Shown here: positions 1 to 64,000 of the stretch, one piece after another | Numbering within the stretch: position 1 is the first letter of the stretch | Layout of the letters: every line of letters starts with the position of its first letter | Assembly (NCBI RefSeq): GCF_003790525.1 | Contig: NZ_CP033635.1 | Direction: 5' to 3' (one strand) | DNA from: Escherichia coli | GTDB taxonomy: Bacteria > Pseudomonadota > Gammaproteobacteria > Enterobacterales > Enterobacteriaceae | DNA: 64,000 nucleotides | Translations under genes and position numbers: made by a program | The notes under the pieces: generated by a model | Told to the model about the DNA's origin: nothing | Databases searched by the model: none | What the model saw: only the letters and a program-made list of their open reading frames with translations

Positions 1-99
1 TAACGAAGAGGTTTGAAGCTCCCGACAAATCCACGTCGCACAACCTAAATATTCAAAAAAATGAATATTTAATTCAAGGAACAGAAACGAGGCAACAAG

Positions 100-1263
100 A
101 TGTTTGTAGAAGCATTGAAACGCCAGAACCCGGCGCTAATTTCCGCCGCACTAAGTTTGTGGCAAAAGGGCAAGATCGCCCCGGACAGCTGGGTGATCGA
201 CGTGGATCAGATACTGGAAAACGGTAAGCGGCTGATTGAGACGGCGCGGCTTTACGGCATTGAACTGTATCTGATGACCAAGCAGTTTGGTCGTAATCCG
301 TGGCTGGCGGAAAAATTGCTGGCATTAGGCTACAGCGGCATTGTGGCGGTGGATTACAAAGAGGCGCGAGTCATGCGCCGCGCTGGTTTGCCGGTGGCGC
401 ATCAGGGGCATCTGGTACAAATCCCTTGTCATCTGGTTTCTGACGCCGTTGAACAGGGAACTGATGTCATCACCGTGTTTACTCTCGACAAAGCGCGGGA
501 AGTTTCTGCGGCAGCGTTGAAGACCGGACGTGTGCAGTCTGTGCTACTCAAAGTTTATAGCGACGATGATTTTCTTTATCCGGGCCAGGAGAGCGGTTTT
601 GCCCTCCAGGTGTTGCCGGAGATTGTCGCCGAAATCCAGAATCTGCCGGGGTTACATTTGGCGGGACTTACCCATTTCCCTTGCCTGCTTTGGGATGAAG
701 CTGTCGGGAAAGTTTTGCCGACACCGAATCTTCACACGCTGGTACAAGCACGGGATCAACTGGCGAAATCTGGTATTGCGATTGAGCAACTGAACGCGCC
801 TTCAGCGACCAGCTGCACTTCGCTGCCATTGCTGGCGGAATACGGTGTGACTCATGCCGAACCCGGTCATGCGCTGACGGGCACTATTCCGGCAAACCAG
901 CAGGGCGATCAGCCTGAACGTATCGCGATGCTCTGGTTAAGTGAAATCTCCCATCATTTCCGTGGCGACAGCTACTGCTACGGCGGCGGTTACTACCGTC
1001 GTGGTCACGCGCAACATGCGCTGGTGTTTACGCCAGAAAATCAAAAGATTACTGAAACCAATCTCAAAACTGTGGATGACAGCAGTATCGACTACACCCT
1101 GCCGCTGGCAGGCGAGTTTCCGGTAAGCAGTGCAGTAGTGCTCTGTTTTCGCACGCAGATTTTTGTCACCCGTAGCGATGTGGTGTTGCTGTCCGGTATT
1201 CACCGTGGCGAACCGGAAATCGTCGGTCGTTATGACAGTCTTGGAAACTCTCTGGGGGCGTAA
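100..1263 (+). CDS. yhfX: YhfX, alanine-racemase-fold (PLP-dependent) family protein
   Basis: 387-aa ORF recognised as E. coli YhfX; first gene of the yhfX-yhfS cluster; stop overlaps next start. Confidence 0.85.
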
Positions 1264-2489
1264 TGGCGCGATTTGTGGTGTTAGTGATTGATAGCTTTGG
1301 CGTAGGCGCAATGAAAGATGTCACGCTGGTGCGTCCACAGGATGCCGGGGCGAATACTTGTGGTCACATCCTGAGCCAGCTGCCGCATTTGCAGCTACCA
1401 ACGCTGGAGAAGTTGGGGCTAATCAACGCATTGGGTTATGCGCCAGGTGATATGCAGCCGTCAGACTCCGCAACCTGGGGTGTGGCAGAGCTGCAACATG
1501 AAGGTGGCGATACCTTTATGGGGCATCAGGAAATTTTAGGCACGCGCCCGTTACCACCGCTGCGGATGCCTTTTCGCGATGTGATTGACCGTGTTGAGCA
1601 GGCATTAGTTTCCGCCGCTTGGCAGGTGGAGCGCCGTGGCGAAGAGTTGCAATTTCTGTGGGTCAATCAGGCGGTTGCGATTGGCGATAATCTCGAGGCG
1701 GATTTAGGCCAGGTCTATAACATCACCGCCAATCTCTCTGTGGTCTCTTTTGACGACGCAATCAAAATTGGTCGTATCGTGCGTGAGCAGGTACCGGTCG
1801 GGCGGGTCATTACATTTGGCGGCCTGTTAACCGACAGTCAACGCATTCTCGATGCCGCAGAAAGCAAAGAAGGGCGCTTTATTGGCATCAACGCGCCGCG
1901 TTCTGGCGCTTATGACAACGGTTTCCAGGTCGTGCATATGGGCTATGGCGTCGATGAAAAAGTGCAGGTACCACAAAAACTGTATGAAGCAGGCGTGCCA
2001 ACCGTGCTGGTGGGTAAGGTGGCAGATATCGTCAACAATCCTTATGGCGTGAGCTGGCAAAACCTGGTGGATAGCCAGCGGATTATGGATATCACCCTCG
2101 ACGAATTTATCACCCATCAGACAGCGTTTATTTGCACCAACATTCAGGAAACCGACCTCGCTGGTCACGCAGAAGACGTCGCACGTTATGCTGAACGTTT
2201 GCAGGTCGTTGACCGTAATCTTGCTCTCCTGGTTGAGACGATGCAGCCAGATGATTGCCTGGTCGTGATGGCGGATCACGGTAACGATCCGACAATCGGT
2301 CACAGCCACCATACCCGCGAAGTCGTGCCGGTGCTGGTTTATCAGCAAGGCCTGGCTGCCACGCAGCTTGGTGTTCGCACCACGCTCTCCGATGTGGGCG
2401 CTACCGTGTGTGAATTCTTCCGTGCGCCACCGCCACAAAATGGTCGCTCTTTTCTTTCCTCCCTCCGGTTTGCAGGAGACACCCTATGA
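1263..2489 (+). CDS. yhfW: YhfW, phosphopentomutase-like metalloenzyme
   Basis: 408-aa ORF; start overlaps yhfX stop (TAATG), stop overlaps php start. Confidence 0.85.
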
Positions 2490-3364
2490 GTTTTGATCCG
2501 ACGGGTTACACCCTGGCCCATGAGCATCTGCATATTGATCTTTCCGGCTTTAAAAACAACGTGGACTGCCGCCTTGATCAGTATGCGTTCATTTGCCAGG
2601 AGATGAACGACCTGATGGCCCGGGGCGTGCGTAATGTGATTGAAATGACCAACCGTTACATGGGGCGCAATGCGCAATTTATGCTCGATGTAATGCGTGA
2701 AACCGGGATCAACGTGGTGGCCTGTACCGGTTATTACCAGGACGCGTTTTTCCCGGAACATGTGGCGACCCGCAGCGTGCAGGAACTGGCGCAGGAGATG
2801 GTCGATGAAATTGAGCAGGGTATCGATGGCACTGACCTGAAAGCCGGAATTATCGCGGAGATCGGCTCCAGCGAAGGGAAGATTACGTCGCTAGAAGAGA
2901 AGGTGTTTATTGCCGCCGCGCTGGCGCATAACCAGACCGGACGCCCGATCTCCACGCATACGTCGTTCAGCACGATGGGGCTGGAGCAACTGGCTCTGTT
3001 GCAAGCCCACGGAGTTGATCTTTCGCGCGTCACCGTCGGCCACTGCGATCTGAAAGACAATCTCGACAACATTTTGAAGATGATCGATCTCGGCGCGTAT
3101 GTGCAGTTCGACACCATCGGCAAGAACAGTTACTACCCGGACGAAAAGCGGATTGCGATGCTCCATGCGCTACGTGACCGTGGGTTGCTGAACCGCGTCA
3201 TGCTGTCGATGGATATTACGCGGCGCTCTCATTTAAAAGCCAACGGTGGTTATGGCTATGACTTTTTATTGACCACCTTTATTCCGCAATTGCGCCAGTC
3301 AGGATTCAGTCAGGCCGATGTGGATGTGATGTTACGTGAAAATCCCTCTCAATTTTTCCAATAA
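2486..3364 (+). CDS. php: Php, phosphotriesterase homology protein (amidohydrolase fold)
   Basis: 292-aa ORF with N-terminal HEHLH metal-ligand motif; start overlaps yhfW stop (ATGA). Confidence 0.9.
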
Positions 3365-3374
3365 GGACAGACTC

Positions 3375-3728
3375 ATGAAAAAGATTGGTGTTGCAGGCTT
3401 ACAGCGTGAGCAGATTAAAAAAACCATTGAAGCGACGGCTCCTGGCTGTTTTGAAGTTTTCATTCATAACGACATGGAAGCGGCGATGAAAGTGAAATCC
3501 GGGCAACTGGATTACTACATCGGCGCGTGTAATACCGGTGCGGGCGCGGCATTGTCGATTGCCATCGCGGTGATTGGCTATAACAAAAGTTGCACCATTG
3601 CCAAACCAGGCATTAAAGCGAAAGACGAGCATATCGCCAAAATGATCGCTGAAGGAAAAGTGGCGTTTGGCCTTTCCGTTGAGCACGTCGAACACGCGAT
3701 TCCGATGCTGATTAACCATCTGAAATAA
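3375..3728 (+). CDS. yhfU: YhfU, small protein of unknown function
   Basis: 117 aa from the ATG at 3375 (MKKIGVAG...) with GGA-rich RBS; the ORF-track start at 3336 is an upstream extension. Confidence 0.8.
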   Translation: MKKIGVAGLQREQIKKTIEATAPGCFEVFIHNDMEAAMKVKSGQLDYYIGACNTGAGAALSIAIAVIGYNKSCTIAKPGIKAKDEHIAKMIAEGKVAFGLSVEHVEHAIPMLINHLK

Positions 3729-3739
3729 AAGGCACGACT

Positions 3740-5044
3740 ATGGATCTGTATATTCAGATTATCGTGGTGGCGTGCCTGACGGGTATGACATCGCTTCTGG
3801 CGCATCGCTCGGCAGCCGTTTTTCATGACGGTATCCGCCCGATCCTGCCGCAACTGATTGAAGGCTATATGAACCGTCGCGAGGCGGGGAGTATCGCTTT
3901 TGGTCTGAGCATTGGTTTTGTGGCCTCGGTGGGGATCTCTTTTACCCTGAAAACCGGGCTGCTCAACGCATGGTTACTCTTTCTTCCTACCGATATCCTC
4001 GGCGTACTGGCGATAAACAGCCTGATGGCGTTTGGTCTTGGCGCTATCTGGGGCGTGTTGATCCTTACTTGCCTGTTGCCGGTAAACCAGCTGCTGACCG
4101 CGCTACCGGTGGATGTATTAGGTAGCCTCGGGGAATTAAGCTCGCCGGTGGTTTCAGCTTTTGCACTCTTCCCGCTGGTGGCGATTTTCTACCAGTTTGG
4201 CTGGAAGCAAAGTCTGATCGCCGCCGTGGTGGTACTGATGACCCGCGTGGTCGTCGTGCGCTATTTCCCACATCTTAACCCTGAATCCATCGAAATCTTT
4301 ATTGGTATGGTGATGCTGCTGGGGATCGCGATAACTCACGACCTGCGTCATCGTGATGAAAATGACATTGATGCCAGCGGGCTTTCGGTGTTTGAAGAAC
4401 GCACGTCACGGATTATCAAAAACTTACCGTATATCGCCATCGTGGGAGCATTGATTGCCGCCGTTGCCAGCATGAAGATTTTCGCCGGTAGTGAAGTGTC
4501 GATCTTCACTCTGGAGAAAGCGTACTCCGCAGGCGTAACGCCGGAACAATCGCAAACACTAATCAACCAGGCAGCTCTGGCGGAATTTATGCGCGGGCTG
4601 GGTTTTGTGCCGATGATTGCCACCACCGCGCTAGCCACCGGCGTGTATGCAGTTGCGGGCTTTACCTTTGTTTATGCGGTGGGCTATCTCTCGCCGAATC
4701 CGATGGTTGCAGCGGTATTAGGCGCAGTGGTTATTTCGGCGGAAGTCCTGCTGCTTCGTTCGATCGGCAAATGGCTGGGGCGCTACCCGTCGGTGCGTAA
4801 TGCGTCGGATAACATCCGTAACGCCATGAATATGCTGATGGAAGTGGCGTTGCTGGTCGGTTCGATCTTTGCAGCAATCAAAATGGCGGGCTATACCGGA
4901 TTCTCTATCGCAGTTGCCATTTACTTCCTCAACGAATCCCTGGGCCGTCCGGTACAGAAAATGGCGGCACCGGTCGTGGCAGTAATGATCACCGGTATTC
5001 TGCTGAATGTTCTTTACTGGCTTGGCCTGTTCGTTCCGGCTTAA
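3740..5044 (+). CDS. yhfT: YhfT, polytopic inner-membrane protein (putative transporter)
   Basis: 434-aa ORF, highly hydrophobic with many predicted TM segments. Confidence 0.85.
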   Translation: MDLYIQIIVVACLTGMTSLLAHRSAAVFHDGIRPILPQLIEGYMNRREAGSIAFGLSIGFVASVGISFTLKTGLLNAWLLFLPTDILGVLAINSLMAFGLGAIWGVLILTCLLPVNQLLTALPVDVLGSLGELSSPVVSAFALFPLVAIFYQFGWKQSLIAAVVVLMTRVVVVRYFPHLNPESIEIFIGMVMLLGIAITHDLRHRDENDIDASGLSVFEERTSRIIKNLPYIAIVGALIAAVASMKIFAGSEVSIFTLEKAYSAGVTPEQSQTLINQAALAEFMRGLGFVPMIATTALATGVYAVAGFTFVYAVGYLSPNPMVAAVLGAVVISAEVLLLRSIGKWLGRYPSVRNASDNIRNAMNMLMEVALLVGSIFAAIKMAGYTGFSIAVAIYFLNESLGRPVQKMAAPVVAVMITGILLNVLYWLGLFVPA

Positions 5045-5055
5045 GGAAGGCACCT

Positions 5056-6141
5056 ATGAAGACGTTTCCTCTGCAAAGCCTGACGCTTATTGAGGCGCAG
5101 CAAAAGCAGTTTGCGCTGGTGGATAGCATTTGTCGCCATTTTCCCGGCAGCGAGTTTCTTGCTGGCGGTGATTTAGGCTTAACGCCGGGGCTGAATCAAC
5201 CGCGCATTACCCAGCGAGTGGAACAGGTGCTGGCTGATGCATTTCACGCACAGGCTGCAGCGCTGGTACAGGGCGCGGGTACTGGCGCGATCCGTGCGGC
5301 GTTGGCGGCTTTGCTCAAACCGGGGCAGCGTCTTCTGGTGCATGACGCGCCTGTTTACCCGACGACTCAGGTCATTATTGAGCAGATGGGGCTGACGCTT
5401 ATTACTGCTAATTTCAATGACCTGTCGGCACTTAAGCAGGTCGTCGACGAGCAACAACCGGATGCGGCGCTGGTGCAGCATACGCGCCAGCAGCCGCAGG
5501 ACGGCTACATTCTGGCAGATGTGCTGGCAACGTTGCGCTCGGCAGGTGTTCCAGCCTTAACCGATGATAACTATGCGGTGATGAAGGTGGCGCGCATTGG
5601 CTGTGAATGCGGGGCGAATGTCTCGACATTTTCCTGCTTCAAGCTATTTGGGCCAGAGGGTGTTGGCGCGGTGGTAGGCGATGCCGATGTTATTAGCCGG
5701 ATTCGCGCCACGCTCTATTCCGGCGGCAGCCAGGTTCAGGGCGCGCAGGCGCTGGAAGTCTTGCGTGGTCTGGTGCTCGCGCCAGTGATGCACGCGGTGC
5801 AGGCGGGGGTATCTGAACGGTTGCTGGCTTTGCTTAACGGCGGCGCGGTGGCGGAAGTGAAAAGCGCCGTCATTGCCAATGCACAGTCGAAGGTATTGAT
5901 TGTGGAGTTTCATCAGCCGATTGCCGCCAGAGTGCTGGAAGAGGCGCAGAAACTCGGTGCCTTGCCTTACCCGGTTGGTGCAGAGTCGAAATATGAAATC
6001 CCGCCGCTCTTTTATCGACTTTCCGGAACGTTTCGCCAGGCGAATCCGCAGTTAGAACATTGCGCGATTCGCATTAACCCAAATCGCAGCGGTGAAGAGA
6101 CGGTATTGCGGATTTTGCGCGAGAGTATTGCCGACGTTTAA
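5056..6141 (+). CDS. yhfS: YhfS, PLP-dependent transferase-like protein
   Basis: 361-aa ORF, last gene of the cluster. Confidence 0.85.
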   Translation: MKTFPLQSLTLIEAQQKQFALVDSICRHFPGSEFLAGGDLGLTPGLNQPRITQRVEQVLADAFHAQAAALVQGAGTGAIRAALAALLKPGQRLLVHDAPVYPTTQVIIEQMGLTLITANFNDLSALKQVVDEQQPDAALVQHTRQQPQDGYILADVLATLRSAGVPALTDDNYAVMKVARIGCECGANVSTFSCFKLFGPEGVGAVVGDADVISRIRATLYSGGSQVQGAQALEVLRGLVLAPVMHAVQAGVSERLLALLNGGAVAEVKSAVIANAQSKVLIVEFHQPIAARVLEEAQKLGALPYPVGAESKYEIPPLFYRLSGTFRQANPQLEHCAIRINPNRSGEETVLRILRESIADV

Positions 6142-6182
6142 TTCTGGGAACGATGTTTTTCGAAGAGTATGGAGAAAAAATA

Positions 6183-6206
6183 CGCCCTCGGAAAATCTCG
6201 AGGGCG
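6183..6206 (-). terminator. Stem-loop (CGCCCTCG-N8-CGAGGGCG) with T-tract on the minus strand; probable yhfL terminator
   Basis: Perfect 8-bp inverted repeat flanked by an A-run on the plus strand; lies in the short yhfS-yhfL spacer. Confidence 0.5.
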
Positions 6207-6247
6207 TCAGGCAATTAAATCAGCATCTGCCAATTTCTGTCAGAGAC

Positions 6248-6415
6248 TTACTGTGCAGTAGGACCGCAACCGCCAATGATTTTAGAAATAGAAATAGCTG
6301 GGTGCAGCAGGTAGTCGTAAGAGCAGTTCTTATCACGGTTTTCAATATGACCAGTACATGCAGTTAACGTAGCCAGTACCGCACCTACCAGTGCAACTTT
6401 AATAAATTTGTTCAT
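6248..6415 (-). CDS. yhfL: YhfL, small lipoprotein (55 aa)
   Basis: Minus-strand ORF MNKFIKVALVGAVLATLTACTGH... with lipobox LTAC; below the ORF-track size cutoff. Confidence 0.75.
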   Translation of the reverse strand: MNKFIKVALVGAVLATLTACTGHIENRDKNCSYDYLLHPAISISKIIGGCGPTAQ

Positions 6416-6631
6416 TTACATTCCCTATGTATTATATATTGATTAATATTCATTGATTATATGAATATAAGCAGACTGCTCATTAAGAATGATACAGGAA
6501 TATTTAATTGGCGTCAGTGAACGAATGACTTAATTTTGTAAGTCGCTGTAACGGTGAATATAACCCATTAGCAGATAATATTTATTAAGGGGGGTATTTT
6601 TATCTGCTGAATATATAAAGAGAGTTGTAAA

Positions 6632-6656
6632 CGAAAAAGGCCAGAATTCTCTGGCC
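6632..6656 (-). terminator. Intrinsic terminator downstream of cysG
   Basis: Hairpin GGCCAGAGAATTCTGGCC followed by T-tract on the minus strand, 10 nt after the cysG stop. Confidence 0.6.
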
Positions 6657-6665
6657 CTGGTTAAA

Positions 6666-8039
6666 TTAATGGTTAGAGAACCAGTTCAATTTATCGCGCA
6701 GGCCAACAACCCGACCAATAATAATTAGCGATGGACTGTTCATTTGCTGCGCCAGTTCGCCCAGCTGCGTGAGCGTACCGTCAATCACGCGCTGCGTGAC
6801 TGCCGTTCCGTTTTCGACAATTGCCACCGGCATTTCGCCAGGCATACCGTGTTCAATCAGCTTTTGCTGAATAGTCGCGGCCTGATTCAACCCCATATAG
6901 AACACCAGCGTCTGTTTTTCTGCCGCCAGGTTTTCCCAGTCCAGTTCGCCACCGGTTTTTAAGTGTCCGGTAATTAAGCGTACGCTCTGGGCATAATCGC
7001 GATGCGTGAGCGGAATACCCGAATAGGCAGAGCAACCAGAAGCTGCGGTAATACCCGGAACCACCGAGAACGGAATGCCTGCATTGCACAGTGTTTCCAG
7101 CTCTTCGCCACCACGGCCAAAAATAAACGGATCGCCGCCTTTCAGTCGCACCACGCGTTTGCCTTTTTGCGCTTCCCGCAGCAGGATCTGGTTAATCTCT
7201 TCCTGCGGTACGCAGTGGTATCCCGCGCGTTTGCCGACGAAAACGCGATCAGCATCGCGGCGTACCAGATTCATAATATCGTCAGAAACCAGACGGTCGT
7301 AGACCACCACATCTGCCTGCTGAATTTGTTGCAGTCCTTTCAGTGTCAGCAGCCCGGCATCGCCCGGACCTGCGCCAACCAGCACCACTTCACCGCGATG
7401 GTCGAGCGGTTCGTTGATTAATTGTTCGGTCGTTTCAGTAATGGCTTTCTGATCGTTGTTTGCCAGCGACTGCGCCAGACGGTCATTAACGAACAGTTTT
7501 TCCCAGAAACGGCGACGTTCACCCATTGTGGCGAACTGTTGTTTCACTCGACCGCGTAATTGCCCGGCGTATTTCGCTACCTGGCCCAGATGCAACGGCA
7601 GCAGTGATTCAAGTTTTTCACGCAACAGGCGTGCCAGAACCGGAGAGGTGCCGCCAGAGGAGACCGCGACCATGAGCGGTGAGCGGTCAATAATTGACGG
7701 CATAATAAAGCTGGCGGCTTTCGGCGCATCGACCACGTTACAGAAGATGCGACGAGCTTCAGCGGCTTCACTGACGCGCTGGTTAAGCGCGTCATCATCT
7801 GTCGCTGCAATCGCCAGCCAGCAGGTGTCGAGAAGGCTTTCATCAAATGGCCCTTCGACGAGGGTTAACATGCCTGCATCTGCCCATGCGGTGAACTGTG
7901 GAATAAACGCTAATGCATTCACCGTTAAGCGAGCGCCTGCGTCTAACAGCAACCTTGCTTTGCGTTCCGCGACATCACCACCGCCGACAATCAGACAGTC
8001 GCGATCGCGTAATTGGCAAAATATAGGCAAATGATCCAC
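6666..8039 (-). CDS. cysG: Siroheme synthase (uroporphyrinogen-III methyltransferase / precorrin-2 dehydrogenase / ferrochelatase)
   Basis: 457-aa [30 protein letters not shown]...; follows nirC as in the nirBDC-cysG operon. Confidence 0.95.
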
Positions 8040-8057
8040 GTAAAAACCCCTTAGTAA

Positions 8058-8864
8058 TTAACCGGCAGCTGTTTCAGTTTGATTAAATTTGTCCGCAACC
8101 GGACGATTCGCTTTCGGCGTAGCATACCAATAACCCAATCCCATGAATACGGCACCTGATAAAGTATTACCCAGCGTCACCCACAGCAGGTTATGACCAA
8201 TACCCGCCAGCGTGTAGGCTTCGCTGTGGTTGCCAAACCAGGAGAGGGCGAACAGCGTCATGTTCGCGATGGAGTGCTCGTAGCCGGACGCGATAAATGC
8301 CAGCAGACACCACCAGATAGCGATAAATTTCGCCGCCCCTTCAGTGCGCAGCGCCATCCAGATAGCCAGGCAAACCAGCCAGTTACACAATGCACCTTTG
8401 AAGAACAGTACCATTGCCGGTGCAGTGGTTTTAGCCAGCGCGACGGAGTGAACGATGCTGGTATCTACCGGCAGCAGGCTACCGCCGCCCCAGCTATAGA
8501 GCATGGCAACAAAGACGGAACCAACCAGGTTACCCAGCCAGGTTTGCGGCAGGATTGCCCACATTTGCCCGTGGCTGATAGTGCCCGCTTTCACTCCAAA
8601 GGTGAGGAACATGGTGTGTCCGGTGAACAGTTCAGAACCAGCAATAATGACCAGCGTTAAGGCGATACCAAAGGTCGCGCCCATCACCAGAGGACGTACG
8701 GACGGGTCGAGCAAATTACCGAGCGTGAAAATCAGGATGATCCCAAGACCCACATACGCCCCCGCCATTGCGGAGCTGACCCAGAAGCCGAGCGGGTTAT
8801 TTGCCGACAGGCGTGCAATGCGCGCAGCGTTAGCCGCACACTTATTAATAGTGTCTGTAAACAT
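8058..8864 (-). CDS. nirC: Nitrite transporter NirC (formate/nitrite transporter family)
   Basis: 268-aa hydrophobic ORF in nirBDC order. Confidence 0.95.
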   Translation of the reverse strand: MFTDTINKCAANAARIARLSANNPLGFWVSSAMAGAYVGLGIILIFTLGNLLDPSVRPLVMGATFGIALTLVIIAGSELFTGHTMFLTFGVKAGTISHGQMWAILPQTWLGNLVGSVFVAMLYSWGGGSLLPVDTSIVHSVALAKTTAPAMVLFFKGALCNWLVCLAIWMALRTEGAAKFIAIWWCLLAFIASGYEHSIANMTLFALSWFGNHSEAYTLAGIGHNLLWVTLGNTLSGAVFMGLGYWYATPKANRPVADKFNQTETAAG

Positions 8865-8988
8865 TTGATTATCCTTTAAAAAATAAAAACAAAAAATAAA
8901 ACAAAAAGTTTAAAAAATGTCCTGCAATATACCAAGGTTATTACAGGACCATGCAAAAAGGGGAGGCATTGTGCCTCCCGTTAAAACA

Positions 8989-9315
8989 TTAACCGCGTAG
9001 CTGCACCACGCCGTCTTTCACTCGCGCGTCGTAATGCTTGACGGAAAACTGTTCGTCTTCCATGCACAAGCCGTCGCTTAAGCGAAAACGCTGTTTTTTC
9101 AGCGGGCTGGCGACCCACAGCTCGCCCTGGTGTTCCGCAATCAGCCCGCGTGACAGCACGCTGGACTCGAAGAACGGGTCGATGTTGCTGATCGCAAACA
9201 CCTGGTCGCTGTGATACGGGCGGAAAATTGCTACCTGCTCGTCACCTAACAGCGCGCAGACGCCGGTTTCAGGCAGGATGTCATCGATTTTGCAGATGTC
9301 TTTCCACTGGCTCAT
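8989..9315 (-). CDS. nirD: Nitrite reductase small subunit NirD
   Basis: 108-aa ORF; start overlaps nirB stop. Confidence 0.95.
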   Translation of the reverse strand: MSQWKDICKIDDILPETGVCALLGDEQVAIFRPYHSDQVFAISNIDPFFESSVLSRGLIAEHQGELWVASPLKKQRFRLSDGLCMEDEQFSVKHYDARVKDGVVQLRG

Positions 9316-11855
9316 GCGTTGTCCTCCACCAGAGTTACCGGGATACGTTCATACGGCGTTGCCGGACGGTGCTGTTCGCGCTCTGGCACCATCTGCACGT
9401 TCGGGTCACGCTTGTCGCTGTTGATGAAGTGTTTGAAGCGAGTCTGCGCGGACGGTGTATTGACCGTTTCAGTCCACTCACACACTACCGCTTCACGCAG
9501 GCGCGCCATCTCTTCTTCCAGATGTGCGTTCAGCCCCAGTTTGTCGTCAATGATCACCGCTTTCAGGTAATCGATGCCACCTTCGAGGTTTTCTAACCAC
9601 GGCGCGGTACGCGTCAGTTTGTCGGCAGTACGGATGTAGAACATCATGAAGCGGTCAAGATATTTAATCAGCGTTTCGCGATCGATATCCGCTGCCAGCA
9701 GATCCGCATGACGCGGTTTCATGCCGCCGTTACCGCAAACATACAGGTTCCAGCCTTTTTCGGTGGCGATGATACCCACGTCTTTACCCTGAGCTTCTGA
9801 ACATTCACGGGTACAGCCAGAGACACCGAACTTCATTTTGTGCGGCGTACGGATGCCTTTGTAGCGGTTTTCCAGTTCCACGCCGAGGCCGACGCTGTCG
9901 CCAACGCCGTAGCGGCACCAGGTGCTACCCACGCAGGTTTTCGCCATACGCAGTGCTTTCGCATAGGCATGACCGGTTTCGAAGCCGGCTTCAATCAGCT
10001 GACGCCAGATTTCCGGCAGATCGTCTTTCTGTGCGCCAAACATCGCCAGGCGCTGAGAGCCGGTGATTTTGGTGTAGAGATTAAATTCACGCGCGATACG
10101 ACCTACTGCCATCAGCCCTTCCGGGGTGATTTCACCGCCCGGAGAACGCGGGATCACCGAGTAGGTGCCGTCTTTCTGGATGTTAGCGAGGAAGTTGTCG
10201 TTTGAATCCTGCAGCGGAGTATGTTCCGGCTTCAGAATGTATTCGTTCCAGCAGGAGGCCAGCAGCGAACCGACGGTCGGTTTACAAACTTCACAACCGT
10301 AGCCTTTGCCGTGTTTCGCCAGCAGTTCTTCGAAGGTTTTAATGCCTTCAACGCGGATCAAATGGAACAGTTCCTGACGCGAATAAGCAAAGTGTTCGCA
10401 CAGGTTGTTGTTAACTTCGATGCCCTGTTTCGCCAGTTCCGCGTTCAGTACCTGAGTGACCAGCGGGATACAGCCACCGCAGCCAGTACCCGCTTTGGTT
10501 TCAGCTTTCAGCGCCGCAACGGTGTGGCAGCCTTTGTTGATAGCTGCAATCAGATCGCCTTTGGTGACGTCGAAGCAGGAGCAGATTTGCGCGCTGTCCG
10601 GCAGTTTATCAACACCGATAGACGGCTTACCGCTACCTGAGTGCGCCGGCAGAATCAGAGAATCCGGGTTTTCCGGCAGTTCGATAGCGTTCAGCACCAG
10701 TTGCAGCAGGTTGCCGTAGTCGCTGGTATCGCCCACCAGTACCGCACCGAGCAGGGTTTTGTTGTCTTCGCTGACAATCAGGCGTTTGTAGATCTCTTTG
10801 CTTTCGTCGAGGTAAACGTAGCTACGTGCGCCAGGCGTGCGACCATGCGCATCACCAATACCGCCTACGTCTACGCCCAGCAGTTTCAGCTTAGCGCTAA
10901 GGTCAGCACCTTCAAAGGCGTTTTCGCTACCAAGAATATGGTCAACGGCGACCTGCGCCATTTTGTAGCCTGGTGCTACCAGACCAAATACACGGTTGTT
11001 CCAGCTTGCGCATTCACCGATGGCGTAGATATCCGGATCGGAAGTCTGGCAGGAATCATTGATGACAATACCCCCACGCGGAGCAACGTCCAGACCACAC
11101 TGGGTTGCCAGCTTATCGCGCGGACGGATACCGGTTGAGAAGACGATAAAGTCGACTTCCAGCTCGCTACCGTCGGCAAAACGCATGGTTTTACGCGCTT
11201 CGACACCTTCCTGCACAATCTCAAGGGTGTTTTTGCTGGTGTGAACGCGCACGCCCATACTTTCGATTTTGCGACGCAGCTGCTCGCCACCCATCTGATC
11301 AAGCTGTTCCGCCATCAGCATAGGGGCAAATTCGATAACGTGGGTTTCAATACCTAAGTTTTTCAGCGCGCCAGCGGCTTCCAGACCTAACAGGCCGCCA
11401 CCAACAACGGCACCGCGTTTGCTGCGACGGGCACAGGATTCAATGGCGTTGAGGTCTTCAATGGTGCGATAGACAAAGCAGTCCTGAGTATCAGAACCTT
11501 TGATTGGCGGGATCCACGGGTAGGAACCGGTTGCCATGATCAGCTTGTCATAAAAAACGGTACGTCCGGCGCTGGAGTGAATCACCTTCTCCTGACGGTT
11601 GATGGTGATAGCGCGTTCACCGACCAGAACTTTGATGCCGTGTTTCTCGTAGAAGCCTTCGCGCACCAGCGACAGCTCTTCGGCGGTGTGGTGAGAGAAG
11701 TAAGACGAGAGGTGTACGCGGTCATAAGCGATGCGCGGTTCTTCACAGAAAACGGTAATATCAAAGTTGGCCGCATCAGATTTATCAAGAAGATCTTCGA
11801 TAAAGCGATGGCCGACCATACCGTTACCGATAATTGCGAGTCTGACTTTGCTCAT
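9312..11855 (-). CDS. nirB: NADH-dependent nitrite reductase large subunit NirB
   Basis: 847-aa ORF MSKVRLAIIGNGMVGHRF... Confidence 0.97.
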   Translation of the reverse strand: MSKVRLAIIGNGMVGHRFIEDLLDKSDAANFDITVFCEEPRIAYDRVHLSSYFSHHTAEELSLVREGFYEKHGIKVLVGERAITINRQEKVIHSSAGRTVFYDKLIMATGSYPWIPPIKGSDTQDCFVYRTIEDLNAIESCARRSKRGAVVGGGLLGLEAAGALKNLGIETHVIEFAPMLMAEQLDQMGGEQLRRKIESMGVRVHTSKNTLEIVQEGVEARKTMRFADGSELEVDFIVFSTGIRPRDKLATQCGLDVAPRGGIVINDSCQTSDPDIYAIGECASWNNRVFGLVAPGYKMAQVAVDHILGSENAFEGADLSAKLKLLGVDVGGIGDAHGRTPGARSYVYLDESKEIYKRLIVSEDNKTLLGAVLVGDTSDYGNLLQLVLNAIELPENPDSLILPAHSGSGKPSIGVDKLPDSAQICSCFDVTKGDLIAAINKGCHTVAALKAETKAGTGCGGCIPLVTQVLNAELAKQGIEVNNNLCEHFAYSRQELFHLIRVEGIKTFEELLAKHGKGYGCEVCKPTVGSLLASCWNEYILKPEHTPLQDSNDNFLANIQKDGTYSVIPRSPGGEITPEGLMAVGRIAREFNLYTKITGSQRLAMFGAQKDDLPEIWRQLIEAGFETGHAYAKALRMAKTCVGSTWCRYGVGDSVGLGVELENRYKGIRTPHKMKFGVSGCTRECSEAQGKDVGIIATEKGWNLYVCGNGGMKPRHADLLAADIDRETLIKYLDRFMMFYIRTADKLTRTAPWLENLEGGIDYLKAVIIDDKLGLNAHLEEEMARLREAVVCEWTETVNTPSAQTRFKHFINSDKRDPNVQMVPEREQHRPATPYERIPVTLVEDNA

Positions 11856-11913
11856 TTTTGCCTCGATTTCTTTTCTATTACCGCCTACCTTAACGATTCA
11901 GCAACCCCGCTTA

Positions 11914-11927
11914 TTGATGTAAATCAA
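11914..11927 (-). promoter_or_regulatory. FNR box (TTGAT-N4-ATCAA) of the nirB promoter
   Basis: Perfect TTGATgtaaATCAA palindrome about 60 bp upstream of the nirB start codon. Confidence 0.75.
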
Positions 11928-11940
11928 ATTCACCTTTATA

Positions 11941-11957
11941 TACTCCTTAAGGGGTAT
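11941..11957 (-). promoter_or_regulatory. NarL/NarP 7-2-7 heptamer pair upstream of the FNR box
   Basis: TACTCCT-TA-AGGGGTA inverted heptamers; matches the known nirB promoter architecture. Confidence 0.55.
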
Positions 11958-12116
11958 ATTGCTGATTTGTATAAATTTTCTTAAGTCACGGAATTGTCTG
12001 ACATTTCATGTTTGTACAAAAAACAGACAAATTGAGCGGGTTTATAGAAATAGATGTACGTAGCGCGGTAAGAGAGGAAAAGGCCGGACGACGATAGTGC
12101 CGCCCGGCATGAGCAA

Positions 12117-13298
12117 TTAATGAGAGGTCAGGGTGTTATGCTGACGGTGACGGCTGACGAAACCTAACAGGAAGCACATCACAAAGACGACAGCGTACAG
12201 ACCGTTTGCCGTCAGCAGCGCCGCCTGCGGACCGCTATGTTCAACAATCGGGCCGGTAACCACAAAGGTCAACATAGTACCGATGGTCCCGCAGGTCAGG
12301 ACAAAGTTAACCAGTTTTGGCGACGGTACTTTGGTCTGCTGTGAACCCAAAGTGATGATGGTGGTATAGATCGCGCTGGAGAAGAAGCCCAGGGCGAGAA
12401 TTGACCACGCCATATGTGCCGGTGTTCCGGTGTTAAAGACGTACATCAGAATCGCAGCCAGACCAGCCAGTACGGTCAGAATGCGTTGCAAATCAAAGAA
12501 GCGAAGAATAAAGCTGAACGCCCACATGCCGACCATGTATGACATCCAGAAGTTACTCACCAGCGTGCCCGCGTCGTTCAGGCTCATGCCCAGGCCTTTG
12601 GCATACTCAGGCACCCAGGAGATAAAACCTAACTGACCGAGGATGTAGCACAGTGCCGCAATGGAGAGAAACAGCACGCCGATCCCCCATTTTTCTTTCG
12701 CTACCGGAGCGTCCGTTTTTGGCGCATGTTTACCCAGCGCCGGGAACTCACAGCCGAAGGTCAGAATAAAGATAGCGACGTACACCAGCCCGATGCAGGC
12801 ATAAACCCAGTACCACTCAATGCTGCGCGCCAGCAGAAACGCGGCGATCATTGGGAAAATCATCCCGGCCATACTGAAGAAGGAGTCGGTAAATAACAGG
12901 CGTGAACCGCGCTGACGTCCTTCATACATTTGTGTTACCAGGAATGTACCAATCGACATGGTGATGCCGCTGACCACCCCGAGAATGAACATCGCCGCCG
13001 AGAACAGTGCCAGGCTGTGGCTGAACATCAAACCGGCAACCGCCAGCACCATCAGGAGAAAGCCAAAACGTAACTGCGTTTTCAACGGGACGATTTCCAT
13101 CAGCCAGGCGTTGAGGAAGATAGAGATTAAAATGCCGGCGTTGAGGAAGGTGAAGGTATTACTCATACTGGAAACAGGCAGATTGAAATAATCGGCGATA
13201 TTTCCCATCACCATCCCGGTGACAATAACCAACGCACCGGTCAGTGCGTAGGAGAGAAAGCTAATCCATGTGAGCTTGATGCGATTGCTGTTAGTCAT
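12117..13298 (-). CDS. tsgA: MFS transporter TsgA
   Basis: 393-aa [24 protein letters not shown]..., multi-TM. Confidence 0.9.
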
Positions 13299-13420
13299 GA
13301 TTGGCCTGCGTTCAAAAATAAAATGGCATAGCGGGATATGCCGCGAGCGGGCGATTTTAGGTGATTTTGTGATCTGTTTAAATGTTTTATTGCAATCGGT
13401 TGCTAAATTGCATTTTAAGA

Positions 13421-13436
13421 GGTGATTTTGATCACA
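13421..13436 (+). promoter_or_regulatory. CRP-like site (GGTGA-N6-TCACA) in the tsgA-ppiA intergenic region
   Basis: Near-perfect palindrome; ppiA is known to be CRP-regulated. Confidence 0.45.
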
Positions 13437-13559
13437 GAATAAAAAGTGATCGTCAGGTTACATATATTTCAGATACGTAAAATTAGGTAAAGGGATGGCC
13501 TTGTTCTTGAAGGCTATTTAGAATCTCTTCACTTGCTTTTTTTCTGCTCTGTTTGTTAA

Positions 13560-14141
<582 letters not shown>

Positions 14142-14245
14142 TGATTTCTCGCGCGGGCAATCTTGCCCGCGCTTCTGCTCTCCCGGCGTAACCCGGATTT
14201 GCCGCTTATACTTGTGGCAAATGGACACGTTCAGGGAGGCATCAA

Positions 14246-14413
14246 GTGAAGAAACTCACCGATAAGCAAAAGTCCCGTCTCTGGGAGCTTCAGCGTAATC
14301 GTAATTTCCAGGCCAGTCGCCGTCTTGAAGGCGTCGAGATGCCTTTAGTCACTCTTACTGCCACAGAGGCTTTAGCGCGCCTTGAAGCGCTGAGGAGGCA
14401 CTATGAGCGATAA
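14246..14413 (+). CDS. yhfG: YhfG, small antitoxin-like partner of Fic (55 aa)
   Basis: GTG-initiated [24 protein letters not shown]...HYER whose stop overlaps the fic start by 11 nt; below the ORF-track cutoff. Confidence 0.75.
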
Positions 14414-15005
14414 ATTCGGCGAAGGGCGCGATCCGTATCTTTATCCTGGCCTTGATATCATGCGTAACCGGCTGAACATCCACCAGCAGCAGCGGCTGGA
14501 ACAGGCCGCTTACGAAATGACGGCGCTGCGTGCTGCGACCATTGAGCTTGGTCCGCTGGTGCGCGGTTTACCGCATTTGCGCACTATCCATCGCCAGCTG
14601 TATCAGGATATTTTCGACTGGGCGGGGCAACTGCGTGAAGTTGATATTTATCAGGGCGATACGCCGTTCTGCCACTTTGCTTATATCGAAAAAGAGGGCA
14701 ATGCCCTGATGCAGGATCTGGAGGAAGAAGGTTATCTGGTTGGCCTGGAGAAAGCGAAGTTCGTCGAGCGGCTGGCGCATTACTATTGTGAAATCAACGT
14801 GCTGCATCCCTTCCGGGTGGGAAGTGGTCTGGCACAGCGGATCTTCTTCGAGCAACTGGCGATTCATGCCGGATATCAACTGAGCTGGCAGGGTATCGAA
14901 AAAGAGGCCTGGAATCAGGCAAATCAGAGTGGGGCAATGGGGGATCTCACCGCGCTGCAGACGATATTTAGCAAAGTGGTAAGCGAAGCCGGGGAATCTG
15001 AGTAA
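14403..15005 (+). CDS. fic: Fic-domain protein (cell filamentation protein Fic)
   Basis: 200-aa ORF with FIC-like motif [12 protein letters not shown]. Confidence 0.9.
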
Positions 15006-15036
15006 AATAGCGCGGTTCTTTCGTACCGGAGCCGCC

Positions 15037-15600
15037 ATGATCCTGCTTATAGATAACTACGATTCTTTTACCTGGAACCTCTACCAGTACTTTTGTGAAC
15101 TGGGGGCGGATGTGCTGGTTAAGCGCAACGATGCGTTGACGCTGGCGGATATCGACGCCCTTAAACCACAAAAAATTGTCATCTCACCCGGCCCCTGTAC
15201 GCCAGATGAAGCCGGGATCTCCCTTGACGTTATTCGCCACTATGCCGGGCGCTTGCCGATTCTTGGCGTCTGCCTCGGTCATCAGGCAATGGCGCAGGCA
15301 TTTGGCGGTAAAGTTGTGCGCACCGCAAAGGTCATGCACGGCAAAACCTCGCCGATAACACATAACGGTGAGGGCGTATTTCGGGGGCTGGCAAATCCAC
15401 TTACCGTGACACGCTACCATTCGCTGGTGGTGGAACCTGACTCATTACCAGCGTGCTTTGACGTGACGGCCTGGAGCGAAACCCGCGAGATTATGGGGAT
15501 TCGCCATCGCCAGTGGGATCTGGAAGGTGTGCAGTTCCATCCAGAAAGTATTCTTAGCGAACAAGGACATCAACTGCTGGCTAATTTCCTGCATCGCTGA
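15037..15600 (+). CDS. pabA: Aminodeoxychorismate synthase component II (glutamine amidotransferase)
   Basis: 187-aa [22 protein letters not shown]... Confidence 0.95.
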
Positions 15601-15670
15601 TTTCTGATTGCTATTAAGTGATTTTTTATGCATATTTTGTGATTATAATTTCACATTGATTTATGCGTAA

Positions 15671-16909
<1,239 letters not shown>

Positions 16910-16920
16910 GACGCATCAGG

Positions 16921-16965
16921 CAAAAGATGTCGGATGCGGCGTGAACGCTGTATCCGATGGTTTAG
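16921..16965. repeat. REP-like palindromic element between convergent argD and yhfK
   Basis: Sequence GTCGGATGCGGCGTGAACGCTGTATCCGAT resembles the REP consensus. Confidence 0.4.
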
Positions 16966-16971
16966 CCTGCA

Positions 16972-19074
16972 TTACGCCTTCGAATCCCGCAACTTGCGAC
17001 TCAGCCAAATCCCGTGATGCGGTCGCTGACGCCATGCCATCGACGAAATGGTGTGCATGGTGTTCAGATGACCAATAACCCGCTGTAAATGCTGCTCCAG
17101 CGTACCTGCCGCGCCTTCGTGCGGCTGCATCTCCGGCGCATCCATGATATTGGCATCGCCAGAACTACCCGGTTCGTCATACTCCAGTCGCTGCTGACAA
17201 CGCTGAATGGCGATTTCACAAGACTGTAAATATTCTTGCGCCAGTTCAGGTGGCAATGCCCGGTGTTCCCGTGCCAGCGTGGTCATGGCATTGATATGTT
17301 CAACTATAAACTGACTGTGCGTTACCCACAGTTTCATATCTGCCAGATAATGGCTGTTGAATGCCGGTTCCTGCATCGCCTGATTCAATGAGTTATACAG
17401 AGTGTTATGCGCCTGATTCACCCGCATTCGCTGCCAGGCCAGTGGCGTTGGTTGCGGGTCCTCGCTCAGAATCAAGCGAATCGCGTCCTGATAGGCTTCT
17501 AAAGCGTCATGGGCGTTCTTACGCAATAACCCGCTCTGCCACTGCGGCCACAGCCAGACAGTACCGCCGAAAGCAATTAAACAACCAATAATGGTATCGA
17601 TAAGACGCGGAAGGATGTACTGCTCACCGTTCAGCCACAACAGTTGCAGGGTATACACTGCGGTAATGGTAAAACCGACCGTCGCCCAGCCGTAGTTTTT
17701 GCGCAATATCAGGTAGCTGGCAAGGGTGGTAATCAGCATCAAGGTCAGGGTGTAACCTTCGGGAATTTTAAAGTGCAGCGCCACGCCCGCAATGATTAAC
17801 CCGACCACGGTTCCCACGGAGCGATTCACAATCCTCAGACGGGTTGCGCCATAGCCATTTTGCGTCACCAGCAATACCGTCATCAGGATCCAGTACGACT
17901 TCGGCAGATGCAGCGCGGTGCCCATCAGGCTGGCAACGCTTAACATCACACTGAGTCGTCCGGCATTGCGTAGCGCCGGAGACTTTAGTGACAAATAACT
18001 TTTCAGCGCCGGAAGTAACGGCATTCGCCGCTGTTTATCGGCCAGTAAGTCACGGGCATAGAGCGGTTTTTGGGTGCGCAGCACGCGGGCAATGCGGCTG
18101 AAATGCCAGTAGCAGAATTGCCCAACCGGATTATCCGGGTGTTGGCGGGCGATTTTTTCCAGTGCGCCAATTTGCTTTTCCATCGTAAAACGCGTCGGCA
18201 GGCGATGGTAAAGAATGTCATCAGCCAGCACGCGCAGGCGAGCGGCGACGGTTTGCGCATTCCAGCGGATAACTTCTTCCGCATGGCTACGCTCGACCAG
18301 CTTTTGCACCTCTTCCGGCTGATGCAAACTGACCGAAATATGTTCCTGCAAATCCAGCGCCTCCTGGAAAATACGCAGCATCCGCTTGTAATCGGTATTA
18401 TTTTGCGCGGAAAGCATATGCATTTGCTGATAGCACTGGGTAATTAAATCGACCGCTTTTTGCTGGCGCACCAGCAGCGGCGGCAGCGCTTTTTCAGGGT
18501 CGGTGTGCTGGGTAAGCAGGCTGTATTTGGCTTCACAGTAATCTGCCAGTTCACGGTACAGCAGACTTAGTGACTCGCGTAGCGGTTGTTCGCGCCAGAT
18601 CCAGAACCAAAACCAGTTAAACAATCCGTACCACAAAGTGCCCAGCGCATAGATGAGCAACGGTTCCCAGACCGGCATGTATCCCGCCAGACTGAGGGTA
18701 AAAATGGCGGCGAGCAGCGATGCGGGAAGCAATTTTGCGTGCAATGGCCCCAGCTCAGCAGTGACGCCAAGTACCAGCGTTAATCCGGTCAGCAAAAAGG
18801 GCAGGGGAACATCTTTTGCCAGTAGCACCTGTGTCAGCAAGCTACAGGTGGCAAACAGCGACGCACCAATGATTAAGCGTTTGAAAAAACGTTTATGAGG
18901 CGTATCAAGGCCCGCAATATTGCAACAGGCAGGAACGAGGGAGAAGAGCAGACCGAATCGTAATTCGCCAAGCATTAACCCAACGGCCACGGGCAAACAT
19001 AGCACCAGCGTTTGTCGCAGTGCATAGTTAATATCGGGGTGATAAATCAGTCTGCGCCACATCGGGGGAAACAA
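16972..19074 (-). CDS. yhfK: YhfK, large inner-membrane protein (YccS/YhfK family)
   Basis: 700-aa ORF with hydrophobic N- and central domains. Confidence 0.9.
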   Translation of the reverse strand: MFPPMWRRLIYHPDINYALRQTLVLCLPVAVGLMLGELRFGLLFSLVPACCNIAGLDTPHKRFFKRLIIGASLFATCSLLTQVLLAKDVPLPFLLTGLTLVLGVTAELGPLHAKLLPASLLAAIFTLSLAGYMPVWEPLLIYALGTLWYGLFNWFWFWIWREQPLRESLSLLYRELADYCEAKYSLLTQHTDPEKALPPLLVRQQKAVDLITQCYQQMHMLSAQNNTDYKRMLRIFQEALDLQEHISVSLHQPEEVQKLVERSHAEEVIRWNAQTVAARLRVLADDILYHRLPTRFTMEKQIGALEKIARQHPDNPVGQFCYWHFSRIARVLRTQKPLYARDLLADKQRRMPLLPALKSYLSLKSPALRNAGRLSVMLSVASLMGTALHLPKSYWILMTVLLVTQNGYGATRLRIVNRSVGTVVGLIIAGVALHFKIPEGYTLTLMLITTLASYLILRKNYGWATVGFTITAVYTLQLLWLNGEQYILPRLIDTIIGCLIAFGGTVWLWPQWQSGLLRKNAHDALEAYQDAIRLILSEDPQPTPLAWQRMRVNQAHNTLYNSLNQAMQEPAFNSHYLADMKLWVTHSQFIVEHINAMTTLAREHRALPPELAQEYLQSCEIAIQRCQQRLEYDEPGSSGDANIMDAPEMQPHEGAAGTLEQHLQRVIGHLNTMHTISSMAWRQRPHHGIWLSRKLRDSKA

Positions 19075-19112
19075 AATGGCGCGCTACCAGGTAACGCGCC
19101 ACTCCGACGGGA

Positions 19113-19745
19113 TTAACGAGTGCCGTAAACGACGATGGTTTTACCGTGTGCGGAGATCAGGTTCTGATCTTCCAGCATCTTCAGAATGCGTCCCACGGTT
19201 TCACGAGAACAGCCGACAATCTGACCGATTTCCTGACGGGTAATTTTGATTTGCATACCGTCCGGGTGAGTCATAGCATCCGGTTGTTTTGCCAGATTCA
19301 GCAGAGTCTGTGCAATGCGGCCCGTCACGTCGAGGAACGCCAGGTTGCCCACTTTCTCTGAAGTGACTTGCAGACGACGCGCCATCTGTGCAGACAGACG
19401 CATCAGAATGTCCGGGTTTACCTGAATCAATTGGCGAAATTTTTTGTACGAAATTTCAGCCACTTCACAGGCGGTTTTCGCACGTACCCATGCGCTACGT
19501 TCCTGGCCCTCTTCAAACAGGCCCAGTTCGCCAATAAAATCACCCTGATTCAGATAGGAGAGGATCATTTCTTTACCCTCTTCGTCTTTGATCAGCACTG
19601 CCACAGAGCCTTTAACGATGTAGTACAGCGTTTCCGCTTTTTCACCCTGGTGAATAAGCGTGCTCTTGGATGGGTACTTATGAATGTGGCAATGAGACAA
19701 GAACCATTCGAGAGTCGGGTCTGTTTGCGGTTTGCCAAGCACCAT
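19113..19745 (-). CDS. crp: cAMP receptor protein CRP
   Basis: 210-aa [53 protein letters not shown]... Confidence 0.98.
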
Positions 19746-19860
19746 GCGCGGTTATCCTCTGTTATAAGCTTTCTCCAGAGCCAGATAACGCCGCTGTCTC
19801 TGGATTGCCGAAATATGCTTCCCGCTACCTGGGAAGGGGCTATCAACTGTACTGCACGGT

Positions 19861-19882
19861 AATGTGACGTCCTTTGCATACA
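19861..19882 (-). promoter_or_regulatory. CRP site in the crp promoter region (autoregulation)
   Basis: AATGTGACGTCCTTTGCATACA upstream of crp; matches the known autoregulatory site. Confidence 0.5.
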
Positions 19883-20046
19883 TGCAGTACATCAATGTAT
19901 TACTGTAGCATCCTGACTGTTTTAGCATAGCTTTCGCTTTGTGTCTCCTGGTGTCTCGCTTCAGCATGACCCAGGTCGCCTTCCGTTGCGCGATTTGGTT
20001 AGTACGCGTACTCTGTCAGGAAAATTGACGCAGTGGAGTAGCAAAA

Positions 20047-20451
20047 ATGCAAGCGCGAGTGAAGTGGGTCGAAGGGTTAACTTTTCTGGGCGAATCCGCC
20101 TCTGGTCACCAGATTTTAATGGACGGCAACTCAGGCGATAAAGCACCAAGTCCGATGGAAATGGTGTTGATGGCGGCGGGGGGTTGCAGTGCCATCGATG
20201 TGGTTTCTATCCTGCAAAAAGGGCGTCAGGATGTGGTCGATTGTGAAGTAAAATTGACCTCTGAACGCCGCGAAGAGGCACCACGCCTGTTTACGCACAT
20301 TAATCTGCATTTTATCGTCACCGGTCGCGACCTGAAAGACGCAGCGGTTGCGCGTGCGGTTGATCTCTCTGCTGAGAAATATTGTTCAGTGGCGTTGATG
20401 CTGGAAAAAGCGGTGAATATTACTCACTCGTATGAAGTGGTTGCCGCGTGA
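20047..20451 (+). CDS. yhfA: YhfA, OsmC-family protein
   Basis: 134-aa ORF divergent from crp. Confidence 0.9.
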   Translation: MQARVKWVEGLTFLGESASGHQILMDGNSGDKAPSPMEMVLMAAGGCSAIDVVSILQKGRQDVVDCEVKLTSERREEAPRLFTHINLHFIVTGRDLKDAAVARAVDLSAEKYCSVALMLEKAVNITHSYEVVAA

Positions 20452-20505
20452 TTTAACTATCCCGTTGTGAAGCCGGATAGTATTTTATCCGGCGTAATAG
20501 CAGAG

Positions 20506-21375
20506 TTACTCGATTTTCTTTCCTTCCATCAATCGTTGCACCAGCGGCAGCATAATTAATTCCATTGCCAGACCCATTTTGCCGCCGGGCACCACTAACG
20601 TATTGATGTGGGAAATGAATGAGCCCTGCAACATCGCCAGCAGCCAGGGGAAATCGATCCCTTCCAGATTACGAAAATGGATCACCACAAAGCTTTCATC
20701 CAGCGACGGGATACCTTTTGCCGCGAACGGGTTTGAGGTGTCGACGGTGGGAACGCGCTGGAAGTTAAGATGGGTGCGGGAAAACTGCGGTGTGATGTAG
20801 TTGATATAGTCTTCCATTGAGCGCACTACTGAGTCCATCACTGCTTCTCGTGAGTGCCCGCGCTCGCTGGTGTCGCGGATCAATTTTTGAATCCACTCAA
20901 GGTTAACGATAGGCACCACGCCGACCAGTAAATCCACATGCTGCGCAACGTTATGCTGTGGCGTGACGACGCCGCCGTGTAAACCTTCATAAAACAGTAC
21001 ATCAGTGGGTTCCGGTAAAGGTTGCCATGGGGTGAATGTCCCCGGTACCTGATTCCACGGTACGGCTTCGTCGTAGGTATGCAGATATTTGCGAGATTTC
21101 CCTTTGCCGCTCTGACCGTATTCAATGAAGGTTTGTTCCAGCAGGCCGAAGTCGTTCGCTTCGGGGCCGAAGTAGCTGATATGCCGCCCGGCGTCGCGCG
21201 CTTTGCGGATCGCCATGTCCATTTCCGGGCGGGTGTAACGGTGAAAACTGTCACCTTCCACCTCGGCTGCATGCAGATTTAACTGCGCGAATATTTTACG
21301 AAACGCGAGGCTGGTGGTGGTGGTCCCCGCGCCGCTGGATCCTGTTACCGCAATGACCGGATGTTTGGCAGACAT
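20506..21375 (-). CDS. prkB: Phosphoribulokinase homologue
   Basis: 289-aa ORF with P-loop GSSGAGTTT. Confidence 0.9.
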   Translation of the reverse strand: MSAKHPVIAVTGSSGAGTTTTSLAFRKIFAQLNLHAAEVEGDSFHRYTRPEMDMAIRKARDAGRHISYFGPEANDFGLLEQTFIEYGQSGKGKSRKYLHTYDEAVPWNQVPGTFTPWQPLPEPTDVLFYEGLHGGVVTPQHNVAQHVDLLVGVVPIVNLEWIQKLIRDTSERGHSREAVMDSVVRSMEDYINYITPQFSRTHLNFQRVPTVDTSNPFAAKGIPSLDESFVVIHFRNLEGIDFPWLLAMLQGSFISHINTLVVPGGKMGLAMELIMLPLVQRLMEGKKIE

Positions 21376-21428
21376 AGTAACTCCATGACTTAGCTATCAT
21401 TATTATCTCGTCCGCCGACGGTTGCAGG

Positions 21429-21647
21429 TTATTCGCGAAACTGACTGCGCGGCATGATATTGACCGTTTCGTGCAGCTCCGACCATACCAGCACCGCTTC
21501 TCCGCACTGTAGCTGGCGTTTGACGTCGGCGACTTTCTGTTCAAGTGTACGCTCATGTTCACCATAATCGGTGCCTTCACGTAACACAAAGCTTTCAATT
21601 AAATTTTCCAGCGTTTCGGGGGAGAGGTCTTGCCACGGAATCAACAT
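21429..21647 (-). CDS. yheU: YheU, small protein of unknown function
   Basis: 72-aa ORF; start overlaps yheT stop by 7 nt. Confidence 0.85.
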
Positions 21648-22663
21648 GATTTCGCCTCCAGATACGTTGTTAACCAGTCAGGAATGCGTGACTCCAGCCA
21701 CATTTGCGGATGAAGTAACGTACCGCCAATAAAGCCAACATGACCGCCATGTTCAGTCAGTTGATACTCCACCTGCGGGGGGAGACTTTCCGGTTTCGGG
21801 ATCACCTGATGATCCATAAACGGATCGTCTTTGGCGTGAATAATCAGCGTCGGTTTGGCGATCTGGTTCAGCATCGGCATGGCGCTACACTGACGATAAT
21901 AGTCGATAGCGTCAGCGTAGCCGTGAATTCTGGCGGTGATCAGATCGTCAAATTCACGGATGCGACGTACCGATTTTAACTGTGCGAGATTAATCGGCAG
22001 CGTACCGGGATAGGCTGCCAGTTTGCGCGCAGCATTGGCTTTTAACAGGTTCAGCAAGTAACGCTGATAAACGCGGGAAAAGCCCTTTTCCATATGATAA
22101 CTACAGGCTTCCAGCATAAATGGCGCGGAGACAATTACCGCTGCATCAATCGGGAGGTTATTACCTTCTTTTGCCAGCAAACAGGCGAGCATATTACCGC
22201 CGAGCGAATAGCCGACGGCAGCCGTTGGCGCATGTCCAAATTCGCGCTGCAGCCAGCGTAAAAACCAGCTGGCGTCTTCGGTTTCGCCCGAATGGTAAAT
22301 GCGGTGCATACGGTTTGGTTCACCGCTGCATCCGCGAAAATGCATCACCACGCCCAGCCAGCCGCGTTTTTGCGCCGCCTCGACCAGACCGTGGGCGTAA
22401 GGGCTATTGAGGCTGCCCTCCAGCCCGTGAAACACCACTAAACGCGGTTTATGGTTCGCCTGGGCAGGGTCTTCACTCCATGCGAGATCGACAAAATCGC
22501 CGTCGGGCAACTCCAGCCGCTGCCAGTACGGGGTGAATTTCACCTTGCGACGAAACAGACGCGGCAGCATGGTTTGCAGATGACAATTGCTAAAGCCGCG
22601 CATAGGGGTGAATTCAGCACTGCTGCTGAATTCATTGGCATCGGTCGTCGTTATCTGCGCCAT
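21641..22663 (-). CDS. yheT: YheT, alpha/beta-fold hydrolase
   Basis: 340-aa ORF with GYSLGG nucleophile-elbow motif; start overlaps yheS stop. Confidence 0.9.
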
Positions 22664-24576
22664 CAGTTGCTTTGGCCTTCCAGCAGCATCTGCTCAAGCT
22701 GCTCCTGGGCTTCCAGCCACGCCATTTCGCACTCTTCCAGGCCGGATTTGGCGCTGGCTTGCTGTTGCAGGCAGGCGGTCAACTCCGCTTTACGGCTCTG
22801 ATCATACAGTTCGCTGTCGCCGAGTTTCTCTTCCGCCTGCGCCAGTTGCGCGTTCAGCTTCTCCATCTCTTTTTCCAGACGGGCAATCTCTTTACGCAGT
22901 GGCTGGGTTTGCGCACGCAGCTCCGCTTCCCGACGCTTCTGATCTTTACGTGCCTGGGCGCTGTTCGCGTTCTCTTTTGGCGCTTCGTCGGTCTGGTTTT
23001 CCTGCTTTTGTACGTCGCTCAACCACTGTTGATAATCTTCCAGATCGCCGTCGAACGGTTCGACTTTACGATCGTGAACCAGGTAGAGATCGTCAGTGGT
23101 GGAACGCAGCAAATGACGGTCGTGCGAGACGACAACCAGCGCACCTTCGAACTCGATTAATGCTTCGGTGAGTGCCTGACGCATGTCGAGGTCAAGGTGG
23201 TTGGTCGGTTCGTCGAGCAGCAGCAGATTCGGACGCTGCCAGACAATTAATGCCAGCACCAGGCGGGCTTTTTCCCCACCGGAGAAGCGGCGTGTTTCTT
23301 CGGTTACTTTATCGCCCTGGAAACCAAAGCCGCCGAGGTAGTCACGCAGTTTTTGCTCCAGCTCCTGCGGCGCTAAACGTGCCAGATGTTGAATAGGCGA
23401 TTCGTCGGCGCGCAGGTATTCCAGTTGATGCTGGGCGAAGTAACCGAGCTTGATCCCTTTTGCCAGACCAATTTCACCGCTGACTGGCGCAAGTTCGCCG
23501 GCTAACAGTTTGATTAATGTCGATTTACCCGCGCCGTTGCGGCCTAACAGACCAATGCGCGAGCCGGGGACCAGATTCAGTTTAATCGAGTCGAGAATAA
23601 TGCGATCACCATAGCCCGCACTGACTTTTTCCATCTTCAGTAACGGATTTGGCAGGCTTTCCGGCGCGCGGAAGCTAAAGCGGAACGGGTTGTCGACGTG
23701 TGCGGGGGCAATCAGCTCCATACGCTCGAGCATCTTAATGCGGCTCTGGGCCTGCTTCGCTTTGGTGGCTTTGGCACGGAAACGGTCGATATAACTTTGC
23801 AGATGCGCCACGCGTTCCTGCTGGCTTTCATACATCGCCTGTTGCTGCGCCAGACGGGTGGCGCGCTGCACTTCAAATGAGCTGTAGTTACCGGTGTACT
23901 CGAACATGCTTTGTTGTTCGATATGAATGATTTTATCGACGATCGGATCGAGGAAGTCGCGGTCGTGAGAGATCAGGATCAGCGTGCCCTGATAGCTCTT
24001 CAGCCATTTTTCCAGCCAGATAACGGCATCGAGATCGAGGTGGTTAGTCGGTTCGTCGAGCAGCAGCAAGTCTGAACGGCAAATCAGCGCCTGAGCAAGG
24101 TTAAGGCGCATACGCCAGCCACCGGAGAAATCACTTACCGGACGCTCCAGTTGTTCGTTGCTGAAACCGAGGCCGTGCAGCAGGCTGGCGGCGCGGGAGC
24201 GAATACTCCATGCGTCGATAGCATCCAGCTTGCCATGAATGGTCGCAATGGCGTGACCGTCGTTACGTTCGTTGGCGTCGTATAGCTGCGCTTCCAGTTG
24301 ACGATATTCACGGTCGCCGTCAATGACATATTCCAGCGCCGCTTGCGGTAACGCTGGTGTTTCCTGATTCACCCACGCCAGTTGCCAGCTTCCCGGAAAG
24401 GTGTAGCTGCCGCCGTCGGCGCTGATTTCATTTTTCAGCAATGCCAGCAGGGTAGATTTACCACAGCCGTTTTTACCCACCAGGCCGACTTTCTGCCCGG
24501 GGTTGATGGTGGCGGTGGCATTATCCAGCAGGACGCGCACGCCGCGACGAATTTGTAACGAGGAGAAAACAATCAT
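22663..24576 (-). CDS. yheS: ABC-F family ATPase YheS (two ABC domains, no TM domain)
   Basis: 637-aa ORF with two Walker A motifs (GKNGCGKST, GRNGAGKST) and a coiled-coil C-terminus. Confidence 0.95.
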   Translation of the reverse strand: MIVFSSLQIRRGVRVLLDNATATINPGQKVGLVGKNGCGKSTLLALLKNEISADGGSYTFPGSWQLAWVNQETPALPQAALEYVIDGDREYRQLEAQLYDANERNDGHAIATIHGKLDAIDAWSIRSRAASLLHGLGFSNEQLERPVSDFSGGWRMRLNLAQALICRSDLLLLDEPTNHLDLDAVIWLEKWLKSYQGTLILISHDRDFLDPIVDKIIHIEQQSMFEYTGNYSSFEVQRATRLAQQQAMYESQQERVAHLQSYIDRFRAKATKAKQAQSRIKMLERMELIAPAHVDNPFRFSFRAPESLPNPLLKMEKVSAGYGDRIILDSIKLNLVPGSRIGLLGRNGAGKSTLIKLLAGELAPVSGEIGLAKGIKLGYFAQHQLEYLRADESPIQHLARLAPQELEQKLRDYLGGFGFQGDKVTEETRRFSGGEKARLVLALIVWQRPNLLLLDEPTNHLDLDMRQALTEALIEFEGALVVVSHDRHLLRSTTDDLYLVHDRKVEPFDGDLEDYQQWLSDVQKQENQTDEAPKENANSAQARKDQKRREAELRAQTQPLRKEIARLEKEMEKLNAQLAQAEEKLGDSELYDQSRKAELTACLQQQASAKSGLEECEMAWLEAQEQLEQMLLEGQSN

Positions 24577-24703
24577 AAGGCGCCGTATGTTCAGACTATG
24601 TTAACTTATCATTATGATAATGTAATGTATGGGCGAGCTGCCGCACCGGGCGCAATGGTAGCCCAAAACAGCGACTATACACAAAAACCATACCGGGAGG
24701 GGG

Positions 24704-25258
24704 ATGATGTCTCAGCCAGCGAAAGTTTTGCTGCTGTATGCCCATCCGGAATCTCAGGACTCGGTGGCAAACCGGGTACTGCTTAAACCGGCCACGCAGC
24801 TCAGCAATGTTACCGTGCACGACCTTTATGCGCACTATCCCGACTTTTTTATTGATATCCCTCGTGAGCAGGCATTACTGCGCGAGCACGAGGTGATTGT
24901 CTTTCAGCATCCTCTTTATACCTATAGCTGCCCGGCGCTACTGAAAGAGTGGCTGGACCGGGTATTAAGCCGTGGTTTTGCCAGCGGACCGGGGGGAAAC
25001 CAACTGGCGGGAAAGTACTGGCGTAGCGTGATTACCACCGGCGAGCCGGAAAGTGCTTACCGTTATGACGCGCTGAATCGCTACCCGATGAGCGATGTGC
25101 TGCGCCCCTTTGAACTGGCGGCGGGCATGTGCCGGATGCATTGGTTGAGTCCCATCATTATTTACTGGGCGAGACGGCAAAGCGCACAGGAGCTGGCGAG
25201 TCACGCCAGAGCCTACGGTGACTGGCTGGCAAATCCGCTGTCTCCAGGAGGCCGCTGA
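24704..25258 (+). CDS. kefG: KefB ancillary protein KefG (flavodoxin-like quinone oxidoreductase fold)
   Basis: 184-aa [23 protein letters not shown]...; stop overlaps kefB start. Confidence 0.95.
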
Positions 25259-27063
25259 TGGAAGGTTCCGATTTTTTACTCGCAGGAGTGTTGTTTCTCT
25301 TCGCGGCGGTGGCTGCGGTGCCGCTGGCATCGCGGCTGGGTATTGGCGCTGTGTTGGGATATTTGCTGGCAGGGATTGCAATTGGCCCGTGGGGGCTGGG
25401 TTTTATTAGCGACGTCGATGAGATCCTCCACTTTTCGGAACTCGGCGTGGTGTTCCTGATGTTTATCATCGGCCTGGAGTTGAATCCCTCCAAGCTTTGG
25501 CAATTGCGGCGTTCGATTTTTGGCGTAGGCGCGGCACAGGTGCTGTTAAGCGCGGCGTTGCTGGCGGGATTATTGATGCTGACCCATTTCTCATGGCAGG
25601 CGGCGGTGGTCGGTGGCATTGGCCTTGCGATGTCTTCAACTGCAATGGCGTTGCAATTGATGCGTGATAAAAGGATGAATCGCAGCGAATCCGGCCAGTT
25701 AGGTTTCTCGGTACTGCTGTTTCAGGATCTGGCGGTGATCCCGGCACTGGCGTTAGTGCCGTTGTTGGCGGGTTCGGCAGACGAACATTTCGACTGGATG
25801 AAGATCGGCATGAAGGTGCTGGCGTTTGTCGGCATGCTGATTGGCGGGCGCTATTTACTGCGTCCGGTATTCCGTTTTATTGCAGCTTCTGGTGTGCGGG
25901 AAGTGTTCACCGCCGCGACGCTGCTGCTGGTGTTGGGTTCCGCATTGTTTATGGATGCGCTGGGGTTGTCGATGGCGCTCGGTACGTTTATTGCGGGTGT
26001 GCTACTGGCGGAAAGTGAATATCGCCATGAACTGGAAACGGCTATCGATCCCTTCAAAGGCTTGCTGCTCGGTTTGTTCTTTATCTCTGTCGGCATGTCA
26101 CTCAACCTCGGGGTGCTTTATACCCATCTGTTGTGGGTAGTGATAAGTGTGGTTGTGCTGGTGGCGGTGAAAATTCTCGTGCTGTATCTGCTGGCGCGAT
26201 TGTATGGCGTGCGTAGCTCAGAGCGGATGCAGTTTGCTGGCGTGTTGAGTCAGGGCGGTGAGTTTGCCTTTGTCCTCTTTTCTACCGCTTCTTCACAACG
26301 CTTATTCCAGGGCGACCAGATGGCGCTGTTGCTGGTGACGGTGACGCTTTCCATGATGACCACGCCGCTGCTGATGAAGCTGGTAGATAAATGGCTATCC
26401 CGCCAGTTTAACGGACCGGAAGAAGAAGACGAAAAACCATGGGTCAACGATGATAAACCCCAGGTCATTGTCGTGGGCTTTGGGCGTTTTGGTCAGGTGA
26501 TTGGTCGTTTGCTGATGGCAAATAAAATGCGCATTACTGTACTGGAGCGGGATATCAGTGCCGTTAACCTGATGCGCAAATATGGCTACAAAGTTTATTA
26601 CGGCGACGCCACGCAGGTAGATCTTTTACGTTCTGCGGGTGCAGAGGCCGCTGAGTCTATCGTCATTACCTGTAACGAGCCGGAAGACACCATGAAACTG
26701 GTGGAAATATGCCAGCAGCACTTTCCGCATTTGCATATTCTTGCGCGAGCGCGCGGACGTGTGGAAGCGCATGAGTTATTACAGGCAGGGGTGACGCAGT
26801 TTTCCCGTGAAACATTCTCCAGTGCGTTAGAGCTGGGGCGCAAGACGCTGGTCACGCTTGGCATGCATCCGCATCAGGCACAGCGGGCGCAACTGCATTT
26901 TCGCCGCCTGGATATGCGGATGCTGCGAGAGCTCATCCCAATGCATGCCGATACCGTACAAATTTCTCGCGCCAGGGAAGCCCGACGCGAACTGGAAGAG
27001 ATTTTCCAGCGTGAAATGCAACAAGAACGACGCCAGCTGGACGGCTGGGATGAATTTGAGTAG
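25258..27063 (+). CDS. kefB: Glutathione-regulated K+ efflux system KefB
   Basis: 601-aa ORF, N-terminal transmembrane antiporter domain plus C-terminal KTN/RCK domain. Confidence 0.95.
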
Positions 27064-27072
27064 AGGGTAAAG

Positions 27073-27273
27073 ATGGCAATCCGAAAACGTTTTATTGCGG
27101 GGGCAAAATGCCCGGCCTGTCAGGCGCAGGATTCAATGGCGATGTGGCGCGAAAATAATATTGATATTGTTGAATGTGTTAAGTGCGGACATCAGATGCG
27201 AGAAGCAGACAAAGAAGCCCGCGATCACGTTCGCAAAGATGAGCAAGTGATCGGGATTTTTCATCCGGACTAG
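27073..27273 (+). CDS. yheV: YheV, small zinc-ribbon protein
   Basis: 66-aa ORF with CPAC...CVKCGH cysteine pairs. Confidence 0.85.
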   Translation: MAIRKRFIAGAKCPACQAQDSMAMWRENNIDIVECVKCGHQMREADKEARDHVRKDEQVIGIFHPD

Positions 27274-27367
27274 CGATATGCGCCGAGTTTTTTTAAGCTA
27301 GTGAGTACACGGCTGCAGAATTCCGCTACAATCTGCGCCACTATTCTTCCCATGCTCAGGAGATATC

Positions 27368-27958
27368 ATGAAAGTAGCAAAAGACCTGGTGGTCAGCCTG
27401 GCCTATCAGGTACGTACAGAAGACGGTGTGTTGGTTGATGAGTCTCCGGTGAGTGCGCCGCTGGACTACCTGCATGGTCACGGTTCCCTGATCTCTGGCC
27501 TGGAAACGGCGCTGGAAGGTCACGAAGTTGGCGACAAATTTGATGTCGCTGTTGGCGCGAACGACGCTTACGGTCAGTACGACGAAAACCTGGTGCAACG
27601 CGTTCCTAAAGACGTATTTATGGGCGTTGATGAACTGCAGGTAGGTATGCGTTTCCTGGCTGAAACCGACCAGGGTCCGGTACCGGTTGAAATCACTGCG
27701 GTTGAAGACGATCACGTAGTGGTTGATGGTAACCACATGCTGGCTGGTCAGAACCTGAAATTCAACGTTGAAGTTGTGGCGATTCGCGAAGCGACCGAAG
27801 AAGAACTGGCTCATGGTCACGTTCACGGCGCGCACGATCATCACCACGATCACGACCACGACGGTTGCTGCGGCGGTCATGGCCACGATCACGGTCATGA
27901 ACACGGTGGCGAAGGCTGCTGCGGCGGTAAAGGTAACGGCGGTTGCGGTTGCCACTAA
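27368..27958 (+). CDS. slyD: FKBP-type peptidyl-prolyl isomerase / metallochaperone SlyD
   Basis: 196-aa ORF; FKBP domain plus His/Cys/Gly-rich C-terminal tail. Confidence 0.97.
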   Translation: MKVAKDLVVSLAYQVRTEDGVLVDESPVSAPLDYLHGHGSLISGLETALEGHEVGDKFDVAVGANDAYGQYDENLVQRVPKDVFMGVDELQVGMRFLAETDQGPVPVEITAVEDDHVVVDGNHMLAGQNLKFNVEVVAIREATEEELAHGHVHGAHDHHHDHDHDGCCGGHGHDHGHEHGGEGCCGGKGNGGCGCH

Positions 27959-27973
27959 TACCGAAAAAGTGAC

Positions 27974-28002
27974 AAAAAAGCGGGGGAATCCCCGCTTTTT
28001 TT
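27974..28002. terminator. Bidirectional intrinsic terminator between slyD and slyX
   Basis: AAAAAA-GCGGGG-GAAT-CCCCGC-TTTTTTT; an A-tract and a T-tract flank the hairpin. Confidence 0.7.
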
Positions 28003-28007
28003 ACGCC

Positions 28008-28226
28008 TCAATAATGTGGCGGTGGCGTTTCTTCAGCCTGCGACGCGATGTTCGACGGCTGGCTGGCTTTTAGCTTCTCGGTCAGCAGACGCAGATGATC
28101 GCGCAGTTTCGCCATCTCCATTTCATGAGCGGTCACCGTGACGTTCAGTTCTTCAATGGTGATTTCCTGAAAAGCCAGTCGGCTCTCCAGCTCTGCCAGG
28201 CGTGCTTCCAATGATAAATCCTGCAT
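28008..28226 (-). CDS. slyX: SlyX, small coiled-coil protein
   Basis: 72-aa [31 protein letters not shown]... Confidence 0.9.
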
Positions 28227-28446
28227 GATTCACCTCTTTTGTCGAATGGTTGCCGCGGATTCTACTTAACTTTGCCGCCCGAGACAGCACTCATTTCGCG
28301 GTCATCGAAACTAATTTAAACAAAAAGAGTCTGAAAATAGATGATAATAGGGCGTGTCTGTATGTAGATTTGTTCGACAACGCTTTATAGTACCCTTCTG
28401 ATAATAGTTAACCCTGGGGTGAGATGCCCCGATCCTGGAGATATGG

Positions 28447-29259
28447 ATGAAATCACTGTTTAAAGTAACGCTGCTGGCGACCACAATGGCCGTTGCCCTG
28501 CATGCACCAATCACTTTTGCTGCTGAAGCTGCAAAACCTGCTACAACTGCTGACAGCAAAGCAGCGTTCAAAAATGACGATCAGAAATCAGCTTATGCAC
28601 TGGGTGCTTCGCTGGGTCGTTACATGGAAAACTCTCTTAAAGAACAAGAAAAACTGGGCATCAAACTGGATAAAGATCAGCTGATCGCTGGTGTTCAGGA
28701 TGCATTTGCTGATAAGAGCAAACTTTCCGACCAAGAGATCGAACAGACTCTGCAAGCATTCGAAGCTCGCGTGAAGTCTTCTGCTCAGGCGAAGATGGAA
28801 AAAGACGCGGCAGATAACGAAGCGAAAGGTAAAGAGTACCGCGAGAAATTTGCCAAAGAGAAAGGTGTGAAAACCTCTTCAACTGGTCTGGTTTATCAGG
28901 TAGTAGAAGCCGGTAAAGGCGAAGCACCGAAAGACAGCGATACTGTTGTCGTGAACTACAAGGGTACGCTGATCGACGGAAAAGAGTTCGACAACTCTTA
29001 CACCCGTGGTGAACCGCTCTCTTTCCGTCTGGACGGTGTTATTCCGGGTTGGACAGAAGGTCTGAAGAACATCAAGAAAGGCGGTAAGATCAAACTGGTT
29101 ATTCCACCAGAACTGGCTTACGGCAAAGCGGGTGTTCCGGGGATCCCACCGAATTCTACCCTGGTGTTTGACGTAGAGCTGCTGGATGTGAAACCAGCGC
29201 CGAAGGCTGATGCAAAGCCGGAAGCTGATGCGAAAGCCGCAGATTCTGCTAAAAAATAA
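28447..29259 (+). CDS. fkpA: Periplasmic FKBP-type peptidyl-prolyl isomerase FkpA
   Basis: 270-aa ORF with signal peptide and FKBP domain. Confidence 0.97.
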   Translation: MKSLFKVTLLATTMAVALHAPITFAAEAAKPATTADSKAAFKNDDQKSAYALGASLGRYMENSLKEQEKLGIKLDKDQLIAGVQDAFADKSKLSDQEIEQTLQAFEARVKSSAQAKMEKDAADNEAKGKEYREKFAKEKGVKTSSTGLVYQVVEAGKGEAPKDSDTVVVNYKGTLIDGKEFDNSYTRGEPLSFRLDGVIPGWTEGLKNIKKGGKIKLVIPPELAYGKAGVPGIPPNSTLVFDVELLDVKPAPKADAKPEADAKAADSAKK

Positions 29260-29267
29260 GCATTAAG

Positions 29268-29299
29268 AACCGCCGCCTGACCAGGCGGCGGTTTTTTTA
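29268..29299 (+). terminator. Intrinsic terminator after fkpA
   Basis: GC-rich hairpin ACCGCCGCCTG/CAGGCGGCGGT followed by TTTTTTT. Confidence 0.7.
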
Positions 29300-29425
29300 T
29301 TACAGGCCGGATATAATTAGTGCTGGAAAGCGGAACCTCCGCTGTATTAATTTAGTTACCCGCATCATTAATGAGCCTGCCCTGAAAAGTTAACGACAGG
29401 CTCCTGAAAAGGAGTGTTTTTTTTC

Positions 29426-30533
<1,108 letters not shown>

Positions 30534-30534
<1 letters not shown>

Positions 30535-30893
30535 TGAAACGAATTGCGTTTGTTTTTTCTACTGCACCTCATGGTACAGCTGCAGGCCGGGAAGGTTTAG
30601 ATGCTTTACTGGCAACTTCCGCATTAACTGACGATCTGGCTGTCTTCTTTATAGCTGATGGCGTTTTTCAGCTGCTGCCAGGACAAAAGCCCGATGCAGT
30701 GCTGGCGCGTGATTACATTGCCACTTTTAAATTGTTGGGTCTGTACGACATTGAACAGTGCTGGGTTTGTGCGGCTTCACTGCGCGAACGCGGGTTAGAT
30801 CCGCAGACACCCTTTGTTGTCGAAGCCACGCCGCTCGAAGCAGATGCCTTACGCCGCGAACTCGCCAACTACGATGTTATTTTGAGGTTTTGA
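30534..30893 (+). CDS. tusC: Sulfurtransferase complex subunit TusC
   Basis: 119-aa ORF. Confidence 0.95.
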
Positions 30894-30900
30894 GGCGTTT

Positions 30901-31188
30901 ATGCTGCATACATTACATCGTTCACCCTGGCTGACGGATTTTGCTGCGCTGCTGCGTCTGCTCAGTGAAGGCGACGAACTGCTATTATTGCAAGATGGCG
31001 TAACTGCCGGAGTTGACGGTAACTGCTACCTTGAAAGTCTGCGTAATGCCCCCATTAAGGTCTATGCCCTGAACGAAGACCTTATTGCCCGCGGTTTGAC
31101 TGGTCGAATTTCGAACGACATCATTCCCATTGACTATACTGATTTCGTCAGACTTACGGTTAAGCACTCCAGCCAGATGGCCTGGTGA
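30901..31188 (+). CDS. tusB: Sulfurtransferase complex subunit TusB
   Basis: 95-aa ORF. Confidence 0.95.
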
Positions 31189-31214
31189 TGGCGGGATCGT
31201 TGTATATTTCTTGA

Positions 31215-32255
<1,041 letters not shown>

Positions 32256-32339
32256 TCCCTTCGGAGTTTTAGTCACCAGGCGGGCGCTTCCAGTAAGCAG
32301 CCCGCTTTGGGCTACTTAAATTGAACGCCTAAAAGATAA

Positions 32340-34466
<2,127 letters not shown>

Positions 34467-34479
34467 GCCTAAGGGTTAA

Positions 34480-35721
<1,242 letters not shown>

Positions 35722-35745
35722 TTACACGTTAATTAGTTTCGAATT

Positions 35746-35772
35746 AAAAAGGGCGCTTCGGCGTCCTTTTTG
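35746..35772 (+). terminator. Intrinsic terminator after tufA
   Basis: AAAAAGGGCGC-TTCG-GCGTCC-TTTTTG hairpin with U-tract. Confidence 0.6.
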
Positions 35773-35903
35773 CTGCCCGTAATTTGAGCTCGAAATATTT
35801 AGTCGTAATTTCACTCGCTGAACTATGGCGCAAATTAAACTGTGCTATTGTAATCATAACCATTCTCATTTACACTTTGCGCAGAATTTGAACGGGAGCA
35901 ATC

Positions 35904-36098
35904 ATGTACGTTTGTTTGTGTAATGGTGTAAGTGACAAAAAAATTCGCCAGGCAGTCCGTCAGTTTCATCCGCAATCTTTCCAACAATTGCGTAAGTTTA
36001 TTCCTGTGGGAAATCAATGCGGTAAGTGCATTCGCGCCGCGCGCGAAGTGATGCAGGACGAGTTGATGCAGATGCCAGAATTTAAAGAGATTGCCTGA
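35904..36098 (+). CDS. bfd: Bacterioferritin-associated ferredoxin
   Basis: 64-aa ORF MYVCLCNGVSDKKIRQ... with [2Fe-2S] cysteine ligands. Confidence 0.95.
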   Translation: MYVCLCNGVSDKKIRQAVRQFHPQSFQQLRKFIPVGNQCGKCIRAAREVMQDELMQMPEFKEIA

Positions 36099-36170
36099 AG
36101 CCCACGCTTATTTTTTGACATCCCGCTAGCCCCATCTACGCTCTAATAGTGGAAGCGGAGGGACTATAAA

Positions 36171-36647
36171 ATGAAAGGTGATGTTAAAATCATAAATTAT
36201 CTCAATAAACTATTGGGAAATGAGCTTGTCGCAATCAATCAGTATTTTCTCCATGCCCGGATGTTTAAAAACTGGGGCCTGATGCGTCTCAATGACGTCG
36301 AATACCATGAATCTATTGATGAGATGAAACACGCTGATAAATATATCGAGCGTATTTTGTTTTTAGAAGGAATCCCTAACTTACAGGATTTAGGCAAACT
36401 GGGGATTGGTGAAGATGTCGAGGAGATGCTGCAATCCGACCTGCGATTAGAACTGGAAGGCGCGAAGGATCTCCGTGAGGCTATCGCGTATGCCGACAGC
36501 GTTCATGACTATGTTAGCCGTGATATGATGATCGAGATCCTTGCCGATGAAGAAGGTCATATTGACTGGCTCGAAACTGAGCTGGATCTCATCGGTAAAA
36601 TCGGTTTACAAAATTACCTGCAATCACAAATAAAAGTTAAAGATTAA
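36171..36647 (+). CDS. bfr: Bacterioferritin
   Basis: 158-aa [34 protein letters not shown]... Confidence 0.97.
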
Positions 36648-37111
36648 CGGCCTGCCAGCAAACTATCCCAGCCTACAACGAAACCCGCAGCCGCCAGAAA
36701 TGGCCCAAACGGCAGCGGGTTTTTTAATGACTCTTTTCCTCTCATGAGCAGACCAATAACTACGGCTCCGCAAGCGAATGAGGCAGCAAGGAAAACCAGT
36801 CGTGGCAAGAAGGTCCATGTATGCCAGGCACCAAGGGCGGCGAGAAACTTCACATCACCATAGCCTAATCCTTCTTTATGACGCAGTATGCGATACCCCC
36901 AGTAAATGACAGCGAATGTGCCGTAACCAATAATCGCCCCCCATAACGCATCGGCTAAACCGTCAGGATTACAAACCTGATAGAACAAAAGACCTGACCA
37001 GAGTAACGGGCAGGTAAATCTGTCAGGTAACAAGCCATGCTTTGCATCCCAGAAAAAAAGTAGGGCTGATAAACAAGCGTACAAAATCAGAAAGGGAAGG
37101 GTAGCGTCCAT
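36644..37111 (-). pseudogene. gspO: N-terminally truncated prepilin peptidase (A24 family); probable gspO remnant
   Basis: 155-aa ORF with LLPD and GYGDVK aspartate motifs but lacking the N-terminal domain; at the position where K-12 carries the gsp operon. Confidence 0.55.
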
Positions 37112-37299
37112 AAAACATCCTCTGTAATTGGAGTATCACCATCGAATAACTCCGGATGCTCAGCAACAGAGAAATCGCTGATTTGTTAACCTGGTCCCGG
37201 TGAAAAACGCTATCTTCACAACTTTACAAATTTCGTGGAATACAGCTCGCAATCTGCGCGTTGCGATTAATTTCTACCCGATGCTTGCGTCAGGCTCAG

Positions 37300-37801
<502 letters not shown>

Positions 37802-37821
37802 TCAGGTCATTGAGCGATTGA

Positions 37822-40217
<2,396 letters not shown>

Positions 40218-40230
40218 TTTTAGAGGATAA

Positions 40231-40512
<282 letters not shown>

Positions 40513-40517
40513 GGTAG

Positions 40518-42446
<1,929 letters not shown>

Positions 42447-42470
42447 TACAGTACACTCTCTCGATACGAA

Positions 42471-42505
42471 TAAACGGCTCAGAAATGAGCCGTTTATTTT
42501 TTCTA
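42471..42505 (+). terminator. Intrinsic terminator at the end of the S10 operon
   Basis: AAACGGCTCA-GAAA-TGAGCCGTTT followed by ATTTTTTC. Confidence 0.7.
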
Positions 42506-42598
42506 CCCATATCCTTGAAGCGGTGTTATAATGCCGCGCCCTCGATATGGGGATTTTTAACGACCTGATTTTCGGGTCTCAGTAGTAGTTGACATTAG

Positions 42599-43861
<1,263 letters not shown>

Positions 43862-43872
43862 GGTAGGGTTAC

Positions 43873-44181
<309 letters not shown>

Positions 44182-44208
44182 TTGTCACCAATTGAATCAC
44201 GGGAGTAA

Positions 44209-45516
<1,308 letters not shown>

Positions 45517-45521
45517 GGTAG

Positions 45522-46655
<1,134 letters not shown>

Positions 46656-46662
46656 GTAGCAG

Positions 46663-48142
<1,480 letters not shown>

Positions 48143-48176
48143 TTTTTTCGCATATTTTTCTTGCAAAGTTGGGTTG

Positions 48177-48205
48177 AGCTGGCTAGATTAGCCAGCCAAT
48201 CTTTT
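48177..48205 (+). terminator. Stem-loop after rpmJ (spc operon terminator)
   Basis: GCTGGCTA-GAT-TAGCCAGC perfect inverted repeat followed by CAATCTTTT. Confidence 0.55.
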
Positions 48206-48279
48206 GTATGTCTGTGCGTTTCCATTTGAGTATCCTGAAAACGGGCTTTTCAGCATGGAACGTACATATTAAATAGTAG

Positions 48280-48645
<366 letters not shown>

Positions 48646-48658
48646 TCGGGGTGATTGA

Positions 48659-49705
<1,047 letters not shown>

Positions 49706-49730
49706 AGCTTAGTACCAAAGAGAGGACACA

Positions 49731-50720
49731 ATGCAGGGTTCTGTGACAGAGTTTCTAAAACCGCGCCTGGTTGATATCGAGCAAGTGAGTTCGACGCACG
49801 CCAAGGTGACCCTTGAGCCTTTAGAGCGTGGCTTTGGCCATACTCTGGGTAACGCACTGCGCCGTATTCTGCTCTCATCGATGCCGGGTTGCGCGGTGAC
49901 CGAGGTTGAGATTGATGGTGTACTACATGAGTACAGCACCAAAGAAGGCGTTCAGGAAGATATCCTGGAAATCCTGCTCAACCTGAAAGGGCTGGCGGTG
50001 AGAGTTCAGGGCAAAGATGAAGTTATTCTTACCTTGAATAAATCTGGCATTGGCCCTGTGACTGCAGCCGATATCACCCACGACGGTGATGTCGAAATCG
50101 TCAAGCCGCAGCACGTGATCTGCCACCTGACCGATGAGAACGCGTCTATTAGCATGCGTATCAAAGTTCAGCGCGGTCGTGGTTATGTGCCGGCTTCTAC
50201 CCGAATTCATTCGGAAGAAGATGAGCGCCCAATCGGCCGTCTGCTGGTCGACGCATGCTACAGCCCTGTGGAGCGTATTGCCTACAATGTTGAAGCAGCG
50301 CGTGTAGAACAGCGTACCGACCTGGACAAGCTGGTCATCGAAATGGAAACCAACGGCACAATCGATCCTGAAGAGGCGATTCGTCGTGCGGCAACCATTC
50401 TGGCTGAACAACTGGAAGCTTTCGTTGACTTACGTGATGTACGTCAGCCTGAAGTGAAAGAAGAGAAACCAGAGTTCGATCCGATCCTGCTGCGCCCTGT
50501 TGACGATCTGGAATTGACTGTCCGCTCTGCTAACTGCCTTAAAGCAGAAGCTATCCACTATATCGGTGATCTGGTACAGCGTACCGAGGTTGAGCTCCTT
50601 AAAACGCCTAACCTTGGTAAAAAATCTCTTACTGAGATTAAAGACGTGCTGGCTTCCCGTGGACTGTCTCTGGGCATGCGCCTGGAAAACTGGCCACCGG
50701 CAAGCATCGCTGACGAGTAA
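49731..50720 (+). CDS. rpoA: DNA-directed RNA polymerase alpha subunit
   Basis: 329-aa [48 protein letters not shown]... Confidence 0.98.
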
Positions 50721-50736
50721 CCGGATCACAGGTTAA

Positions 50737-51144
<408 letters not shown>

Positions 51145-51157
51145 TCTGAAGCAACGT

Positions 51158-51187
51158 AAAAAAACCCGCCCCGGCGGGTTTTTTTAT
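51158..51187 (+). terminator. Intrinsic terminator of the alpha operon
   Basis: AAAAAAA-CCCGCC-CC-GGCGGG-TTTTTTT. Confidence 0.75.
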
Positions 51188-51250
51188 ACCCGTAGTATCC
51201 CCACTTATCTACAATAGCTGTACTCTTTTTGTTCATCCCCTGGAGTATTT

Positions 51251-51619
51251 ATGTGGTTACTTGACCAGTGGGCAGAGCGTCATATTACTGAGGCACAATC
51301 CAAAGGTGAGTTTGATAATCTTCCGGGAAGTGGCGAGCCATTGATTCTGGATGATGATTCACACGTGCCACCGGAATTACGTGCGGGGTATCGCTTGCTG
51401 AAGAATGCCGGTTGCTTACCGCCAGAACTTGAGCAGCGTAGGGAAGCAATACAGCTTCTGGATATCCTCAAAGGTATCCGTCATGATGATCCGCAATATA
51501 AAGAGGTTAGTCGTCGATTGTCATTACTGGAATTGAAGCTGCGACAAGCTGGATTGAGTACCGATTTTTTACGCGGCGATTATGCTGACAAGTTGTTGGA
51601 CAAAATCTACGATAACTAG
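51251..51619 (+). CDS. yhdN: YhdN, protein of unknown function
   Basis: 122-aa ORF upstream of zntR. Confidence 0.85.
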   Translation: MWLLDQWAERHITEAQSKGEFDNLPGSGEPLILDDDSHVPPELRAGYRLLKNAGCLPPELEQRREAIQLLDILKGIRHDDPQYKEVSRRLSLLELKLRQAGLSTDFLRGDYADKLLDKIYDN

Positions 51620-51629
51620 TGGAGTATGT

Positions 51630-52055
51630 ATGTATCGCATTGGTGAGCTGGCAAAAATGGCGGAAGTAACACCCGACACGATTCGTTACTACGAAAAGCA
51701 GCAGATGATGGAGCATGAAGTACGCACCGAAGGTGGGTTTCGCCTGTATACCGAAAGCGATCTCCAGCGATTGAAATTTATCCGCCATGCCAGACAACTT
51801 GGTTTCAGTCTGGAGTCGATCCGCGAGTTGCTGTCGATCCGTATCGATCCTGAACACCATACCTGTCAGGAGTCAAAAGGCATTGTGCAGGAAAGATTAC
51901 AGGAAGTCGAAGCACGGATAGCCGAGTTGCAGAGTATGCAGCGTTCCTTGCAACGCCTTAACGATGCCTGTTGTGGGACCGCTCATAGCAGTGTTTATTG
52001 CTCGATTCTTGAAGCTCTTGAACAAGGGGCGAGTGGCGTTAAGAGTGGCTGTTGA
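51630..52055 (+). CDS. zntR: Zn(II)-responsive MerR-family regulator ZntR
   Basis: 141 aa from the ATG at 51630 (MYRIGELAKMAEVTPDTIRYYEKQ...); C-terminal Cys cluster; the ORF-track start is an extension. Confidence 0.95.
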   Translation: MYRIGELAKMAEVTPDTIRYYEKQQMMEHEVRTEGGFRLYTESDLQRLKFIRHARQLGFSLESIRELLSIRIDPEHHTCQESKGIVQERLQEVEARIAELQSMQRSLQRLNDACCGTAHSSVYCSILEALEQGASGVKSGC

Positions 52056-52110
52056 TTTTTTGCTCTGGCAGGATTACACTCGCGCCGTTAAATAACCAAT
52101 TGGAGTTTTT

Positions 52111-52329
52111 ATGAGCCGATATCAGCATACTAAAGGGCAGATAAAGGATAATGCGATAGAAGCATTACTACATGATCCCTTATTCCGACAGCGCGTAGAG
52201 AGAAATAAGAAAGGGAAAGGCAGTTACATGCGAAAAGGAAAACATGGCAATCGGGGGAACTGGGAGGCCAGTGGCAAGAAAGTAAATCACTTTTTTACCA
52301 CTGGCCTTCTGCTTTCAGGCGCTTGTTAA
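52111..52329 (+). CDS. arfA: Alternative ribosome-rescue factor A (full-length reading frame)
   Basis: 72-aa [33 protein letters not shown]...; 3' end overlaps convergent mscL by 4 nt. Confidence 0.9.
52266..52306 (+). promoter_or_regulatory. Hairpin inside the arfA 3' coding region (RNase III / non-stop regulatory element)
   Basis: Perfect 9-bp inverted repeat GGCCAGTGG...CCACTGGCC around a U-rich loop. Confidence 0.6.
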
Positions 52330-52736
52330 GAGCGGTTATTCTGCTCTTTCAGCAAATCACGAATTTCTGTCAGTAATACTTCTTCTTTAGTTGGTGCAGG
52401 CGCGGCTGCTGGTTCTTCTTTTTTCCGATTCAGTTTGTTGATTAGCTTAATCGCCATAAAGATGGCAAAGGCTACAATCAGAAAATCAAAGACGTTTTGA
52501 ATGAAGACACCGTAATGCATCACAACAGCAGGGATATCCCCCTGCGCATCGCGTAGCGTGACAGCAAACTGTTTGAAATCGATCCCGCCAATTAATAACC
52601 CCAGAGGTGGCATAATGATATCGGCAACCAGTGAAGATACAATCTTCCCGAATGCCGCACCGATAATGACACCCACCGCCAAATCCACCACGTTCCCGCG
52701 CATCGCAAATTCGCGAAATTCTTTAATAATGCTCAT
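52326..52736 (-). CDS. mscL: Large-conductance mechanosensitive channel
   Basis: 136-aa [54 protein letters not shown]... Confidence 0.97.
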
Positions 52737-52865
52737 GTTATTCTCCCTATGAAGCCGACAATCATAAGTCTAACAAATGTTAAGCTATTTTCCTGCCAGG
52801 AGTGAATTTAATTAATCCCTGATAATCAAAGGGAAATAATAAGGCGTCATTAGACGCCTTATTAA

Positions 52866-54242
52866 TTACAAGAAGAAAGGACTTGGCTGGAAGAGTCTTT
52901 CGACGTCGGTAATAAACTTTTTATCTGTGAGGAACATAATTACGTGATCGCCTTGCTCAATGCGCAGATTGTCATTGGCAATCATCACATCGTTTCCACG
53001 TACCACCGCTCCAATAATCGTTCCTGGCGGTAGCTTGATTTCGTCAATGACTCTGCCGACAACGCGTGAGGTGCTTTCATCACCGTGAGCAACGGCTTCA
53101 ATAGCTTCTGCTACGCCGCGGCGCAGTGAGGAAACACCAACAATATCAGCTTTTCGCACATGGCTAAGCAACGCAGAAATAGTTGCTTGTTGCGGTGAAA
53201 TCGCAATATCGATCACGCTCCCCTGAACCAGATCCACATAAGCGCGACGCTGGATCAATACCATCACCTTTTTCGCACCCATACGTTTGGCAAGCATGGC
53301 GGACATGATATTGGCTTCGTCATCGTTGGTGACAGCAATAAACAGATCAACTTGATCGATATGTTCTTCGGCCAGCAGTTCTTGATCCGACGCATCACCA
53401 AAAAAGACGATCGTATTCTGCAACTTTTCCGCCAGTTCGGCAGCGCGCTGCTGATTACGTTCGATGAGTTTGACGCTGTAATCTTTTTCCAGACGACGCG
53501 CCAGCCCTGCACCGATATTACCACCACCAACCAGCATGATCCGCTTATACGGTTTTTCCAGTCGCTGTAATTCACTCATCACCGCGCGGATATGCTGTGA
53601 AGCGGCAATAAAGAACACTTCATCACCAGCTTCAACAATGGTCGAACCTTGCGGACGAATGGGGCGATCATGGCGGAAAATTGCTGCCACACGAGTATCG
53701 ATATGTGGCATATGTTCGCGCATGGTCGAAAGTGCATTACCAATCAGCGGGCCGCCGTAATAGGCTTTAACCACAGCCAGGCTGACTTTACCCTCAGCGA
53801 AGTTTACCACCTGCAATGCGCCGGGATACTCAATCAGTCGGTAAATATTATCGATAACCAACTGCTCTGGTGCGATCAGATGATCAATCGGTACAGCATC
53901 TGAATGAAATAGCTTATCGGCATCGCGCACGTAGTCTGGTGAGCGGATACGAGCGATGCGATTAGGGGTGTTGAAAAGTGAGTAGGCTACCTGGCAGGCA
54001 ACCATATTGGTTTCATCTGAACTGGTTACAGCAACCAGCATATCGGCGTCGTCGGCACCTGCCTCCCGCAATACGCGTGGATGAGAGCCATGCCCCTGCA
54101 CGACTCGCAGGTCAAATTTATCCTGCAAGGTCCGCAGACGCTCACCGTTGGTATCGACAACAGTGATATCGTTGTTCTCGCCAACCAGGTTTTCCGCCAG
54201 TGTGCCGCCAACCTGGCCGGCACCCAGAATGATAATTTTCAT
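52866..54242 (-). CDS. trkA: Trk K+ uptake system NAD-binding component TrkA
   Basis: 458-aa ORF with two Rossmann GxGxxG motifs. Confidence 0.97.
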
Positions 54243-54263
54243 CAGTCGCGACCCGTTATCTCA

Positions 54264-55553
54264 TCACTTTTTGATTAGCTTAGCGTAAAAGAAGCCGTCG
54301 CCCTCTTCGGCACCAGGTAGATTTTGTTTACCCGGTTGCTCTGGTGTTCCTGTTTCGCAAAGTTCGGCATCAGCAGTACGTTGCAAAAAGGCTTTAATCT
54401 GCAGGCTATTCTCTTCCGGTAACACCGAACAGGTGGCATAGACCAGGGTTCCACCGGATTTTAAATGCGGCCAAATGGCGTCGAGAATTTCAGACTGCAA
54501 TTGCGCGAGTTCCGGGATATCGCGATCGCGACGTAACCATTTAATATCCGGATGGCGACGAATCACACCGGTTGCTGAACAAGGCGCATCTAATAAAATG
54601 CGATCAAACTGTTGCTCGCCACACCATTGGGAAGGGTAACGGCCATCACCTTGTTTCACGGTTGCCTTCATACCAAGGCGTTTTAAATTGTCGTAAACGC
54701 GAGAGAGGCGCTGTTCGTCAATATCAACCGCAACAACCTGCGCTTCTGGTGCCACCTCAAGGATATGCGTTGTTTTACCGCCGGGGGCGGCACAAAGATC
54801 CAAAATGTGTTCACCGTTTTGTGGCGCAAGCCAGGTCATGCAACCTTGTGCTGAGGCATCCTGAACGGTAACCCATCCGTCTTCAAAACCAGGTAGCGCA
54901 TGAACAGGTGCAGGTGTTTCCAGACGTACAGCATCAGGGTAATCCGCATGCGGGAAACCTTTCATTCCTGCTTCATCCAGCAATGCAAGCCACCTGTCGC
55001 GGGAATGATGCGTACGATTAACGCGCAGCCACATTGGCGGACGCTGGTTATTGGCTTCGACGATGGATTGCCACTGCTCTGGATACGCTTTTTGCAGACG
55101 CTTCAGCAACCAGGAAGGATGCAGATAACGTGCATCACTGGCATTAAACTCGGCTAATAACTCTTCTTGCTGACGCTGGAACTGGCGTAATACACCGTTT
55201 ATCAACCCTTTAAGTTGCGGGCGCTTAATTGCGATAGCGCCTTCAACCGTTTCAGCCAGCGCGGCATGAGGTGGAATGCGGGTATAAAGCAGTTGATACA
55301 AACCAACCATAATCAGGTAATGAACAGTACGCTGTTTGCCTGTCATCGGACGGGCCATTAGCTTATTAATCAGCCAGTCTAACTGTGAAAGCGTACGCAG
55401 TACGCCAAAGCACAACTCTTGAAGAAGTGCTTTGTCTTTATCAGAAACTTTTTGCTGGAGCGGTGGCAGAATGTTGCTTAATGATTGCCCTTGCTCGACG
55501 ACTTGTTCAACGGCCTGGGCCGCCATGCTACGTAAATTACGTTGTTTTTTCAT
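54264..55553 (-). CDS. rsmB: 16S rRNA m5C967 methyltransferase RsmB
   Basis: 429 aa from the ATG at 55553 ([13 protein letters not shown]...); the ORF-track start is an extension. Confidence 0.93.
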
Positions 55554-55598
55554 AAGTATAAAAATGCCCGGCAAGACCGGGCTTAGAAGAGTGGACTA

Positions 55599-56546
55599 TC
55601 AGGCCAGACGGTTGCCCGGAACAAACCATTCCCGACGAGAATTCAGGAGGTCTTGTGCGCTCATCGCTTTCTTACCCGCAGGTTGCAACGAGAGCAGATT
55701 CAGGATGCCATCACCGGTCGCGACCTGAATGCCTTGTTTGCTGGCTTCAAGGATTGTTCCTGGCGCAGACTTTGTCACCGTATCAATGACCGACGCTTTC
55801 CAGACCTTAACAGGCTGGCCTTCAATTTCCAGCCAGCTCATTGGCCATGGATTGAAAGCGCGAATGCAGCGTTCAAGCTGTGCTGCCGAAAGTGACCAGT
55901 CAATACGCGCTTCTTCTTTACTCAACTTCTCTGCGTAAGTGACAAGAGTTTCGTCCTGAACTTCTGGTTTCGCCGTGCCGTCTGCCAATTGTTTCAATGT
56001 GGTGATAAGCCCTTGTGGGCCAAGCTCTGCCAGCTTGTCGTACAGCGTACCACTGGTATCTTCTGCAGTAATCGGGCTGGAGAGCTTATAGAGCATGTCA
56101 CCGGTGTCTAAACCAACATCCATTTGCATAATGGTCACACCAGTTTCTGCATCACCCGCCCATAGTGAGCGTTGGATTGGTGCAGCACCGCGCCAGCGTG
56201 GCAGCAGTGAACCATGAACGTTGATACAGCCAAGACGCGGCATCTCCAGCACGGCTTTAGGCAGAATTAAGCCATAGGCGACGACAACCATAACATCAGC
56301 CTGTAGATCGGCGACCAGTTGCTGGTTTTCTTGTGGACGCAGGGAAACCGGTTGAAAAACGGGCAGACCTTTTTCCTCAGCCAGAACTTTAACCGGGCTG
56401 GGCATCAGTTTTTTACCGCGTCCTGCCGGTCGGTCTGGCTGGGTGAACACGCCAACGACGTTATGACCAGAAGACAACAGCGCGTCGAGATGACGCGCTG
56501 CAAAGTCAGGTGTACCCGCAAAAATAATACGTAGTGATTCTGACAC
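55599..56546 (-). CDS. fmt: Methionyl-tRNA formyltransferase
   Basis: 315-aa [23 protein letters not shown]... Confidence 0.97.
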
Positions 56547-56560
56547 GTTAGTTCTTATCC

Positions 56561-57070
56561 TTAAGCCCGGGCTTTCAGACGATCCAGTTTTTCAACTTTC
56601 TGACGAATACGTTGTTGTTTCAGCGGTGACAGATAATCCATAAACAGTTTGCCGACCAGGTGATCCATCTCATGCTGAATACAGATGGCTAACAGACCCT
56701 CTGCTTCCAGTTCAAATGGTTTACCGTCGCGGTCCAGGGCGCGAATTTTAACTTTCTCTGCGCGCGGCACTAAAGCACGTTGTTCAGGGATCGACAGGCA
56801 TCCTTCTTCAATGCCTGTTTCGCCGCTTTTTTCTAAAAGCTCCGGATTGATTAACACCAGCCGTTCGTCACGGTTTTCCGAAACATCAATAACAATGATA
56901 CGTTGATGGATATCGACCTGGGTTGCCGCCAGGCCAATACCTTCTTCTGCGTACATCGTCTCGAACATATCATCGACGATACGCTGAATTTCTGCATTCA
57001 CTTCTTCTACCGGTTTAGCAACTTTGCGAAGCCGCTCGTCCGGAATATGTAACACTTGCAAAACTGACAT
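56561..57070 (-). CDS. def: Peptide deformylase
   Basis: 169-aa ORF with [13 protein letters not shown] and HEMDHL motifs. Confidence 0.98.
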
Positions 57071-57199
57071 AAATCTCCAGAGATGTGTTCAGGAGTTAGA
57101 AAGATTATTTCTTCTATTCTAGACAAATCCCCCTCTGATTGACAGCATCACTGACCAATCGCAAAGATTGCTAAGGCTGCTTATGGCAGGGAGATAAGG

Positions 57200-58324
57200 A
57201 TGGTCGATACAGAAATTTGGCTGCGTTTAATGAGCATCAGCAGCTTGTACGGCGATGATATGGTCCGTATAGCTCACTGGCTGGCAAAACAGTCGCATAT
57301 TGATGCGGTTGTATTGCAGCAAACTGGGCTTACATTGCGGCAGGCACAACGCTTTCTTTCATTTCCGCGAAAGAGTATCGAAAGCTCACTTTCTTGGTTG
57401 GAGCAACCCAACCATCATTTAATTCCTGCGGACAGCGAATTTTATCCTCCTCAACTTCTTGCGACGACAGATTACCCCGGCGCACTGTTTGTTGAAGGAG
57501 AACTGCACGCGCTGCATTCATTTCAGCTTGCCGTAGTGGGGAGTCGGGCGCATTCATGGTATGGCGAACGCTGGGGACGATTATTTTGCGAAACTCTGGC
57601 GACGCGTGGAGTGACAATTACGAGTGGACTGGCGCGTGGAATCGATGGTGTGGCGCATAAAGCGGCCTTACAGGTAAATGGCGTCAGCATTGCTGTATTA
57701 GGGAATGGACTTAATACCATTCATCCGCGTCGCCATGCCCGACTGGCTACCAGTTTGCTTGAACATGGTGGGGCTCTTGTCTCGGAATTTCCCCTCGATG
57801 TTCCTCCCCTTGCTTACAATTTCCCACGAAGAAATCGCATTATCAGTGGTCTAAGTAAAGGTGTACTGGTGGTGGAAGCGGCTTTGCGCAGTGGTTCGCT
57901 GGTGACAGCACGTTGTGCGCTTGAGCAGGGGCGTGAAGTTTTTGCCTTGCCGGGTCCATTAGGGAATCCGGGAAGCGAAGGGCCTCACTGGTTAATAAAA
58001 CAAGGTGCGATTCTTGTGACGGAACCGGAAGAAATTCTGGAAAACTTGCAATTTGGATTGCACTGGTTGCCAGACGCCCCTGAAAATTCATTTTATTCAC
58101 CAGATCAGGAAGACGTGGCATTGCCATTTCCTGAGCTCCTGGCTAACGTAGGAGATGAGGTAACACCTGTTGACGTCGTCGCTGAACGTGCCGGCCAACC
58201 TGTGCCAGAGGTAGTAACTCAACTACTCGAACTGGAGTTAGCAGGATGGATCGCAGCTGTACCCGGCGGCTATGTCCGATTGAGGAGGGCATGCCATGTT
58301 CGACGTACTAATGTATTTGTTTGA
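57200..58324 (+). CDS. dprA: DNA-processing protein DprA (Smf)
   Basis: 374-aa ORF divergent from def. Confidence 0.9.
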
Positions 58325-58769
58325 AACCTATATTCACACAGAAGCTGAGTTGCGTGTGGATCAAGACAAACTTGAACAGGATCTTACCGACGCAGGATTT
58401 GATCGAGAAGATATCTACAATGCCCTGCTTTGGCTGGAAAAGCTTGCGGATTATCAGGAAGGACTGGCAGAACCGATGCAACTGGCCTCTGATCCACTCT
58501 CCATGCGTATTTATACCCCTGAAGAGTGTGAAAGGCTGGATGCCAGCTGTCGTGGTTTTCTGCTTTTCCTTGAGCAAATTCAGGTGCTTAACCTTGAAAC
58601 CCGTGAAATGGTGATAGAGCGAGTGCTCGCGCTGGATACCGCAGAGTTCGACCTGGAAGACCTGAAATGGGTAATCCTGATGGTGTTGTTCAATATTCCG
58701 GGCTGCGAAAATGCGTACCAGCAAATGGAAGAATTACTCTTTGAAGTGAATGAAGGTATGCTGCATTAA
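58296..58769 (+). CDS. smg: Smg protein (DUF494)
   Basis: 157-aa ORF; start overlaps the dprA 3' end by 29 nt. Confidence 0.9.
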
Positions 58770-58797
58770 TCATTTCTTTAATTCAGCATAAGTTGTT

Positions 58798-59340
58798 ATG
58801 GCGAAATCAGCACTGTTCACGGTGCGTAATAATGAGTCCTGCCCAAAGTGCGGGGCTGAACTGGTTATTCGATCCGGGAAACACGGTCCGTTTCTTGGAT
58901 GCTCACAGTATCCGGCGTGTGACTACGTCCGTCCTCTGAAATCTTCAGCGGATGGACATATTGTCAAAGTTCTGGAGGGGCAGGTTTGCCCTGCATGTGG
59001 CGCACATCTGGTATTACGCCAGGGACGCTTTGGTATGTTTATTGGTTGCAGTAACTACCCTGAATGCGAACATACCGAACTTATCGATAAACCGGACGAA
59101 ACAGCAATTACATGCCCCCAATGCCGGACGGGCCATCTGGTCCAGCGCCGCACCCGTTATGGCAAAACGTTTCACTCCTGTGATCGCTACCCGGAGTGTC
59201 AATTTGCCATTAACTTCAAACCCATAGCTGGAGAATGCCCTGAGTGTCATTATCCGCTACTCATCGAAAAGAAAACCGCGCAGGGTGTAAAACACTTTTG
59301 TGCCAGTAAACAATGTGGAAAGCCGGTTTCGGCGGAATAA
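58798..59340 (+). CDS. yrdD: YrdD, zinc-ribbon protein related to the topoisomerase I C-terminal domain
   Basis: 180-aa ORF with repeated CPxCG/CxxYPxC zinc-ribbon modules. Confidence 0.88.
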
Positions 59341-59344
59341 TAAC

Positions 59345-59917
59345 GTGAATAATAACCTGCAAGGAGACGCTATCGCAGCTGCGATAGATGTCCTCAATGA
59401 AGAACGTGTCATCGCCTATCCAACGGAAGCCGTTTTCGGTGTCGGGTGCGATCCTGATAGCGAAACAGCAGTGATGCGACTGTTGGAGTTAAAACAGCGT
59501 CCGGTTGATAAGGGGCTGATTCTAATCGCCGCAAATTACGAGCAGCTTAAACCCTATATTGATGACACCATGCTGACTGACGCGCAGCGTGAAACTATAT
59601 TTTCTCGCTGGCCAGGTCCTGTCACCTTTGTTTTTCCCGCGCCTGCGACAACACCGCGCTGGTTGACGGGCCGCTTTGATTCGCTTGCTGTACGAGTCAC
59701 CGACCATCCGTTGGTGGTTGCTTTGTGCCAGGCTTATGGTAAACCGCTGGTTTCTACCAGTGCCAACTTGAGTGGATTGCCGCCTTGTCGAACAGTAGAC
59801 GAAGTTCGCGCACAATTTGGCGCGGCGTTCCCGGTTGTGCCTGGTGAAACGGGGGGGCGTTTAAATCCTTCAGAAATCCGCGATGCCCTGACGGGTGAAC
59901 TGTTTCGACAGGGGTAA
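59345..59917 (+). CDS. tsaC: tRNA threonylcarbamoyladenosine biosynthesis protein TsaC
   Basis: 190 aa from the GTG at 59345 ([33 protein letters not shown]...); the ORF-track start is an extension. Confidence 0.9.
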
Positions 59918-59921
59918 CATA

Positions 59922-60740
59922 ATGGAAACCTATGCTGTTTTTGGTAATCCGATAGCCCACAGCAAATCGCCATTCATTCATCAGCAATTTGCTCAGCAAC
60001 TGAATATTGAACATCCCTATGGGCGCGTGTTGGCACCCATCAATGATTTCATCAACACACTGAACGCTTTCTTTAGTGCTGGTGGTAAAGGTGCGAATGT
60101 GACGGTACCTTTTAAAGAAGAGGCTTTTGCCAGAGCGGATGAGCTTACTGAACGGGCAACGTTGGCTGGTGCTGTTAATACCCTCAAGCGGTTAGAAGAT
60201 GGACGCCTGCTGGGTGACAATACCGATGGTATAGGTTTGTTAAGCGATCTGGAACGTCTGTCTTTTATCCGTCCTGGTTTACGTATTCTGCTCATTGGCG
60301 CTGGTGGAGCATCTCGCGGCGTACTACTGCCACTCCTTTCCCTGGACTGTGCGGTGACAATCACTAATCGGACGGTATCCCGCGCGGAAGAGTTGGCTAA
60401 ATTGTTTGCGCACACTGGCAGTATTCACGCGTTGGGTATGGACGAACTGGAAGGTCATGAGTTCGATCTCATTATTAATGCAACATCCAGTGGCATCAGT
60501 GGTGATATTCCCGCGATCCCGGCATCGCTCATTCATTCAGGCATGTGTTGCTATGACATGTTCTATCAGAAAGGAAAAACACCTTTTCTGGCATGGTGTG
60601 AGCTGCGAGGTTCAAAGCGTAATGCGGATGGATTGGGGATGCTGGTGGCACAGGCGGCTCATGCCTTTCTTCTCTGGCACGGTGTTCTGCCTGACATAGA
60701 ACCAGTTATAAAGCAATTGCAGGAGGAGTTGTCCGCGTGA
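59922..60740 (+). CDS. aroE: Shikimate dehydrogenase
   Basis: 272 aa from the ATG at 59922 ([20 protein letters not shown]...). Confidence 0.95.
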
Positions 60741-60994
60741 ATCAGGCCATCCAGTTTCCGGACAGGGAAGAGTGGAACGAGAGTAAAAAATGCGTTTGTT
60801 TTCCCGCTCTTGTAAATGGTATGCAGCTCACTTGCGCTATTACTGGAGAGAGTCTGGCGAACCGCTTTGCAGGAGATACGCCAGAACAGTGGTTAGCGAG
60901 TTTTCGTCAGCATCGCTGGGACCTGGAAGAAGAAGCGGAAAACTTAATTCAGGAACAAAGTGAAGATGATCAAGGTTGGGTGTGGTTACCCTGA
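60737..60994 (+). CDS. yrdB: YrdB, small protein (DUF1488)
   Basis: 85-aa ORF; start overlaps aroE stop. Confidence 0.85.
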
Positions 60995-61524
60995 TCCATA
61001 TATTCGTCCTTCCATTTCACGTAGTTATTTGCGGAATAGCGTAACCCAGCCTTCTCTTCATCACTTAACGGGCGGATCTGTTTGACGGGGCTACCGAGAT
61101 ACAGATATCCGCTCTCCAGCCGTTTATTTTGTGGGACCAGGCTACCCGCACCAATCATCACATCATCTTCTACTATTGCGCCATCAAGTAAAATTGAGCC
61201 CATCCCAACCAAAACTCGATTGCCAATGGTGCAGCCGTGGAGCATCACCTTGTGACCAACAGTGACATCTTCGCCAATGGTTAATGGGTTGCCAGCTGGG
61301 TTGTACGAGGATTTATGAGTGACATGCAACATACTGCCATCCTGGATATTGGTGCGTGCTCCGATCTGTACATAATGTACATCTCCACGAATCACAACGA
61401 GCGGCCAGATCCCCACATCATCAGCCAGACGAACGTCACCAATCACGACGCTGCTATCGTCGATCATTACGCGCTGACCGATTTGTGGAAAAAGATCGCG
61501 GTATGGGCGTAAAACATCAGACAT
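60970..61524 (-). CDS. yrdA: YrdA, gamma-carbonic-anhydrase-like hexapeptide-repeat protein
   Basis: 184 aa from the ATG at 61524 (MSDVLRPYRDLFPQIGQRVMIDDSSVVIGDV...); the 293-aa ORF-track version runs on through the rrn promoter region. Confidence 0.88.
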   Translation of the reverse strand: MSDVLRPYRDLFPQIGQRVMIDDSSVVIGDVRLADDVGIWPLVVIRGDVHYVQIGARTNIQDGSMLHVTHKSSYNPAGNPLTIGEDVTVGHKVMLHGCTIGNRVLVGMGSILLDGAIVEDDVMIGAGSLVPQNKRLESGYLYLGSPVKQIRPLSDEEKAGLRYSANNYVKWKDEYMDQGNHTQP

Positions 61525-61676
61525 ACTCACCTCAACAATAAATGATTTCCTAATGACTTTGGGTGTATTATTGGCCTTGTGCAAGTCTTTTAGCATGCAA
61601 AAAAGCACCGTTTTGTGTGCGAATGCAGCAAAAAGGGTGAAAAAGCAACAAACAGAAAAAAAGATCAAAAAAGTAC

Positions 61677-61704
61677 TTGTGCAAAAAATTGGGATCCCTA
61701 TAAT
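61677..61704 (+). promoter_or_regulatory. rrnD P1 promoter (-35 TTGTGC, 16-bp spacer, -10 TATAAT)
   Basis: Hexamers with optimal spacing, A-rich UP-element-like sequence upstream, GC-rich discriminator GCGCC. Confidence 0.7.
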
Positions 61705-61784
61705 GCGCCTCCGTTGAGACGACAACGTGAAACACTTCACAAGATGGTCGTAACAACAAAGAGAAAAAATCCTGAAATTCAGGG

Positions 61785-61812
61785 TTGACTCTGAAAGAGG
61801 AAAGCGTAATAT
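61785..61812 (+). promoter_or_regulatory. rrnD P2 promoter (-35 TTGACT, 16-bp spacer, -10 TAATAT)
   Basis: Hexamers about 110 bp downstream of P1, as in E. coli rrn operons. Confidence 0.65.
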
Positions 61813-61852
61813 ACGCCACCTCGCGACAGTGAGCTGAAGGCCGCGTCGCAAC

Positions 61853-61870
61853 TGCTCTTTAACAATTTAT
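61853..61870 (+). promoter_or_regulatory. rrn leader boxA antitermination element
   Basis: TGCTCTTTAACAATTTATCA matches the boxA consensus. Confidence 0.7.
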
Positions 61871-61996
61871 CAGACAATCTGTGTGGGCACTCGAAGATAC
61901 GGATTCTTAACGTCGCAAGACGAAAAATGAATACCAAGTCTCAAGAGTGAACACGTAATTCATTACGAAGTTTAATTCTTTGAGCATCAAACTTTT

Positions 61997-63538
<1,542 letters not shown>

Positions 63539-63606
63539 CCTTAAAGAAGCGTTCTTTGAAGTGCTCACACAGATTGTCTGATGAAAATGAGCAGTAAAAC
63601 CTCTAC

Positions 63607-63683
<77 letters not shown>

Positions 63684-63725
63684 AATTTGCACCGCAAATT
63701 TGAAGAGGTTTTAACTACATGTTAT

Positions 63726-63801
63726 GGGGCTATAGCTCAGCTGGGAGAGCGCCTGCTTTGCACGCAGGAGGTCTGCGGTTCGATCCCGCATAGCTCCACC
63801 A
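63726..63801 (+). tRNA. alaT: tRNA-Ala (anticodon TGC), rrn spacer tRNA
   Basis: GGGGCTATAGCTCAGCTGGGAGAGCGCCTGCTTTGCACGCAGGAGGTCTGCGGTTCGATCCCGCATAGCTCCACCA. Confidence 0.97.
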
Positions 63802-63984
63802 TCTCTGTAGTGATTAAATAAAAAATACTTCAGAGTGTACCTGCAAAGGTTCACTGCGAAGTTTTGCTCTTTAAAAATCTGGATCAAGCTGAAAATTGAA
63901 ACACTGAACAACGAAAGTTGTTCGTGAGTCTCTCAAATTTTCGCAACACGATGATGAGTCGAAAGAAACATCTTCGGGTTGTGA

Positions 63985-64000
63985 GGTTAAGCGACTAAGC
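63985..64000 (+). rRNA. rrlD: 23S ribosomal RNA, 5' end only (truncated by the window edge)
   Basis: GGTTAAGCGACTAAGC matches the conserved 23S 5' terminus. Confidence 0.8.

What the first reader, a model, noticed from the sequence alone, without database searches (positions are those of the whole stretch)
100..6141. Six-gene yhfX-yhfW-php-yhfU-yhfT-yhfS cluster: a compact, translationally coupled operon with no assigned pathway
Six co-directional genes are packed with overlapping or near-abutting junctions (yhfX/yhfW share TAATG, yhfW/php share ATGA, gaps of about 10 nt elsewhere), which indicates one operon and probably stoichiometric co-expression. The encoded proteins are a PLP alanine-racemase-fold enzyme, a phosphopentomutase-like phosphotransferase, the phosphotriesterase-homology amidohydrolase Php with its HEHLH metal motif, a small unknown protein, a polytopic transporter and a second PLP-dependent enzyme. 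That combination looks like a catabolic or salvage route for a phosphorylated amino compound, yet to my knowledge no substrate is established. In this strain the operon abuts yhfL directly because the frl genes are absent.
Basis: partly seen in the sequence, partly recalled or inferred. Interest (0 to 1): 0.6.

Follow-up and report, generated by a model that had tools for sequence, protein, structure and literature searches.

The report
Orphan yhf-php operon, PTS-linked
This is the well-catalogued but still unexplained E. coli yhfX-yhfW-php-yhfU-yhfT-yhfS operon; comparison with about 90 related loci shows it is part of a larger, mobile, sugar-phosphotransferase-linked nutrient-breakdown cluster whose substrate remains unknown.

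Summary
Six co-directional genes lie at window 100-6141 with the stated TAATG and ATGA overlaps and 10-11 nt gaps. The frl genes are absent between yhfS and yhfL. The window is E. coli SMS-3-5.

The cluster is cut by the window edge. The regulator gene yhfZ and the PRD-protein gene yhfY lie just upstream and travel with it across phyla. In 61 species-level loci the core is YhfZ, YhfY, YhfU, YhfT, Php, YhfX and YhfW. YhfS is present in only 28.

New points:
- A 20-bp palindrome (window 49-68) recurs upstream of yhfZ and yhfX and is a likely YhfZ operator.
- YhfY keeps an invariant PRD histidine.
- HPr or Enzyme I genes are appended to the cluster in four Clostridia.
- No version of the cluster has a kinase.

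Best reading: a PTS-linked uptake and catabolic operon for an unidentified amino-bearing, phosphorylated sugar-like or lactone compound. Seven literature searches found no assigned pathway. The locus itself is already known. The mechanistic leads are new but inferred.

The parts
1..16 (+). 3' end of yhfY, a stand-alone PRD-domain protein cut by the window edge. yhfZ, the cluster regulator, lies further upstream outside the window.
   Evidence: RefSeq annotation puts yhfY at L001 5654-6016, where L001 position = window position + 6000. It gives a weak TIGR03582 PRD hit. H48 is invariant in 72/72 family members within a T-H-x3-A-x2-R motif.
49..68 (.). 20-bp palindrome ATATTCAAAAAAATGAATAT, 31 nt upstream of the yhfX start codon. 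Candidate operator of YhfZ.
   Evidence: It is the only match to ATMTTCA-W6-TGAAKAT in the 64-kb window (0.01 expected). Two further copies lie directly upstream of yhfZ at L001 4683-4702 and 4707-4726. In the 80 related loci, exact TTCA-W6-TGAA falls almost only just upstream of yhfZ, yhfX or yhfU. It is identical in K-12.
100..1263 (+). yhfX: fold-type III (alanine-racemase-fold) PLP enzyme of the YhfX family. Probably a racemase or epimerase acting at an amino-bearing carbon.
   Evidence: Pfam PF01168 + PF21279. PDB 4KBX is labelled 'uncharacterized protein YhfX'. K61 is invariant. Only weak profile links to alanine racemase, YggS and D-threonine aldolase and to ornithine racemase. Present in 61/61 loci.
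1263..2489 (+). yhfW: phosphopentomutase-like enzyme of the alkaline-phosphatase superfamily, a paralogue of DeoB.
   Evidence: Pfam PF01676. NF009049 scores 731 bits, but the true deoB model TIGR01696 scores 144.8, below its cut-off of 341. The alignment to B. cereus phosphopentomutase 3M8W keeps the DS-G-G, G-DT--GH, D-(x)-GH, ADHGNDP and HTRE motifs. Present in 55/61 loci.
2486..3364 (+). php: phosphotriesterase-homology protein, a binuclear-metal amidohydrolase. Most likely a lactonase or esterase.
   Evidence: PF02126. NF007373 scores 652 bits. PDB 1BF6 and 4LEF. HEHLH motif and ligands H12/H14/E125/H158/H186/D243 present. The nearest characterised relatives are lactonase-type PTE homologues and the phospho-furanose lactonase model, far below cut-off. 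Present in 59/61 loci.
3375..3728 (+). yhfU (DUF2620): 117-aa soluble protein with an RpiB/LacAB fold and an invariant Cys52 loop (DYYxGAC-N/Q-S/T-G-x-G). Always encoded next to yhfT.
3740..5044 (+). yhfT (PF10797): polytopic membrane protein with about 11-12 hydrophobic segments. Presumed permease partner of YhfU.
   Evidence: Hydropathy. Only PF10797 matches among Pfam families. The family is small, with 305 representatives at 50% identity. DUF2620-YhfT pairs persist down to 27% identity and also occur as stand-alone pairs. No detectable similarity to UlaA EIIC.
5056..6141 (+). yhfS: fold-type I PLP enzyme nearest to the Cys/Met gamma-lyase and C-S lyase group. Accessory member of the cluster.
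   Evidence: PF00155, PF01053 and PF22475. PDB 4J8L is labelled 'uncharacterized protein YhfS'. K196 is invariant within an S-x-F-K motif. The best profile hits are methionine gamma-lyases, E 1e-11. Present in only 28/61 loci.
6182..6207 (.). GC-rich hairpin between the convergent genes yhfS and yhfL. It is a canonical terminator for yhfL (minus strand) and a possible bidirectional stop for the operon.
   Evidence: Terminator scan. The sequence shows an A-tract 5' and a U-tract only on the minus strand. Fold. The frl insertion/deletion boundary lies at about 6172/6173.

Best explanation
The six genes are the permease-and-enzyme part of a conserved, horizontally mobile catabolic cluster, yhfZ-yhfY-yhfX-yhfW-php-yhfU-yhfT-yhfS. 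The cluster is controlled by its own regulator YhfZ and is wired to the phosphoenolpyruvate:sugar phosphotransferase system (PTS).

Proposed working (inferred steps are marked):
1. YhfZ binds the palindromes in front of yhfZ and yhfX (inferred from conservation).
2. The PRD protein YhfY reports PTS phosphorylation state through its invariant histidine (inferred).
3. YhfT with YhfU takes up an unidentified amino-group-bearing carbohydrate-like compound: an amino-sugar, amino-aldonate or lactone. No kinase is encoded, so the phosphate that the downstream enzymes need is most simply supplied during uptake from HPr through the YhfU cysteine loop (inferred, least certain).
4. Php opens a lactone or ester (inferred).
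5. YhfX inverts the amino-bearing carbon (inferred).
6. YhfW moves the phosphate between hydroxyls (inferred).
7. Where present, YhfS removes the amino group by PLP-dependent elimination. In some Bacillales an adjacent NagB would do the equivalent on an amino-sugar 6-phosphate (inferred).

Shown: gene order, coupling, conservation, folds, motifs and the operator-like repeats. Not shown: substrate, transcripts, and any phosphorylation.
For: Operon anatomy:
- The junctions overlap or nearly abut.
- The scan places no convincing intrinsic terminator inside or between the six genes.

Selection: dN/dS is 0.00-0.12 for all eight genes, and the six-gene block is present in 5075 of 5426 E. coli genomes.

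Operator: three copies, none elsewhere in the window, conserved in position across families.

PTS link:
- YhfY is a PRD protein with H48 invariant in 72/72 sequences.
- HPr genes lie directly after yhfW in L083, L085 and L086, and Enzyme I after yhfW in L079.
- A possible PRD-DUF2620 fusion appears in AFDB.
- No kinase is present in any version of the cluster.

Enzyme inferences:
- YhfU: RpiB fold with an invariant Cys loop.
- YhfW: catalytic motifs intact.
- Php: metal site intact and lactonase-type relatives.
- YhfS: lyase-type relatives.
- NagB is appended in L082 and L084, and a Cof sugar-phosphatase in L009.

Parallel architectures:
- The SFCGS / DUF4311-4310 / amidohydrolase / DgaE lyase / KDGP aldolase cluster.
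- The ula PTS-plus-lactonase operon.
Against: - No EIIA-like gene was found in any cluster.
- YhfT shows no detectable similarity to an EIIC; hhalign probability against UlaA is 0.2%. It matches no Pfam family other than its own.
- HPr or Enzyme I adjacency is seen in only four Firmicutes loci and in no proteobacterium. PRD and HPr could therefore serve regulation only.
- The accessory genes point in different chemical directions: NagB, amidase, acid phosphatases, an Orn/Lys/Arg decarboxylase next to a lone YhfT.
- No sigma-70-like promoter is predicted in the yhfY-yhfX gap.
- No expression, phenotype or biochemical data for the E. coli genes were found in the literature searched.
Confidence: 0.5

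Rival explanations
1. Same catabolic operon, but the PTS connection is purely regulatory. YhfY (and HPr where encoded) only convey carbon-catabolite status to YhfZ. YhfT is an ordinary secondary transporter. YhfU is a cytoplasmic RpiB-like sugar-phosphate isomerase or an accessory subunit. The phosphate comes with the imported substrate or from a kinase encoded elsewhere.
For: - YhfU's fold is that of RpiB/LacAB isomerases, and the catalytic Cys and Thr/Ser equivalents are kept.
- No EIIA was found, and there is no EIIC similarity.
- Periplasmic acid phosphatases lie next to the cluster in Pluralibacter and an Enterobacter species. This could fit an externally phosphorylated compound.
Against: - YhfU lacks the RpiB N-terminal Asp-His motif. 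At 117 aa it also lacks the C-terminal segment that binds the phosphate in RpiB (RpiB residue roles are from my own knowledge).
- DUF2620 is always adjacent to YhfT and also occurs as a stand-alone pair with it. This is more typical of a transport subunit than of a pathway enzyme.
- No kinase appears in any version of the cluster.
Confidence: 0.27
2. The substrate is not a sugar but an amino-acid-derived lactone or lactam, or a basic amino acid derivative: for example a homoserine-lactone-type, ornithine/lysine-lactam-type or D-amino-acid compound. Php (with an amidase in Fusobacteriota) opens the ring or amide. YhfX racemises the amino acid. YhfS performs a gamma- or beta-elimination.
For: - Php's closest sequence relatives with solved structures are deposited as aryldialkylphosphatases or phosphotriesterases (E 1e-39). 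From my own knowledge these are the lactonase-type PTE homologues such as SsoPox.
- YhfX gives weak hits to ornithine racemase and alanine racemase.
- YhfS is nearest to methionine gamma-lyase and cystathionine gamma-synthase enzymes, which act on O-substituted homoserine.
- Amidase-family genes sit inside the cluster in Sebaldella and Cetobacterium.
- A lone YhfT lies next to an Orn/Lys/Arg decarboxylase.
Against: - This reading does not explain the near-universal phosphopentomutase-like YhfW with intact catalytic motifs.
- It does not explain the PRD, HPr and Enzyme I association.
- It does not explain the appended NagB or Cof sugar-phosphatase.
Confidence: 0.15
3. The cluster is a silent or decaying remnant, or a set of independently acting genes packed together by chance.
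For: - No growth phenotype or inducer is known in the literature searched.
- About 351 of 5426 E. coli genomes lack the block.
Against: - All eight genes have the same length in SMS-3-5 and K-12, with dN/dS 0.00-0.12 at dS 0.10-0.23.
- The same gene set recurs in five phyla-level groups with rearranged order.
- A cluster-specific operator is conserved.
Confidence: 0.03
4. The cluster is biosynthetic, making a modified amino-sugar or cell-envelope precursor, rather than catabolic.
For: Racemase, mutase and PLP enzymes also occur in amino-sugar biosynthesis. The B. thuringiensis plasmid copy lies near ATP-grasp genes.
Against: - A dedicated permease pair, a local repressor-type regulator with an autoregulatory operator, and a PRD protein are hallmarks of uptake and catabolism.
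- No glycosyltransferase, nucleotidyltransferase or exporter is conserved with the cluster.
- The distribution is patchy and looks horizontally transferred.
Confidence: 0.05

Closest known systems
E. coli K-12 yhfZ-yhfY and yhfX-yhfW-php-yhfU-yhfT-yhfS (b3383-b3376 by my own knowledge)
   Same: Orthologous locus. Gene order and lengths are identical, with 93-98% nucleotide identity per gene. [quoted passage not shown] Structures are deposited for YhfX (4KBX), YhfS (4J8L), Php (1BF6, 4LEF) and the YhfZ C-terminal domain (2OZZ), with the yhf proteins labelled uncharacterized or hypothetical.
   Different: In K-12 the frlABCDR fructoselysine operon is inserted between yhfS and yhfL. Here it is absent, as in 2105 of 5424 genomes.
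SFCGS / DUF4312 / DUF4311 / DUF4310 - amidohydrolase - DgaE-family PLP ammonia-lyase - KDGP aldolase clusters (the EF_0829-EF_0839 / AHA_3910-3917 family; NCBIfam TIGR03577-TIGR03582)
   Same: Parallel architecture:
- a stand-alone PRD protein;
- a small glycine-rich, cysteine-loop protein;
- novel membrane proteins;
- an amidohydrolase-superfamily metallohydrolase;
- a fold-type I PLP lyase;
- PTS-type regulators nearby.
The gene order comes from a figure legend in PMC11934601. Weak sequence links exist: YhfY to TIGR03582 (E 3.5e-6), a DUF2620 member to TIGR03577 (E 0.009, nearly full length), and another to Pfam Gly_rich_SFCGS (E 8e-4).
   Different: - All hits are far below the family cut-offs, so this is not membership.
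- YhfT is one 434-aa protein with no detectable match to the DUF4310/4311 models.
- The yhf cluster has YhfX and YhfW and lacks the KDGP aldolase.
- That cluster is itself not characterised experimentally as far as I found.
L-ascorbate (ula) regulon of E. coli
   Same: Logic: a PTS permease imports a lactone as its phosphate ester, and a dedicated metal-dependent lactonase (UlaG) then opens it. Epimerases follow, and a local repressor controls divergent units (annotation).
   Different: - UlaA/UlaB/UlaC are canonical EIIC/EIIB/EIIA, and hhalign finds no similarity to YhfT or YhfU.
- UlaG belongs to another hydrolase superfamily (my own knowledge).
- The ula regulon has no PLP enzymes.
Salmonella dgaABCDEF D-glucosaminate pathway (own knowledge: Miller et al. 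2013, J Bacteriol)
   Same: PTS uptake of an amino-sugar acid gives a phosphorylated alpha-amino acid, which a fold-type I PLP ammonia-lyase (DgaE) converts to a keto-deoxy sugar acid phosphate. This is a precedent for 'PTS + PLP lyase acting on a phosphorylated amino compound'.
   Different: - That pathway uses a mannose-family PTS, a sigma-54 activator and a KDPG aldolase.
- It has no Php, YhfX or YhfW equivalents.
- YhfS is only distantly related to that group, with a weak hit to TIGR03576.
- The comparison rests on memory and was not tested here.
Phospho-sugar lactonases of the PTE branch of the amidohydrolase superfamily (NCBIfam NF045706 phospho-furanose lactonase; Lmo2620-type enzymes, own knowledge)
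   Same: Php shares the fold and the binuclear metal site, and it matches NF045706 at E 8e-28. Related solved structures such as 3PNZ match at E 3e-31.
   Different: The score of 97 bits is far below the family cut-off of 630. Php is closer in sequence to the lactonase-type PTE homologues. No substrate for Php was found in the literature searched.
RpiB/LacAB sugar-phosphate isomerases
   Different: - YhfU is about 30 residues shorter.
- It lacks the N-terminal Asp-His motif.
- Its Pfam LacAB_rpiB match is insignificant (E 0.16).
- It is always paired with a membrane protein.

Membership tests
Single polycistronic operon | Co-directional genes with overlapping or very short junctions and ribosome-binding sites in place | tested here: met
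   Overlaps of 1 and 4 nt and gaps of 10-11 nt, each with a Shine-Dalgarno-like purine run.
Single polycistronic operon | No internal intrinsic terminators; terminator at the 3' end | tested here: met
   The consensus scan places no convincing intrinsic terminator within or between yhfX and yhfS; its few short + strand stem matches inside yhfX and yhfS are at chance level (13 found, 10.4 expected). A GC-rich hairpin lies at window 6182-6207 after yhfS, but its U-tract is only on the minus strand.
Single polycistronic operon | One promoter and one transcript covering all genes | not testable with these tools
   No sigma-70-like site is predicted in the yhfY-yhfX gap. One is predicted upstream of yhfZ. 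Six-gene or eight-gene transcripts are both possible. RNA data are needed.
Phosphotransferase system (PTS) permease | Membrane component homologous to a known EIIC family | tested here: not met
   The YhfT family against UlaA gives hhalign probability 0.2%. All 60 members match only PF10797 in Pfam. Other EIIC families were tested only through that Pfam scan.
Phosphotransferase system (PTS) permease | EIIB-type phosphocarrier with a phosphorylatable Cys or His | tested here: inconclusive
Phosphotransferase system (PTS) permease | EIIA component encoded with the system | tested here: not met
   None was found among cluster or appended genes in any locus examined.
Phosphotransferase system (PTS) permease | Association with PRD regulators and general PTS proteins | tested here: met
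   A PRD protein with an invariant His is present in nearly all loci. HPr is appended in L083, L085 and L086, and Enzyme I in L079.
Phosphotriesterase (PTE) family, amidohydrolase superfamily (Php) | PF02126 match, HxH motif and the full set of binuclear-metal ligands | tested here: met
   PF02126. NF007373 scores 652 bits against a cut-off of 486. H12, H14, E125, H158, H186 and D243 are present. It matches PDB 1BF6 and 4LEF over its full length at E about 1e-194; this strain differs from K-12 Php at 5 residues.
Phospho-furanose lactonase (NF045706) | Score above the curated cut-off | tested here: not met
   97.4 bits against a cut-off of 630. This is resemblance only.
Phosphopentomutase DeoB | Equivalog score for TIGR01696 (deoB) | tested here: not met
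   144.8 bits against a cut-off of 341.2. The 'phosphopentomutase' name comes from NF009049 (PRK12383), which YhfW matches end to end (1-408 of 408) at 731 bits.
Phosphopentomutase DeoB | Catalytic Thr nucleophile and metal-binding motifs | tested here: met
   The DS-G-G, G-DT--GH, D-(x)-GH, ADHGNDP and HTRE motifs are conserved in the alignment to 3M8W. The residue roles are from my own knowledge of the B. cereus enzyme.
Alanine-racemase-fold (fold-type III) PLP enzymes (YhfX) | PF01168 domain with a conserved PLP-binding lysine | tested here: met
   PF01168 + PF21279. K61 is invariant in 18 diverse members. That K61 binds PLP is inferred, not verified against the 4KBX coordinates.
Alanine-racemase-fold (fold-type III) PLP enzymes (YhfX) | Second catalytic base typical of two-base racemases | not tested
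   This would need a structural superposition of 4KBX on alanine racemase, which these tools cannot do. The sequence links to racemases are weak.
Fold-type I PLP, Cys/Met-metabolism lyase group (YhfS) | Pfam or profile match and a conserved S-x-x-K lysine | tested here: met
   PF00155 and PF01053 (weak). Profile hits to methionine gamma-lyases at E 1e-11. S193 and K196 are invariant.
RpiB/LacAB isomerase (YhfU) | Fold and catalytic Cys loop | tested here: met
RpiB/LacAB isomerase (YhfU) | Significant family-model match and full-length active-site complement | tested here: not met
   PF02502 gives E 0.16. The protein is 117 aa against about 150 and lacks the N-terminal Asp-His motif (the RpiB features are from my own knowledge).
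EF_0829/AHA_3910-type cluster (TIGR03577-03582) | Scores above cut-off for the PRD and SFCGS family models | tested here: not met
   YhfY scores 27.3 bits against a cut-off of 69.35. The best DUF2620 member scores 16.2 bits against 141.1. This is an analogous, distantly related system, not a member.

The most novel reading that the evidence does not exclude
YhfU and YhfT form a previously unrecognised class of PTS-coupled permease. In it an RpiB-fold protein with an invariant cysteine loop replaces the usual EIIB, and a membrane protein unrelated to any known EIIC replaces the usual channel. The pair is sensed by a minimal one-domain PRD protein (YhfY) that controls a GntR-like regulator (YhfZ). 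The SFCGS/DUF4311/DUF4310 systems would be a sister branch of the same class. The pathway behind it would degrade a gut- or environment-derived amino-sugar acid or lactone that no known E. coli route handles.
Probability: 0.22. Interest if true: 0.75.

Novelty: new variant of a known kind. Interest (0 to 1): 0.5.

Why it matters
This is one of the longest-standing orphan operons of E. coli. The depositors' names in the PDB still read 'uncharacterized' or 'hypothetical' for YhfX, YhfS and YhfZ and 'phosphotriesterase homology protein' for Php, and I found no assigned function for any of them. The operon is present in about 93% of complete E. coli genomes.

The comparative picture turns a vague 'unknown pathway' into specific experiments:
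- a defined regulator-operator pair to derepress the operon;
- a candidate phosphorelay (Enzyme I / HPr to YhfY-H48 and YhfU-C52) that can be tested in vitro;
- a minimal conserved enzyme set (Php, YhfX, YhfW) for substrate screening.

If the YhfU/YhfT pair proves to be PTS-coupled, it would add a new permease architecture to a system considered well catalogued. If it does not, the result is still the assignment of a nutrient route in the best-studied bacterium.

Tried and rejected
1. YhfT as an Asc-type EIIC and YhfU as an Asc-type EIIB. hhalign probabilities were 0.2% in both comparisons, so no homology is detectable.
2. Single-sequence AlphaFold model of YhfU. It gave pLDDT 43.5 and was unusable. 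I repeated the prediction with a 21-sequence alignment.
3. Wide YhfT alignments (A1, A2) as seeds for the genome scan. The narrower A3 alignment worked, but it biases the 80 loci towards at least 53% identity. More distant contexts came from contig look-ups.
4. Retrieving SFCGS-family sequences for a proper profile-profile test. The DUF2620 profile search listed only DUF2620 proteins, and tblastn on plasmids found only DUF2620 genes. The DUF2620-SFCGS link therefore rests on weak HMM hits.
5. Foldseek against AFDB50. It returned essentially only DUF2620 proteins.
6. Search for a conserved extra enzyme, such as an aldolase, kinase or EIIA, next to the cluster. None is shared across taxa. Neighbours mostly reflect local synteny.
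7. Rfam scan of the locus. It found no RNA family, so there is no riboswitch or leader.
8. An operator pattern with a 7-nt spacer. This was my counting error and gave no matches. I corrected the spacer to 6 nt.
9. The adjacency of frl in K-12 as a functional clue. I rejected it because frl is absent here and in 39% of genomes, and it is not linked to the cluster in other genera.
10. Literature. Seven searches on gene names, old names, PDB and UniProt identifiers, DUF names and operon strings gave no pathway assignment. Many hits were the unrelated Bacillus and Staphylococcus yhfS/T/U genes.

Full report
**Identity of the window and check of the observation**

Window 1-9000 is 100% identical to E. 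coli SMS-3-5 (NC_010498.1, minus strand). The mechanical ORF list and the RefSeq annotation agree on six co-directional genes:

| Gene | Window coordinates |
|---|---|
| yhfX | 100-1263 |
| yhfW | 1263-2489 |
| php | 2486-3364 |
| yhfU | 3375-3728 |
| yhfT | 3740-5044 |
| yhfS | 5056-6141 |

Read directly from the sequence:
- The yhfX stop and yhfW start share TAATG.
- yhfW and php share ATGA.
- The remaining gaps are 10, 11 and 11 nt, each with a purine-rich ribosome-binding stretch.

Php carries HEHLH at residues 12-16 and the full set of binuclear-metal ligand positions.

K-12 has frlRDCBA between yhfS and yhfL. Here yhfL follows yhfS directly, as in 2105 of 5424 complete E. coli genomes.

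**What the window hides**

The left edge cuts the cluster. yhfY ends at window position 16. yhfZ, a GntR-type regulator with HTH_41 and YhfZ_C domains, lies just upstream after the trpS terminator.

The simple consensus scan finds no terminator in the 83-nt yhfY-yhfX gap. It also places no convincing intrinsic terminator inside or between the six genes; its few short + strand stem matches within yhfX and yhfS are at chance level (13 found, 10.4 expected). It finds a sigma-70-like promoter only in front of yhfZ. Operon tables reproduced in PMC4448311 list php, yhfS, yhfT, yhfU, yhfW and yhfX as one six-gene operon. Whether the transcript covers six genes or eight cannot be decided from sequence.

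**Comparative genomics**

YhfT belongs to a small family. Only 305 representatives at 50% identity reach E 0.001 among 1.84 billion proteins. A scan of one genome per species confirmed 148 loci, and 80 were fetched.

I mapped the eight E. coli proteins onto all ORFs of these loci. The same gene set appears in rearranged orders:

| Taxon | Gene order |
|---|---|

In 61 loci with full flanks the counts are:

| Gene | Loci with the gene (of 61) |
|---|---|
| X | 61 |
| U | 61 |
| T | 61 |
| php | 59 |
| Y | 57 |
| W | 55 |
| S | 28 |

The partnership persists at 27-37% YhfT identity in metagenomic contigs. It also occurs on plasmids of Bacillus thuringiensis and Cetobacterium somerae. A DUF2620-YhfT pair also occurs alone.

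The conserved unit is thus a seven-gene core, with YhfS as an accessory member. The patchy distribution across phyla indicates horizontal spread.

Within E. coli the six-gene block is present in 5075 of 5426 complete genomes. Between SMS-3-5 and K-12 all eight genes have identical lengths and dN/dS of 0.00-0.12 at dS of 0.10-0.23. This excludes a decaying remnant.

**Regulation**

A 20-bp palindrome, ATATTCAAAAAAATGAATAT, lies at window 49-68, 31 nt before the yhfX start codon. The pattern ATMTTCA-W6-TGAAKAT has no other match in the 64-kb window, where 0.01 is expected. It has two further tandem copies immediately upstream of yhfZ. The second copy overlaps the predicted yhfZ promoter.

In the related loci, exact TTCA-W6-TGAA occurs almost only directly upstream of yhfZ, yhfX or, in Enterovibrio, yhfU. 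Clostridial loci have a GTACA-W7-TGTAC variant at the same places. I infer that this is the operator of YhfZ, that yhfZ is autoregulated, and that yhfX heads a regulated unit. This is inference from conservation. No binding was tested.

**Link to the phosphotransferase system**

- YhfY is a stand-alone PRD domain. The E. coli protein gives a weak TIGR03582 hit, and homologues give clear PF00874 hits.
- In 72 family members His48 is invariant within a T-H-x3-A-x2-R motif. The second PRD histidine is kept in Firmicutes and replaced by Asn in Proteobacteria.
- By established knowledge, PRD domains are regulated by phosphorylation from HPr or EIIB proteins.
- Independently, HPr-family genes lie directly after yhfW in three clostridial loci (72-92 bits against a cut-off of 48). 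Enzyme I lies there in a fourth locus (738 bits).
- Foldseek against AFDB50 returned one 245-aa protein annotated as a transcriptional antiterminator whose half matches YhfU. This may be a PRD-DUF2620 fusion. I did not verify it.
- No version of the cluster encodes a kinase, although YhfW and the Php relatives point to phosphorylated intermediates.

**The individual proteins**

- **YhfT.** It has about 11-12 hydrophobic segments, matches only its own Pfam family, and shows no similarity to the EIIC UlaA.
- **YhfW.** It keeps the phosphopentomutase catalytic motifs but fails the DeoB equivalog cut-off.
- **YhfX.** It has an invariant Lys61 and only weak links to alanine or ornithine racemases, YggS and D-threonine aldolase.
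- **YhfS.** It has an invariant S-x-F-K196 motif and is nearest to methionine gamma-lyase-type elimination enzymes.
- **Php.** Its nearest solved relatives are deposited as aryldialkylphosphatases and phosphotriesterases, which I recognise from my own knowledge as lactonase-type PTE homologues. It matches the phospho-furanose lactonase model far below cut-off.

**Accessory genes**

These vary by lineage:
- NagB directly after the cluster in two Bacillales (294 bits against a cut-off of 237).
- A Cof-type sugar-phosphatase in a distant metagenome-assembled genome.
- An amidase-family gene inside the cluster in two Fusobacteriota.
- Periplasmic acid phosphatases in two Enterobacterales that lack yhfS.
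- An Orn/Lys/Arg decarboxylase beside a lone YhfT.

They point to amino-sugar phosphate chemistry but do not agree on one substrate.

**Most likely mechanism**

Taken together, the six genes are the working part of a YhfZ-controlled, PTS-linked uptake and catabolic cluster. The substrate is an unidentified amino-bearing, phosphorylated carbohydrate-like compound.

The proposed order is:
1. Uptake by YhfT/YhfU, possibly with phosphorylation from HPr.
2. Ring or ester opening by Php.
3. Inversion at the amino carbon by YhfX.
4. Phosphate shift by YhfW.
5. Deamination by YhfS, or elsewhere by NagB.

This order is inferred from family chemistry and gene association only. I put the overall reading at about 0.5. 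By component:

| Component of the reading | My estimate |
|---|---|
| Co-regulated catabolic operon | about 0.85 |
| At least a regulatory PTS link | about 0.7 |
| PTS-coupled phosphorylation through YhfU | about 0.3 |

The main counter-evidence is the missing EIIA, the lack of EIIC similarity, the RpiB rather than EIIB fold of YhfU, and the restriction of HPr and Enzyme I adjacency to four Firmicutes loci.

**Comparison with what is known**

The locus is orthologous to the K-12 yhf/php genes. The PDB entries for these proteins are still deposited as 'uncharacterized protein', 'hypothetical protein' or 'phosphotriesterase homology protein'.

The closest architectural parallel is the SFCGS / DUF4312 / DUF4311 / DUF4310 - amidohydrolase - DgaE lyase - KDGP aldolase cluster. 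The yhf cluster fails that family's model cut-offs.

The ula regulon offers a functional analogy: PTS uptake of a lactone followed by a phospho-lactone lactonase. There is no homology of the permease parts.

Seven literature searches found no pathway assignment. A January 2026 paper still lists yhfW among uncharacterized or less-studied genes and calls it a putative mutase. The library lacks most subscription-journal papers, so an assignment published there could have been missed.

**Verdict**

- The locus itself is a known orphan.
- What this analysis adds is a candidate operator, the RpiB-like fold and invariant cysteine of YhfU, the invariant PRD histidine, the HPr/Enzyme I association and the seven-gene conserved core. 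All of these give direct experimental handles.
- Interest is moderate (0.5). It would be higher if the YhfU/YhfT pair proves to be a new kind of PTS permease.

Noticed in passing
window 6142-6250 (hairpin 6182-6207); frl boundary about window 6172/6173: The GC-rich hairpin between the convergent genes yhfS and yhfL has its U-tract only on the minus strand (the yhfL terminator) and an A-tract on the plus side. The frl insertion/deletion breakpoint seen in frl-positive genomes lies about 10 nt before it.
   Followed up: partly
window 100-6141 across E. coli genomes: About 351 of 5426 complete E. coli genomes have no match to the six-gene block. The O157:H7 examples match only the yhfL-cysG side, which suggests lineage-specific loss of the whole cluster.
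   Followed up: partly
window 100-6141 against K-12 (L100): Synonymous divergence between SMS-3-5 and K-12 is high for a chromosomal E. coli locus (dS 0.10-0.23, highest in yhfS next to the frl indel), while dN/dS stays at or below 0.12. This may reflect recombination or an older allele at this locus.
   Followed up: no
L083 15752-16114; L085 15752-16114; L086 14933-15253; L079 14974-16758: HPr-family genes (three loci) and a PTS Enzyme I gene (one locus) are appended directly after yhfW in Clostridia.
   Followed up: yes
L082 15779-16588; L084 15787-16656: A glucosamine-6-phosphate deaminase (NagB, above the family cut-off) follows the cluster in Thalassobacillus and Melghirimyces.
   Followed up: partly
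L067 11323-12375; L092 10714-11745: An amidase-family gene sits inside the cluster, between yhfT and php or yhfS, in the two Fusobacteriota (Sebaldella, Cetobacterium).
   Followed up: partly
AFDB entry A0A1I0YHP2 (Lentibacillus halodurans), hit 18: A 245-aa protein annotated as a transcriptional antiterminator matches the YhfU model over about half its length. This may be a PRD-DUF2620 fusion that would tie YhfY and YhfU together. The sequence was not retrieved.
   Followed up: no
L008 1068-3765: A YhfT homologue (36% identity) without DUF2620 or the other yhf genes lies directly upstream of an Orn/Lys/Arg decarboxylase (OKR_DC_1). This hints that some family members carry basic amino compounds.
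   Followed up: no
L041 11330-12151; L044 11191-13041: In Pluralibacter and an Enterobacter species that lack yhfS, genes for secreted acid phosphatases (e(P4) 5'-nucleotidase type and PhoC type) follow yhfT on the same strand.
   Followed up: no
L091 14582-18357; L095 11815-15917: In the Bacillus thuringiensis plasmid version (PRD-DUF2620-YhfT-PTE-PLP-racemase, with no YhfW or YhfZ), the cluster is followed by several ATP-grasp genes.
   Followed up: no

What the first reader, a model, noticed from the sequence alone, without database searches (positions are those of the whole stretch)
6142..6247. frl (fructoselysine) operon absent: yhfS and yhfL are only 106 bp apart
In the K-12 gene order as I recall it, frlABCDR lies between yhfL and yhfS. 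Here a 106-bp spacer holding one perfect 8-bp stem-loop joins them, with no gene fragments or repeat scars. This is an indel boundary that separates strains with and without the ability to use fructoselysine, and it shows whether the yhf operon is an independent unit.
Basis: partly seen in the sequence, partly recalled or inferred. Interest (0 to 1): 0.4.

Follow-up and report, generated by a model that had tools for sequence, protein, structure and literature searches.

The report
Ancestral empty site of frl operon
This E. coli strain (SMS-3-5) lacks the fructoselysine (frl) operon because its yhfS-yhfL spacer is the original, never-occupied site into which other E. coli lineages received the operon; the strain-to-strain difference is real but already known and ordinary.

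Summary
The window is E. coli SMS-3-5. yhfS (5056-6141, +) and yhfL (6248-6415, -) converge across a 106-bp spacer. K-12 carries frlRDCBA there instead, in a 5,319-bp intergenic stretch.

Of 5,426 complete E. coli genomes, 2,107 have the short spacer and 3,300 carry frlBCD. Of the carriers, 342 (O157:H7 type) have frl but no yhf operon.

Outgroups give the direction. E. albertii, E. whittamii, two further divergent Escherichia lineages and about 25 other Enterobacteriaceae species all have yhfS next to yhfL or cysG. None has frl there. The short spacer is therefore ancestral. frl is an old 5.24-kb insertion that replaced 30 bp (window 6143-6172). It has no repeats, IS element, integrase or unusual composition.

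The stem-loop (6182-6207) is not a junction scar. Read on the minus strand it is followed by ATTTTTTCTC, so it is the yhfL intrinsic terminator. It is present in both alleles and keeps its pairing through compensatory changes across Escherichia. The breakpoint lies just beyond its T-tract.

Absence of frl from phylogroup B2 is already published. Verdict: real, well explained, already known, low interest.

The parts
5056..6141 (+). yhfS, a PLP-dependent aminotransferase-fold enzyme and the last gene of the yhfZYXW-php-yhfUTS operon
   Evidence: 361-aa ORF. RefSeq annotates it as yhfS in SMS-3-5. It is 95% identical in protein to K-12 YhfS.
6142..6247 (.). 106-bp convergent intergenic spacer between yhfS and yhfL: the unoccupied frl site
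   Evidence: It is homologous along its whole length to the spacer of E. albertii, E. whittamii, Escherichia sp. MOD1-EC7003 and strain SCPM-O-B-8794.
6143..6172 (.). 30-bp segment found only in the empty-site allele; in K-12 it is replaced by 5,242 bp (frlR-frlA, a Box C-like element, a REP and the frlA promoter region)
   Evidence: Homology to K-12 stops at 6132-6147 and resumes at 6173. No significant counterpart exists at either end of the K-12 insert.
6172..6207 (-). Intrinsic terminator of yhfL: 9-bp G+C-rich stem (6182-6190 with 6199-6207), 8-nt loop, then ATTTTTTCTC (6181 down to 6172) on the minus strand
   Evidence: Terminator scan. RNA fold of the yhfL 3' region gives -24.7 kcal/mol, z = -2.3. 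96.7% of pair cells are paired across 11 Escherichia haplotypes, with changes on both sides at stem pairs 52:62 and 54:60; slid controls give 33-47%.
6217..6236 (-). Second, A+U-rich 8-bp hairpin in the yhfL 3' untranslated region (minus strand AAATTGGC-AGAT-GCTGATTT)
   Evidence: It is in the minimum-free-energy fold. Helix 1 is 96.6% paired, with 2 pairs changed on both sides. Its function is unknown.
6248..6415 (-). yhfL, a 55-aa protein of the YhfL family (its start MNKFIKVALVGAVLATLTAC looks like a lipoprotein signal peptide; read by eye, not tested)
   Evidence: The protein is identical to the K-12 one, WP_001031834.1.
6666..8039 (-). cysG, the conserved flank that anchors the locus
   Evidence: 100% protein identity to K-12.

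Best explanation
The 106-bp spacer is the ancestral, unoccupied intergenic region between two convergent genes, yhfS and yhfL. It is not a deletion scar.

Its one strong structure is the yhfL rho-independent terminator on the minus strand: a G+C-rich hairpin followed by a U-tract. This terminator is kept in both alleles.

In the ancestor of part of the E. coli lineage, a 5.24-kb cassette was inserted. It carried frlABCDR and now also holds a Box C-like element and a REP next to frlR. It landed between the yhfS stop codon and the end of the yhfL terminator and replaced about 30 bp. The mechanism was illegitimate, non-site-specific recombination: there are no target duplications, IS element, integrase or tRNA. 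This step is inferred.

Both alleles have since persisted in E. coli, and they move between backgrounds by homologous recombination in the flanks. SMS-3-5 (phylogroup F, from memory), B2 strains and some others keep the empty allele. They therefore lack the FrlA transporter, FrlD kinase, FrlB deglycase and FrlC epimerase, and are predicted not to use fructoselysine or psicoselysine.
For: Shown:
- K-12 has frlRDCBA between yhfS and yhfL.
- 2,107 of 5,426 genomes have a contiguous yhfS-yhfL, and 3,300 carry frlBCD, in a single copy in all but one genome and never on plasmids.
- Of the yhfS loci from other species, 29 have yhfS followed directly by yhfL or cysG. They include E. albertii, E. whittamii, two other divergent Escherichia lineages, more than 10 Citrobacter, Klebsiella spallanzanii, Buttiauxella and Cedecea. 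Only the divergent lineage E69 has frl there.
- The empty spacer aligns end to end across Escherichia species.
- K-12 and E69 share identical junction sequences on both sides, and O157 shares the yhfL-side junction, which indicates a single event.
- E69 lies outside E. coli proper: cysG+nirC are 95% identical, against 97% within E. coli. Its frl genes are 91-96% identical to K-12's, matching the flanks, so the insertion is old.
- The frl-less strains O104:H21 and G5 have a yhfS 3' end 99.7-99.9% identical to frl+ K-12, so the indel is exchanged by recombination.
- Terminator.
- E. coli-type frl clusters are patchy and partly plasmid-borne elsewhere: FrlB is 87-88.5% identical on Pantoea plasmids, 84% in a Serratia sp. 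in an unrelated context, and 83% in a Sodalis sp..
- Published models report frl missing from B2 strains and predict no growth on fructoselysine (PMC5996543).
Against: - The junction sequences alone do not give a direction. Each allele has a private segment (30 bp against 5,242 bp), so either direction needs a replacement.
- The insert has no compositional signature of foreign origin: 53.8% G+C against 53.5% for the yhf operon.
- In Sodalis sp. C49, frlABCDR lies next to trpS in the same orientation as in O157:H7. Its Frl proteins are about as diverged as the vertically inherited neighbours: 60-83% against 55-85% for most of them (DamX 35%). An old presence of frl somewhere in the tsgA-trpS interval of Enterobacterales therefore cannot be excluded.
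- frl+ E69 branches outside frl-less E. coli lineages. This requires either a long-lived polymorphism or later allele exchange.
- Terminator activity and the growth phenotype were not measured.
Confidence: 0.85

Rival explanations
1. Derived loss: the ancestor of SMS-3-5 and of B2 strains carried frl between yhfS and yhfL, deleted it cleanly, and the 106-bp spacer is the deletion joint.
For: frl+ E69 branches outside E. coli proper, so frl is at least as old as E. coli. frl also lies in the same tsgA-trpS neighbourhood in a Sodalis sp.. Published work describes B2 strains as 'missing' frl.
Against: The 30 bp at 6143-6172 are absent from the frl+ allele but homologous to the spacers of E. albertii, E. 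whittamii, MOD1-EC7003 and SCPM-O-B-8794. A deletion cannot recreate that sequence. 29 outgroup loci lack frl at this site.
Confidence: 0.07
2. Re-acquired empty allele: the lineage of SMS-3-5 was once frl+, then regained the ancestral empty spacer by homologous recombination with a frl-less donor. This is loss by allele replacement, not by deletion.
For: Such exchange does occur. O104:H21 and G5 carry an empty spacer inside a K-12-like yhfS haplotype, 99.7-99.9% identical. yhfS alleles are mosaic and unusually diverged: 92-95% among E. coli, against 97% for cysG. SMS-3-5 and strain 201609 share the spacer and right flank at 99.7% but differ by 6.6% in the 3' part of yhfS.
Against: The SMS-3-5 spacer variant (TCTGGGAACGATGTTTTTCGAAGAGTATGG) is distinct from every other sampled empty allele except its close relative 201609, so no donor can be identified. 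Simple vertical retention needs fewer events.
Confidence: 0.2
3. The stem-loop is a recombination or attachment element (REP-like or att-like) that targeted the frl cassette to this site.
For: The yhfL-side breakpoint lies immediately next to the hairpin's T-tract, at 6172/6173. The frl+ allele carries REP and Box C-like repeats at its other end.
Against: The hairpin occurs once in 64 kb. It has no Rfam match. It sits 41 nt downstream of the yhfL stop codon with a U-tract on that strand. Its stem varies by compensatory changes, as expected for a structure selected at the RNA level. It is intact and single-copy in both alleles rather than duplicated at both insert ends. No integrase or transposase is present.
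Confidence: 0.03

Closest known systems
frl-negative E. coli of phylogroup B2 (Fang et al. 2018, BMC Syst Biol 12:66, PMC5996543)
   Same: The same allele class. yhfS and yhfL are adjacent with a spacer of about 106-107 bp in NU14, and contiguously in Nissle, UTI89-type and ST131-type strains. The frl transporter, kinase and deglycase are absent, with predicted inability to use fructoselysine or psicoselysine.
   Different: SMS-3-5 is not B2 (phylogroup F, from memory). Its spacer and yhfS haplotype differ from the B2 ones: about 95% identity in the 3' part of yhfS, and a different 30-bp variant. The paper does not describe the junction or polarise the event.
E. coli K-12 frlABCDR locus (Wiame et al. 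2002 and 2004; Graf von Armansperg et al., bioRxiv 10.1101/2020.01.13.904318)
   Same: The flanks are the same (yhfS, yhfL, cysG) and so is the yhfL terminator, which in K-12 separates yhfL from the frlA promoter region.
   Different: K-12 has 5,242 bp where the window has 30 bp. The K-12 hairpin has a mismatch at stem pair 8.
E. coli O157:H7 arrangement trpS-frlRDCBA-yhfL
   Same: The yhfL-side junction and terminator are the same.
   Different: It is the opposite combination: frl present (frlD annotated as a pseudogene) and the whole yhf operon absent. 342 genomes have it.
Canonical rho-independent terminators between convergent genes
   Same: A G+C-rich 9-bp stem, an 8-nt loop and a run of U, shortly after a stop codon. 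The Citrobacter orthologous spacers carry a different hairpin flanked by A- and T-runs (AAAAACCGGGAA-TTCCCGGTTTTTT) in the same place.
   Different: It looks unidirectional here. On the plus strand (the yhfS side) the hairpin is followed by CAGGCAATTA, not a T-run, and the scan found no plus-strand terminator.

Membership tests
Intrinsic (rho-independent) terminator | G+C-rich hairpin immediately followed by a U-rich tract on the transcribed strand | tested here: met
   Minus strand: ACGCCCTCG-AGATTTTC-CGAGGGCGT, then ATTTTTTCTC. 9 pairs, 7 of them G-C. The region folds at -24.7 kcal/mol.
Intrinsic (rho-independent) terminator | Located just downstream of the stop codon of a gene on the same strand | tested here: met
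   The yhfL stop codon is at 6250-6248 and the stem starts at 6207, 41 nt downstream.
Intrinsic (rho-independent) terminator | Structure conserved by selection (pairing kept through compensatory changes) | tested here: met
   Over 11 Escherichia haplotypes, 96.7% of cells are paired. Pair 52:62 occurs as GC, AU and UA, and pair 54:60 as GC, GU and AU. Slid controls give 33-47% paired. The sequences are related, so this is supportive rather than proof.
Intrinsic (rho-independent) terminator | Transcripts end at the U-tract in vivo | not testable with these tools
   This needs 3'-end mapping (Term-seq) or a reporter read-through assay.
Empty-site allele of the frl presence/absence polymorphism | Orthologous flanks contiguous, with all frl genes absent | tested here: met
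   2,107 genomes share the contiguous form, and 2,126 genomes have no frlBCD match.
Empty-site allele of the frl presence/absence polymorphism | The empty state is ancestral (present in outgroups) | tested here: met
   29 outgroup species loci have yhfS followed by yhfL or cysG, and the Escherichia spacers are homologous.
Empty-site allele of the frl presence/absence polymorphism | Inability to grow on fructoselysine or psicoselysine | not testable with these tools
   Only inferred from gene content and from published metabolic models.
Genomic island or integrative element (applied to the frl cassette) | Integrase or transposase, tRNA or att site, flanking direct repeats, deviant composition | tested here: not met
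   The K-12 insert holds only frlRDCBA in the annotation. No direct repeats occur at its ends. G+C is 53.8%, against 53.5% in the flanks.
REP/BIME or other dispersed palindromic repeat (applied to the stem-loop) | Multiple copies dispersed in the genome | tested here: not met
   One copy in the 64-kb window. The whole genome was not scanned. No Rfam family matched.

The most novel reading that the evidence does not exclude
The trpS-cysG interval may be a long-lived cassette slot of Enterobacterales. Accessory modules are swapped in and out of it by homologous recombination in conserved flanks. The modules seen are the yhf operon, frlABCDR, the bigA adhesin gene and, in a Sodalis sp., another amino-compound cluster. 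On this reading the frl+/frl- pair in E. coli is a polymorphism older than the species, kept by diet- or niche-dependent selection. The raised synonymous divergence of yhfS next to the junction would be its linked footprint.
Probability: 0.3. Interest if true: 0.35.

Novelty: already known. Interest (0 to 1): 0.15.

Why it matters
Fructoselysine is an abundant Amadori product of cooked food, and frl is a repeated target of adaptation of E. coli in the mouse gut (bioRxiv 10.64898/2026.05.27.728231). The presence or absence of frl is therefore a real ecological difference between lineages. It separates B2-type strains from most A, B1 and E strains.

What this analysis adds is modest:
- the direction of the event (insertion, not loss);
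- the exact breakpoints, 1 nt after the yhfS stop codon and just past the yhfL terminator;
- evidence that the insertion is old and is exchanged by recombination;
- evidence that yhf and frl vary independently.

None of this changes current understanding.

Tried and rejected
1. Residual homology. I asked whether the 30-bp empty-site segment survives, diverged, at the frlA-proximal end of the K-12 insert, which would place the insertion exactly at the yhfS stop codon. Anchored global alignments against shuffles gave z = 0.4-3.1 and p = 0.004-0.37. In a scan of the whole insert, the junction-adjacent window ranked only 27th to 741st of 2,074. Not significant, so dropped.

2. Target-site duplication or repeats at the insert ends. 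None found.

3. The O157:H7 yhf deletion as recombination between two Box C or REP copies. The K-12 trpS-yhfZ spacer has REP-like repeats but no Box C-like copy, and no long repeat pair was found. Unresolved and not pursued.

4. Rfam scan of 5800-6800 at E<=1. No match.

5. Salmonella as a comparator for frl. Its 'FrlB' belongs to a PTS-based pathway, not to an frlABCDR operon (PMC10285752), so it was not used.

6. Compositional evidence of foreign origin for frl. None.

7. Assigning phylogroups to all 5,426 genomes. Not possible with these tools, so only named reference strains are cited.

Full report
**1. What is in the sequence**

The window matches E. coli SMS-3-5 (NC_010498.1) at 100% identity over the test stretch. 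The ORF at 5056-6141 (+) encodes a 361-aa protein that RefSeq annotates as yhfS. The ORF at 6248-6415 (-) encodes the 55-aa YhfL. The two genes converge, and the spacer 6142-6247 is 106 bp.

The spacer holds a perfect inverted repeat: CGCCCTCG at 6183-6190 with CGAGGGCG at 6199-6206. It extends to 9 bp (6182-6190 with 6199-6207) around an 8-nt loop. The motif occurs once in 64 kb, against none in 100 shuffles. No Frl protein matches anywhere in the window. The only short repeats near the spacer lie inside the yhfS coding sequence.

An MG1655 derivative has yhfS, frlR, frlD, frlC, frlB, frlA, yhfL, with 5,319 bp between yhfS and yhfL.

**2. The junction**

Homology between the window and K-12 runs through yhfS to the stop codon plus one base (TAAT). 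BLAST extends it to 6132-6147, depending on mismatches. Homology resumes at window 6173 (AGAAA.AAATACGCCCTC...).

Each allele therefore has a private segment. The empty allele has 30 bp (6143-6172). K-12 has 5,242 bp, made up of about 45 bp of unique sequence, a Box C-like repeat (named from memory), a REP-like palindrome, frlR-frlA and the 37% G+C frlA promoter region.

I tested whether the 30 bp survive in diverged form at either end of the insert. They do not, at any convincing level. There is no target duplication, IS element, integrase or tRNA at the insert. Its G+C content (53.8%) equals that of its neighbours.

**3. The stem-loop**

On the minus strand the hairpin is followed by ATTTTTTCTC, and it starts 41 nt after the yhfL stop codon. 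The scan calls it terminator-like, and it dominates the predicted fold of the yhfL 3' region.

It is present in both frl- and frl+ alleles. Across 11 distinct Escherichia haplotypes, 96.7% of the pair cells are paired. The eighth stem pair occurs as G-C, A-U and U-A, and the innermost pair as G-C, G-U and A-U. Sliding the partners drops pairing to 33-47%.

A second, A+U-rich 8-bp hairpin (6217-6236) between the stop codon and the terminator is also conserved, with compensatory changes. Neither hairpin matches an Rfam family.

Citrobacter spacers carry a different hairpin flanked by A- and T-runs at the same place. The role is therefore conserved while the sequence is not.

So the stem-loop is the yhfL intrinsic terminator, not an indel scar. 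The yhfL-side breakpoint lies exactly at the distal end of its T-tract (6172/6173).

**4. Which state is ancestral**

A scan of one genome per species with YhfS returned 80 loci. Mapping K-12 proteins onto them gave a clear pattern:

- The order trpS, yhfZYXW-php-yhfUTS, yhfL and/or cysG, nirC, nirD, with nothing between yhfS and yhfL/cysG, occurs in 29 loci.
- These include E. albertii, E. whittamii, Escherichia sp. MOD1-EC7003 and 'E. coli' SCPM-O-B-8794 (cryptic-clade-level divergence).
- They also include more than ten Citrobacter species, an Enterobacter sp., Klebsiella spallanzanii, Superficieibacter, Pluralibacter, Buttiauxella, Cedecea and others.
- Only one non-K-12 locus, E69, has frl.

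The Escherichia empty spacers align end to end with the window, including the 30-bp segment that frl+ alleles lack. A deletion from a frl+ allele could not recreate that segment. The short spacer is therefore ancestral and frl is the insertion.

**5. Age and spread**

K-12 and E69 share the same junction sequences on both sides, and O157:H7 shares the yhfL-side junction. This indicates one event.

E69 lies outside E. coli proper: cysG+nirC are about 95% identical to E. coli strains, which are about 97% identical to each other. Its frl genes are 91-96% identical to K-12's, the same as its flanks. The insertion is thus at least as old as that split.

Distribution among 5,426 complete E. coli genomes:

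| State | Genomes |
|---|---|
| Contiguous yhfS-yhfL spacer (frl absent) | 2,107 |
| frlBCD present (one place each, two in one genome; none on plasmids) | 3,300 |
| O157:H7-type trpS-frlR junction (frl present, yhf operon absent) | 342 of the 3,300 |
| IS1-associated deletion from yhfZ to cysG | at least 1 |

Named frl- strains include NU14, Nissle, UTI89 and MNCRE44 (B2), CE10 and SMS-3-5 (F), and also O104:H21. Phylogroup labels are from my own knowledge.

The frl- strains O104:H21 and G5 have a yhfS 3' end 99.7-99.9% identical to frl+ K-12.

**6. Origin of the cassette and a caveat**

Outside Escherichia, the closest FrlB proteins found were:

- On Pantoea plasmids, 87-88.5% identical, in an frlABDR cluster without frlC.
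- In a Serratia sp., 84% identical, in an unrelated chromosomal context.
- In Sodalis sp. C49, 83% identical.

This patchy, partly plasmid-borne distribution fits acquisition by transfer.

The caveat is the Sodalis arrangement. There frlABCDR sits next to trpS, in the same orientation and neighbourhood (ppiA-tsgA ... frl-trpS-gph-rpe-dam) as in O157:H7. Its Frl proteins are about as diverged from K-12 as most of the vertically inherited neighbours. An old association of frl with the tsgA-trpS interval in some Enterobacterales cannot be excluded.

C. koseri and Superficieibacter have a bigA adhesin gene between yhfL and cysG. The interval is generally variable.

None of this changes the conclusion for the yhfS-yhfL junction, which is empty in every outgroup that has yhfS.

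**7. Comparison with what is known**

The absence of the frl transporter and operon from phylogroup B2, and the predicted inability of those strains to use fructoselysine and psicoselysine, is published (PMC5996543). Variable frl content within B1 and EHEC lineages is noted in PMC3505186. The regulation of the frlA promoter is described in bioRxiv 10.1101/2020.01.13.904318. frlR and the yhfL/frlA spacer are recurrent adaptive targets in the mouse gut.

The finding is thus an instance of a known polymorphism. The direction, the breakpoints and the terminator assignment are small additions.

**8. Verdict**

- Novelty: already known.
- Interest: 0.15.

The growth phenotype and terminator activity are inferred, not measured.

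Noticed in passing
L083 (E. coli O157:H7 strain 2149) 6776-12244; outside the window: A third allele: trpS is followed directly by frlR-frlA and then yhfL. The whole yhfZ-yhfS operon is absent, and frlD is annotated as a pseudogene with an internal stop. 342 of 5,426 genomes have this trpS-frlR junction. How the yhf deletion arose was not resolved.
   Followed up: partly
L090 (Sodalis sp. C49) 6603-12604: frlABCDR lies next to trpS-gph-rpe-dam, on the tsgA/ppiA side and in the same orientation as in E. coli O157:H7. Its Frl proteins are 60-83% identical to K-12, similar to most of the vertically inherited neighbours. This could be shared ancient synteny or repeated use of the same slot.
   Followed up: partly
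window 5056-6141 (yhfS), especially 5200-6132: yhfS is unusually diverged among E. coli strains: 91-95% nucleotide identity in the last 700 bp, close to the 88-92% seen against cryptic-clade Escherichia. cysG/nirC next door are about 97%. Alleles are mosaic: SMS-3-5 and strain 201609 are 99.7% identical to the right of the spacer but 93.4% in yhfS.
   Followed up: partly
window 6217-6236, minus strand: A second small A+U-rich hairpin (AAATTGGC-AGAT-GCTGATTT) lies between the yhfL stop codon and the terminator. It is conserved with compensatory changes across Escherichia. Its function is unknown.
   Followed up: partly
L001 (K-12) 10087-10237: The K-12 yhfS-frlR spacer contains a Box C-like repeat (GGTCCCCTCGCCCCTTTGGGGAGAGGGTTAGGGTGAGGGG) and a REP-like palindrome. 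Both also sit at the trpS-frlR junction of O157:H7. These repeats caused the many short extra matches in the genome searches.
   Followed up: no
L084 (E. coli strain 102651) 11095-12085: An IS1A copy joins a truncated yhfZ directly to cysG. The rest of the yhf operon, any frl operon and yhfL are missing.
   Followed up: no
L059 (Citrobacter koseri) 11400-17700 and L017 (Superficieibacter electus) 11512-17880: A bigA-type autotransporter adhesin gene lies between yhfL and cysG. It is split into several ORFs in C. koseri. This shows that the trpS-cysG interval takes different cargo in different genera.
   Followed up: partly
L020, L025, L030-L082: The yhf operon, or at least yhfS homologues at 52-70% identity, occurs away from trpS/cysG in Providencia, Photorhabdus, Xenorhabdus, Serratia and Pasteurellaceae. 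yhfS homologues also occur in many Firmicutes and Fusobacteria, so the operon itself is a widely transferred module of unknown function.
   Followed up: no
window 6489-6517, minus strand: The only sigma-70-like promoter match in 5900-6700 (CTGACG-17-TATCAT) lies about 75 nt upstream of the yhfL start codon. It is a candidate yhfL promoter, supported by a consensus match only.
   Followed up: no

What the first reader, a model, noticed from the sequence alone, without database searches (positions are those of the whole stretch)
11856..12116. nirB promoter keeps the canonical FNR plus NarL/NarP architecture
A perfect FNR palindrome TTGATGTAAATCAA (11914-11927) lies upstream of nirB, with an inverted heptamer pair TACTCCT-TA-AGGGGTA (11941-11957) further upstream. 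This is the well-characterised anaerobic and nitrate/nitrite-responsive arrangement. It is not novel, but it is a clean sequence-level confirmation.
Basis: partly seen in the sequence, partly recalled or inferred. Interest (0 to 1): 0.2.

Follow-up and report, generated by a model that had tools for sequence, protein, structure and literature searches.

The report
Textbook E. coli nirB promoter
This stretch is the well-studied switch that turns on the E. coli nitrite reductase genes when oxygen is absent and nitrate or nitrite is present; it is intact and ordinary here, differing from the laboratory strain by one harmless-looking base in the nitrate-regulator site.

Summary
The window is an E. 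coli chromosome: 601 bp around the site are 100% identical to strain SMS-3-5 and others. nirB lies on the minus strand (9312-11855) and tsgA lies upstream of it (12117-13298).

In nirB sense, the intergenic region holds a NarL/NarP 7-2-7 site, TACCCCT-TA-AGGAGTA (11956..11941). An FNR box, TTGATTTACATCAA (11927..11914), follows after 13 nt. Each pattern occurs only once in the 64 kb, against 0.00 and 0.08 expected by chance.

Placing the FNR centre at the published -41.5 puts +1 at 11879. That is 24 nt before the ATG, as published. The -10 hexamer TAAGGT then falls at -13..-8 and the NarL/NarP centre at the published -69.5.

From -122 to the ATG the sequence equals K-12 except for one base. 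Position -72 is C here and A in K-12, and both fit the TACYYMT consensus. The window's 81-mer around that site, which carries C, is an exact match in 3769 of 5425 E. coli records. K-12's 81-mer is exact in 1198.

The same spacing and the same distance to nirB recur in 40 other species from about 20 enterobacterial genera.

Small corrections: the heptamer pair ends at 11956, not 11957, and only the FNR half-sites are palindromic. The feature is already known and of low interest.

The parts
9312..11855 (-). nirB coding sequence (847 codons plus stop), the first gene controlled by the promoter
   Evidence: ORF list. The DNA is 100% identical to stretches annotated as nirB in RefSeq E. coli genomes.
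11856..11879 (-). Inferred 24-nt leader, from +1 (A at 11879) to the base before the ATG. It includes the Shine-Dalgarno sequence GAGG.
   Evidence: +1 is inferred from the FNR centre at -41.5 (PMC3688515). It agrees with the published start 23/24 nt before the ATG (PMC4216584). The leader is identical to K-12. Mean identity to the window over -7..+24 is 0.94 across 34 Enterobacteriaceae.
11850..11864 (.). Fis-like 15-mer centred at +23 (GAGGCAAAAATGAGC)
   Evidence: One mismatch to GNNNAWWWWWTNNNC. The position matches the Fis II site as I recall it from Browning et al. 2008; that paper could not be read here. The sequence is identical to K-12.
11887..11892 (-). -10 hexamer TAAGGT (-13..-8)
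   Evidence: Named as the -10 element in PMC4216584. It is identical to the window in all 34 Enterobacteriaceae aligned. No consensus sigma-70 promoter is detected, as expected for an activator-dependent promoter.
11889..11902 (-). Cra/FruR-like box GCTGAATCGTTAAG, centred at -16.5
   Evidence: One mismatch to RSTGAAWCSNTHHW. The block -23..-8 is identical to the window in all 34 Enterobacteriaceae, and no column of it was forced by the search pattern. The Cra role is recalled from Tyson et al. 1997, which is cited in PMC5434802 but was not read.
11914..11927 (-). FNR box TTGATTTACATCAA, centred at -41.5 (class II position)
   Evidence: Identical to K-12. FNR ChIP-seq peak and -41.5 position for nirBDC-cysG in PMC3688515.
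11941..11956 (-). NarL/NarP 7-2-7 site TACCCCT-TA-AGGAGTA, centred at -69.5. K-12 has TACCCAT in the distal heptamer (position -72, window base 11951).
   Evidence: Position -69.5 from PMC10853779. The window's 81-mer carrying C is exact in 3769 E. coli records and K-12's in 1198. Across genera, A and C each occur in 17 of 34 sequences.
11963..11968 (-). Conserved AAATCA block (-89..-84) inside the region of the published IHF I site at -88
   Evidence: Identical to the window in all 34 Enterobacteriaceae, and not forced by the search pattern. IHF at -88, overlapping the NarL site, is stated in PMC10853779. No match to WATCAANNNNTTR with one mismatch or fewer was found, so assigning it to IHF is an inference from position.
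11969..11983 (.). Fis-like 15-mer centred at -97
   Evidence: One mismatch to GNNNAWWWWWTNNNC. The position matches Fis III as I recall it from Browning et al. 2008, which was not read.
12014..12028 (.). Fis-like 15-mer centred at -142 (GTCTGTTTTTTGTAC). It differs from K-12 (GTCTATTTTTTGCAC) at -145 and -137.
   Evidence: The K-12 version fits the pattern with no mismatch and the window version with one. The position matches Fis I as I recall it from Browning et al. 2000/2008.
12083..12108 (-). Terminator-like hairpin plus T-run after tsgA. It would insulate the nirB promoter from read-through.
   Evidence: 10 pairs, 8 of them G-C, followed by CTTTTCCTCT.
12117..13298 (-). tsgA, the co-directional upstream gene that bounds the regulatory region

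Best explanation
This is the E. coli nir operon promoter (pnir, driving nirBDC-cysG). It is a class II FNR-dependent sigma-70 promoter.

Without oxygen, the FNR dimer binds TTGATTTACATCAA centred at -41.5. It recruits RNA polymerase to a promoter that has the weak -10 hexamer TAAGGT and no usable -35 element.

FNR-dependent transcription is held down by nucleoid proteins: IHF around -88, and Fis around -142, -97 and +23.

With nitrate or nitrite, phosphorylated NarL or NarP binds as a dimer to the 7-2-7 site centred at -69.5. This displaces IHF and relieves the repression.

Shown here: the sequence, its positions, its identity to the characterised K-12 promoter, and its conservation. Taken from the literature: protein binding, the anti-repression mechanism and the transcription start. 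Inferred: that the single -72 C/A difference is functionally neutral.
For: Identity of the locus: 100% match over 601 bp to annotated tsgA-nirB regions of E. coli chromosomes.

Identity to K-12: the sequence equals K-12 from -122 to the ATG except at -72.

Motif uniqueness: each motif occurs once in 64 kb, against 0.08 and 0.00 expected.

Geometry: the centres are 28 bp apart, as are -41.5 and -69.5. The inferred +1 is 24 nt before the ATG, matching the published 23/24 nt. FNR ChIP-seq places a single site at -41.5 for nirBDC-cysG.

Mechanism: NarL at -69.5 displaces IHF bound at -88 and removes Fis repression.

Conservation: in a genome-wide pattern scan, 40 further species (plus one other E. 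coli) from about 20 Enterobacterales genera have the pair with exactly 13 nt between the motifs. In 42 of the 43 sequences the nirB ATG lies 57-58 nt after the FNR box. Unforced blocks, namely the -10/Cra box, AAATCA at -89..-84 and the leader, are invariant or nearly so.

Nucleoid-protein sites: Fis-like 15-mers fall at +23, -97 and -142.
Against: Nothing contradicts the explanation.

Limits: no binding or expression data exist for this strain. The transcription start is inferred from K-12 by sequence identity.

The cross-species loci were selected by the motif pair itself, so they show how widely the architecture occurs, not what fraction of nirB promoters keep it.

The primary papers on the Fis, IHF and Cra sites could not be read here.
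Confidence: 0.96

Rival explanations
1. The architecture is canonical, but the natural variants in this strain change the quantitative response. The -72 C makes the distal heptamer TACCCCT. The -145 G and -137 T lie in the Fis-like site at -142. These could give tighter NarL/NarP binding or weaker Fis repression than in K-12.
For: -72 is the only difference from K-12 between -122 and the ATG. TACCCCT is the narG -89 heptamer, which was used as a palindrome to make a high-affinity NarL reference site (PMC4549865).

The C variant makes the two heptamers more symmetric: they differ at one position instead of two.

The K-12 Fis I 15-mer fits GNNNAWWWWWTNNNC with no mismatch, whereas the window's has one mismatch, at -145.

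There is a precedent at the sister promoter pnrf, where natural sequence divergence in EHEC abolishes Fis-dependent nutrient repression (PMC5434802).
Against: Both A and C fit the TACYYMT consensus. Across 34 Enterobacteriaceae the position is A in 17 and C in 17, which is the pattern of a neutral position.

Fis sites are degenerate, and G is tolerated at that position in the older Fis consensus (my recollection of Finkel and Johnson 1992).

No measurement exists for either variant.
Confidence: 0.15
2. The two motifs are chance matches with no regulatory role in this genome.
For: A single exact FNR consensus occurred by chance in 8 of 100 shuffles of the window.
Against: The 7-2-7 pattern never occurred in the shuffles.

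The pair sits at fixed spacing and at a fixed distance from nirB in more than 40 species.

The sequence is that of the experimentally dissected K-12 promoter.
Confidence: 0.01

Closest known systems
E. coli K-12 nir operon promoter (pnir; Busby/Cole laboratory: Jayaraman 1987, Tyson 1993/1994, Browning 2000-2008)
   Same: Same locus. The FNR box, -10 hexamer, leader, Cra-like box, proximal heptamer and IHF I region are identical, and the spacing is identical. From -122 to the ATG, 146 of 147 bases are the same.
   Different: -72 is C instead of A, giving TACCCCT rather than TACCCAT. There are eight further substitutions upstream of -122, at -123, -137, -145, -153, -178, -187, -190 and -224. 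Two of these lie inside the Fis-like 15-mer at -142.
E. coli nrf operon promoter (pnrf)
   Same: FNR at -41.5, a single NarL/NarP 7-2-7 site further upstream, repression by IHF and Fis, and relief of that repression when NarL/NarP displace IHF (PMC5434802).
   Different: The NarL/NarP site is at -74.5 rather than -69.5. It controls a different operon, the periplasmic nitrite reductase, and the flanking sequences differ.
NarL-activated yeaR and ogt promoters
   Same: They use the same 7-2-7 recognition element (PMC10853779).
   Different: There NarL sits at -43.5/-44.5 and activates RNA polymerase directly without FNR. At pnir it sits at -69.5 and acts by anti-repression.

Membership tests
Class II FNR-activated promoter | FNR consensus box TTGAT-N4-ATCAA | tested here: met
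   Exact match at 11914-11927, the only one in 64 kb.
Class II FNR-activated promoter | Box centred about 41.5 bp upstream of the transcription start | tested here: inconclusive
   No transcription start data exist for this strain. By identity with K-12, the published start 23/24 nt before the ATG puts the box at -41.5 or -40.5. PMC3688515 lists -41.5.
Class II FNR-activated promoter | FNR occupancy and FNR-dependent anaerobic expression | not testable with these tools
   Shown for K-12 by ChIP-seq and expression data (PMC3688515). Only sequence identity links that result to this strain.
NarL/NarP 7-2-7 site | Two TACYYMT heptamers in inverted orientation separated by 2 bp | tested here: met
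   TACCCCT-TA-AGGAGTA at 11956..11941. Both heptamers fit the consensus with no mismatch, and the pattern is unique in the window against 0.00 expected.
NarL/NarP 7-2-7 site | Binding of phospho-NarL and NarP, and nitrite/nitrate induction dependent on the site | not testable with these tools
   Published for K-12 (Tyson 1993/1994, cited; PMC10853779). The -72 C variant itself has not been tested, as far as the searchable literature shows.
pnir nucleoprotein architecture (NarL anti-repression of IHF/Fis) | NarL site at -69.5, 28 bp upstream of the FNR centre and abutting an IHF site at -88 | tested here: met
   The centres are at 11948.5 and 11920.5, 28 bp apart. The -100..-78 region is identical to K-12. 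AAATCA at -89..-84 is invariant in 34 Enterobacteriaceae.
pnir nucleoprotein architecture (NarL anti-repression of IHF/Fis) | Fis sites flanking the promoter (about -142, -97, +23) | tested here: inconclusive
   Fis-like 15-mers with one mismatch are centred at exactly those positions. The motif is degenerate, however: a fourth match lies at -47. The published positions are from memory. The -142 site carries two substitutions relative to K-12.

The most novel reading that the evidence does not exclude
The laboratory K-12 promoter carries a minority version of the NarL/NarP site region: its 81-mer with A at -72 is exact in about 22% of complete E. coli genome records. Most E. coli, including this strain and O157:H7, carry C at -72, which gives a more symmetric site whose distal heptamer equals the high-affinity narG -89 heptamer. 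In addition, this strain's lineage (ST648/SMS-3-5 type) has a variant Fis-like site at -142. If these changes alter NarL/NarP affinity or Fis repression, the nitrite and nutrient responses measured in K-12 would not represent the species. Something similar was found for pnrf in EHEC.
Probability: 0.15. Interest if true: 0.3.

Novelty: already known. Interest (0 to 1): 0.08.

Why it matters
It matters little. The finding confirms at sequence level that a textbook promoter is intact in this E. coli strain.

Three by-products have modest value:

1. The reference K-12 NarL/NarP site at pnir is a minority allele within the species.
2. The exact 28-bp FNR-to-NarL geometry, and the 57-58-nt distance from the FNR box to the nirB ATG, are fixed across about 20 enterobacterial genera. 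The region upstream of about -100 drifts even within E. coli.
3. The same two-motif layout, with one extra base of spacing, precedes an uncharacterised DGC-domain gene in Rheinheimera and Alishewanella relatives.

Tried and rejected
Consensus sigma-70 promoter scan of 11800-12200: it found nothing. This is expected for an activator-dependent promoter and is not evidence against it.

Rfam scan of 11600-12400 on both strands at E-value up to 1: no RNA family. No riboswitch or sRNA competes as an explanation.

Primary pnir papers: J Bacteriol 2008 by DOI and by PMC2580697, and NAR 1989 as PMC331540, are not held. The Fis, IHF II and Cra positions therefore rest on my memory plus the motif scan.

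IHF consensus WATCAANNNNTTR: no match with one mismatch or fewer in the intergenic region. The IHF I assignment rests on the published -88 position and on the invariant AAATCA block.

Other genes as targets: there is no divergent gene. tsgA is co-directional and is followed by a terminator-like hairpin.

Chance: rejected.

Literature on the -72 variant: a search for TACCCAT/TACCCCT together with NarL found no study of the natural pnir variant.

Full report
**What is in the sequence.**
The largest ORF next to the finding is on the minus strand, 9312..11855 (847 aa). A 393-aa ORF lies upstream of it on the same strand at 12117..13298. A 601-bp query across the finding is 100% identical to many E. 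coli chromosomes, such as SMS-3-5, AR_0077 and ST648-type strains. In those genomes the two genes are annotated nirB and tsgA. The query matches 5425 of 5426 complete E. coli genomes at 95% identity or more.

**Check of the observation.**
- TTGATGTAAATCAA is at 11914-11927, as stated.
- TACTCCT-TA-AGGGGTA is at 11941-11956, so the stated end of 11957 is one base too far.
- In nirB sense these read TACCCCT-TA-AGGAGTA (11956..11941), 13 nt, then TTGATTTACATCAA (11927..11914).
- TTGAT-N4-ATCAA occurs once in the 64 kb, against 0.08 expected.
- TACYYMT-NN-AKRRGTA occurs once, against 0.00 expected.
- The phrase 'perfect palindrome' applies only to the two 5-base half-sites.
- In the intergenic region, the only TACYYMT heptamers with no mismatch are the two in the pair. 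No second FNR-like box with fewer than two mismatches exists there.

**Geometry.**
- The motif centres are at 11920.5 and 11948.5, 28 bp apart.
- Placing the FNR box at the published -41.5 makes +1 the A at 11879. The -41.5 position comes from the Myers et al. 2013 ChIP-seq table entry for nirBDC-cysG (PMC3688515).
- The -10 hexamer TAAGGT then lies at -13..-8, the ATG at +25, and the NarL/NarP centre at -69.5.
- The literature agrees. NarL is at -69.5, clashing with IHF at -88 (PMC10853779). The transcription start is 23 or 24 nt before the ATG, the -10 hexamer is TAAGGT, and the NarL element lies at -79..-60 (PMC4216584).
- A terminator-like hairpin for tsgA lies at 12108..12083. No divergent gene could claim the sites.
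- The simple sigma-70 scan finds no consensus promoter. This fits an activator-dependent promoter whose -35 region is occupied by FNR.
- Rfam finds nothing on either strand.

**Comparison with the characterised K-12 promoter.**
An alignment of 291 bp with MG1655 shows 9 differences.
- Eight lie at or upstream of -123: at -123, -137, -145, -153, -178, -187, -190 and -224.
- From -122 to the ATG there is one difference. Position -72 is C here and A in K-12, so the promoter-distal heptamer is TACCCCT instead of TACCCAT.
- Both versions satisfy TACYYMT. TACCCCT equals the narG -89 heptamer, which was made into a palindrome as a high-affinity NarL reference site (PMC4549865).
- The 81-mer from -32 to -112 with C is an exact match in 3769 of 5425 E. 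coli records, including O157:H7. The K-12 81-mer is exact in 1198. K-12 therefore carries a minority version.
- The next 81 bp upstream (-102..-182) are far more variable. The window's version is exact in only 109 records and K-12's in 1239.

**Related sequences elsewhere.**
I scanned one genome per species (100,044 species) for TTGAT-N4-ATCAA, an 11-15 nt gap, then TACNNNT-NN-ANNNGTA.
- 41 of the loci have a NirB homologue (66-99% identity to the window's protein) starting just downstream. One is another E. coli. The other 40 come from about 20 genera: Citrobacter, Klebsiella, Enterobacter, Kluyvera, Kosakonia, Pluralibacter, Phytobacter, Pseudocitrobacter, Cedecea, Buttiauxella, Shimwellia, Trabulsiella, Superficieibacter, Pantoea, Erwinia, Mixta and Pectobacterium, among others.
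- All 41 have a gap of exactly 13 nt, although 11-15 was allowed.
- Counting the window and K-12 as well, the ATG lies 57-58 nt after the FNR box in 42 of 43 sequences.
- I aligned the 34 sequences whose NirB is at least 86% identical to the window's and that had at least 220 nt of upstream sequence; this set includes the window and K-12. Several columns that the search pattern did not force are invariant: GCTGAATCGTTAAGGT (-23..-8), AAATCA (-89..-84) and most of the leader.
- Mean identity to the window sequence falls to 0.52 around -142 and to 0.41 further upstream.
- Position -72 is A in 17 sequences and C in 17. This is what a position that is free within the consensus looks like.
- Because the loci were selected by the motif pair, these data show how widespread and rigid the arrangement is. 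They do not show what fraction of nirB promoters keep it.

**Accessory sites.**
- A motif scan finds a Cra-like box, GCTGAATCGTTAAG, centred at -16.5, with one mismatch to RSTGAAWCSNTHHW.
- Fis-like 15-mers (one mismatch or fewer to GNNNAWWWWWTNNNC) are centred at +23, -97 and -142, plus one at -47.
- These centres coincide with the Cra, Fis II, Fis III and Fis I positions as I remember them from Tyson et al. 1997 and Browning et al. 2000-2008. I could not open those papers, so this agreement is a recollection supported by a degenerate motif scan.
- The window's Fis I 15-mer (GTCTGTTTTTTGTAC) differs from K-12's (GTCTATTTTTTGCAC) at -145, a consensus position, and at -137.

**How it works.**
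This account comes from the literature and is carried over to this strain by sequence identity.
- Anaerobic FNR binds at -41.5 and activates RNA polymerase.
- IHF and Fis suppress that activation.
- Nitrate- or nitrite-activated NarL or NarP binds the 7-2-7 site at -69.5, displaces IHF and relieves the repression.
- The sister promoter pnrf works the same way, with its site at -74.5.

**Verdict.**
The only non-textbook points are the within-consensus -72 C/A polymorphism, with K-12 carrying the minority version, and the lineage-specific substitutions in the Fis-like site at -142. I rate a measurable functional consequence at about 15%. A precedent exists at pnrf in EHEC (PMC5434802).

Noticed in passing
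L016:5401-5444 (Alishewanella longhuensis). Also L015, L019, L026, L033, L045, L046, L050, L070, L076, L079, L111, L115, L118 and L122.: In Rheinheimera, Alishewanella, Arsukibacterium, Alkalimonas and 'Chromatiaceae' genomes, a strongly palindromic 7-2-7 site (for example TACCTCTGAAGAGGTA) lies 14 nt before an exact FNR-type box (TTGATTTATATCAA). That is one base more than at nirB. In the 12 loci with enough downstream sequence, the pair sits 29-96 nt upstream of a roughly 125-aa DGC-domain protein (PF08859). In L016 this gene sits in a cluster with NnrS, an MFS (NarK-like) transporter, a NorR-like GAF/sigma-54 activator, a YtfE/ScdA di-iron protein and ThiF. It looks like a nitrate/NO-responsive promoter of the same design in front of an uncharacterised gene.
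   Followed up: partly
window 11951 (position -72 of pnir): The K-12 reference version of the NarL/NarP site region (TACCCAT) is the minority in E. coli: its 81-mer is exact in 1198 records. The window's version (TACCCCT) is exact in 3769 of 5425 records, including O157:H7 strains. The GTDB representative E. coli SCPM-O-B-8794 has a third form, TACCACT.
   Followed up: partly
window 11981-12061 (pnir -102..-182): The distal part of the regulatory region, which holds the Fis-like site at -142, is much more polymorphic within E. coli than the core. The window's 81-mer is exact in only 109 records (ST648/SMS-3-5-type strains). Megablast could not even seed a match in more than half of the genomes.
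   Followed up: partly
window 11700-12300: The 601-bp nirB promoter query also hit 3 places on plasmid records, and one of the 5426 complete E. coli genomes had no match at all. I examined neither.
   Followed up: no
window 14641-14654, and 1878, 49771, 55293, 56903: Five further FNR-like boxes with one mismatch occur elsewhere in the window, for example TTGATATTTATCAG at 14641-14654, which overlaps the ORF annotated fic in SMS-3-5. I did not examine them, and they are probably chance matches.
   Followed up: no

Follow-up and report, generated by a model that had tools for sequence, protein, structure and literature searches.

Fic and YhfG of Escherichia coli: a degenerate FIC loop maintained beside a partner with a canonical antitoxin-type inhibitory motif

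The canonical class I FicTA systems VbhT/VbhA of Bartonella schoenbuchensis and Fic-1/AntF of Pseudomonas bijieensis 2P24 have in common with Fic and YhfG of E. coli (EcFicT and EcFicA) the FIC fold and a two-gene layout, and in both, likewise in EcFicT/YhfG, an antitoxin helix with the motif [S/T]xxxE[G/N] is salt-bridged to the loop arginine R2. Fic-1/AntF even has the same residue numbering as EcFicT/YhfG, with H135 and R146 in the FIC protein and S24 and E28 in the antitoxin. VbhT and Fic-1 carry the loop HPFREGNGRxxR, AMPylate GyrB/ParE, are toxic, and are mobile or non-syntenic, whereas EcFicT has V139, S141, and L143 together with A36 and Y67, has no detected AMPylation activity, and occupies a fixed chromosomal position. 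The Doc kinase and the phosphocholine transferase AnkX are precedents in which an altered motif or pocket switches the donor or the transferred group while the catalytic His is kept, but the EcFicT variant, hydrophobic at both [D/E] and R1, matches neither of them.

The E. coli pair was characterized by Stanger, Harms, Dehio, and Schirmer (PLoS One 2016, PMC5033356), who solved the Fic/YhfG complex (PDB 5JFF, 5JFZ) and renamed the genes ecficT and ecficA. The 1:1 complex is stable (Tm 63 °C, lowered by 10 °C with YhfG E28G), and the crystal contains a salt bridge between YhfG E28 and Fic R146 (R2), as in VbhTA (PMC5033356). No auto- or target-adenylylation by EcFicT was observed, even with YhfG E28G (PMC5033356). 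The authors considered the replacement of R1 by Leu the most relevant change, noted also the hydrophobic residue at [D/E], described a clade-specific hydrophobic groove (A36, T40, Y67, F71, and V139), and proposed a non-ATP substrate for EcFicT (PMC5033356). The same paper reports vertical inheritance of ecficA/ecficT between ppiA and pabA, and gives the history of the fic-1 (G55R) allele: G55R causes filamentation, and this gain-of-function site lies far from the active site, with structure and stability unaltered.

A second laboratory (Lu et al. 2020, PMC7479194) assayed EcFic (b3361) with 32P-alpha-ATP and saw an AMP-GyrB signal from Fic-1 alone; EcFic is also absent among the reported ParE modifiers (PMC7479194). 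E. coli Fic is the founding, name-giving FIC member and one of the few members without an assigned activity, and a June 2026 paper still calls the EcFic mechanism “elusive”. Growth inhibition or AMPylation of gyrase/topo IV is nevertheless attributed to EcFicT in two reviews (PMC10886550, PMC8097203). These claims of toxicity or AMPylation contradict the primary laboratory (PMC5033356) and look like a propagated error.

The locus described here lies in a 64,000-nt stretch of E. coli DNA (the window), of which positions 14100-15100 are 100% identical to the chromosome of E. coli SMS-3-5 (NC_010498.1). This 1-kb stretch was found in 5425 of 5426 complete E. coli genomes, and in 4 of the 5426 no place covered at least 80% of it. 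On the + strand of the window, the RefSeq annotation gives the order ppiA, yhfG, fic, pabA, argD. The locus is that of K-12 EcFicT/EcFicA (Fic P20605/YhfG) in another strain, with motif, overlap, and neighbours alike; strain-level substitutions are the only differences, and all of them spare the FIC loop, the inhibitory motif, and the pocket residues already published.

The open reading frame of yhfG (ecficA; 14246-14413, + strand) starts with GTG and encodes a 55-aa FicA-type antitoxin homologue. Its Shine-Dalgarno sequence AGGGAGG (14233-14239, +) stands 6 nt 5′ of the GTG, and cAGGGAGG is conserved in the aligned loci. The fic frame (ecficT; 14403-15005, +) starts with ATG and encodes a class I FIC-domain protein of 200 aa whose active-site motif is degenerate. 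The 3′ end of yhfG overlaps the 5′ end of fic by 11 nt (ATGAGCGATAA, 14403-14413, +). A sequence-only reading of the window had pointed to this overlap and to its toxin-antitoxin-like layout, and was right on both counts: the ORF coordinates confirm that the 55-aa yhfG frame ends 11 nt inside fic. The same overlap recurs in 78 of 80 enterobacterial species, down to 64% protein identity, far beyond chance. The fic Shine-Dalgarno sequence GAGGAGG (14392-14398, +) lies inside the yhfG coding sequence, 4 nt 5′ of the ATG; this placement fits translational coupling, which the overlap would provide. A 156-aa antisense ORF (14568-15038, - strand) was rejected as spurious, being interrupted by stops in 54 of 73 orthologous loci, another E. 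coli genome included.

Fic of the window is identical to the crystallised K-12 Fic (PDB 5JFZ/5JFF) except for M187T; those chains also carry the engineered S2G. It contains a FIC domain (Pfam Fic PF02661, E = 1.5e-13, residues 58-152), and scores 429.5 bits against the NCBIfam equivalog NF007672 (PRK10347; cutoff 181). The near-identity to a crystallised protein and the passing of the equivalog cutoff rule out a frame artefact or a mis-called fic ORF as the source of the unusual motif. In contrast, Fic falls below the cutoffs of the adenylyltransferase equivalogs, with 137.8 vs 800 bits for VbhT (NF045983) and 65.4 vs 230 for NmFic (NF046029).

The FIC signature loop (aa 135-146; 14805-14840, +) reads H135-P-F-R-V139-G-S141-G-L143-A-Q-R146. 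The catalytic His is thus in place, while the canonical AMP-transferase signature HxFx[D/E]GNGRxxR is broken at three positions, by V for D/E, S for N, and L for R1, exactly as had been read from the sequence. The loop consequently has neither the Mg-coordinating acidic residue (V139 in its place) nor the ATP beta-phosphate-binding R1 (L143). The suggestion drawn from the degenerate motif, that Fic does something other than classical AMPylation, agrees with the published assays, in which adenylylation was absent with E28G and no AMP-GyrB was formed, and had been in print since 2016. The overlap, the degenerate loop, and the likely non-AMPylation chemistry are all already known from that year, with crystal structures, and since these features have been described and structurally explained, finding them again adds nothing new. 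Codon 55, the site of the classical fic-1 (G55R) allele (14565-14567, +), is wild type in the window.

The sequence-only reading made one claim that would have been a novelty, the absence of a clear (S/T)xxxE(G/N) motif from YhfG, and this claim is mistaken. The protein contains NFQA-S24-R-R-L-E28-G29-VEM, an exact match (S24-R-R-L-E28-G29; 14315-14332, +), and the motif is present in 75 of 80 orthologues, where NFQAS-RLEG forms the best-conserved block of the protein. This correction matters more than the original finding. YhfG belongs to Pfam YhfG (PF10832, E = 6e-25) and to the NCBIfam equivalog NF007573 (125.4 bits vs a cutoff of 77), and is identical at 52 of 55 positions to chain B of PDB 5JFF, with the differences A40T, E48A, and S51R. 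Its E28 is the residue mutated by the crystallographers (5JFZ chain B). As both window proteins match chains A and B of 5JFF/5JFZ, the binding reported for these (PMC5033356), with the inhibitory Glu paired to R2, applies to them. A small gene immediately upstream of fic therefore encodes an [S/T]xxxE[G/N] inhibitory helix, and it is on account of this helix's canonical Glu that the module counts as class I FicTA.

Two departures from the motif were seen in the orthologues (yhfG at about 2344-2511 of each locus). In three Trabulsiella loci (L033, L042, and L079), YhfG reads SRRLER, with R in place of G/N, and in Edaphovirga cremea it reads STALDG, with Asp instead of the inhibitory Glu.

The comparison drew on 80 loci, one per species, with Fic identities from 99% down to 64%. 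The order ppiA-yhfG-fic-pabA is kept in essentially all of them; pabA was found in 78 of 80 and lies directly 3′ of fic in 77 of 80. In the Fic loop, H (H135), P, F, R0, both G, Q, and R2 are invariant in 80/80 loci, and T40, G55 (80/80), Y83, and A178 are likewise invariant across loci. Three positions depart from the canonical signature in the window: the [D/E] position (position 5) is I/L/V in 76/80 and D only in Edaphovirga, the Asn position (position 7) is N in 41 loci, S in 38, and T in one, and R1 (position 9) is L/I/M/V in 72/80 and R in 8/80. Edaphovirga cremea is the only locus with a fully canonical Fic loop, HPFRDGNGRAQR.

The residues around R1 covary perfectly. Eight loci combine E36, F67, and R143, while 73 sequences (window included) combine a non-acidic residue 36, Y67, and a hydrophobic residue 143, which reproduces the published covariation of E36, F67, and R1. 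A neighbour-joining tree (no bootstrap), rooted on Pseudomonas Fic-1, places the canonical Edaphovirga form at the base. Above it comes a grade of forms in which R1 is kept and the acidic residue has been lost, and the 73 sequences without R1 (window included) are monophyletic. This topology suggests that the acidic residue was lost first and that R1 then disappeared once, along with the changes E36A and F67Y.

Pairwise NG86 dN/dS values were 0.05-0.12 for fic, 0.07-0.08 for pabA, and 0.09-0.21 for yhfG. A decaying fic pseudogene is ruled out by these values, which are like those of pabA, and by the invariant core residues. The low dN/dS and the conserved motif of the partner indicate that the degenerate loop is a maintained derived state and not a product of decay. 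Strong purifying selection on fic shows function, not catalysis, and the module is a maintained re-purposed FIC enzyme or pseudoenzyme, stably complexed with an antitoxin-derived partner.

The reading that we favour, with a probability of roughly one half, is that Fic is a re-purposed FIC enzyme under the control of a canonical antitoxin-type helix, with a phosphate-containing donor other than ATP. The EcFicA/EcFicT module of Enterobacteriaceae, which is chromosomal and vertically inherited, would descend from a class I FicTA toxin-antitoxin pair in which the active site of the ancestral FIC protein was re-purposed. His135, the Gly-based anion nest, R2, the flap, and the N-terminal DPY lock do not vary, which suggests that Fic is still an enzyme. 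Its probable reaction is the transfer of a phosphate-containing group to a hydroxyl of its target from a non-ATP donor, and the non-phosphate part of the donor would occupy the clade-specific groove formed by A36, T40, Y67, F71, and V139. The inhibitory helix of YhfG, whose E28 is salt-bridged to R146 of the Fic loop in the stable 1:1 complex, would keep Fic off until its release, most plausibly in stationary phase. The timing is plausible because expression of the operon is RpoS-dependent.

Against an enzyme of any kind, a catalytically dead Fic would account equally well for the loss of both phosphate/metal ligands, and the E28G complex was also without activity (PMC5033356). EcFicT may thus be a pseudoenzyme that has lost catalysis and that acts with YhfG as a ligand- or protein-binding regulator or scaffold, in a non-catalytic stationary-phase role. 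Hydrophobic residues do replace both ATP/Mg ligands, two laboratories found no activity, fic is dispensable, and the G55R gain-of-function site is distant from the active site and leaves structure and stability unaffected. We nonetheless think this reading somewhat unlikely. His135, both motif glycines, and R2 have stayed invariant in all 80 loci while 35% of the other residues change, the flap and the DPY lock are kept, and the inhibitory Glu persists in 75 of 80 partners, a retention that would be surprising if there were no activity to inhibit and no reaction to catalyse; the crystallographers make the same argument (PMC5033356).

The inhibitory Glu found in YhfG makes a recent deAMPylase precedent worth testing on the Fic-YhfG module. 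DeAMPylation by Fic-1-AntF requires AntF E28, Fic-1 R146, and a stable complex, and it also requires a divalent metal and an acidic cleft formed by Fic-1 E29, E36, and E139 (PMC13327609). By analogy, the constitutive Fic-YhfG complex might itself be active, with E28 of YhfG as a catalytic residue, and remove AMP or a related phosphodiester adduct, for example from GyrB or ParE, the forward transferase activity having been lost. Fic-1 and EcFicT share residue numbering and their structures overlay at 0.9 Å; H135, R146, S24, and E28 are all present in EcFicT/YhfG, and the complex is very stable. The lost R1, moreover, binds the ATP beta-phosphate, which is absent from a de-modification substrate, and a housekeeping or immunity role fits vertical inheritance. 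The difficulty lies in the cleft: the window Fic has Q29, A36, and V139, and the clade mostly A, A, and I/L/V at these positions, so that EcFicT retains neither the metal site nor the negative cleft. YhfG has also been lost in E. albertii while fic is intact there, and on balance we regard a de-modifying enzyme as unlikely.

In a more specific form of this analogy, Fic-YhfG could be no inhibited toxin at all but a constitutive two-subunit hydrolase with a catalytic E28, which Enterobacteriaceae would have kept for the removal of AMP-like adducts, such as those that incoming FicT toxins leave on GyrB/ParE. We consider this quite unlikely, although, if it were true, the founding Fic protein would have a function at last, after ~40 years.

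The class I architecture also recalls a conventional FicTA pair, in which free Fic would AMPylate gyrase/topo IV and arrest growth and YhfG would neutralise it. The gene layout and the canonical inhibitory motif suit such a pair, as do the homology to VbhT and Fic-1, the listing of EcFicT as growth-inhibiting or topoisomerase-AMPylating in the two reviews, and the filamentation caused by the G55R allele. Most of the evidence already set out runs the other way: the canonical motif is broken at three positions, the score against the VbhT equivalog is far under its cutoff, the primary laboratory saw no adenylylation even with E28G, no modified GyrB was observed, and the ParE modifiers do not include EcFic. 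Nor is the distribution that of a mobile, horizontally spread TA pair, the locus being strictly syntenic, vertically inherited, and, in essentially all of the 80 species, flanked by ppiA and pabA.

Natural and engineered mutants bear on the same question. Delta-fic is viable (PMC5033356). In E. albertii NBRC 107761, codon W13 of yhfG is changed from TGG to TGA (yhfG at 2344-2511 of its locus), with the remaining yhfG frame and all of fic intact, and E. albertii TW07627 has been reported to carry a stop in ecficA caused by a single point mutation (PMC5033356). A yhfG stop in two E. albertii strains points to a lineage trait and not to a sequencing error, and a nonsense allele beside an intact fic argues that Fic is not toxic without YhfG. 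Among the 4 of 5426 genomes without at least 80% coverage of the locus, the one examined was E. coli MS 21-1 (NZ_CP146670.1; 3304-6322 of its locus), in which fic is split by the IS21-family element ISEc10 (istA/istB), with yhfG and pabA intact. Viability of Delta-fic, the split fic of MS 21-1, the yhfG stop of E. albertii, and the fixed position of the locus together suggest that Fic-YhfG is not a conventional growth-arresting TA pair. The conventional reading is already largely refuted, and we hold it to be very improbable.

Upstream, the yhfG-fic unit appears to be separated from ppiA by a terminator-like hairpin read from the sequence, GCGCGGGCA-ATCT-TGCCCGCGC followed by TTCTGCTCT (14151-14172, +). 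The hairpin is GC-rich, and its stem is kept with compensatory changes in 27 other enterobacterial loci, across genera; a simple terminator scan made no call there because the T-run is weak. Between the hairpin and yhfG lies a 22-nt promoter-like block, TTGCCGCTTATACTTGTGGCAA / TTGCYGCTTATACTTGTGGCAA (14199-14220, +), with a -10-like hexamer TATACT at 14207-14212. No other part of the ppiA-yhfG intergenic region is as well conserved: the block hardly changes between enterobacterial genera, whereas its flanks vary. In E. coli EDL933, yhfG-fic is listed as an RpoS-dependent operon (PMC2907692), a dependence that the TATACT hexamer of the conserved block fits, and the block is a candidate sigma-S/sigma-70 promoter of yhfG-fic. 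A consensus promoter scan made no call at this block upstream of yhfG, so the putative promoter is placed solely by the conserved TATACT element. No Rfam family was found in or beside the locus at gathering thresholds.

Downstream, fic ends at 15005 and pabA (aminodeoxychorismate synthase component 2; 15037-15600, +) starts at 15037. The spacer is therefore 31 nt (15006-15036, +) and not 32 bp as first read, and contains the pabA Shine-Dalgarno sequence GGAG at 15028-15031. Of the 78 loci in which this gap could be measured, 67 have a spacer of 29-34 nt. Simple scans called neither a consensus sigma-70 promoter nor a + strand terminator-like site in the spacer, which makes read-through into pabA plausible. 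The proposed co-transcription of pabA with fic is accordingly plausible from the short, conserved spacer and the lack of a called terminator-like site, and pabA is a probable operon member. Co-transcription with pabA and a connection to folate were reportedly suggested in the 1990s, by Tran et al. in 1990 in J Bacteriol and by Komano et al. in 1991. Our search for literature linking fic, pabA, and folate found nothing beyond the 2016 paper.

Elsewhere in the window, the region between rpsJ and bfr of SMS-3-5 holds only a 155-aa “prepilin peptidase” CDS (36644-37111, - strand), which is a 3′ remnant of gspO; in K-12, the same interval carries gspB, gspA, and gspC-O, ~12.7 kb. The chiA gene, which lies between bfd and tufA in K-12, is absent here (35722-35903 spacer). 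The gsp remnant and the missing chiA indicate a strain without the cryptic Gsp type II secretion cluster and its chitinase. Expected RNA features of the window are an Alpha-operon RBS element at 48210-48321 and the start of an rrn operon at 61997-63977; the latter comprises 16S rRNA, two tRNAs with the annotations tRNA-Ile and tRNA-Ala, and, immediately ahead of the 23S gene, a match to StyR-44.

What the first reader, a model, noticed from the sequence alone, without database searches (positions are those of the whole stretch)
21429..24576. yheS-yheT-yheU: an ABC-F ATPase translationally coupled to a hydrolase and a small protein
YheS has two ABC domains and no membrane domain, the ABC-F family of ribosome-associated factors. 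Its stop overlaps the yheT start by 1 nt and the yheT stop overlaps the yheU start by 7 nt. Such coupling implies co-function, but YheT (alpha/beta hydrolase with GYSLGG) and YheU have no defined role. The cluster sits next to the ribosomal operons and could encode a translation-quality or rescue module.
Basis: partly seen in the sequence, partly recalled or inferred. Interest (0 to 1): 0.4.

Follow-up and report, generated by a model that had tools for sequence, protein, structure and literature searches.

The report
E. coli yheS-yheT-yheU gene cluster
The three overlapping E. coli genes are real and already annotated, but only the hydrolase and the small protein stay coupled across bacteria, so their overlap with the ribosome factor YheS is a recent Escherichia accident and not evidence of shared function.

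Summary
On the minus strand, yheS (22663-24576), yheT (21641-22663) and yheU (21429-21647) overlap by 1 nt (TGATG) and 7 nt (ATGTTGA). The window is E. coli, and 5423 of 5426 complete genomes carry the array.

The genes and the operon are already known. YheS is a solved, ribosome E-site ABC-F factor that releases SecM arrest. A 2023 preprint already notes that yheT and yheU are co-transcribed with it.

The inference from coupling to co-function does not hold for yheS.
- Among 80 Enterobacterales species, the yheS/yheT overlap occurs only in E. coli and E. albertii.
- Elsewhere the two genes are 97 nt to more than 7 kb apart, often with unrelated genes on the opposite strand between them.
- Close relatives keep a promoter-like spacer before yheT that Escherichia has deleted.

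By contrast, yheT and yheU overlap or lie within 5 nt in all 78 species that have yheT. prkB follows yheU within 250 nt in 75 of 80. More distant lineages keep yheT-yheU without yheS.

The conserved unit is therefore yheT-yheU(-prkB): a Ser-Asp-His alpha/beta-hydrolase, a small orphan-fold partner and a kinase homologue, all of unknown substrate. The ribosomal operons lie about 6.7 kb away, beyond ten unrelated genes. Interest is low.

The parts
22663..24576 (-). yheS: ABC-F ATPase (637 aa) that binds the ribosomal E site
   Evidence: ORF. NCBIfam PRK10636 scores 1405 bits and ribo_prot_ABC_F 431 bits (cutoff 380). The identical protein is solved on the 70S ribosome (9vvi, 9nlh). SecM-arrest release is reported in PMC11162784 and PMC13249984.
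22661..22665 (-). yheS stop / yheT start junction TGATG (1 nt shared)
   Evidence: Read directly. Present only in E. coli and E. albertii among 80 Enterobacterales species. The alignment with close relatives shows that a spacer of about 95 nt was lost.
21641..22663 (-). yheT: alpha/beta-hydrolase (340 aa) with predicted triad Ser153-Asp280-His308 and an HGLEG oxyanion motif
   Evidence: Pfam Abhydrolase_1 at 3.3e-41 and NCBIfam PRK10985 at 648 bits. S153, D280 and H308 are invariant in 33 orthologues. The AF2 model has pLDDT 90.6. Foldseek matches lipases, esterases and monoglyceride lipases at 11-17% identity.
21641..21647 (-). yheT stop / yheU start overlap ATGTTGA (7 nt), preceded by a GGAGG Shine-Dalgarno-like motif inside yheT
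   Evidence: Read directly. The junction overlaps in 53 and has a gap of 0-5 nt in 25 of the 78 Enterobacterales species that have yheT. The commonest form is the 4-nt ATGA/GTGA overlap, seen in 51 of the 91 loci tabulated. It overlaps by 4 or 7 nt in 7 of 8 Alteromonadales-like loci.
21429..21647 (-). yheU: UPF0270 small acidic protein (72 aa) with the conserved REGTDYG motif
20506..21375 (-). prkB: phosphoribulokinase homologue, 53 nt downstream of yheU on the same strand; the more conserved neighbour of yheT-yheU
   Evidence: ORF, annotated. It follows yheU within 250 nt in 75 of 80 Enterobacterales species and in Alteromonadales-like loci. AFDB entries carry the name 'Hydrolase ... functionally coupled to Phosphoribulokinase'.
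24577..24703 (.). Divergent kefG / yheS intergenic region, the presumed site of the yheS promoter
   Evidence: Gene positions. The consensus scan found only a plus-strand promoter-like site here, and no yheS promoter was identified.

Best explanation
This is the known E. coli array yheS-yheT-yheU-prkB. YheS is a ribosomal E-site ABC-F factor; that is shown experimentally in the literature. The unit that evolution keeps together is yheT-yheU, usually with prkB. YheT is a serine alpha/beta-hydrolase, most likely an esterase or lipase-type enzyme. Its gene is translationally coupled to that of YheU, a small orphan-fold protein. I infer that YheU is a stoichiometric partner or regulator of the hydrolase and possibly of PrkB. 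The 1-nt yheS/yheT overlap is a secondary, Escherichia-specific fusion. A spacer of about 95 nt, which in close relatives carries a -10-like element upstream of yheT, was deleted, and the yheS reading frame now runs 3 codons further into the yheT start. In E. coli the four genes are therefore probably co-transcribed, and yheT translation is coupled to yheS, but as an accident of genome compaction rather than a sign of shared biochemistry. Shown here: gene identities, overlaps, the invariant triad and the comparative gene-order statistics. Inferred: a YheT-YheU physical partnership, esterase chemistry, and independence from YheS.
For: Comparative gene order in 80 Enterobacterales species: yheT/yheU overlap or lie within 5 nt in 78 of 78; yheS/yheT overlap in only 2 of 78 (both Escherichia); prkB lies within 250 nt of yheU in 75 of 80. 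The genes inserted between yheS and yheT are unrelated and often on the opposite strand: a LysE-family exporter, nadV/prs/NtrR, PhzF, an ankyrin protein, glycosyltransferases, malonate decarboxylase and murQ-murP. In three close relatives with a roughly 98-nt spacer, that spacer contains GGTATAGTAG, which Escherichia lacks. Non-enteric lineages keep yheT-yheU without yheS (L083, L091/92, L097). One of them has the order swapped to yheU-yheT-prkB with the overlap retained (Alginatibacterium, L093). An Alteromonadales-like clade has yheS coupled to a DUF2390 gene instead, followed by yheT-yheU-prkB. AFDB names for YheT orthologues read 'functionally coupled to Phosphoribulokinase', and there is one 402-aa fused YheT-YheU ORF. 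The Ser/Asp/His triad is invariant, and the confident model has a lipase/esterase-like fold. An internal RpoD promoter between yheS and yheT is listed in PMC3946193.
Against: yheS and yheT-yheU-prkB have been co-directional neighbours since before Enterobacterales and the Alteromonadales-like clade split. A preprint states that they are frequently adjacent in other organisms, so a loose functional or regulatory link cannot be excluded. No experiment here addresses YheT substrate, YheT-YheU binding or ribosome association. YheU also occurs without YheT (L064, L077, L082, L085, L090, L094, L105-107, L110), so it is not an obligate YheT subunit. The non-enteric sample is small (about 10 lineages) and mostly lacks taxonomic labels.
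Confidence: 0.75

Rival explanations
1. One reading: YheS, YheT and YheU work together as a translation-quality or rescue module. For example, YheS pulls the P-site tRNA CCA end out of the peptidyl-transferase centre, and YheT, helped by YheU, hydrolyses the exposed ester.
For: The genes overlap and are reported as co-transcribed in E. coli. [quoted passage not shown] In one lineage YheU sits next to rlmM, a methyltransferase that modifies the peptidyl-transferase centre of 23S rRNA (L094).
Against: The overlap is restricted to Escherichia, and opposite-strand genes interrupt the pair in most Enterobacterales. Several lineages keep yheT-yheU without yheS. Purified YheS alone releases SecM arrest in a reconstituted PURE system (PMC11162784). 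YheT matches only generic lipase/esterase folds and no Pth, ArfB or release-factor family. There is no GGQ motif in YheT or YheU (translations).
Confidence: 0.06
2. There is regulatory co-expression only. The four genes share a stress-responsive promoter in E. coli and act in parallel, unrelated processes (translation on one side, lipid or small-molecule ester metabolism on the other), with some selective benefit from being induced together.
For: Co-transcription is reported, and yheS expression is described as generally repressed and possibly stress-induced. The co-directional arrangement is long-standing in two clades.
Against: Most Enterobacterales break co-transcription with opposite-strand inserts without losing either side. 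An internal promoter is reported in E. coli.
Confidence: 0.12
3. No functional relationship exists between any of the genes, including yheT and yheU. All overlaps are neutral by-products of genome compaction inside an old synteny block.
For: The whole region fkpA-slyX-yheV-yheS...prkB-yhfA-crp is syntenic between clades. YheU occurs without YheT in several lineages.
Against: The yheT/yheU junction stays within 5 nt in 78 of 78 Enterobacterales, while the neighbouring yheS|yheT junction is repeatedly broken. The pair survives loss of surrounding synteny and even a swap in order. YheU lies next to a different alpha/beta-hydrolase in L095. A fused ORF exists.
Confidence: 0.07

Closest known systems
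E. coli YheS, and the ABC-F translation factors EttA, Uup, YbiT and the ARE-ABCFs
   Same: The window protein is YheS itself, a near-identical full-length match to the solved chains 9vvi and 9nlh. It has two ABC domains, an inter-domain PtIM linker and a C-terminal coiled-coil extension.
   Different: Nothing differs for YheS. Known ABC-F factors act alone on the ribosome, and no ABC-F is known to need a hydrolase partner.
Alpha/beta-hydrolase fold esterases and lipases (for example monoglyceride lipases and aryl esterases). From my own knowledge, UniProt places YheT in the 'AB hydrolase 4' group with ABHD1/ABHD3 and yeast Eht1/Eeb1.
   Same: YheT has the canonical fold, a GxSxG nucleophile elbow, an HG oxyanion motif, a Ser-Asp-His triad and a helical cap.
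   Different: Identity to any solved structure is only 11-17%. The substrate is unknown. Relationship to the ABHD1/3-Eht1 subgroup was not tested here. Unlike those enzymes, the gene is coupled to a UPF0270 gene.
UPF0270 / PA3463 (PDB 1y0n)
Translationally coupled operon pairs in general (stop/start overlaps such as ATGA and TGATG)
   Same: The yheT/yheU junction behaves like a classical coupled pair that encodes interacting products: it is conserved across an order and beyond.
   Different: The yheS/yheT junction looks the same in E. coli but is not conserved. In another clade yheS has the same kind of overlap with a DUF2390 gene instead.

Membership tests
ABC-F ATPases (YheS) | Two tandem ABC nucleotide-binding domains in one polypeptide, matching ABC-F models | tested here: met
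   NCBIfam PRK10636 scores 1405.5 bits (cutoff 917) and ribo_prot_ABC_F scores 431 bits (cutoff 380).
ABC-F ATPases (YheS) | No transmembrane domain; a soluble factor that binds the ribosomal E site | tested here: met
   The same sequence is solved on the ribosome (9vvi_W and 9nlh_H, E = 0). E-site binding is described in PMC13249984 and bioRxiv 10.1101/2023.06.15.543498.
Alpha/beta-hydrolase fold (YheT) | Profile match plus GxSxG nucleophile and conserved Asp and His | tested here: met
   Abhydrolase_1 at 3.3e-41. G151-Y-S153-L-G155, D280 and H308 are invariant in 33 sequences. The model has pLDDT 90.6 and Foldseek probability 1.0 to lipases and esterases.
AB hydrolase 4 subgroup (ABHD1/ABHD3, Eht1/Eeb1) | Closer sequence relationship to those proteins than to other alpha/beta-hydrolases | not tested
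   This is recalled from UniProt family assignment only. The top 50 AFDB50 hits were all bacterial YheT orthologues, and no eukaryotic sequence was compared.
Peptidyl-tRNA hydrolases / ribosome rescue hydrolases (Pth, ArfB, release-factor-like) | Match to Pth or RF-1 domain models, or a GGQ motif | tested here: not met
   The NCBIfam scan of YheT returns only PRK10985 'hydrolase', and YheU returns only YheU-family models. There is no GGQ in either translation.
UPF0270 / YheU family | Full-length match to PF06794 and the 1y0n fold | tested here: met
Functionally coupled operon (yheS with yheT-yheU) | Adjacency or coupling retained across lineages once the surrounding synteny decays | tested here: not met
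   The overlap occurs in 2 of 78 Enterobacterales. Opposite-strand inserts are common. Lineages L083, L091/92, L093 and L097 lack yheS within the DNA held: about 7 kb upstream in L091/92 and L097, about 6 kb in L093, and only 1.6 kb in L083.
Functionally coupled operon (yheT with yheU) | Adjacency or coupling retained across lineages once the surrounding synteny decays | tested here: met
   The two genes lie within 5 nt in 78 of 78 Enterobacterales. They overlap in L083, L086-L089, L091-L093, L096 and L097 and in 7 of 8 loci. The order is swapped but still overlapping in L093.
Anti-phage defence systems | Match to PADLOC models | tested here: not met
   YheT, YheU and PrkB have no hits. YheS has only generic ABC/AAA ATPase matches.

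The most novel reading that the evidence does not exclude
Despite the weak gene-order support, YheT (with YheU) could act downstream of YheS on stalled ribosomes, at least in the clades where yheS-(DUF2390)-yheT-yheU-prkB are co-directional. One possibility is that it cleaves the peptidyl-tRNA ester once YheS has displaced the CCA end from the peptidyl-transferase centre. That would be a new ABC-F-dependent ribosome-rescue hydrolase.
Probability: 0.04. Interest if true: 0.75.

Novelty: already known. Interest (0 to 1): 0.2.

Why it matters
The physiological role of YheS is still open, and operon partners are an obvious place to look for clues. This analysis says yheT and yheU are poor clues for YheS. 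The overlap that makes them look like partners is an Escherichia-specific deletion, so experiments built on that premise are likely to give null results. It also redirects attention to a different, consistently conserved unit, yheT-yheU-prkB, whose three products are all uncharacterised in a model organism. Finally, it warns that polar effects of yheS deletions in E. coli could reflect loss of yheTU-prkB expression rather than loss of YheS.

Tried and rejected
- **YheU fusions as Rosetta stones.** No YheS-YheU or YheT-YheU fusion appeared among the top 150 representatives. P0196 (4021 aa) is a mucin-like low-complexity false positive. P0212 fuses YheU to what I judge by eye to be an N-terminal SLOG-like domain (no NCBIfam model matched it), a single case.
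- **Fold searches for functional hints.** YheT matches only generic lipases and esterases. YheU matches only its own family.
- **A profile search of PDB with the YheT alignment** found only distant alpha/beta-hydrolases.
- **Promoter and terminator consensus scans of 20400-25300** gave no more sites than shuffled sequence, so they say nothing about internal signals.
- **PADLOC** gave no defence-system match.
- **Rfam on the whole window** found nothing in this region.
- **Literature.** I found no functional study of YheT, YheU, UPF0270, DUF2390 or E. coli PrkB. Two apparent 'yheT' hits turned out to be empty in the main text.
- **Whether DUF2390 is the universal partner of yheS.** Rejected: only the 19 close DUF2390 homologues follow yheS, and about 40 distant ones have no ABC-F upstream.
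- **Taxonomic labelling of distant YheU representatives** mostly failed because they are metagenomic singletons.
- **The genome-contig scan** returned only Enterobacterales among its best 80 loci, so the non-enteric sample had to be assembled from 12 individual look-ups.
Full report
**1. The observation**

The window is Escherichia coli. The 3.4-kb stretch is 100% identical to strain SMS-3-5, and 5423 of 5426 complete E. coli genomes hold at least 80% of it at 95% identity or more.

On the minus strand the ORF list and the raw sequence give four genes in a row:
- yheS, 22663-24576 (637 aa)
- yheT, 21641-22663 (340 aa)
- yheU, 21429-21647 (72 aa)
- prkB, 20506-21375, 53 nt downstream of yheU

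GYSLGG is at YheT residues 151-156. RefSeq annotates the same genes.

Short stop/start overlaps are common in bacteria, so they are not remarkable on their own. The str and S10 ribosomal operons begin about 6.7 kb beyond yheS, with ten unrelated genes between.

**2. What the three proteins are**

*YheS.* It passes the equivalog model for YheS and the ABC-F model. The same protein has been solved on the ribosome (9vvi, 9nlh). The literature shows that:
- purified YheS, acting alone in a reconstituted system, releases SecM-arrested ribosomes (PMC11162784, PMC13249984, bioRxiv 10.1101/2023.06.15.543498).

*YheT.* It is an Abhydrolase_1 protein. In 33 orthologues down to 39% identity, Ser153, Asp280, His308 and the HGLEG motif are invariant. 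The AlphaFold model is confident (pLDDT 90.6). It resembles lipases, aryl esterases and monoglyceride lipases at 11-17% identity, with no close solved relative.

I found no functional study of YheT, YheU or E. coli PrkB. A 2023 preprint already states that yheS is co-transcribed with yheT and yheU, and that these genes are often adjacent to yheS elsewhere.

**3. Does coupling imply co-function?**

I fetched 80 loci, one per Enterobacterales species, anchored on YheU. I then located YheS, YheT, PrkB and KefG in them.

| Junction | Result in 80 Enterobacterales species |
|---|---|
| yheT / yheU | 78 have yheT directly upstream: 53 overlap, 25 have a gap of 0-5 nt; 2 lack yheT |
| yheU to prkB | prkB within 250 nt in 75 |
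| yheS / yheT overlap | 2 species only (E. coli and E. albertii) |
| yheS to yheT, up to 100 nt | 3 |
| yheS to yheT, 101-400 nt | 2 |
| yheS to yheT, 401-1000 nt | 16 |
| yheS to yheT, 1-6.7 kb | 22 |
| yheS not in the upstream DNA held | 33 |

In 26 of those last 33 loci, more than 5.8 kb of upstream DNA was available.

The intervening genes are unrelated cargo, frequently on the opposite strand:
- a LysE-family exporter
- an NAD-salvage set (nadV, prs, NtrR)
- PhzF
- an ankyrin protein
- LPS glycosyltransferases
- the malonate decarboxylase operon
- murQ-murP

In the three close relatives with a spacer of about 98 nt, that spacer carries a conserved GGTATAGTAG (-10-like) element just upstream of a conserved MAQIT start. 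Escherichia lacks this segment, and its yheS frame runs three codons further into the yheT ATG. The E. coli overlap is therefore a recent deletion-fusion.

A genomic SELEX study also lists an internal RpoD promoter between yheS and yheT (PMC3946193).

**4. Beyond Enterobacterales**

Twelve look-ups of more distant YheU homologues gave about ten lineages.

| Arrangement | Loci |
|---|---|
| fkpA-WD40-slyX-yheV-yheS-DUF2390-yheT-yheU-prkB (Psychrobium-like) | L088/89 |
| Same block, with two opposite-strand genes before yheT | L086/87, L096 |
| yheT-yheU overlapping, no yheS in the upstream DNA held (about 7 kb; only 1.6 kb in L083) | L083, L091/92 (Alkalimonas), L097 (Rheinheimera-like) |
| Order swapped to yheU-yheT-prkB, still overlapping, no yheS nearby | L093 (Alginatibacterium) |
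| YheU without YheT: beside SLT_4/ligA, DjlA, rlmM, or a different PGAP1-like alpha/beta-hydrolase | L082, L090, L085, L094, L095 |

AFDB entries for YheT orthologues carry the name 'Hydrolase, alpha/beta fold family functionally coupled to Phosphoribulokinase'. One 402-aa Serratia rubidaea entry appears to be a fused YheT-YheU ORF.

When the surrounding synteny decays, yheT-yheU (and often prkB) stay together and yheS does not.

**5. A side test on yheS's own partner**

In the Alteromonadales-like clade the yheS stop overlaps, or lies within 3 nt of, the start of a DUF2390/TIGR02444 gene. This is the same geometry that E. coli shows with yheT.

A metagenome scan anchored on DUF2390 returned 61 loci:
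- All 19 close homologues that had upstream sequence have yheS directly upstream.
- Most of those then continue with yheT-yheU-prkB.
- Four have yheS-DUF2390-yheU-prkB with no yheT.
- The roughly 40 distant DUF2390 homologues have no ABC-F upstream.

That association is also clade-limited. It nevertheless shows that 'overlap with yheS' has been held by different genes in different lineages.

**6. Interpretation**

The best-supported picture has three parts.
- YheS is a stand-alone ribosomal ABC-F factor.
- yheT-yheU(-prkB) is a separate conserved module: a serine esterase/lipase-type hydrolase, a small partner and a kinase homologue, all of unknown substrate.
- Escherichia has fused the two units by deleting the spacer.

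A loose link cannot be excluded, because the two units have been co-directional neighbours since before the enteric and Alteromonadales-like clades split. However, that neighbourhood lies inside a much larger synteny block (fkpA...crp), and the yheS|yheT boundary is exactly where the block is repeatedly broken.

- YheT has no similarity to Pth, ArfB or release-factor families.
- Neither YheT nor YheU has a GGQ motif.
- YheS works alone in vitro.

**7. Verdict**

The genes and the operon are already known, and the functional inference is not supported for yheS. The useful residue is the robust yheT-yheU(-prkB) coupling, plus a caution about polar effects of yheS deletions. Interest is 0.2. The rescue-hydrolase reading keeps about 4% probability.

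Noticed in passing
L004, L010, L026, L028, L042, L046, L048, L052, L071, L073 (the region between yheS and yheT): The yheS|yheT boundary is a recurrent insertion site in Enterobacterales. Inserts include a 200-aa LysE-family exporter on the opposite strand (the roughly 700-nt class), nadV-prs-NtrR, PhzF, an ankyrin protein, LPS glycosyltransferases, the malonate decarboxylase operon and murQ-murP.
   Followed up: partly
L086:3977-4513, L088:6485-6949, L096:3963-4490, and L098-L110, L134, L135, L143, L145, L149: A DUF2390/TIGR02444 gene overlaps or abuts the yheS stop in an Alteromonadales-like clade, and tblastn did not detect it in any of the 80 Enterobacterales loci. About 40 distant DUF2390 homologues (25-38% identity) have no ABC-F upstream. 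I found no literature on this family.
   Followed up: yes
L105, L106, L107, L110; also L064 and L077: yheT is missing while yheU and prkB are kept: yheS-DUF2390-yheU-prkB in the metagenomic loci, and Acerihabitans and Xenorhabdus budapestensis among the enterics. YheU is therefore not strictly dependent on YheT and may relate to PrkB as well.
   Followed up: partly
L093:6190-7381 (Alginatibacterium sediminis): The gene order is inverted to yheU-yheT-prkB with a 23-nt overlap, followed by yhfA (OsmC) and crp as in E. coli. No yheS lies within about 6 kb upstream.
   Followed up: partly
L095:4250-8239; L094:8001-9362: In one lineage YheU lies between a lipase plus lipase-chaperone pair and a PGAP1-like alpha/beta-hydrolase of a different family. 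In another it lies 70 nt upstream of rlmM (23S rRNA C2498 2'-O-methyltransferase). Each is a single observation.
   Followed up: no
P0212 (271 aa); AFDB A0A3S4FWK0 (402 aa, Serratia rubidaea): There are two fused forms. One has an N-terminal domain that I judge by eye to be SLOG or molybdenum-carrier-like (no NCBIfam model matched it) joined to a C-terminal YheU domain. The other looks like a YheT-YheU single ORF. Either could be real or a frameshift or assembly artefact.
   Followed up: no
L086:4864-6946, L096:4796-6890, L097:4909-6950: A GMC oxidoreductase plus a protein of about 165 aa are transcribed divergently from yheT in three non-enteric lineages.
   Followed up: no
window 20472-20493: The hairpin GCCGGATA-AAATAC-TATCCGGC sits in the 54-nt gap between the convergent prkB and yhfA genes. 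It may be a bidirectional terminator that ends the yheS-prkB unit. It has no strong T-run, and the consensus scan did not call it.
   Followed up: no
window 21646-21673 (minus strand): The only minus-strand sigma-70-like match in the region (TTAACA-16-AATCAT) lies inside the 3' end of yheT, just before the yheU start. The number of such matches is no higher than in shuffled sequence.
   Followed up: no
window 48210-48321, 61997-63538, 63607-63798, 63869-63977: Rfam hits elsewhere in the window are the Alpha operon RBS element, a 16S rRNA gene, two tRNAs and StyR-44. All are expected features of this E. coli region.
   Followed up: no
P0196 (4021 aa): A mucin-like eukaryotic protein scored 1.9e-12 against YheU through nine repeated low-complexity stretches. 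It is a compositional false positive in the representative search.
   Followed up: yes

Follow-up and report, generated by a model that had tools for sequence, protein, structure and literature searches.

Does the absence of chiA and of most gsp genes beside tufA in an Escherichia coli genome mean that these genes were lost, and is K-12 the right standard by which to judge it? In E. coli K-12 MG1655, chiA (2,694 bp, on the same strand) stands between tufA and bfd, and gspO...gspC together with gspAB stand between bfr and rpsJ. ChiA is the substrate of the T2SS-alpha encoded at this locus (gspAB/gspC-O; Francetic et al. 2000, as cited in later papers). In the 64-kb stretch of E. coli DNA analysed here (the window), the tufA ORF stops at 35721 and bfd begins at 35904, with no chiA in the spacer between them, and bfr and rpsJ are only 843 bp apart (Table 1). 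The first-pass annotation was right to notice this vacancy at the K-12 position of chiA; it took K-12 as the reference state and implied losses from it. Our gene calls agree with the RefSeq annotation of the same locus in strain SMS-3-5, which, like many other E. coli strains, is 100% identical to the window over 1.9 kb.

Table 1. Features in and around the tufA-rpsJ interval of the window.
Feature	Position	Strand	Evidence or remark
fusA	32352-34466		upstream of tufA; ORF list
tufA (EF-Tu), conserved left flank, presumed left homology arm	34537-35721	+	ORF; RefSeq annotation of the identical SMS-3-5 locus
tufA-bfd spacer, 182 bp	35722-35903		holds the tufA terminator and the bfd promoter
tufA/str-operon intrinsic terminator	35745-35772	.	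fold of -16.3 kcal/mol; A5 and T5 flank the hairpin
Candidate sRNA divergent from bfd	35745-35840	-	conjectural; position like that of Salmonella STnc4000
Haplotype-specific interval, short (S) form, 1.5 kb	35774-37306	.	stands where K-12 has a 16.6-kb block
bfd-bfr promoter (predicted), TTGTAA-17 nt-TACACT	35848-35876	+	Fur-box-like 19-mer in its spacer
bfd (bacterioferritin-associated ferredoxin), S allele, 64 aa	35904-36098	+	Fer2_BFD domain
bfr (bacterioferritin), S allele	36171-36647	+	Ferritin domain
hopD-type short prepilin peptidase (predicted), 155 aa	36644-37111	-	convergent with bfr, 4-nt overlap; Peptidase_A24 domain
S-specific spacer, hopD to S10 promoter	37112-37284	.	without homology to K-12
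S10 (rpsJ) operon promoter, TTGCGT-16 nt-TATAAT	37285-37312	+	right haplotype boundary inside the promoter spacer
rpsJ, conserved right flank, presumed right homology arm	37490-37801	+	ORF; SMS-3-5 RefSeq annotation

A blastn comparison of window positions 34400-38000 with the K-12 region returned three blocks. The outer two are nearly the same in both genomes, with 99.6% identity over tufA and its terminator (34400-35773) and 99.9% over the -10 box of the S10 promoter, the leader and rpsJ (37306-38000). The middle block, bfd-bfr (35847-36631), reaches only 77.4%, and in the rest of 35774-37305 blastn detected no DNA similarity to K-12; alignment of the spacer between hopD and the S10 promoter likewise revealed no K-12 homology. 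The left edge of the diverged stretch falls at 35773/35774, directly past the T-run of the terminator. Its right edge lies within the S10 promoter, whose -35 (TTGCGT, 37285-37290) and -10 (TATAAT, 37307-37312) elements are common to both genomes; the 16 nucleotides between them differ at most positions, and the two sequences are identical from the -10 box onward. Gene by gene, tufA is 99.7% identical to K-12 in DNA (97.7% to Salmonella) and rpsJ 100% (94.9% to Salmonella), as against 76.9% for bfd (87.5% in protein) and 79.7% for bfr (in protein, 88% over the full length and 89.7% in a local alignment). Nei-Gojobori dS between the two forms reaches 1.46 in bfr and saturation in bfd, as against 0.010 in tufA and none in rpsJ; between the window and the E. 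marmotae type, the bfd-bfr value is only 0.44-0.68.

Because bfd-bfr are just 77-80% identical and the spacers cannot be aligned while the flanks exceed 99.5% identity, the whole of 35774-37305 is a different, diverged haplotype and not a deletion derivative of the K-12 state. We refer to the short form found in the window (bfd-bfr-hopD, 1.5 kb) as S and to the long form (chiA-bfd-bfr-gspO..C-gspAB; 16.6 kb long in K-12, 16.9 kb in UTI89) as L. The idea of two losses finds no support in this comparison. A K-12-like ancestor that deleted chiA and then, separately, gspA-M would have left behind bfd-bfr and a truncated gspO, and the literature does word the absence as a deletion. Yet bfd-bfr differ from their K-12 counterparts by 20-23% in DNA, with dS saturated, between flanks that differ by less than 0.5%, and the spacers are not homologous to those of K-12.

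The peptidase gene next to bfr bears on the same question. When K-12 ChiA and all 14 Gsp proteins were searched with tblastn against the whole 64-kb window, ChiA matched nowhere, and the sole match paired GspO with the 155-aa ORF (36644-37111; 40.6% identity). To call gsp missing from the window is thus right for gspA-M but overlooks a GspO-family peptidase. The single domain of this protein is PF01478 (Peptidase_A24; E = 4e-22, covering positions 2-103 of the 104-position profile), and it is without the PF06750 domain (A24_N_bact) carried by the full-length GspO of related cassettes. Its alignment with GspO takes in the C-terminal two thirds of the latter, as expected of a truncation product, and its D23 (…DAKHGLLPD) and GYGD86 motifs line up with the GspO aspartate motifs. 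However, it is only about 40% identical to that C-terminal portion of K-12 GspO; to the Salmonella 'leader peptidase HopD' it is 64.7-68%. The peptidases fall into two clades, one of short HopD proteins (150-190 aa) from gsp-less loci of many genera, the other of GspO proteins (225-300 aa) from gsp-bearing loci, with K-12 GspO inside the latter, next to the chiA+gsp cassettes. Against other Escherichia, the dN/dS of hopD is 0.09-0.21, indicative of purifying selection and of a maintained gene rather than a decaying gspO remnant.

We classify the 155-aa protein by these features as a HopD-type short prepilin peptidase of predicted activity. The type IV pilins of E. coli include PpdD-type prepilins, and it is a reasonable guess that HopD processes them. 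Considering also that B1 strains carry the S haplotype at 98.8-99% identity to the window and not some derivative of K-12, we regard simple loss as exceedingly improbable. Five HopD variants at 80-90% identity (P0003, P0009, P0010, P0014 and P0020) were considered as possible representatives of other Escherichia and rejected: they are E. coli sequences with frameshifts or from error-laden assemblies, with 95-99.6% nucleotide identity.

The distribution of the two forms was counted over 5,426 complete E. coli genomes. The S segment (35774-37305), scored at a coverage of 80% or more and an identity of 95% or more, was present in 2,251 of them, and in 3,156 only bfd-bfr matched it, at about 78-79%, as K-12-type bfd-bfr do. 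Sensitive blastn with hopD and its unique spacer identified 2,255 genomes, none from the L group, whereas chiA was found in 3,163 and gspD-gspE (alpha) in 3,134. About 42% of complete E. coli genomes are thus S and about 58% L, the markers are almost perfectly complementary, and chiA and T2SS-alpha occur together in about 99% of cases, so that S and L constitute a near-clean dimorphism. Because of this complementarity the absences of chiA and gsp, rightly suspected at the outset of being linked, amount to one allele and one event. About 29 genomes possess chiA without gspDE, which suggests secondary loss. Any chiA match outside the L group is confined to at most 7 genomes, which makes a second chiA copy elsewhere in the source strain unlikely, with the proviso that a highly diverged homologue would escape megablast.

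The S form is present in SMS-3-5, which we take to be a phylogroup F strain, in O103:H2 and O111 (B1) and in O157:H7 and O55:H7 (E); the L form is present in K-12 (A) and in UTI89 and Nissle 1917 (B2). Alleles of S within E. coli differ by up to 3.2% (F versus E, 96.8% identity), and K-12 and UTI89 have colinear L blocks that are 97.3% identical (2.7% difference) over 16.9 kb. Judged by these distances, L diversity is about as deep as the E. coli species, and both forms are old in E. coli. With L in A and B2 and S in B1, E and F, the distribution is not monophyletic and needs either lineage sorting or later exchange between phylogroups. The presence/absence pattern of T2SS-alpha and chiA across E. 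coli lineages is already documented, and the published phylogroup pattern of T2SS-alpha fits the S/L split found here: T2SS-alpha occurs in all A and B2 genomes but in only four of the B1 genomes (Hazen et al. 2023, PMC10011798), and O157:H7 lacks it (Decanio et al. 2013, PMC3707838). For strain W, the absence was worded as a 'gspO-rpsJ deletion' (Archer et al. 2011, PMC3032704).

Which form is the older one can be judged from loci outside E. coli. A Bfr-based scan of genome contigs returned 80 loci, among them no Escherichia or Salmonella representative genomes; loci of these two genera were recovered through HopD protein clusters and exact-protein look-ups. Two other Escherichia were sampled, one of E. 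marmotae type (L091) and one unclassified (L093), with E. albertii and E. fergusonii left out. Both have the S layout at the same spacing, with identities to the window of 93.8% and 96.4%, respectively, for bfd, 89.9% and 93.9% for bfr, and 86.5% and 96.6% for hopD, and with flanks that are 98-99.6% identical to it. S-type Escherichia also share the spacer that separates hopD from the S10 promoter, with 85-99% conservation. The S layout was also found in Salmonella enterica (L096), Citrobacter, Kluyvera, Pluralibacter and others.

The Salmonella locus, tufA-bfd-bfr-hopD-rpsJ, has the same order, orientation and spacing as the window, with a hopD of 468 nt that overlaps the bfr stop codon; in Salmonella as in the two other Escherichia, hopD is convergent with bfr and lies just upstream of the S10 promoter. 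The two loci differ by species-level divergence, with bfd and bfr about 85% identical in nucleotides (85.1% and 84.7%) and HopD 65% identical in amino acids. K-12 is farther from the same Salmonella locus (bfd 78.5%, bfr 79.7%), and the S alleles of bfd and bfr are nearer to Salmonella than to the L alleles of their own species. Citrobacter bfd-bfr alleles are 85-87% identical to the window. Clustering of proteins at 90% identity placed S-type Bfr in a cluster that spans Salmonella, Klebsiella, Kosakonia and Enterobacter, whereas the clusters of L-type Bfr and GspO comprised, among the members read, only E. coli and Shigella. Divergence of the S form thus tracks the species tree across Escherichia, Salmonella and Citrobacter, which shows that S is the vertically inherited, ancestral state. 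Hence K-12, against which the first-pass annotation had measured the window, is the wrong point of reference for a form common to other Escherichia, Salmonella and Citrobacter.

The polarity might still be reversed if L had been fixed in the ancestor of E. coli and S re-imported into B1, E and F from cryptic-clade Escherichia by way of the flanks. L is indeed as diverse as the species and occurs in the early-branching B2 as well as in A, and the S interval of EDL933 is mosaic (dS 0.23 for bfr versus 0.028 for bfd), which is compatible with imports from diverged Escherichia. But the diversity of S within E. coli is also deep, as the distance between F and E indicates, E. coli S is distinct from the alleles of the sampled E. 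marmotae-type and unclassified Escherichia, and S is present in F, the neighbour of B2. Several independent imports would be needed. We consider this order of events unlikely.

The Salmonella counterpart (about 184 bp) of the tufA-bfd spacer aligns with it over the full length, and the block that holds the bfd promoter and the Fur-like box is nearly identical in the two. The symmetric A5-hairpin-T5 terminator of tufA was established by folding; a consensus terminator scan missed the hairpin, probably since extension of the stem consumes the T-run. Its symmetry would potentially allow it to act on transcription from both sides. The iron-box-like motif that had been pointed out upstream of bfd, ATAACCATTCTCATT, lies at 35856-35870 and occurs only once in the 64-kb window. 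A 19-mer overlapping it (35849-35867) agrees with the Fur consensus in 14 of its 19 bases; throughout the 64 kb, no more than 4 strand-specific matches, spread over 3 loci, reach 14/19 or more. This Fur-box-like sequence overlaps the core promoter, between the TTGTAA and TACACT elements of the predicted bfd promoter. The surrounding block of about 45 bp varies hardly at all in more than 15 genera: it is almost unchanged from Escherichia to Kluyvera and still recognisable in Pantoea, Rahnella and Providencia, with the sequence upstream of it unalignable. The block is thus a strong phylogenetic footprint. The L allele of K-12 has the same promoter architecture with another sequence (TTGAAA-17 nt-TATTTT).

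In Salmonella, bfd has been described as Fur-regulated, and a Fur-repressed sRNA, STnc4000, lies divergent from it with a Fur box over its -10 element (Colgan 2016); this sRNA is documented only in Salmonella. On the minus strand of the window, a -10 hexamer, TACAAT (35852-35847), overlaps the Fur-like box and is invariant in Escherichia, Salmonella and Citrobacter, and the terminator stands about 95 nt downstream of it. A minus-strand sRNA orthologous to STnc4000 is thus plausible here. There was no match to an Rfam family within 35500-37600, a range that covers the candidate sRNA and the S10 leader, and the candidate folds no better than shuffled sequences (z = -1.3).

If S is native, the origin of L has to be sought elsewhere. 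In bootstrapped neighbour-joining trees of bfd+bfr, the alleles of S-type Escherichia (E. coli, the E. marmotae type and the unclassified genome) formed a clade at 100% bootstrap (90% with codon positions 1+2). The L alleles of E. coli joined three chiA+gsp loci instead, those of UBA5654 (L050), L098 and L099, again at 100%, and monophyly of all Escherichia bfd+bfr alleles received 0%. The window alleles were placed with S-type Escherichia, Citrobacter and Salmonella and not with the K-12 L type, although the node that joins Citrobacter and Salmonella to S Escherichia has a support of only 50-73%. Against the S10 operon of E. coli, L098 reaches 97.2% identity and L099 96.2%, compared with 97.1% for Salmonella and 99.2% for E. 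marmotae; this divergence is at the between-genus level. Since L groups with the chiA+gsp cassettes of other genera, it is most likely a xenologous, foreign replacement of the resident locus.

In K-12, gspC-O and chiA are silenced by H-NS according to the literature; this is typical of acquired DNA and fits a foreign origin. Base composition does not mark L as foreign: the block has an unremarkable GC content (48.8%), and neither GC nor GC3 sets it apart. The data contain no close donor: the nearest relatives of L are about 70% identical in nucleotides over gsp and 81-84% over bfd-bfr and chiA, and a GspD search revealed no donor nearer than 88% amino acid identity. Kosakonia oryziphila and Enterobacter sichuanensis both carry chiA+gsp, and their bfd-bfr are 84-88% identical to each other as against 80-83% to those of their congeners, a weak hint that the cassette may have moved across genera together with its bfd-bfr.

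Neither an integrase nor a tRNA, an IS or direct repeats at the edges are annotated for the L block of K-12 or UTI89, and the borders of the block are the tufA terminator and the S10 promoter, so that L does not qualify as a genomic island in the classical sense. The lack of mobility genes, together with edges that coincide with the onset of extreme conservation, makes recombination between homologous tufA and S10 flanks the most likely route of replacement, as far as the positions of the boundaries can tell.

Horizontal transfer would be unnecessary if S and L had both been inherited vertically since before the Escherichia split and kept by balancing selection. Such a trans-specific polymorphism would account for the occurrence of gsp-bearing and hopD-only loci at the same site across many genera, even within Citrobacter. 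In Citrobacter, however, the loci with and without gsp have one bfd-bfr lineage, unlike in E. coli, and among the Escherichia sampled, L-type markers were confined to E. coli/Shigella. S and L are also more divergent than E. coli and Salmonella are, and their vertical upkeep would need persistence through many speciation events. We therefore hold this explanation to be very improbable.

Replacement of the resident locus by a foreign one remains the reading that we favour, and we consider it likely that the window represents the ancestral, vertically inherited S form and that L is a foreign cassette installed in E. coli by recombination in the flanks. The window would accordingly retain the ancestral Escherichia order of tufA terminator, Fur-controlled bfd-bfr operon, hopD and S10 promoter, and chiA and the T2SS-alpha (gsp) genes would never have been at the tufA-rpsJ site in its lineage. 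An early E. coli lineage would have taken up a 16.6-16.9 kb cassette from an unsampled non-Escherichia member of the Enterobacteriaceae, and the cassette would have replaced the resident bfd-bfr-hopD through homologous recombination in the conserved flanks. K-12 and the other members of phylogroups A and B2 would now carry this xenologous cassette, with flanks homogenised by recombination right up to the diverged core.

A broader proposal is that in Enterobacteriaceae the tufA-S10 interval serves as a cross-genus swap site, at which a complete secretion system, its substrate and the bfd-bfr alleles linked to them pass from genus to genus, with the near-invariant translation operons acting as homology arms in place of mobile elements, and that E. 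coli has kept both forms since near its origin as a species, possibly by balancing or niche selection. We regard this as speculative and somewhat doubtful; if true, it would explain why the housekeeping genes bfd and bfr are listed as 'accessory' fitness genes in pan-genome associations. There are precedents for such sites: O-antigen and capsule loci are replacement islands swapped via conserved flanking genes. The tufA-S10 interval resembles them in holding diverged gene sets between conserved genes, without mobility genes and apparently by homologous recombination in the flanks. Unlike those loci, it is flanked by translation operons (str and S10), has only two alleles in E. coli, and lets housekeeping iron-storage genes hitchhike in the swapped block.

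Compared with the K-12 T2SS-alpha/ChiA locus, the window shares the site (tufA-rpsJ), the bfd-bfr neighbours and a GspO-family gene convergent with bfr; it differs in being without chiA and gspA-M, in the lineage of its bfd-bfr and in having the 155-aa HopD-type peptidase. The reports of Hazen et al. (2023), Archer et al. (2011) and Decanio et al. (2013) deal with presence/absence or deletion and do not mention co-swapped bfd-bfr or an ancestral chiA-less form. We found no description of the bfd-bfr swap in the open-access literature, which does not prove its novelty. What our analysis most likely adds is that the chiA-less form is ancestral, that the K-12 form is a single foreign replacement which took bfd-bfr along, and that a conserved hopD remains.

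With K-12 as the derived state at tufA-rpsJ, describing chiA and gsp as 'missing in strain X' is the wrong framing. The genes bfd and bfr exist in E. coli as two alleles about 12% apart in protein and completely linked to T2SS-alpha and chiA. Clustering thresholds of 90-95% identity turn each of them into separate genes, which then look accessory and phenotype-associated. Indeed, a mastitis association study listed bfd and bfr as accessory at frequencies exactly equal to those of the gsp genes and chiA, an equality that the bfd-bfr allele swap accounts for. Phenotypes ascribed to ChiA or T2SS-alpha, such as adhesion in AIEC or mastitis strains, are confounded by the differences inherited along with them, among them the allele of bfd-bfr, the spacer of the S10 promoter and the presence of hopD or of gspO. 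Our findings refine a documented polymorphism and offer a useful correction for comparative and association studies; they describe no new kind of system and leave current understanding standing. In strains that lack T2SS-alpha, such as O157:H7, hopD would be a conserved, stand-alone prepilin peptidase, as predicted from its sequence.

The short haplotype (S) to which the window belongs is not uniform at bfr (coordinates of all features are collected in the table). Compared with the window, bfr of the S-form O157:H7 strain EDL933 reaches only 95.8% at the nucleotide level with a dS of 0.23, an unusual divergence within this haplotype, and the adjoining bfd is near-identical (dS 0.028). From this pair of sequences, the S form looks to contain a mosaic or recombination tract at bfr. 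In a pan-genome association study of mastitis strains (PMC11390585), bfd and bfr appear in the list of 'accessory genes', and their strain frequencies (0.812 versus 0.375) are identical to those of chiA and the gsp genes. This accessory status is most simply an artefact of two diverged alleles having been clustered as separate genes.

In Citrobacter, where we compared loci L013 and L019 with L006 and L010, the same bfd-bfr lineage is common to gsp-positive and gsp-negative loci. In contrast, the two kinds of locus do not share a lineage in E. coli. The presence or absence of gsp at the Citrobacter tufA-rpsJ site seems, on sequence comparison, to reflect real acquisition or loss of the cluster, with no replacement of alleles. 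The Citrobacter GspO (259 aa) and HopD-type peptidases nonetheless form separate clades. In K-12, GspO has 225 aa and Peptidase_A24 as its sole domain, whereas GspO of the nearest foreign chiA-gsp cassettes (L098 and L099) has 255-258 aa, including an N-terminal A24_N_bact domain; because of this difference, the E. coli protein appears to be N-terminally shortened relative to those copies.

The two haplotypes also differ at the promoter of the S10 ribosomal-protein operon. Both the -35 and -10 hexamers are kept in S and in the K-12 form (L), most positions of the 16-nt spacer that separates these hexamers are mismatched between the forms, and the region upstream is wholly unlike. Given these differences, the strength of the S10 promoter could vary between haplotypes.

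Upstream of bfd, the minus strand carries a possible orthologue of STnc4000, a Fur-repressed Salmonella sRNA. A conserved -10 element (TACAAT) overlaps a Fur-like box, and a potentially bidirectional terminator lies about 95 nt downstream. No Rfam family was found for this candidate, and its fold was without significance. Two further window sites equal or exceed the bfd site in their match to the 19-bp Fur consensus.

Coordinates of the features discussed
Feature	Location	Strand	Score
bfd-bfr	window 35904-36647		
bfr segment compared with EDL933 (L084)	window 36278-36641		
S10 promoter spacer	window 37291-37306		
Candidate sRNA	window 35745-35840	minus	
Fur-consensus-like site	window 562-580		15/19
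Fur-consensus-like site	window 54225-54243		14/19
gspO, K-12	L001:16544-17221		
gspO, foreign cassette	L098:19187-19954		
gspO, foreign cassette	L099:19246-20022		
tuf surroundings, NZ_CP062228.1	L083:11098-15832		

In the record labelled UTI89 (NZ_CP062228.1), coaA, birA, murB, an rrn operon and the genes for tRNA-Thr, Tyr, Gly and Thr lie ahead of the tuf gene that adjoins chiA; in K-12 this set is found upstream of tufB. Such surroundings suggest a big tufA/tufB inversion or else an assembly artefact.

Among 5,426 complete E. coli genomes, 11 lacked any match to the S interval, and three to four others matched it at just 80-90% identity; the latter could belong to cryptic clades or be E. 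marmotae-like, and so be misfiled under E. coli. By difference of counts, about 29 of these genomes possess chiA without gspDE. In individual genomes (matches H16, H148 and H157), IS1 interrupts chiA, IS3 lies in the gspD-E region, or gspDE is down to 13%. Together, these cases point to continuing secondary decay of the L cassette.

Follow-up and report, generated by a model that had tools for sequence, protein, structure and literature searches.

The arfA gene of Escherichia coli is a classic case of a message made deliberately without a stop codon, and its product reports the capacity of trans-translation. In K-12, the element was described by Garza-Sanchez 2011, Chadani 2011, and Schaub 2012, whose work is taken here as summarised in PMC3989581 and PMC8012679. 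According to these accounts, RNase III cuts the arfA stem or transcription terminates there, a non-stop mRNA results, and its product receives an SsrA tag except when trans-translation is saturated (PMC3989581, PMC8012679). Cleavage of the stem by RNase III and SsrA tagging of the product were both demonstrated in K-12 (PMC3989581, PMC10070815). When RNase III is missing, premature termination still ends arfA transcripts just past the repeat; the truncated protein is active, and full-length ArfA is unstable through its hydrophobic tail (PMC3989581, PMC8012679, PMC3581467). Deletion of rnc and synonymous mutations that destabilise the stem each raise arfA mRNA strongly, and the C-termini of the ArfA protein fit the RNase III site (PMC3989581).

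The same gene is connected to its convergent neighbour, mscL, by an antisense RNA that ties ribosome-rescue stress to the MscL channel. A small RNA released from arfA by RNase III lowers mscL mRNA through the mscL 3'UTR (Morra 2023, PMC10070815), which is complementary to the arfA hairpin region. Deletion of arfA raised mscL mRNA approximately 2-fold, repression was restored only by arfA variants that kept nt 160-203, and the stem of the mscL 3'UTR was itself cut by RNase III in vitro (PMC10070815). The mscL-arfA pair also appears in the list of E. coli excludons detected by RNA-seq (ExcludonFinder 2025, PMC12288877).

We examined this locus in a stretch of E. coli DNA of 64,000 nucleotides, referred to below as the window. 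Its arfA hairpin, the associated mechanism, and the antisense link to mscL are all already known and annotated, and the intact element only confirms the standard E. coli arrangement in this strain and raises no new question. The only unexplained feature of the arfA element is the frozen sequence of its core stem.

The arfA-mscL junction of the window

The arfA coding sequence occupies 52111-52329 on the + strand (72 codons plus TAA) and was identified as the gene for alternative ribosome-rescue factor A from the ORF list, Pfam, a PDB match, and the RefSeq annotation. The 72-aa product matched the Pfam ArfA family (PF03889) with E = 3.1e-25 over residues 4-45, the N-terminal functional region; Pfam was used for this assignment because NCBIfam holds no ArfA model, and no NCBIfam model matched the 72-aa product. 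ArfA chains in the PDB matched the same product with E = 1e-46, and comparison with the K-12 protein in 5H5U and 5U9F revealed a single difference, K30R. The mscL coding sequence, for the large-conductance mechanosensitive channel, lies on the - strand at 52326-52736 (136 codons plus TAA) and was assigned from the ORF list and from the NCBIfam equivalog NF001841, against which it scored 284 bits (cutoff 225). Within the region 51250-54242 these two genes are accompanied by yhdN (51251-51619, + strand), by zntR directly upstream of arfA (51630-52055, + strand; a ZntR equivalog), and by trkA (52866-54242, - strand). The synteny zntR-arfA-mscL-trkA is present on the basis of the ZntR and MscL equivalog matches and the trkA ORF, and K-12 has the same order.

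The arfA stop codon TAA is at 52327-52329, and that of mscL is at 52326-52328 on the minus strand, so the TTAA at 52326-52329 is shared by the two convergent frames and belongs to neither strand in particular. An earlier reading made from the sequence alone (the sequence-only reading) had placed a 4-nt overlap of the two stops at exactly these positions, and the TTAA was confirmed in both ORFs. The 4-nt overlap is annotated in K-12 too.

A 1-kb query around the site matched E. coli SMS-3-5 and other strains at 100% identity, 5425 of 5426 complete E. coli genomes contained a match to the arfA/mscL region, and RefSeq annotates arfA, mscL, zntR, and trkA at the site in all E. coli matches listed. 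One of the 5426 genomes had no arfA match of any kind, and one genome carried an additional copy on a plasmid. In E. coli Ec387 (NZ_AP024582.1; L002:788-1679), an IS1A element interrupts the 5' portion of arfA; the 3' remainder of the gene retains the hairpin and the mscL overlap intact, and the annotation still names a 65-aa "alternative ribosome-rescue factor A."

Several other elements of the window were recorded in passing. A perfect 12-bp palindrome with a 4-nt loop (TAATAAGGCGTC/GACGCCTTATTA) at 52837-52864 lies on the - strand right behind the trkA stop, with a T-rich tail after it, and forms a terminator-like site between trkA and mscL. An rRNA operon starts at the right end of the window (61997-63977; 16S rRNA, two tRNAs, and StyR-44), and an alpha-operon ribosome-binding-site element lies at 48210-48321, upstream of rpsM; both are ordinary E. 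coli content.

The arfA hairpin and its predicted processing

The inverted repeat that had been described in the 3' coding region of arfA is exactly where it was placed: GGCCAGTGG (52266-52274) is the exact reverse complement of CCACTGGCC (52298-52306). Its length had been given as 9 bp; the repeat is real, but its perfect extent is 10 bp. The 5' arm, AGGCCAGTGG, runs from 52265 to 52274 on the + strand and encodes E52-A53-S54-G55, and the 3' arm, CCACTGGCCT, runs from 52298 to 52307 on the same strand and encodes T63-T64-G65-L66, within the tail that is left untranslated or is unstable. The intervening 23 nt had been taken for a U-rich loop. RNA folding showed them instead to form an inner A/U-rich stem of 8 bp (52276-83 paired with 52289-96; 52276-52296 as a whole, + strand) closed by a 5-nt loop, AAAUC, at 52284-88. 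A single C/A mismatch (52275/52297) separates this inner stem from the outer stem, which in its lower part extends through G·U pairs to 52256/52316. The full stem-loop of the arfA mRNA thus spans 52256-52316 (+ strand) with 26 base pairs, and the published stem-loop, arfA nt 146-206, maps exactly onto it. The helix lies inside the coding sequence and ends 13 nt before the stop codon, and the hydrophobic C-terminal tail of ArfA is encoded after or within the 3' arm.

Under a first-order Markov model, 64 kb should hold approximately 10 ± 4 nine-mer pairs that form perfect 9-bp inverted repeats with loops of up to 40 nt; the window has 42. A repeat of this kind was therefore rejected as a criterion of significance by itself, being too weak. 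The whole 26-pair helix is exceptional, unlike the 9-bp repeat. Its energy was -39.8 kcal/mol, compared with -23.4 ± 3.1 kcal/mol for dinucleotide shuffles (z = -5.4), and none of 200 shuffles was as good. When non-overlapping 70-nt windows of the + strand were ranked by minimum free energy (MFE), the arfA hairpin was sixth, and the two best of the five ranked above it (5436-5505 and 5246-5315) sit in a GC-rich ORF. Ranking by MFE is confounded by GC-rich coding sequence, and the shuffle z-score is thus the better measure. The most stable 70-nt folds of the + strand besides arfA were at 5246-5805, 25291-25360, and 26861-26930; the cluster at 5246-5805 lies inside the GC-rich ORF, of 361 codons, and probably reflects base composition. 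Rfam yielded no family for 52256-52316, either at E ≤ 1 in a scan of 50000-54500 or at the gathering score over the whole window; the weak Rfam matches nearby were the rplQ and trkA terminators, away from arfA.

The alignment to K-12 arfA is ungapped, and the sole difference in the helix is at 52305, where the window has C (a G-C pair) and K-12 has T (a G·U pair). The earlier statement that the element is intact here thus holds, with one stem base different. The change is synonymous (Gly65), and it is the C at 52305 that brings the perfect repeat to 10 bp and makes the stem slightly stronger than that of K-12. The T is the allele of K-12 and DH10B, and the C is that of the window. Of the 5425 complete E. 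coli genomes, 2753 had exactly this 61-nt hairpin and the remainder matched it at 95% identity or more; the window thus has one of two alleles that are common in the species, throughout which the element is intact. From this near-identity, we infer that the element is very probably the known regulatory stem-loop of the arfA 3' coding sequence and that the K-12 mechanism would operate here.

The positions of cleavage can be transferred by homology. Morra 2023 (PMC10070815) reported that arfA is cut between nt 165 and 166 and that the small RNAs span nt 166-189 and nt 190 to the stop. On the window, the upstream RNase III site is predicted at 52275-52276 (+ strand), at the C/A mismatch where the outer stem meets the inner one, with nt 166 as the 5' end of the small RNA; the downstream site, from the published products mapped via the K-12 alignment, is predicted at 52299-52300 (+ strand). 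The downstream cut would then be offset by 2 nt in the 3' direction from the base that faces the upstream cut, giving the 2-nt 3' overhang typical of RNase III. The portion of arfA left by cleavage would be 52111-52275 (+ strand), comprising 55 whole codons that end in EASG with no stop and encoding, by homology, the predicted active truncated ArfA. Ribosome complexes in the PDB used ArfA constructs 1-55 and 1-60, and we count these structures, together with the end of the Pfam ArfA domain at residue 45, as support for a truncated active protein.

Taken together, the proposed mechanism is as follows. The arfA mRNA would fold into the 26-pair helix, and RNase III would cut both arms, at 52275|52276 and 52299|52300; on transcripts that escape RNase III, transcription would end just past the helix. 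By either route, the arfA message would lack a stop codon, RNase III cleavage leaving it to end after codon 55, and ribosomes would stall at its end. The product would be tagged by tmRNA and destroyed unless trans-translation is limiting; with trans-translation saturated or absent, untagged ArfA(1-55) would be released and, with RF2, would rescue non-stop ribosomes. The rare full-length ArfA would be unstable because of its hydrophobic tail. The account of RNase III, non-stop mRNA, and tmRNA-gated truncated ArfA that the sequence-only reading had given agrees with PMC3989581 and PMC8012679, with the addition that RNase III is not the sole route to truncation.

That second route raises the question of whether the hairpin serves mostly to terminate transcription, perhaps of both convergent genes, with RNase III cleavage secondary; the non-stop arfA mRNA would then come chiefly from termination past the helix, and this palindrome would also set the end of the mscL transcript. 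Downstream of the helix on the + strand comes UUCUGCUUUC, the K-12 mscL 3'UTR ends at +64 (window position 52262), 3 nt beyond the minus-strand stem, and the analogous brfA of B. subtilis uses an in-frame intrinsic terminator. However, the arfA hairpin went uncalled on both strands in a consensus terminator scan, and the minus-strand stem runs into UCCCAGUUCCCC, where there is no U-run, so this feature of an intrinsic terminator is lacking there. The increase in arfA mRNA upon rnc deletion or synonymous destabilisation of the stem, as well as the fit of the protein C-termini to the RNase III site (PMC3989581), also argue against termination as the main role, which we consider unlikely. Termination and RNase III cleavage are not mutually exclusive routes. 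The only nearby call of the scan was a weak 5-bp stem over both stop codons (52320-52334), which was discarded as being within chance (3 found versus 2.5 expected).

Conservation among Enterobacteriaceae

A scan of the genome collection with ArfA provided the loci of the 80 closest relatives (L003-L082), all from different species and all Enterobacteriaceae. Conservation of the arms was measured over 81 sequences (the 80 species and the window), and pairing of the helix was measured over the 79 distinct sequences. In all 80 loci arfA converges on mscL. The stops were spaced by 0 nt in 35 loci; another 20 loci had a 4-nt overlap, and the other 25 had an overlap of 6-65 nt. An overlap of 65 nt was seen in, among others, Salmonella enterica subsp. 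diarizonae and arizonae, Trabulsiella, and three loci whose label was Enterobacter sp. or Enterobacteriaceae bacterium; the length of the overlap depends on the genus, and the 4-nt overlap of the window is one of several arrangements. One locus (L031:12-227) is a 383-bp contig labelled Arthrobacter sp. 18067 that carries the arfA/mscL junction and is nearly identical in protein to the Raoultella terrigena locus L030; this contig is almost certainly contamination of that assembly.

The hairpin region aligned across the loci with no gaps. When the window structure was imposed on the 79 distinct sequences, 91.6% of cells paired, compared with 43-64% when the 3' partner was slid by 1-3 columns. 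Eleven of the 26 pairs never vary, and nine vary on one side only, mostly from G-C to G·U. The only clear compensatory pair is 52283/52289 (alignment columns 34/40), which is C-G in 45 sequences and U-A in 29. In the core, 52266-52274 is invariant, 52298-52306 shows rare one-sided changes only, and no compensatory change was found in the core pairs of the 79 sequences. Covariation support is thin: with 11 of 26 pairs frozen, a core devoid of two-sided change, and one frequent compensatory pair, the alignment speaks for strong sequence constraint more than it proves pairing.

Synonymous sites were more informative about the level at which this constraint acts. Third codon positions had an identity of 1.00 across codons 52-55 of the 5' arm and of 0.98-1.00 across codons 62-66 of the 3' arm, compared with a mean of 0.62 in codons 2-47, the region of the functional protein, and all three positions of the codons of the 5' arm were invariant in the 81 sequences. 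Beyond the 3' arm, identity was 0.3-0.6 at most codon positions, and the ORF ended at 68-93 codons. A downstream frame unconserved in both sequence and length is as expected if the tail is normally untranslated. The combination of frozen arms and a freely varying downstream frame points to selection on the RNA, not the protein.

These data bear directly on whether the palindrome arose by chance or as a side effect of coding constraint on EASG...TTGL, with no function at the RNA level. As noted, single perfect 9-bp inverted repeats arise by chance about 10 times per 64 kb, and residues 52-55 are part of mature ArfA. Against this, the whole helix lies far beyond its shuffles (z = -5.4), third positions are near-invariant in both arms, the 3' arm encodes residues absent from active ArfA, and the published synonymous stem mutants (PMC3989581) contradict such a reading. 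We rejected it on the basis of the synonymous-site data and assign it almost no probability. The comparative result is modest; it is consistent with the published conclusions and adds little beyond them.

The mscL strand and comparison with described systems

With mscL convergent on arfA, the same palindrome is also present in the mscL 3'UTR. This 3'UTR, which extends from +1 to +64 in K-12 (Morra 2023), corresponds to 52262-52325 on the - strand and contains the complementary copy as a shorter stem-loop (52307-52265). Folding of a 106-nt fragment of the minus strand gave a hairpin of 13 + 6 pairs, with an MFE of -33.3 kcal/mol for the whole (z = -4.1). Each G·U pair of the arfA-strand helix corresponds to a C·A mismatch on the minus strand, which accounts for the shorter stem there. 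On the arfA side, K-12 RefSeq annotates an ncRNA, b4846 ("yrdG, arfA-derived small regulatory RNA"), at 3438431-3438484, which is the last 54 nt of arfA; the corresponding 54-nt small RNA of the window, antisense to the mscL 3'UTR, would be 52276-52329 on the + strand (K-12 annotation, PMC10070815). Once freed from arfA, this fragment would be perfectly antisense to the mscL 3'UTR and would lower mscL mRNA. The 4-nt overlap of the convergent coding sequences and the complementarity of the palindrome are seen in the DNA, and the overlap of the transcripts themselves was reported for K-12. Antisense regulation across the junction, which the sequence-only reading had offered as a possibility, had already been published (Morra 2023, PMC10070815).

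The palindrome could instead have been kept chiefly for mscL, in 3'-end formation, stability, or antisense crosstalk, with arfA truncation as a by-product. The convergence of the two genes in 80 of 80 species, with stops overlapped by 0-65 nt, is consistent with this idea, as are the cleavage of the mscL 3'UTR stem by RNase III in vitro and the approximately 2-fold lowering of mscL mRNA by the arfA small RNA (PMC10070815); in addition, the invariant core consists of Watson-Crick pairs only, which form on both strands. However, an approximately 2-fold effect on mscL is modest, whereas the synthetic lethality of arfA and ssrA and the tight repression of ArfA need the non-stop design (PMC8012679, PMC3989581). 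Where arfA is located away from mscL (154 genomes, mainly Pseudomonadaceae; PMC10070815), it still has a predicted hairpin before the hydrophobic tail. The helix is longer on the arfA strand, where its 26 pairs include conserved G·U pairs whose counterparts on the mscL strand are C·A mismatches, and tmRNA-gated expression of ArfA away from its native locus is partly published, with plasmid-borne arfA. A palindrome kept mainly for mscL is thus disfavoured, and we regard it as very improbable.

The known arfA stem-loop, acting in truncation of its own message, remains the preferred reading, and it may be joined to a further proposal that addresses the frozen core. One palindrome may be under sequence-specific selection on both strands at once, which would make it a bifunctional two-strand RNA element: the + strand would serve as the RNase III site and terminator of arfA, and the - strand would serve as the RNase III substrate and 3'-end structure of the mscL 3'UTR. 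Identity of the core arms in the 79 distinct sequences exceeds what upkeep of a helix needs, and sequence selection on two strands would explain it; G·U intermediates on one strand would be C·A mismatches on the opposite one and hence forbidden, so that covariation would be frozen. We hold this proposal to be possible but doubtful. If true, the element would be genuinely bifunctional, and not simply an arfA element with a chance overlap by mscL.

Among described systems, brfA (yqkK) of B. subtilis shares the logic of this locus, in that a small RF2-dependent rescue factor is made from a message truncated before its stop and is gated by trans-translation (PMC8012679). The truncation in brfA is due to an in-frame rho-independent terminator, in contrast to RNase III for arfA, and BrfA is described as a factor of its own, for which no link to ArfA is given (PMC8012679). 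With the yrdG and excludon system of Morra 2023, the window shares the convergence of the genes, the 4-nt overlap of their coding sequences, the complementary mscL 3'UTR, and the 54 nt of yrdG (52276-52329). Morra 2023 classed E. coli as "proximal" and not "overlap," whereas the coordinates of both the window and K-12 RefSeq give a 4-nt overlap; the discrepancy probably stems from the annotation used in that study. The closest system is the RNase III stem-loop of K-12 arfA (yhdL), which is like that of the window in gene, in position (nt 146-206), and in neighbours (zntR-arfA-mscL-trkA). The two have the same hydrophobic tail, and their hairpins are identical save for one stem base. The window differs from K-12 in having C at 52305 where K-12 has T and in the K30R substitution in ArfA, and about half of the complete E. 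coli genomes share its hairpin.
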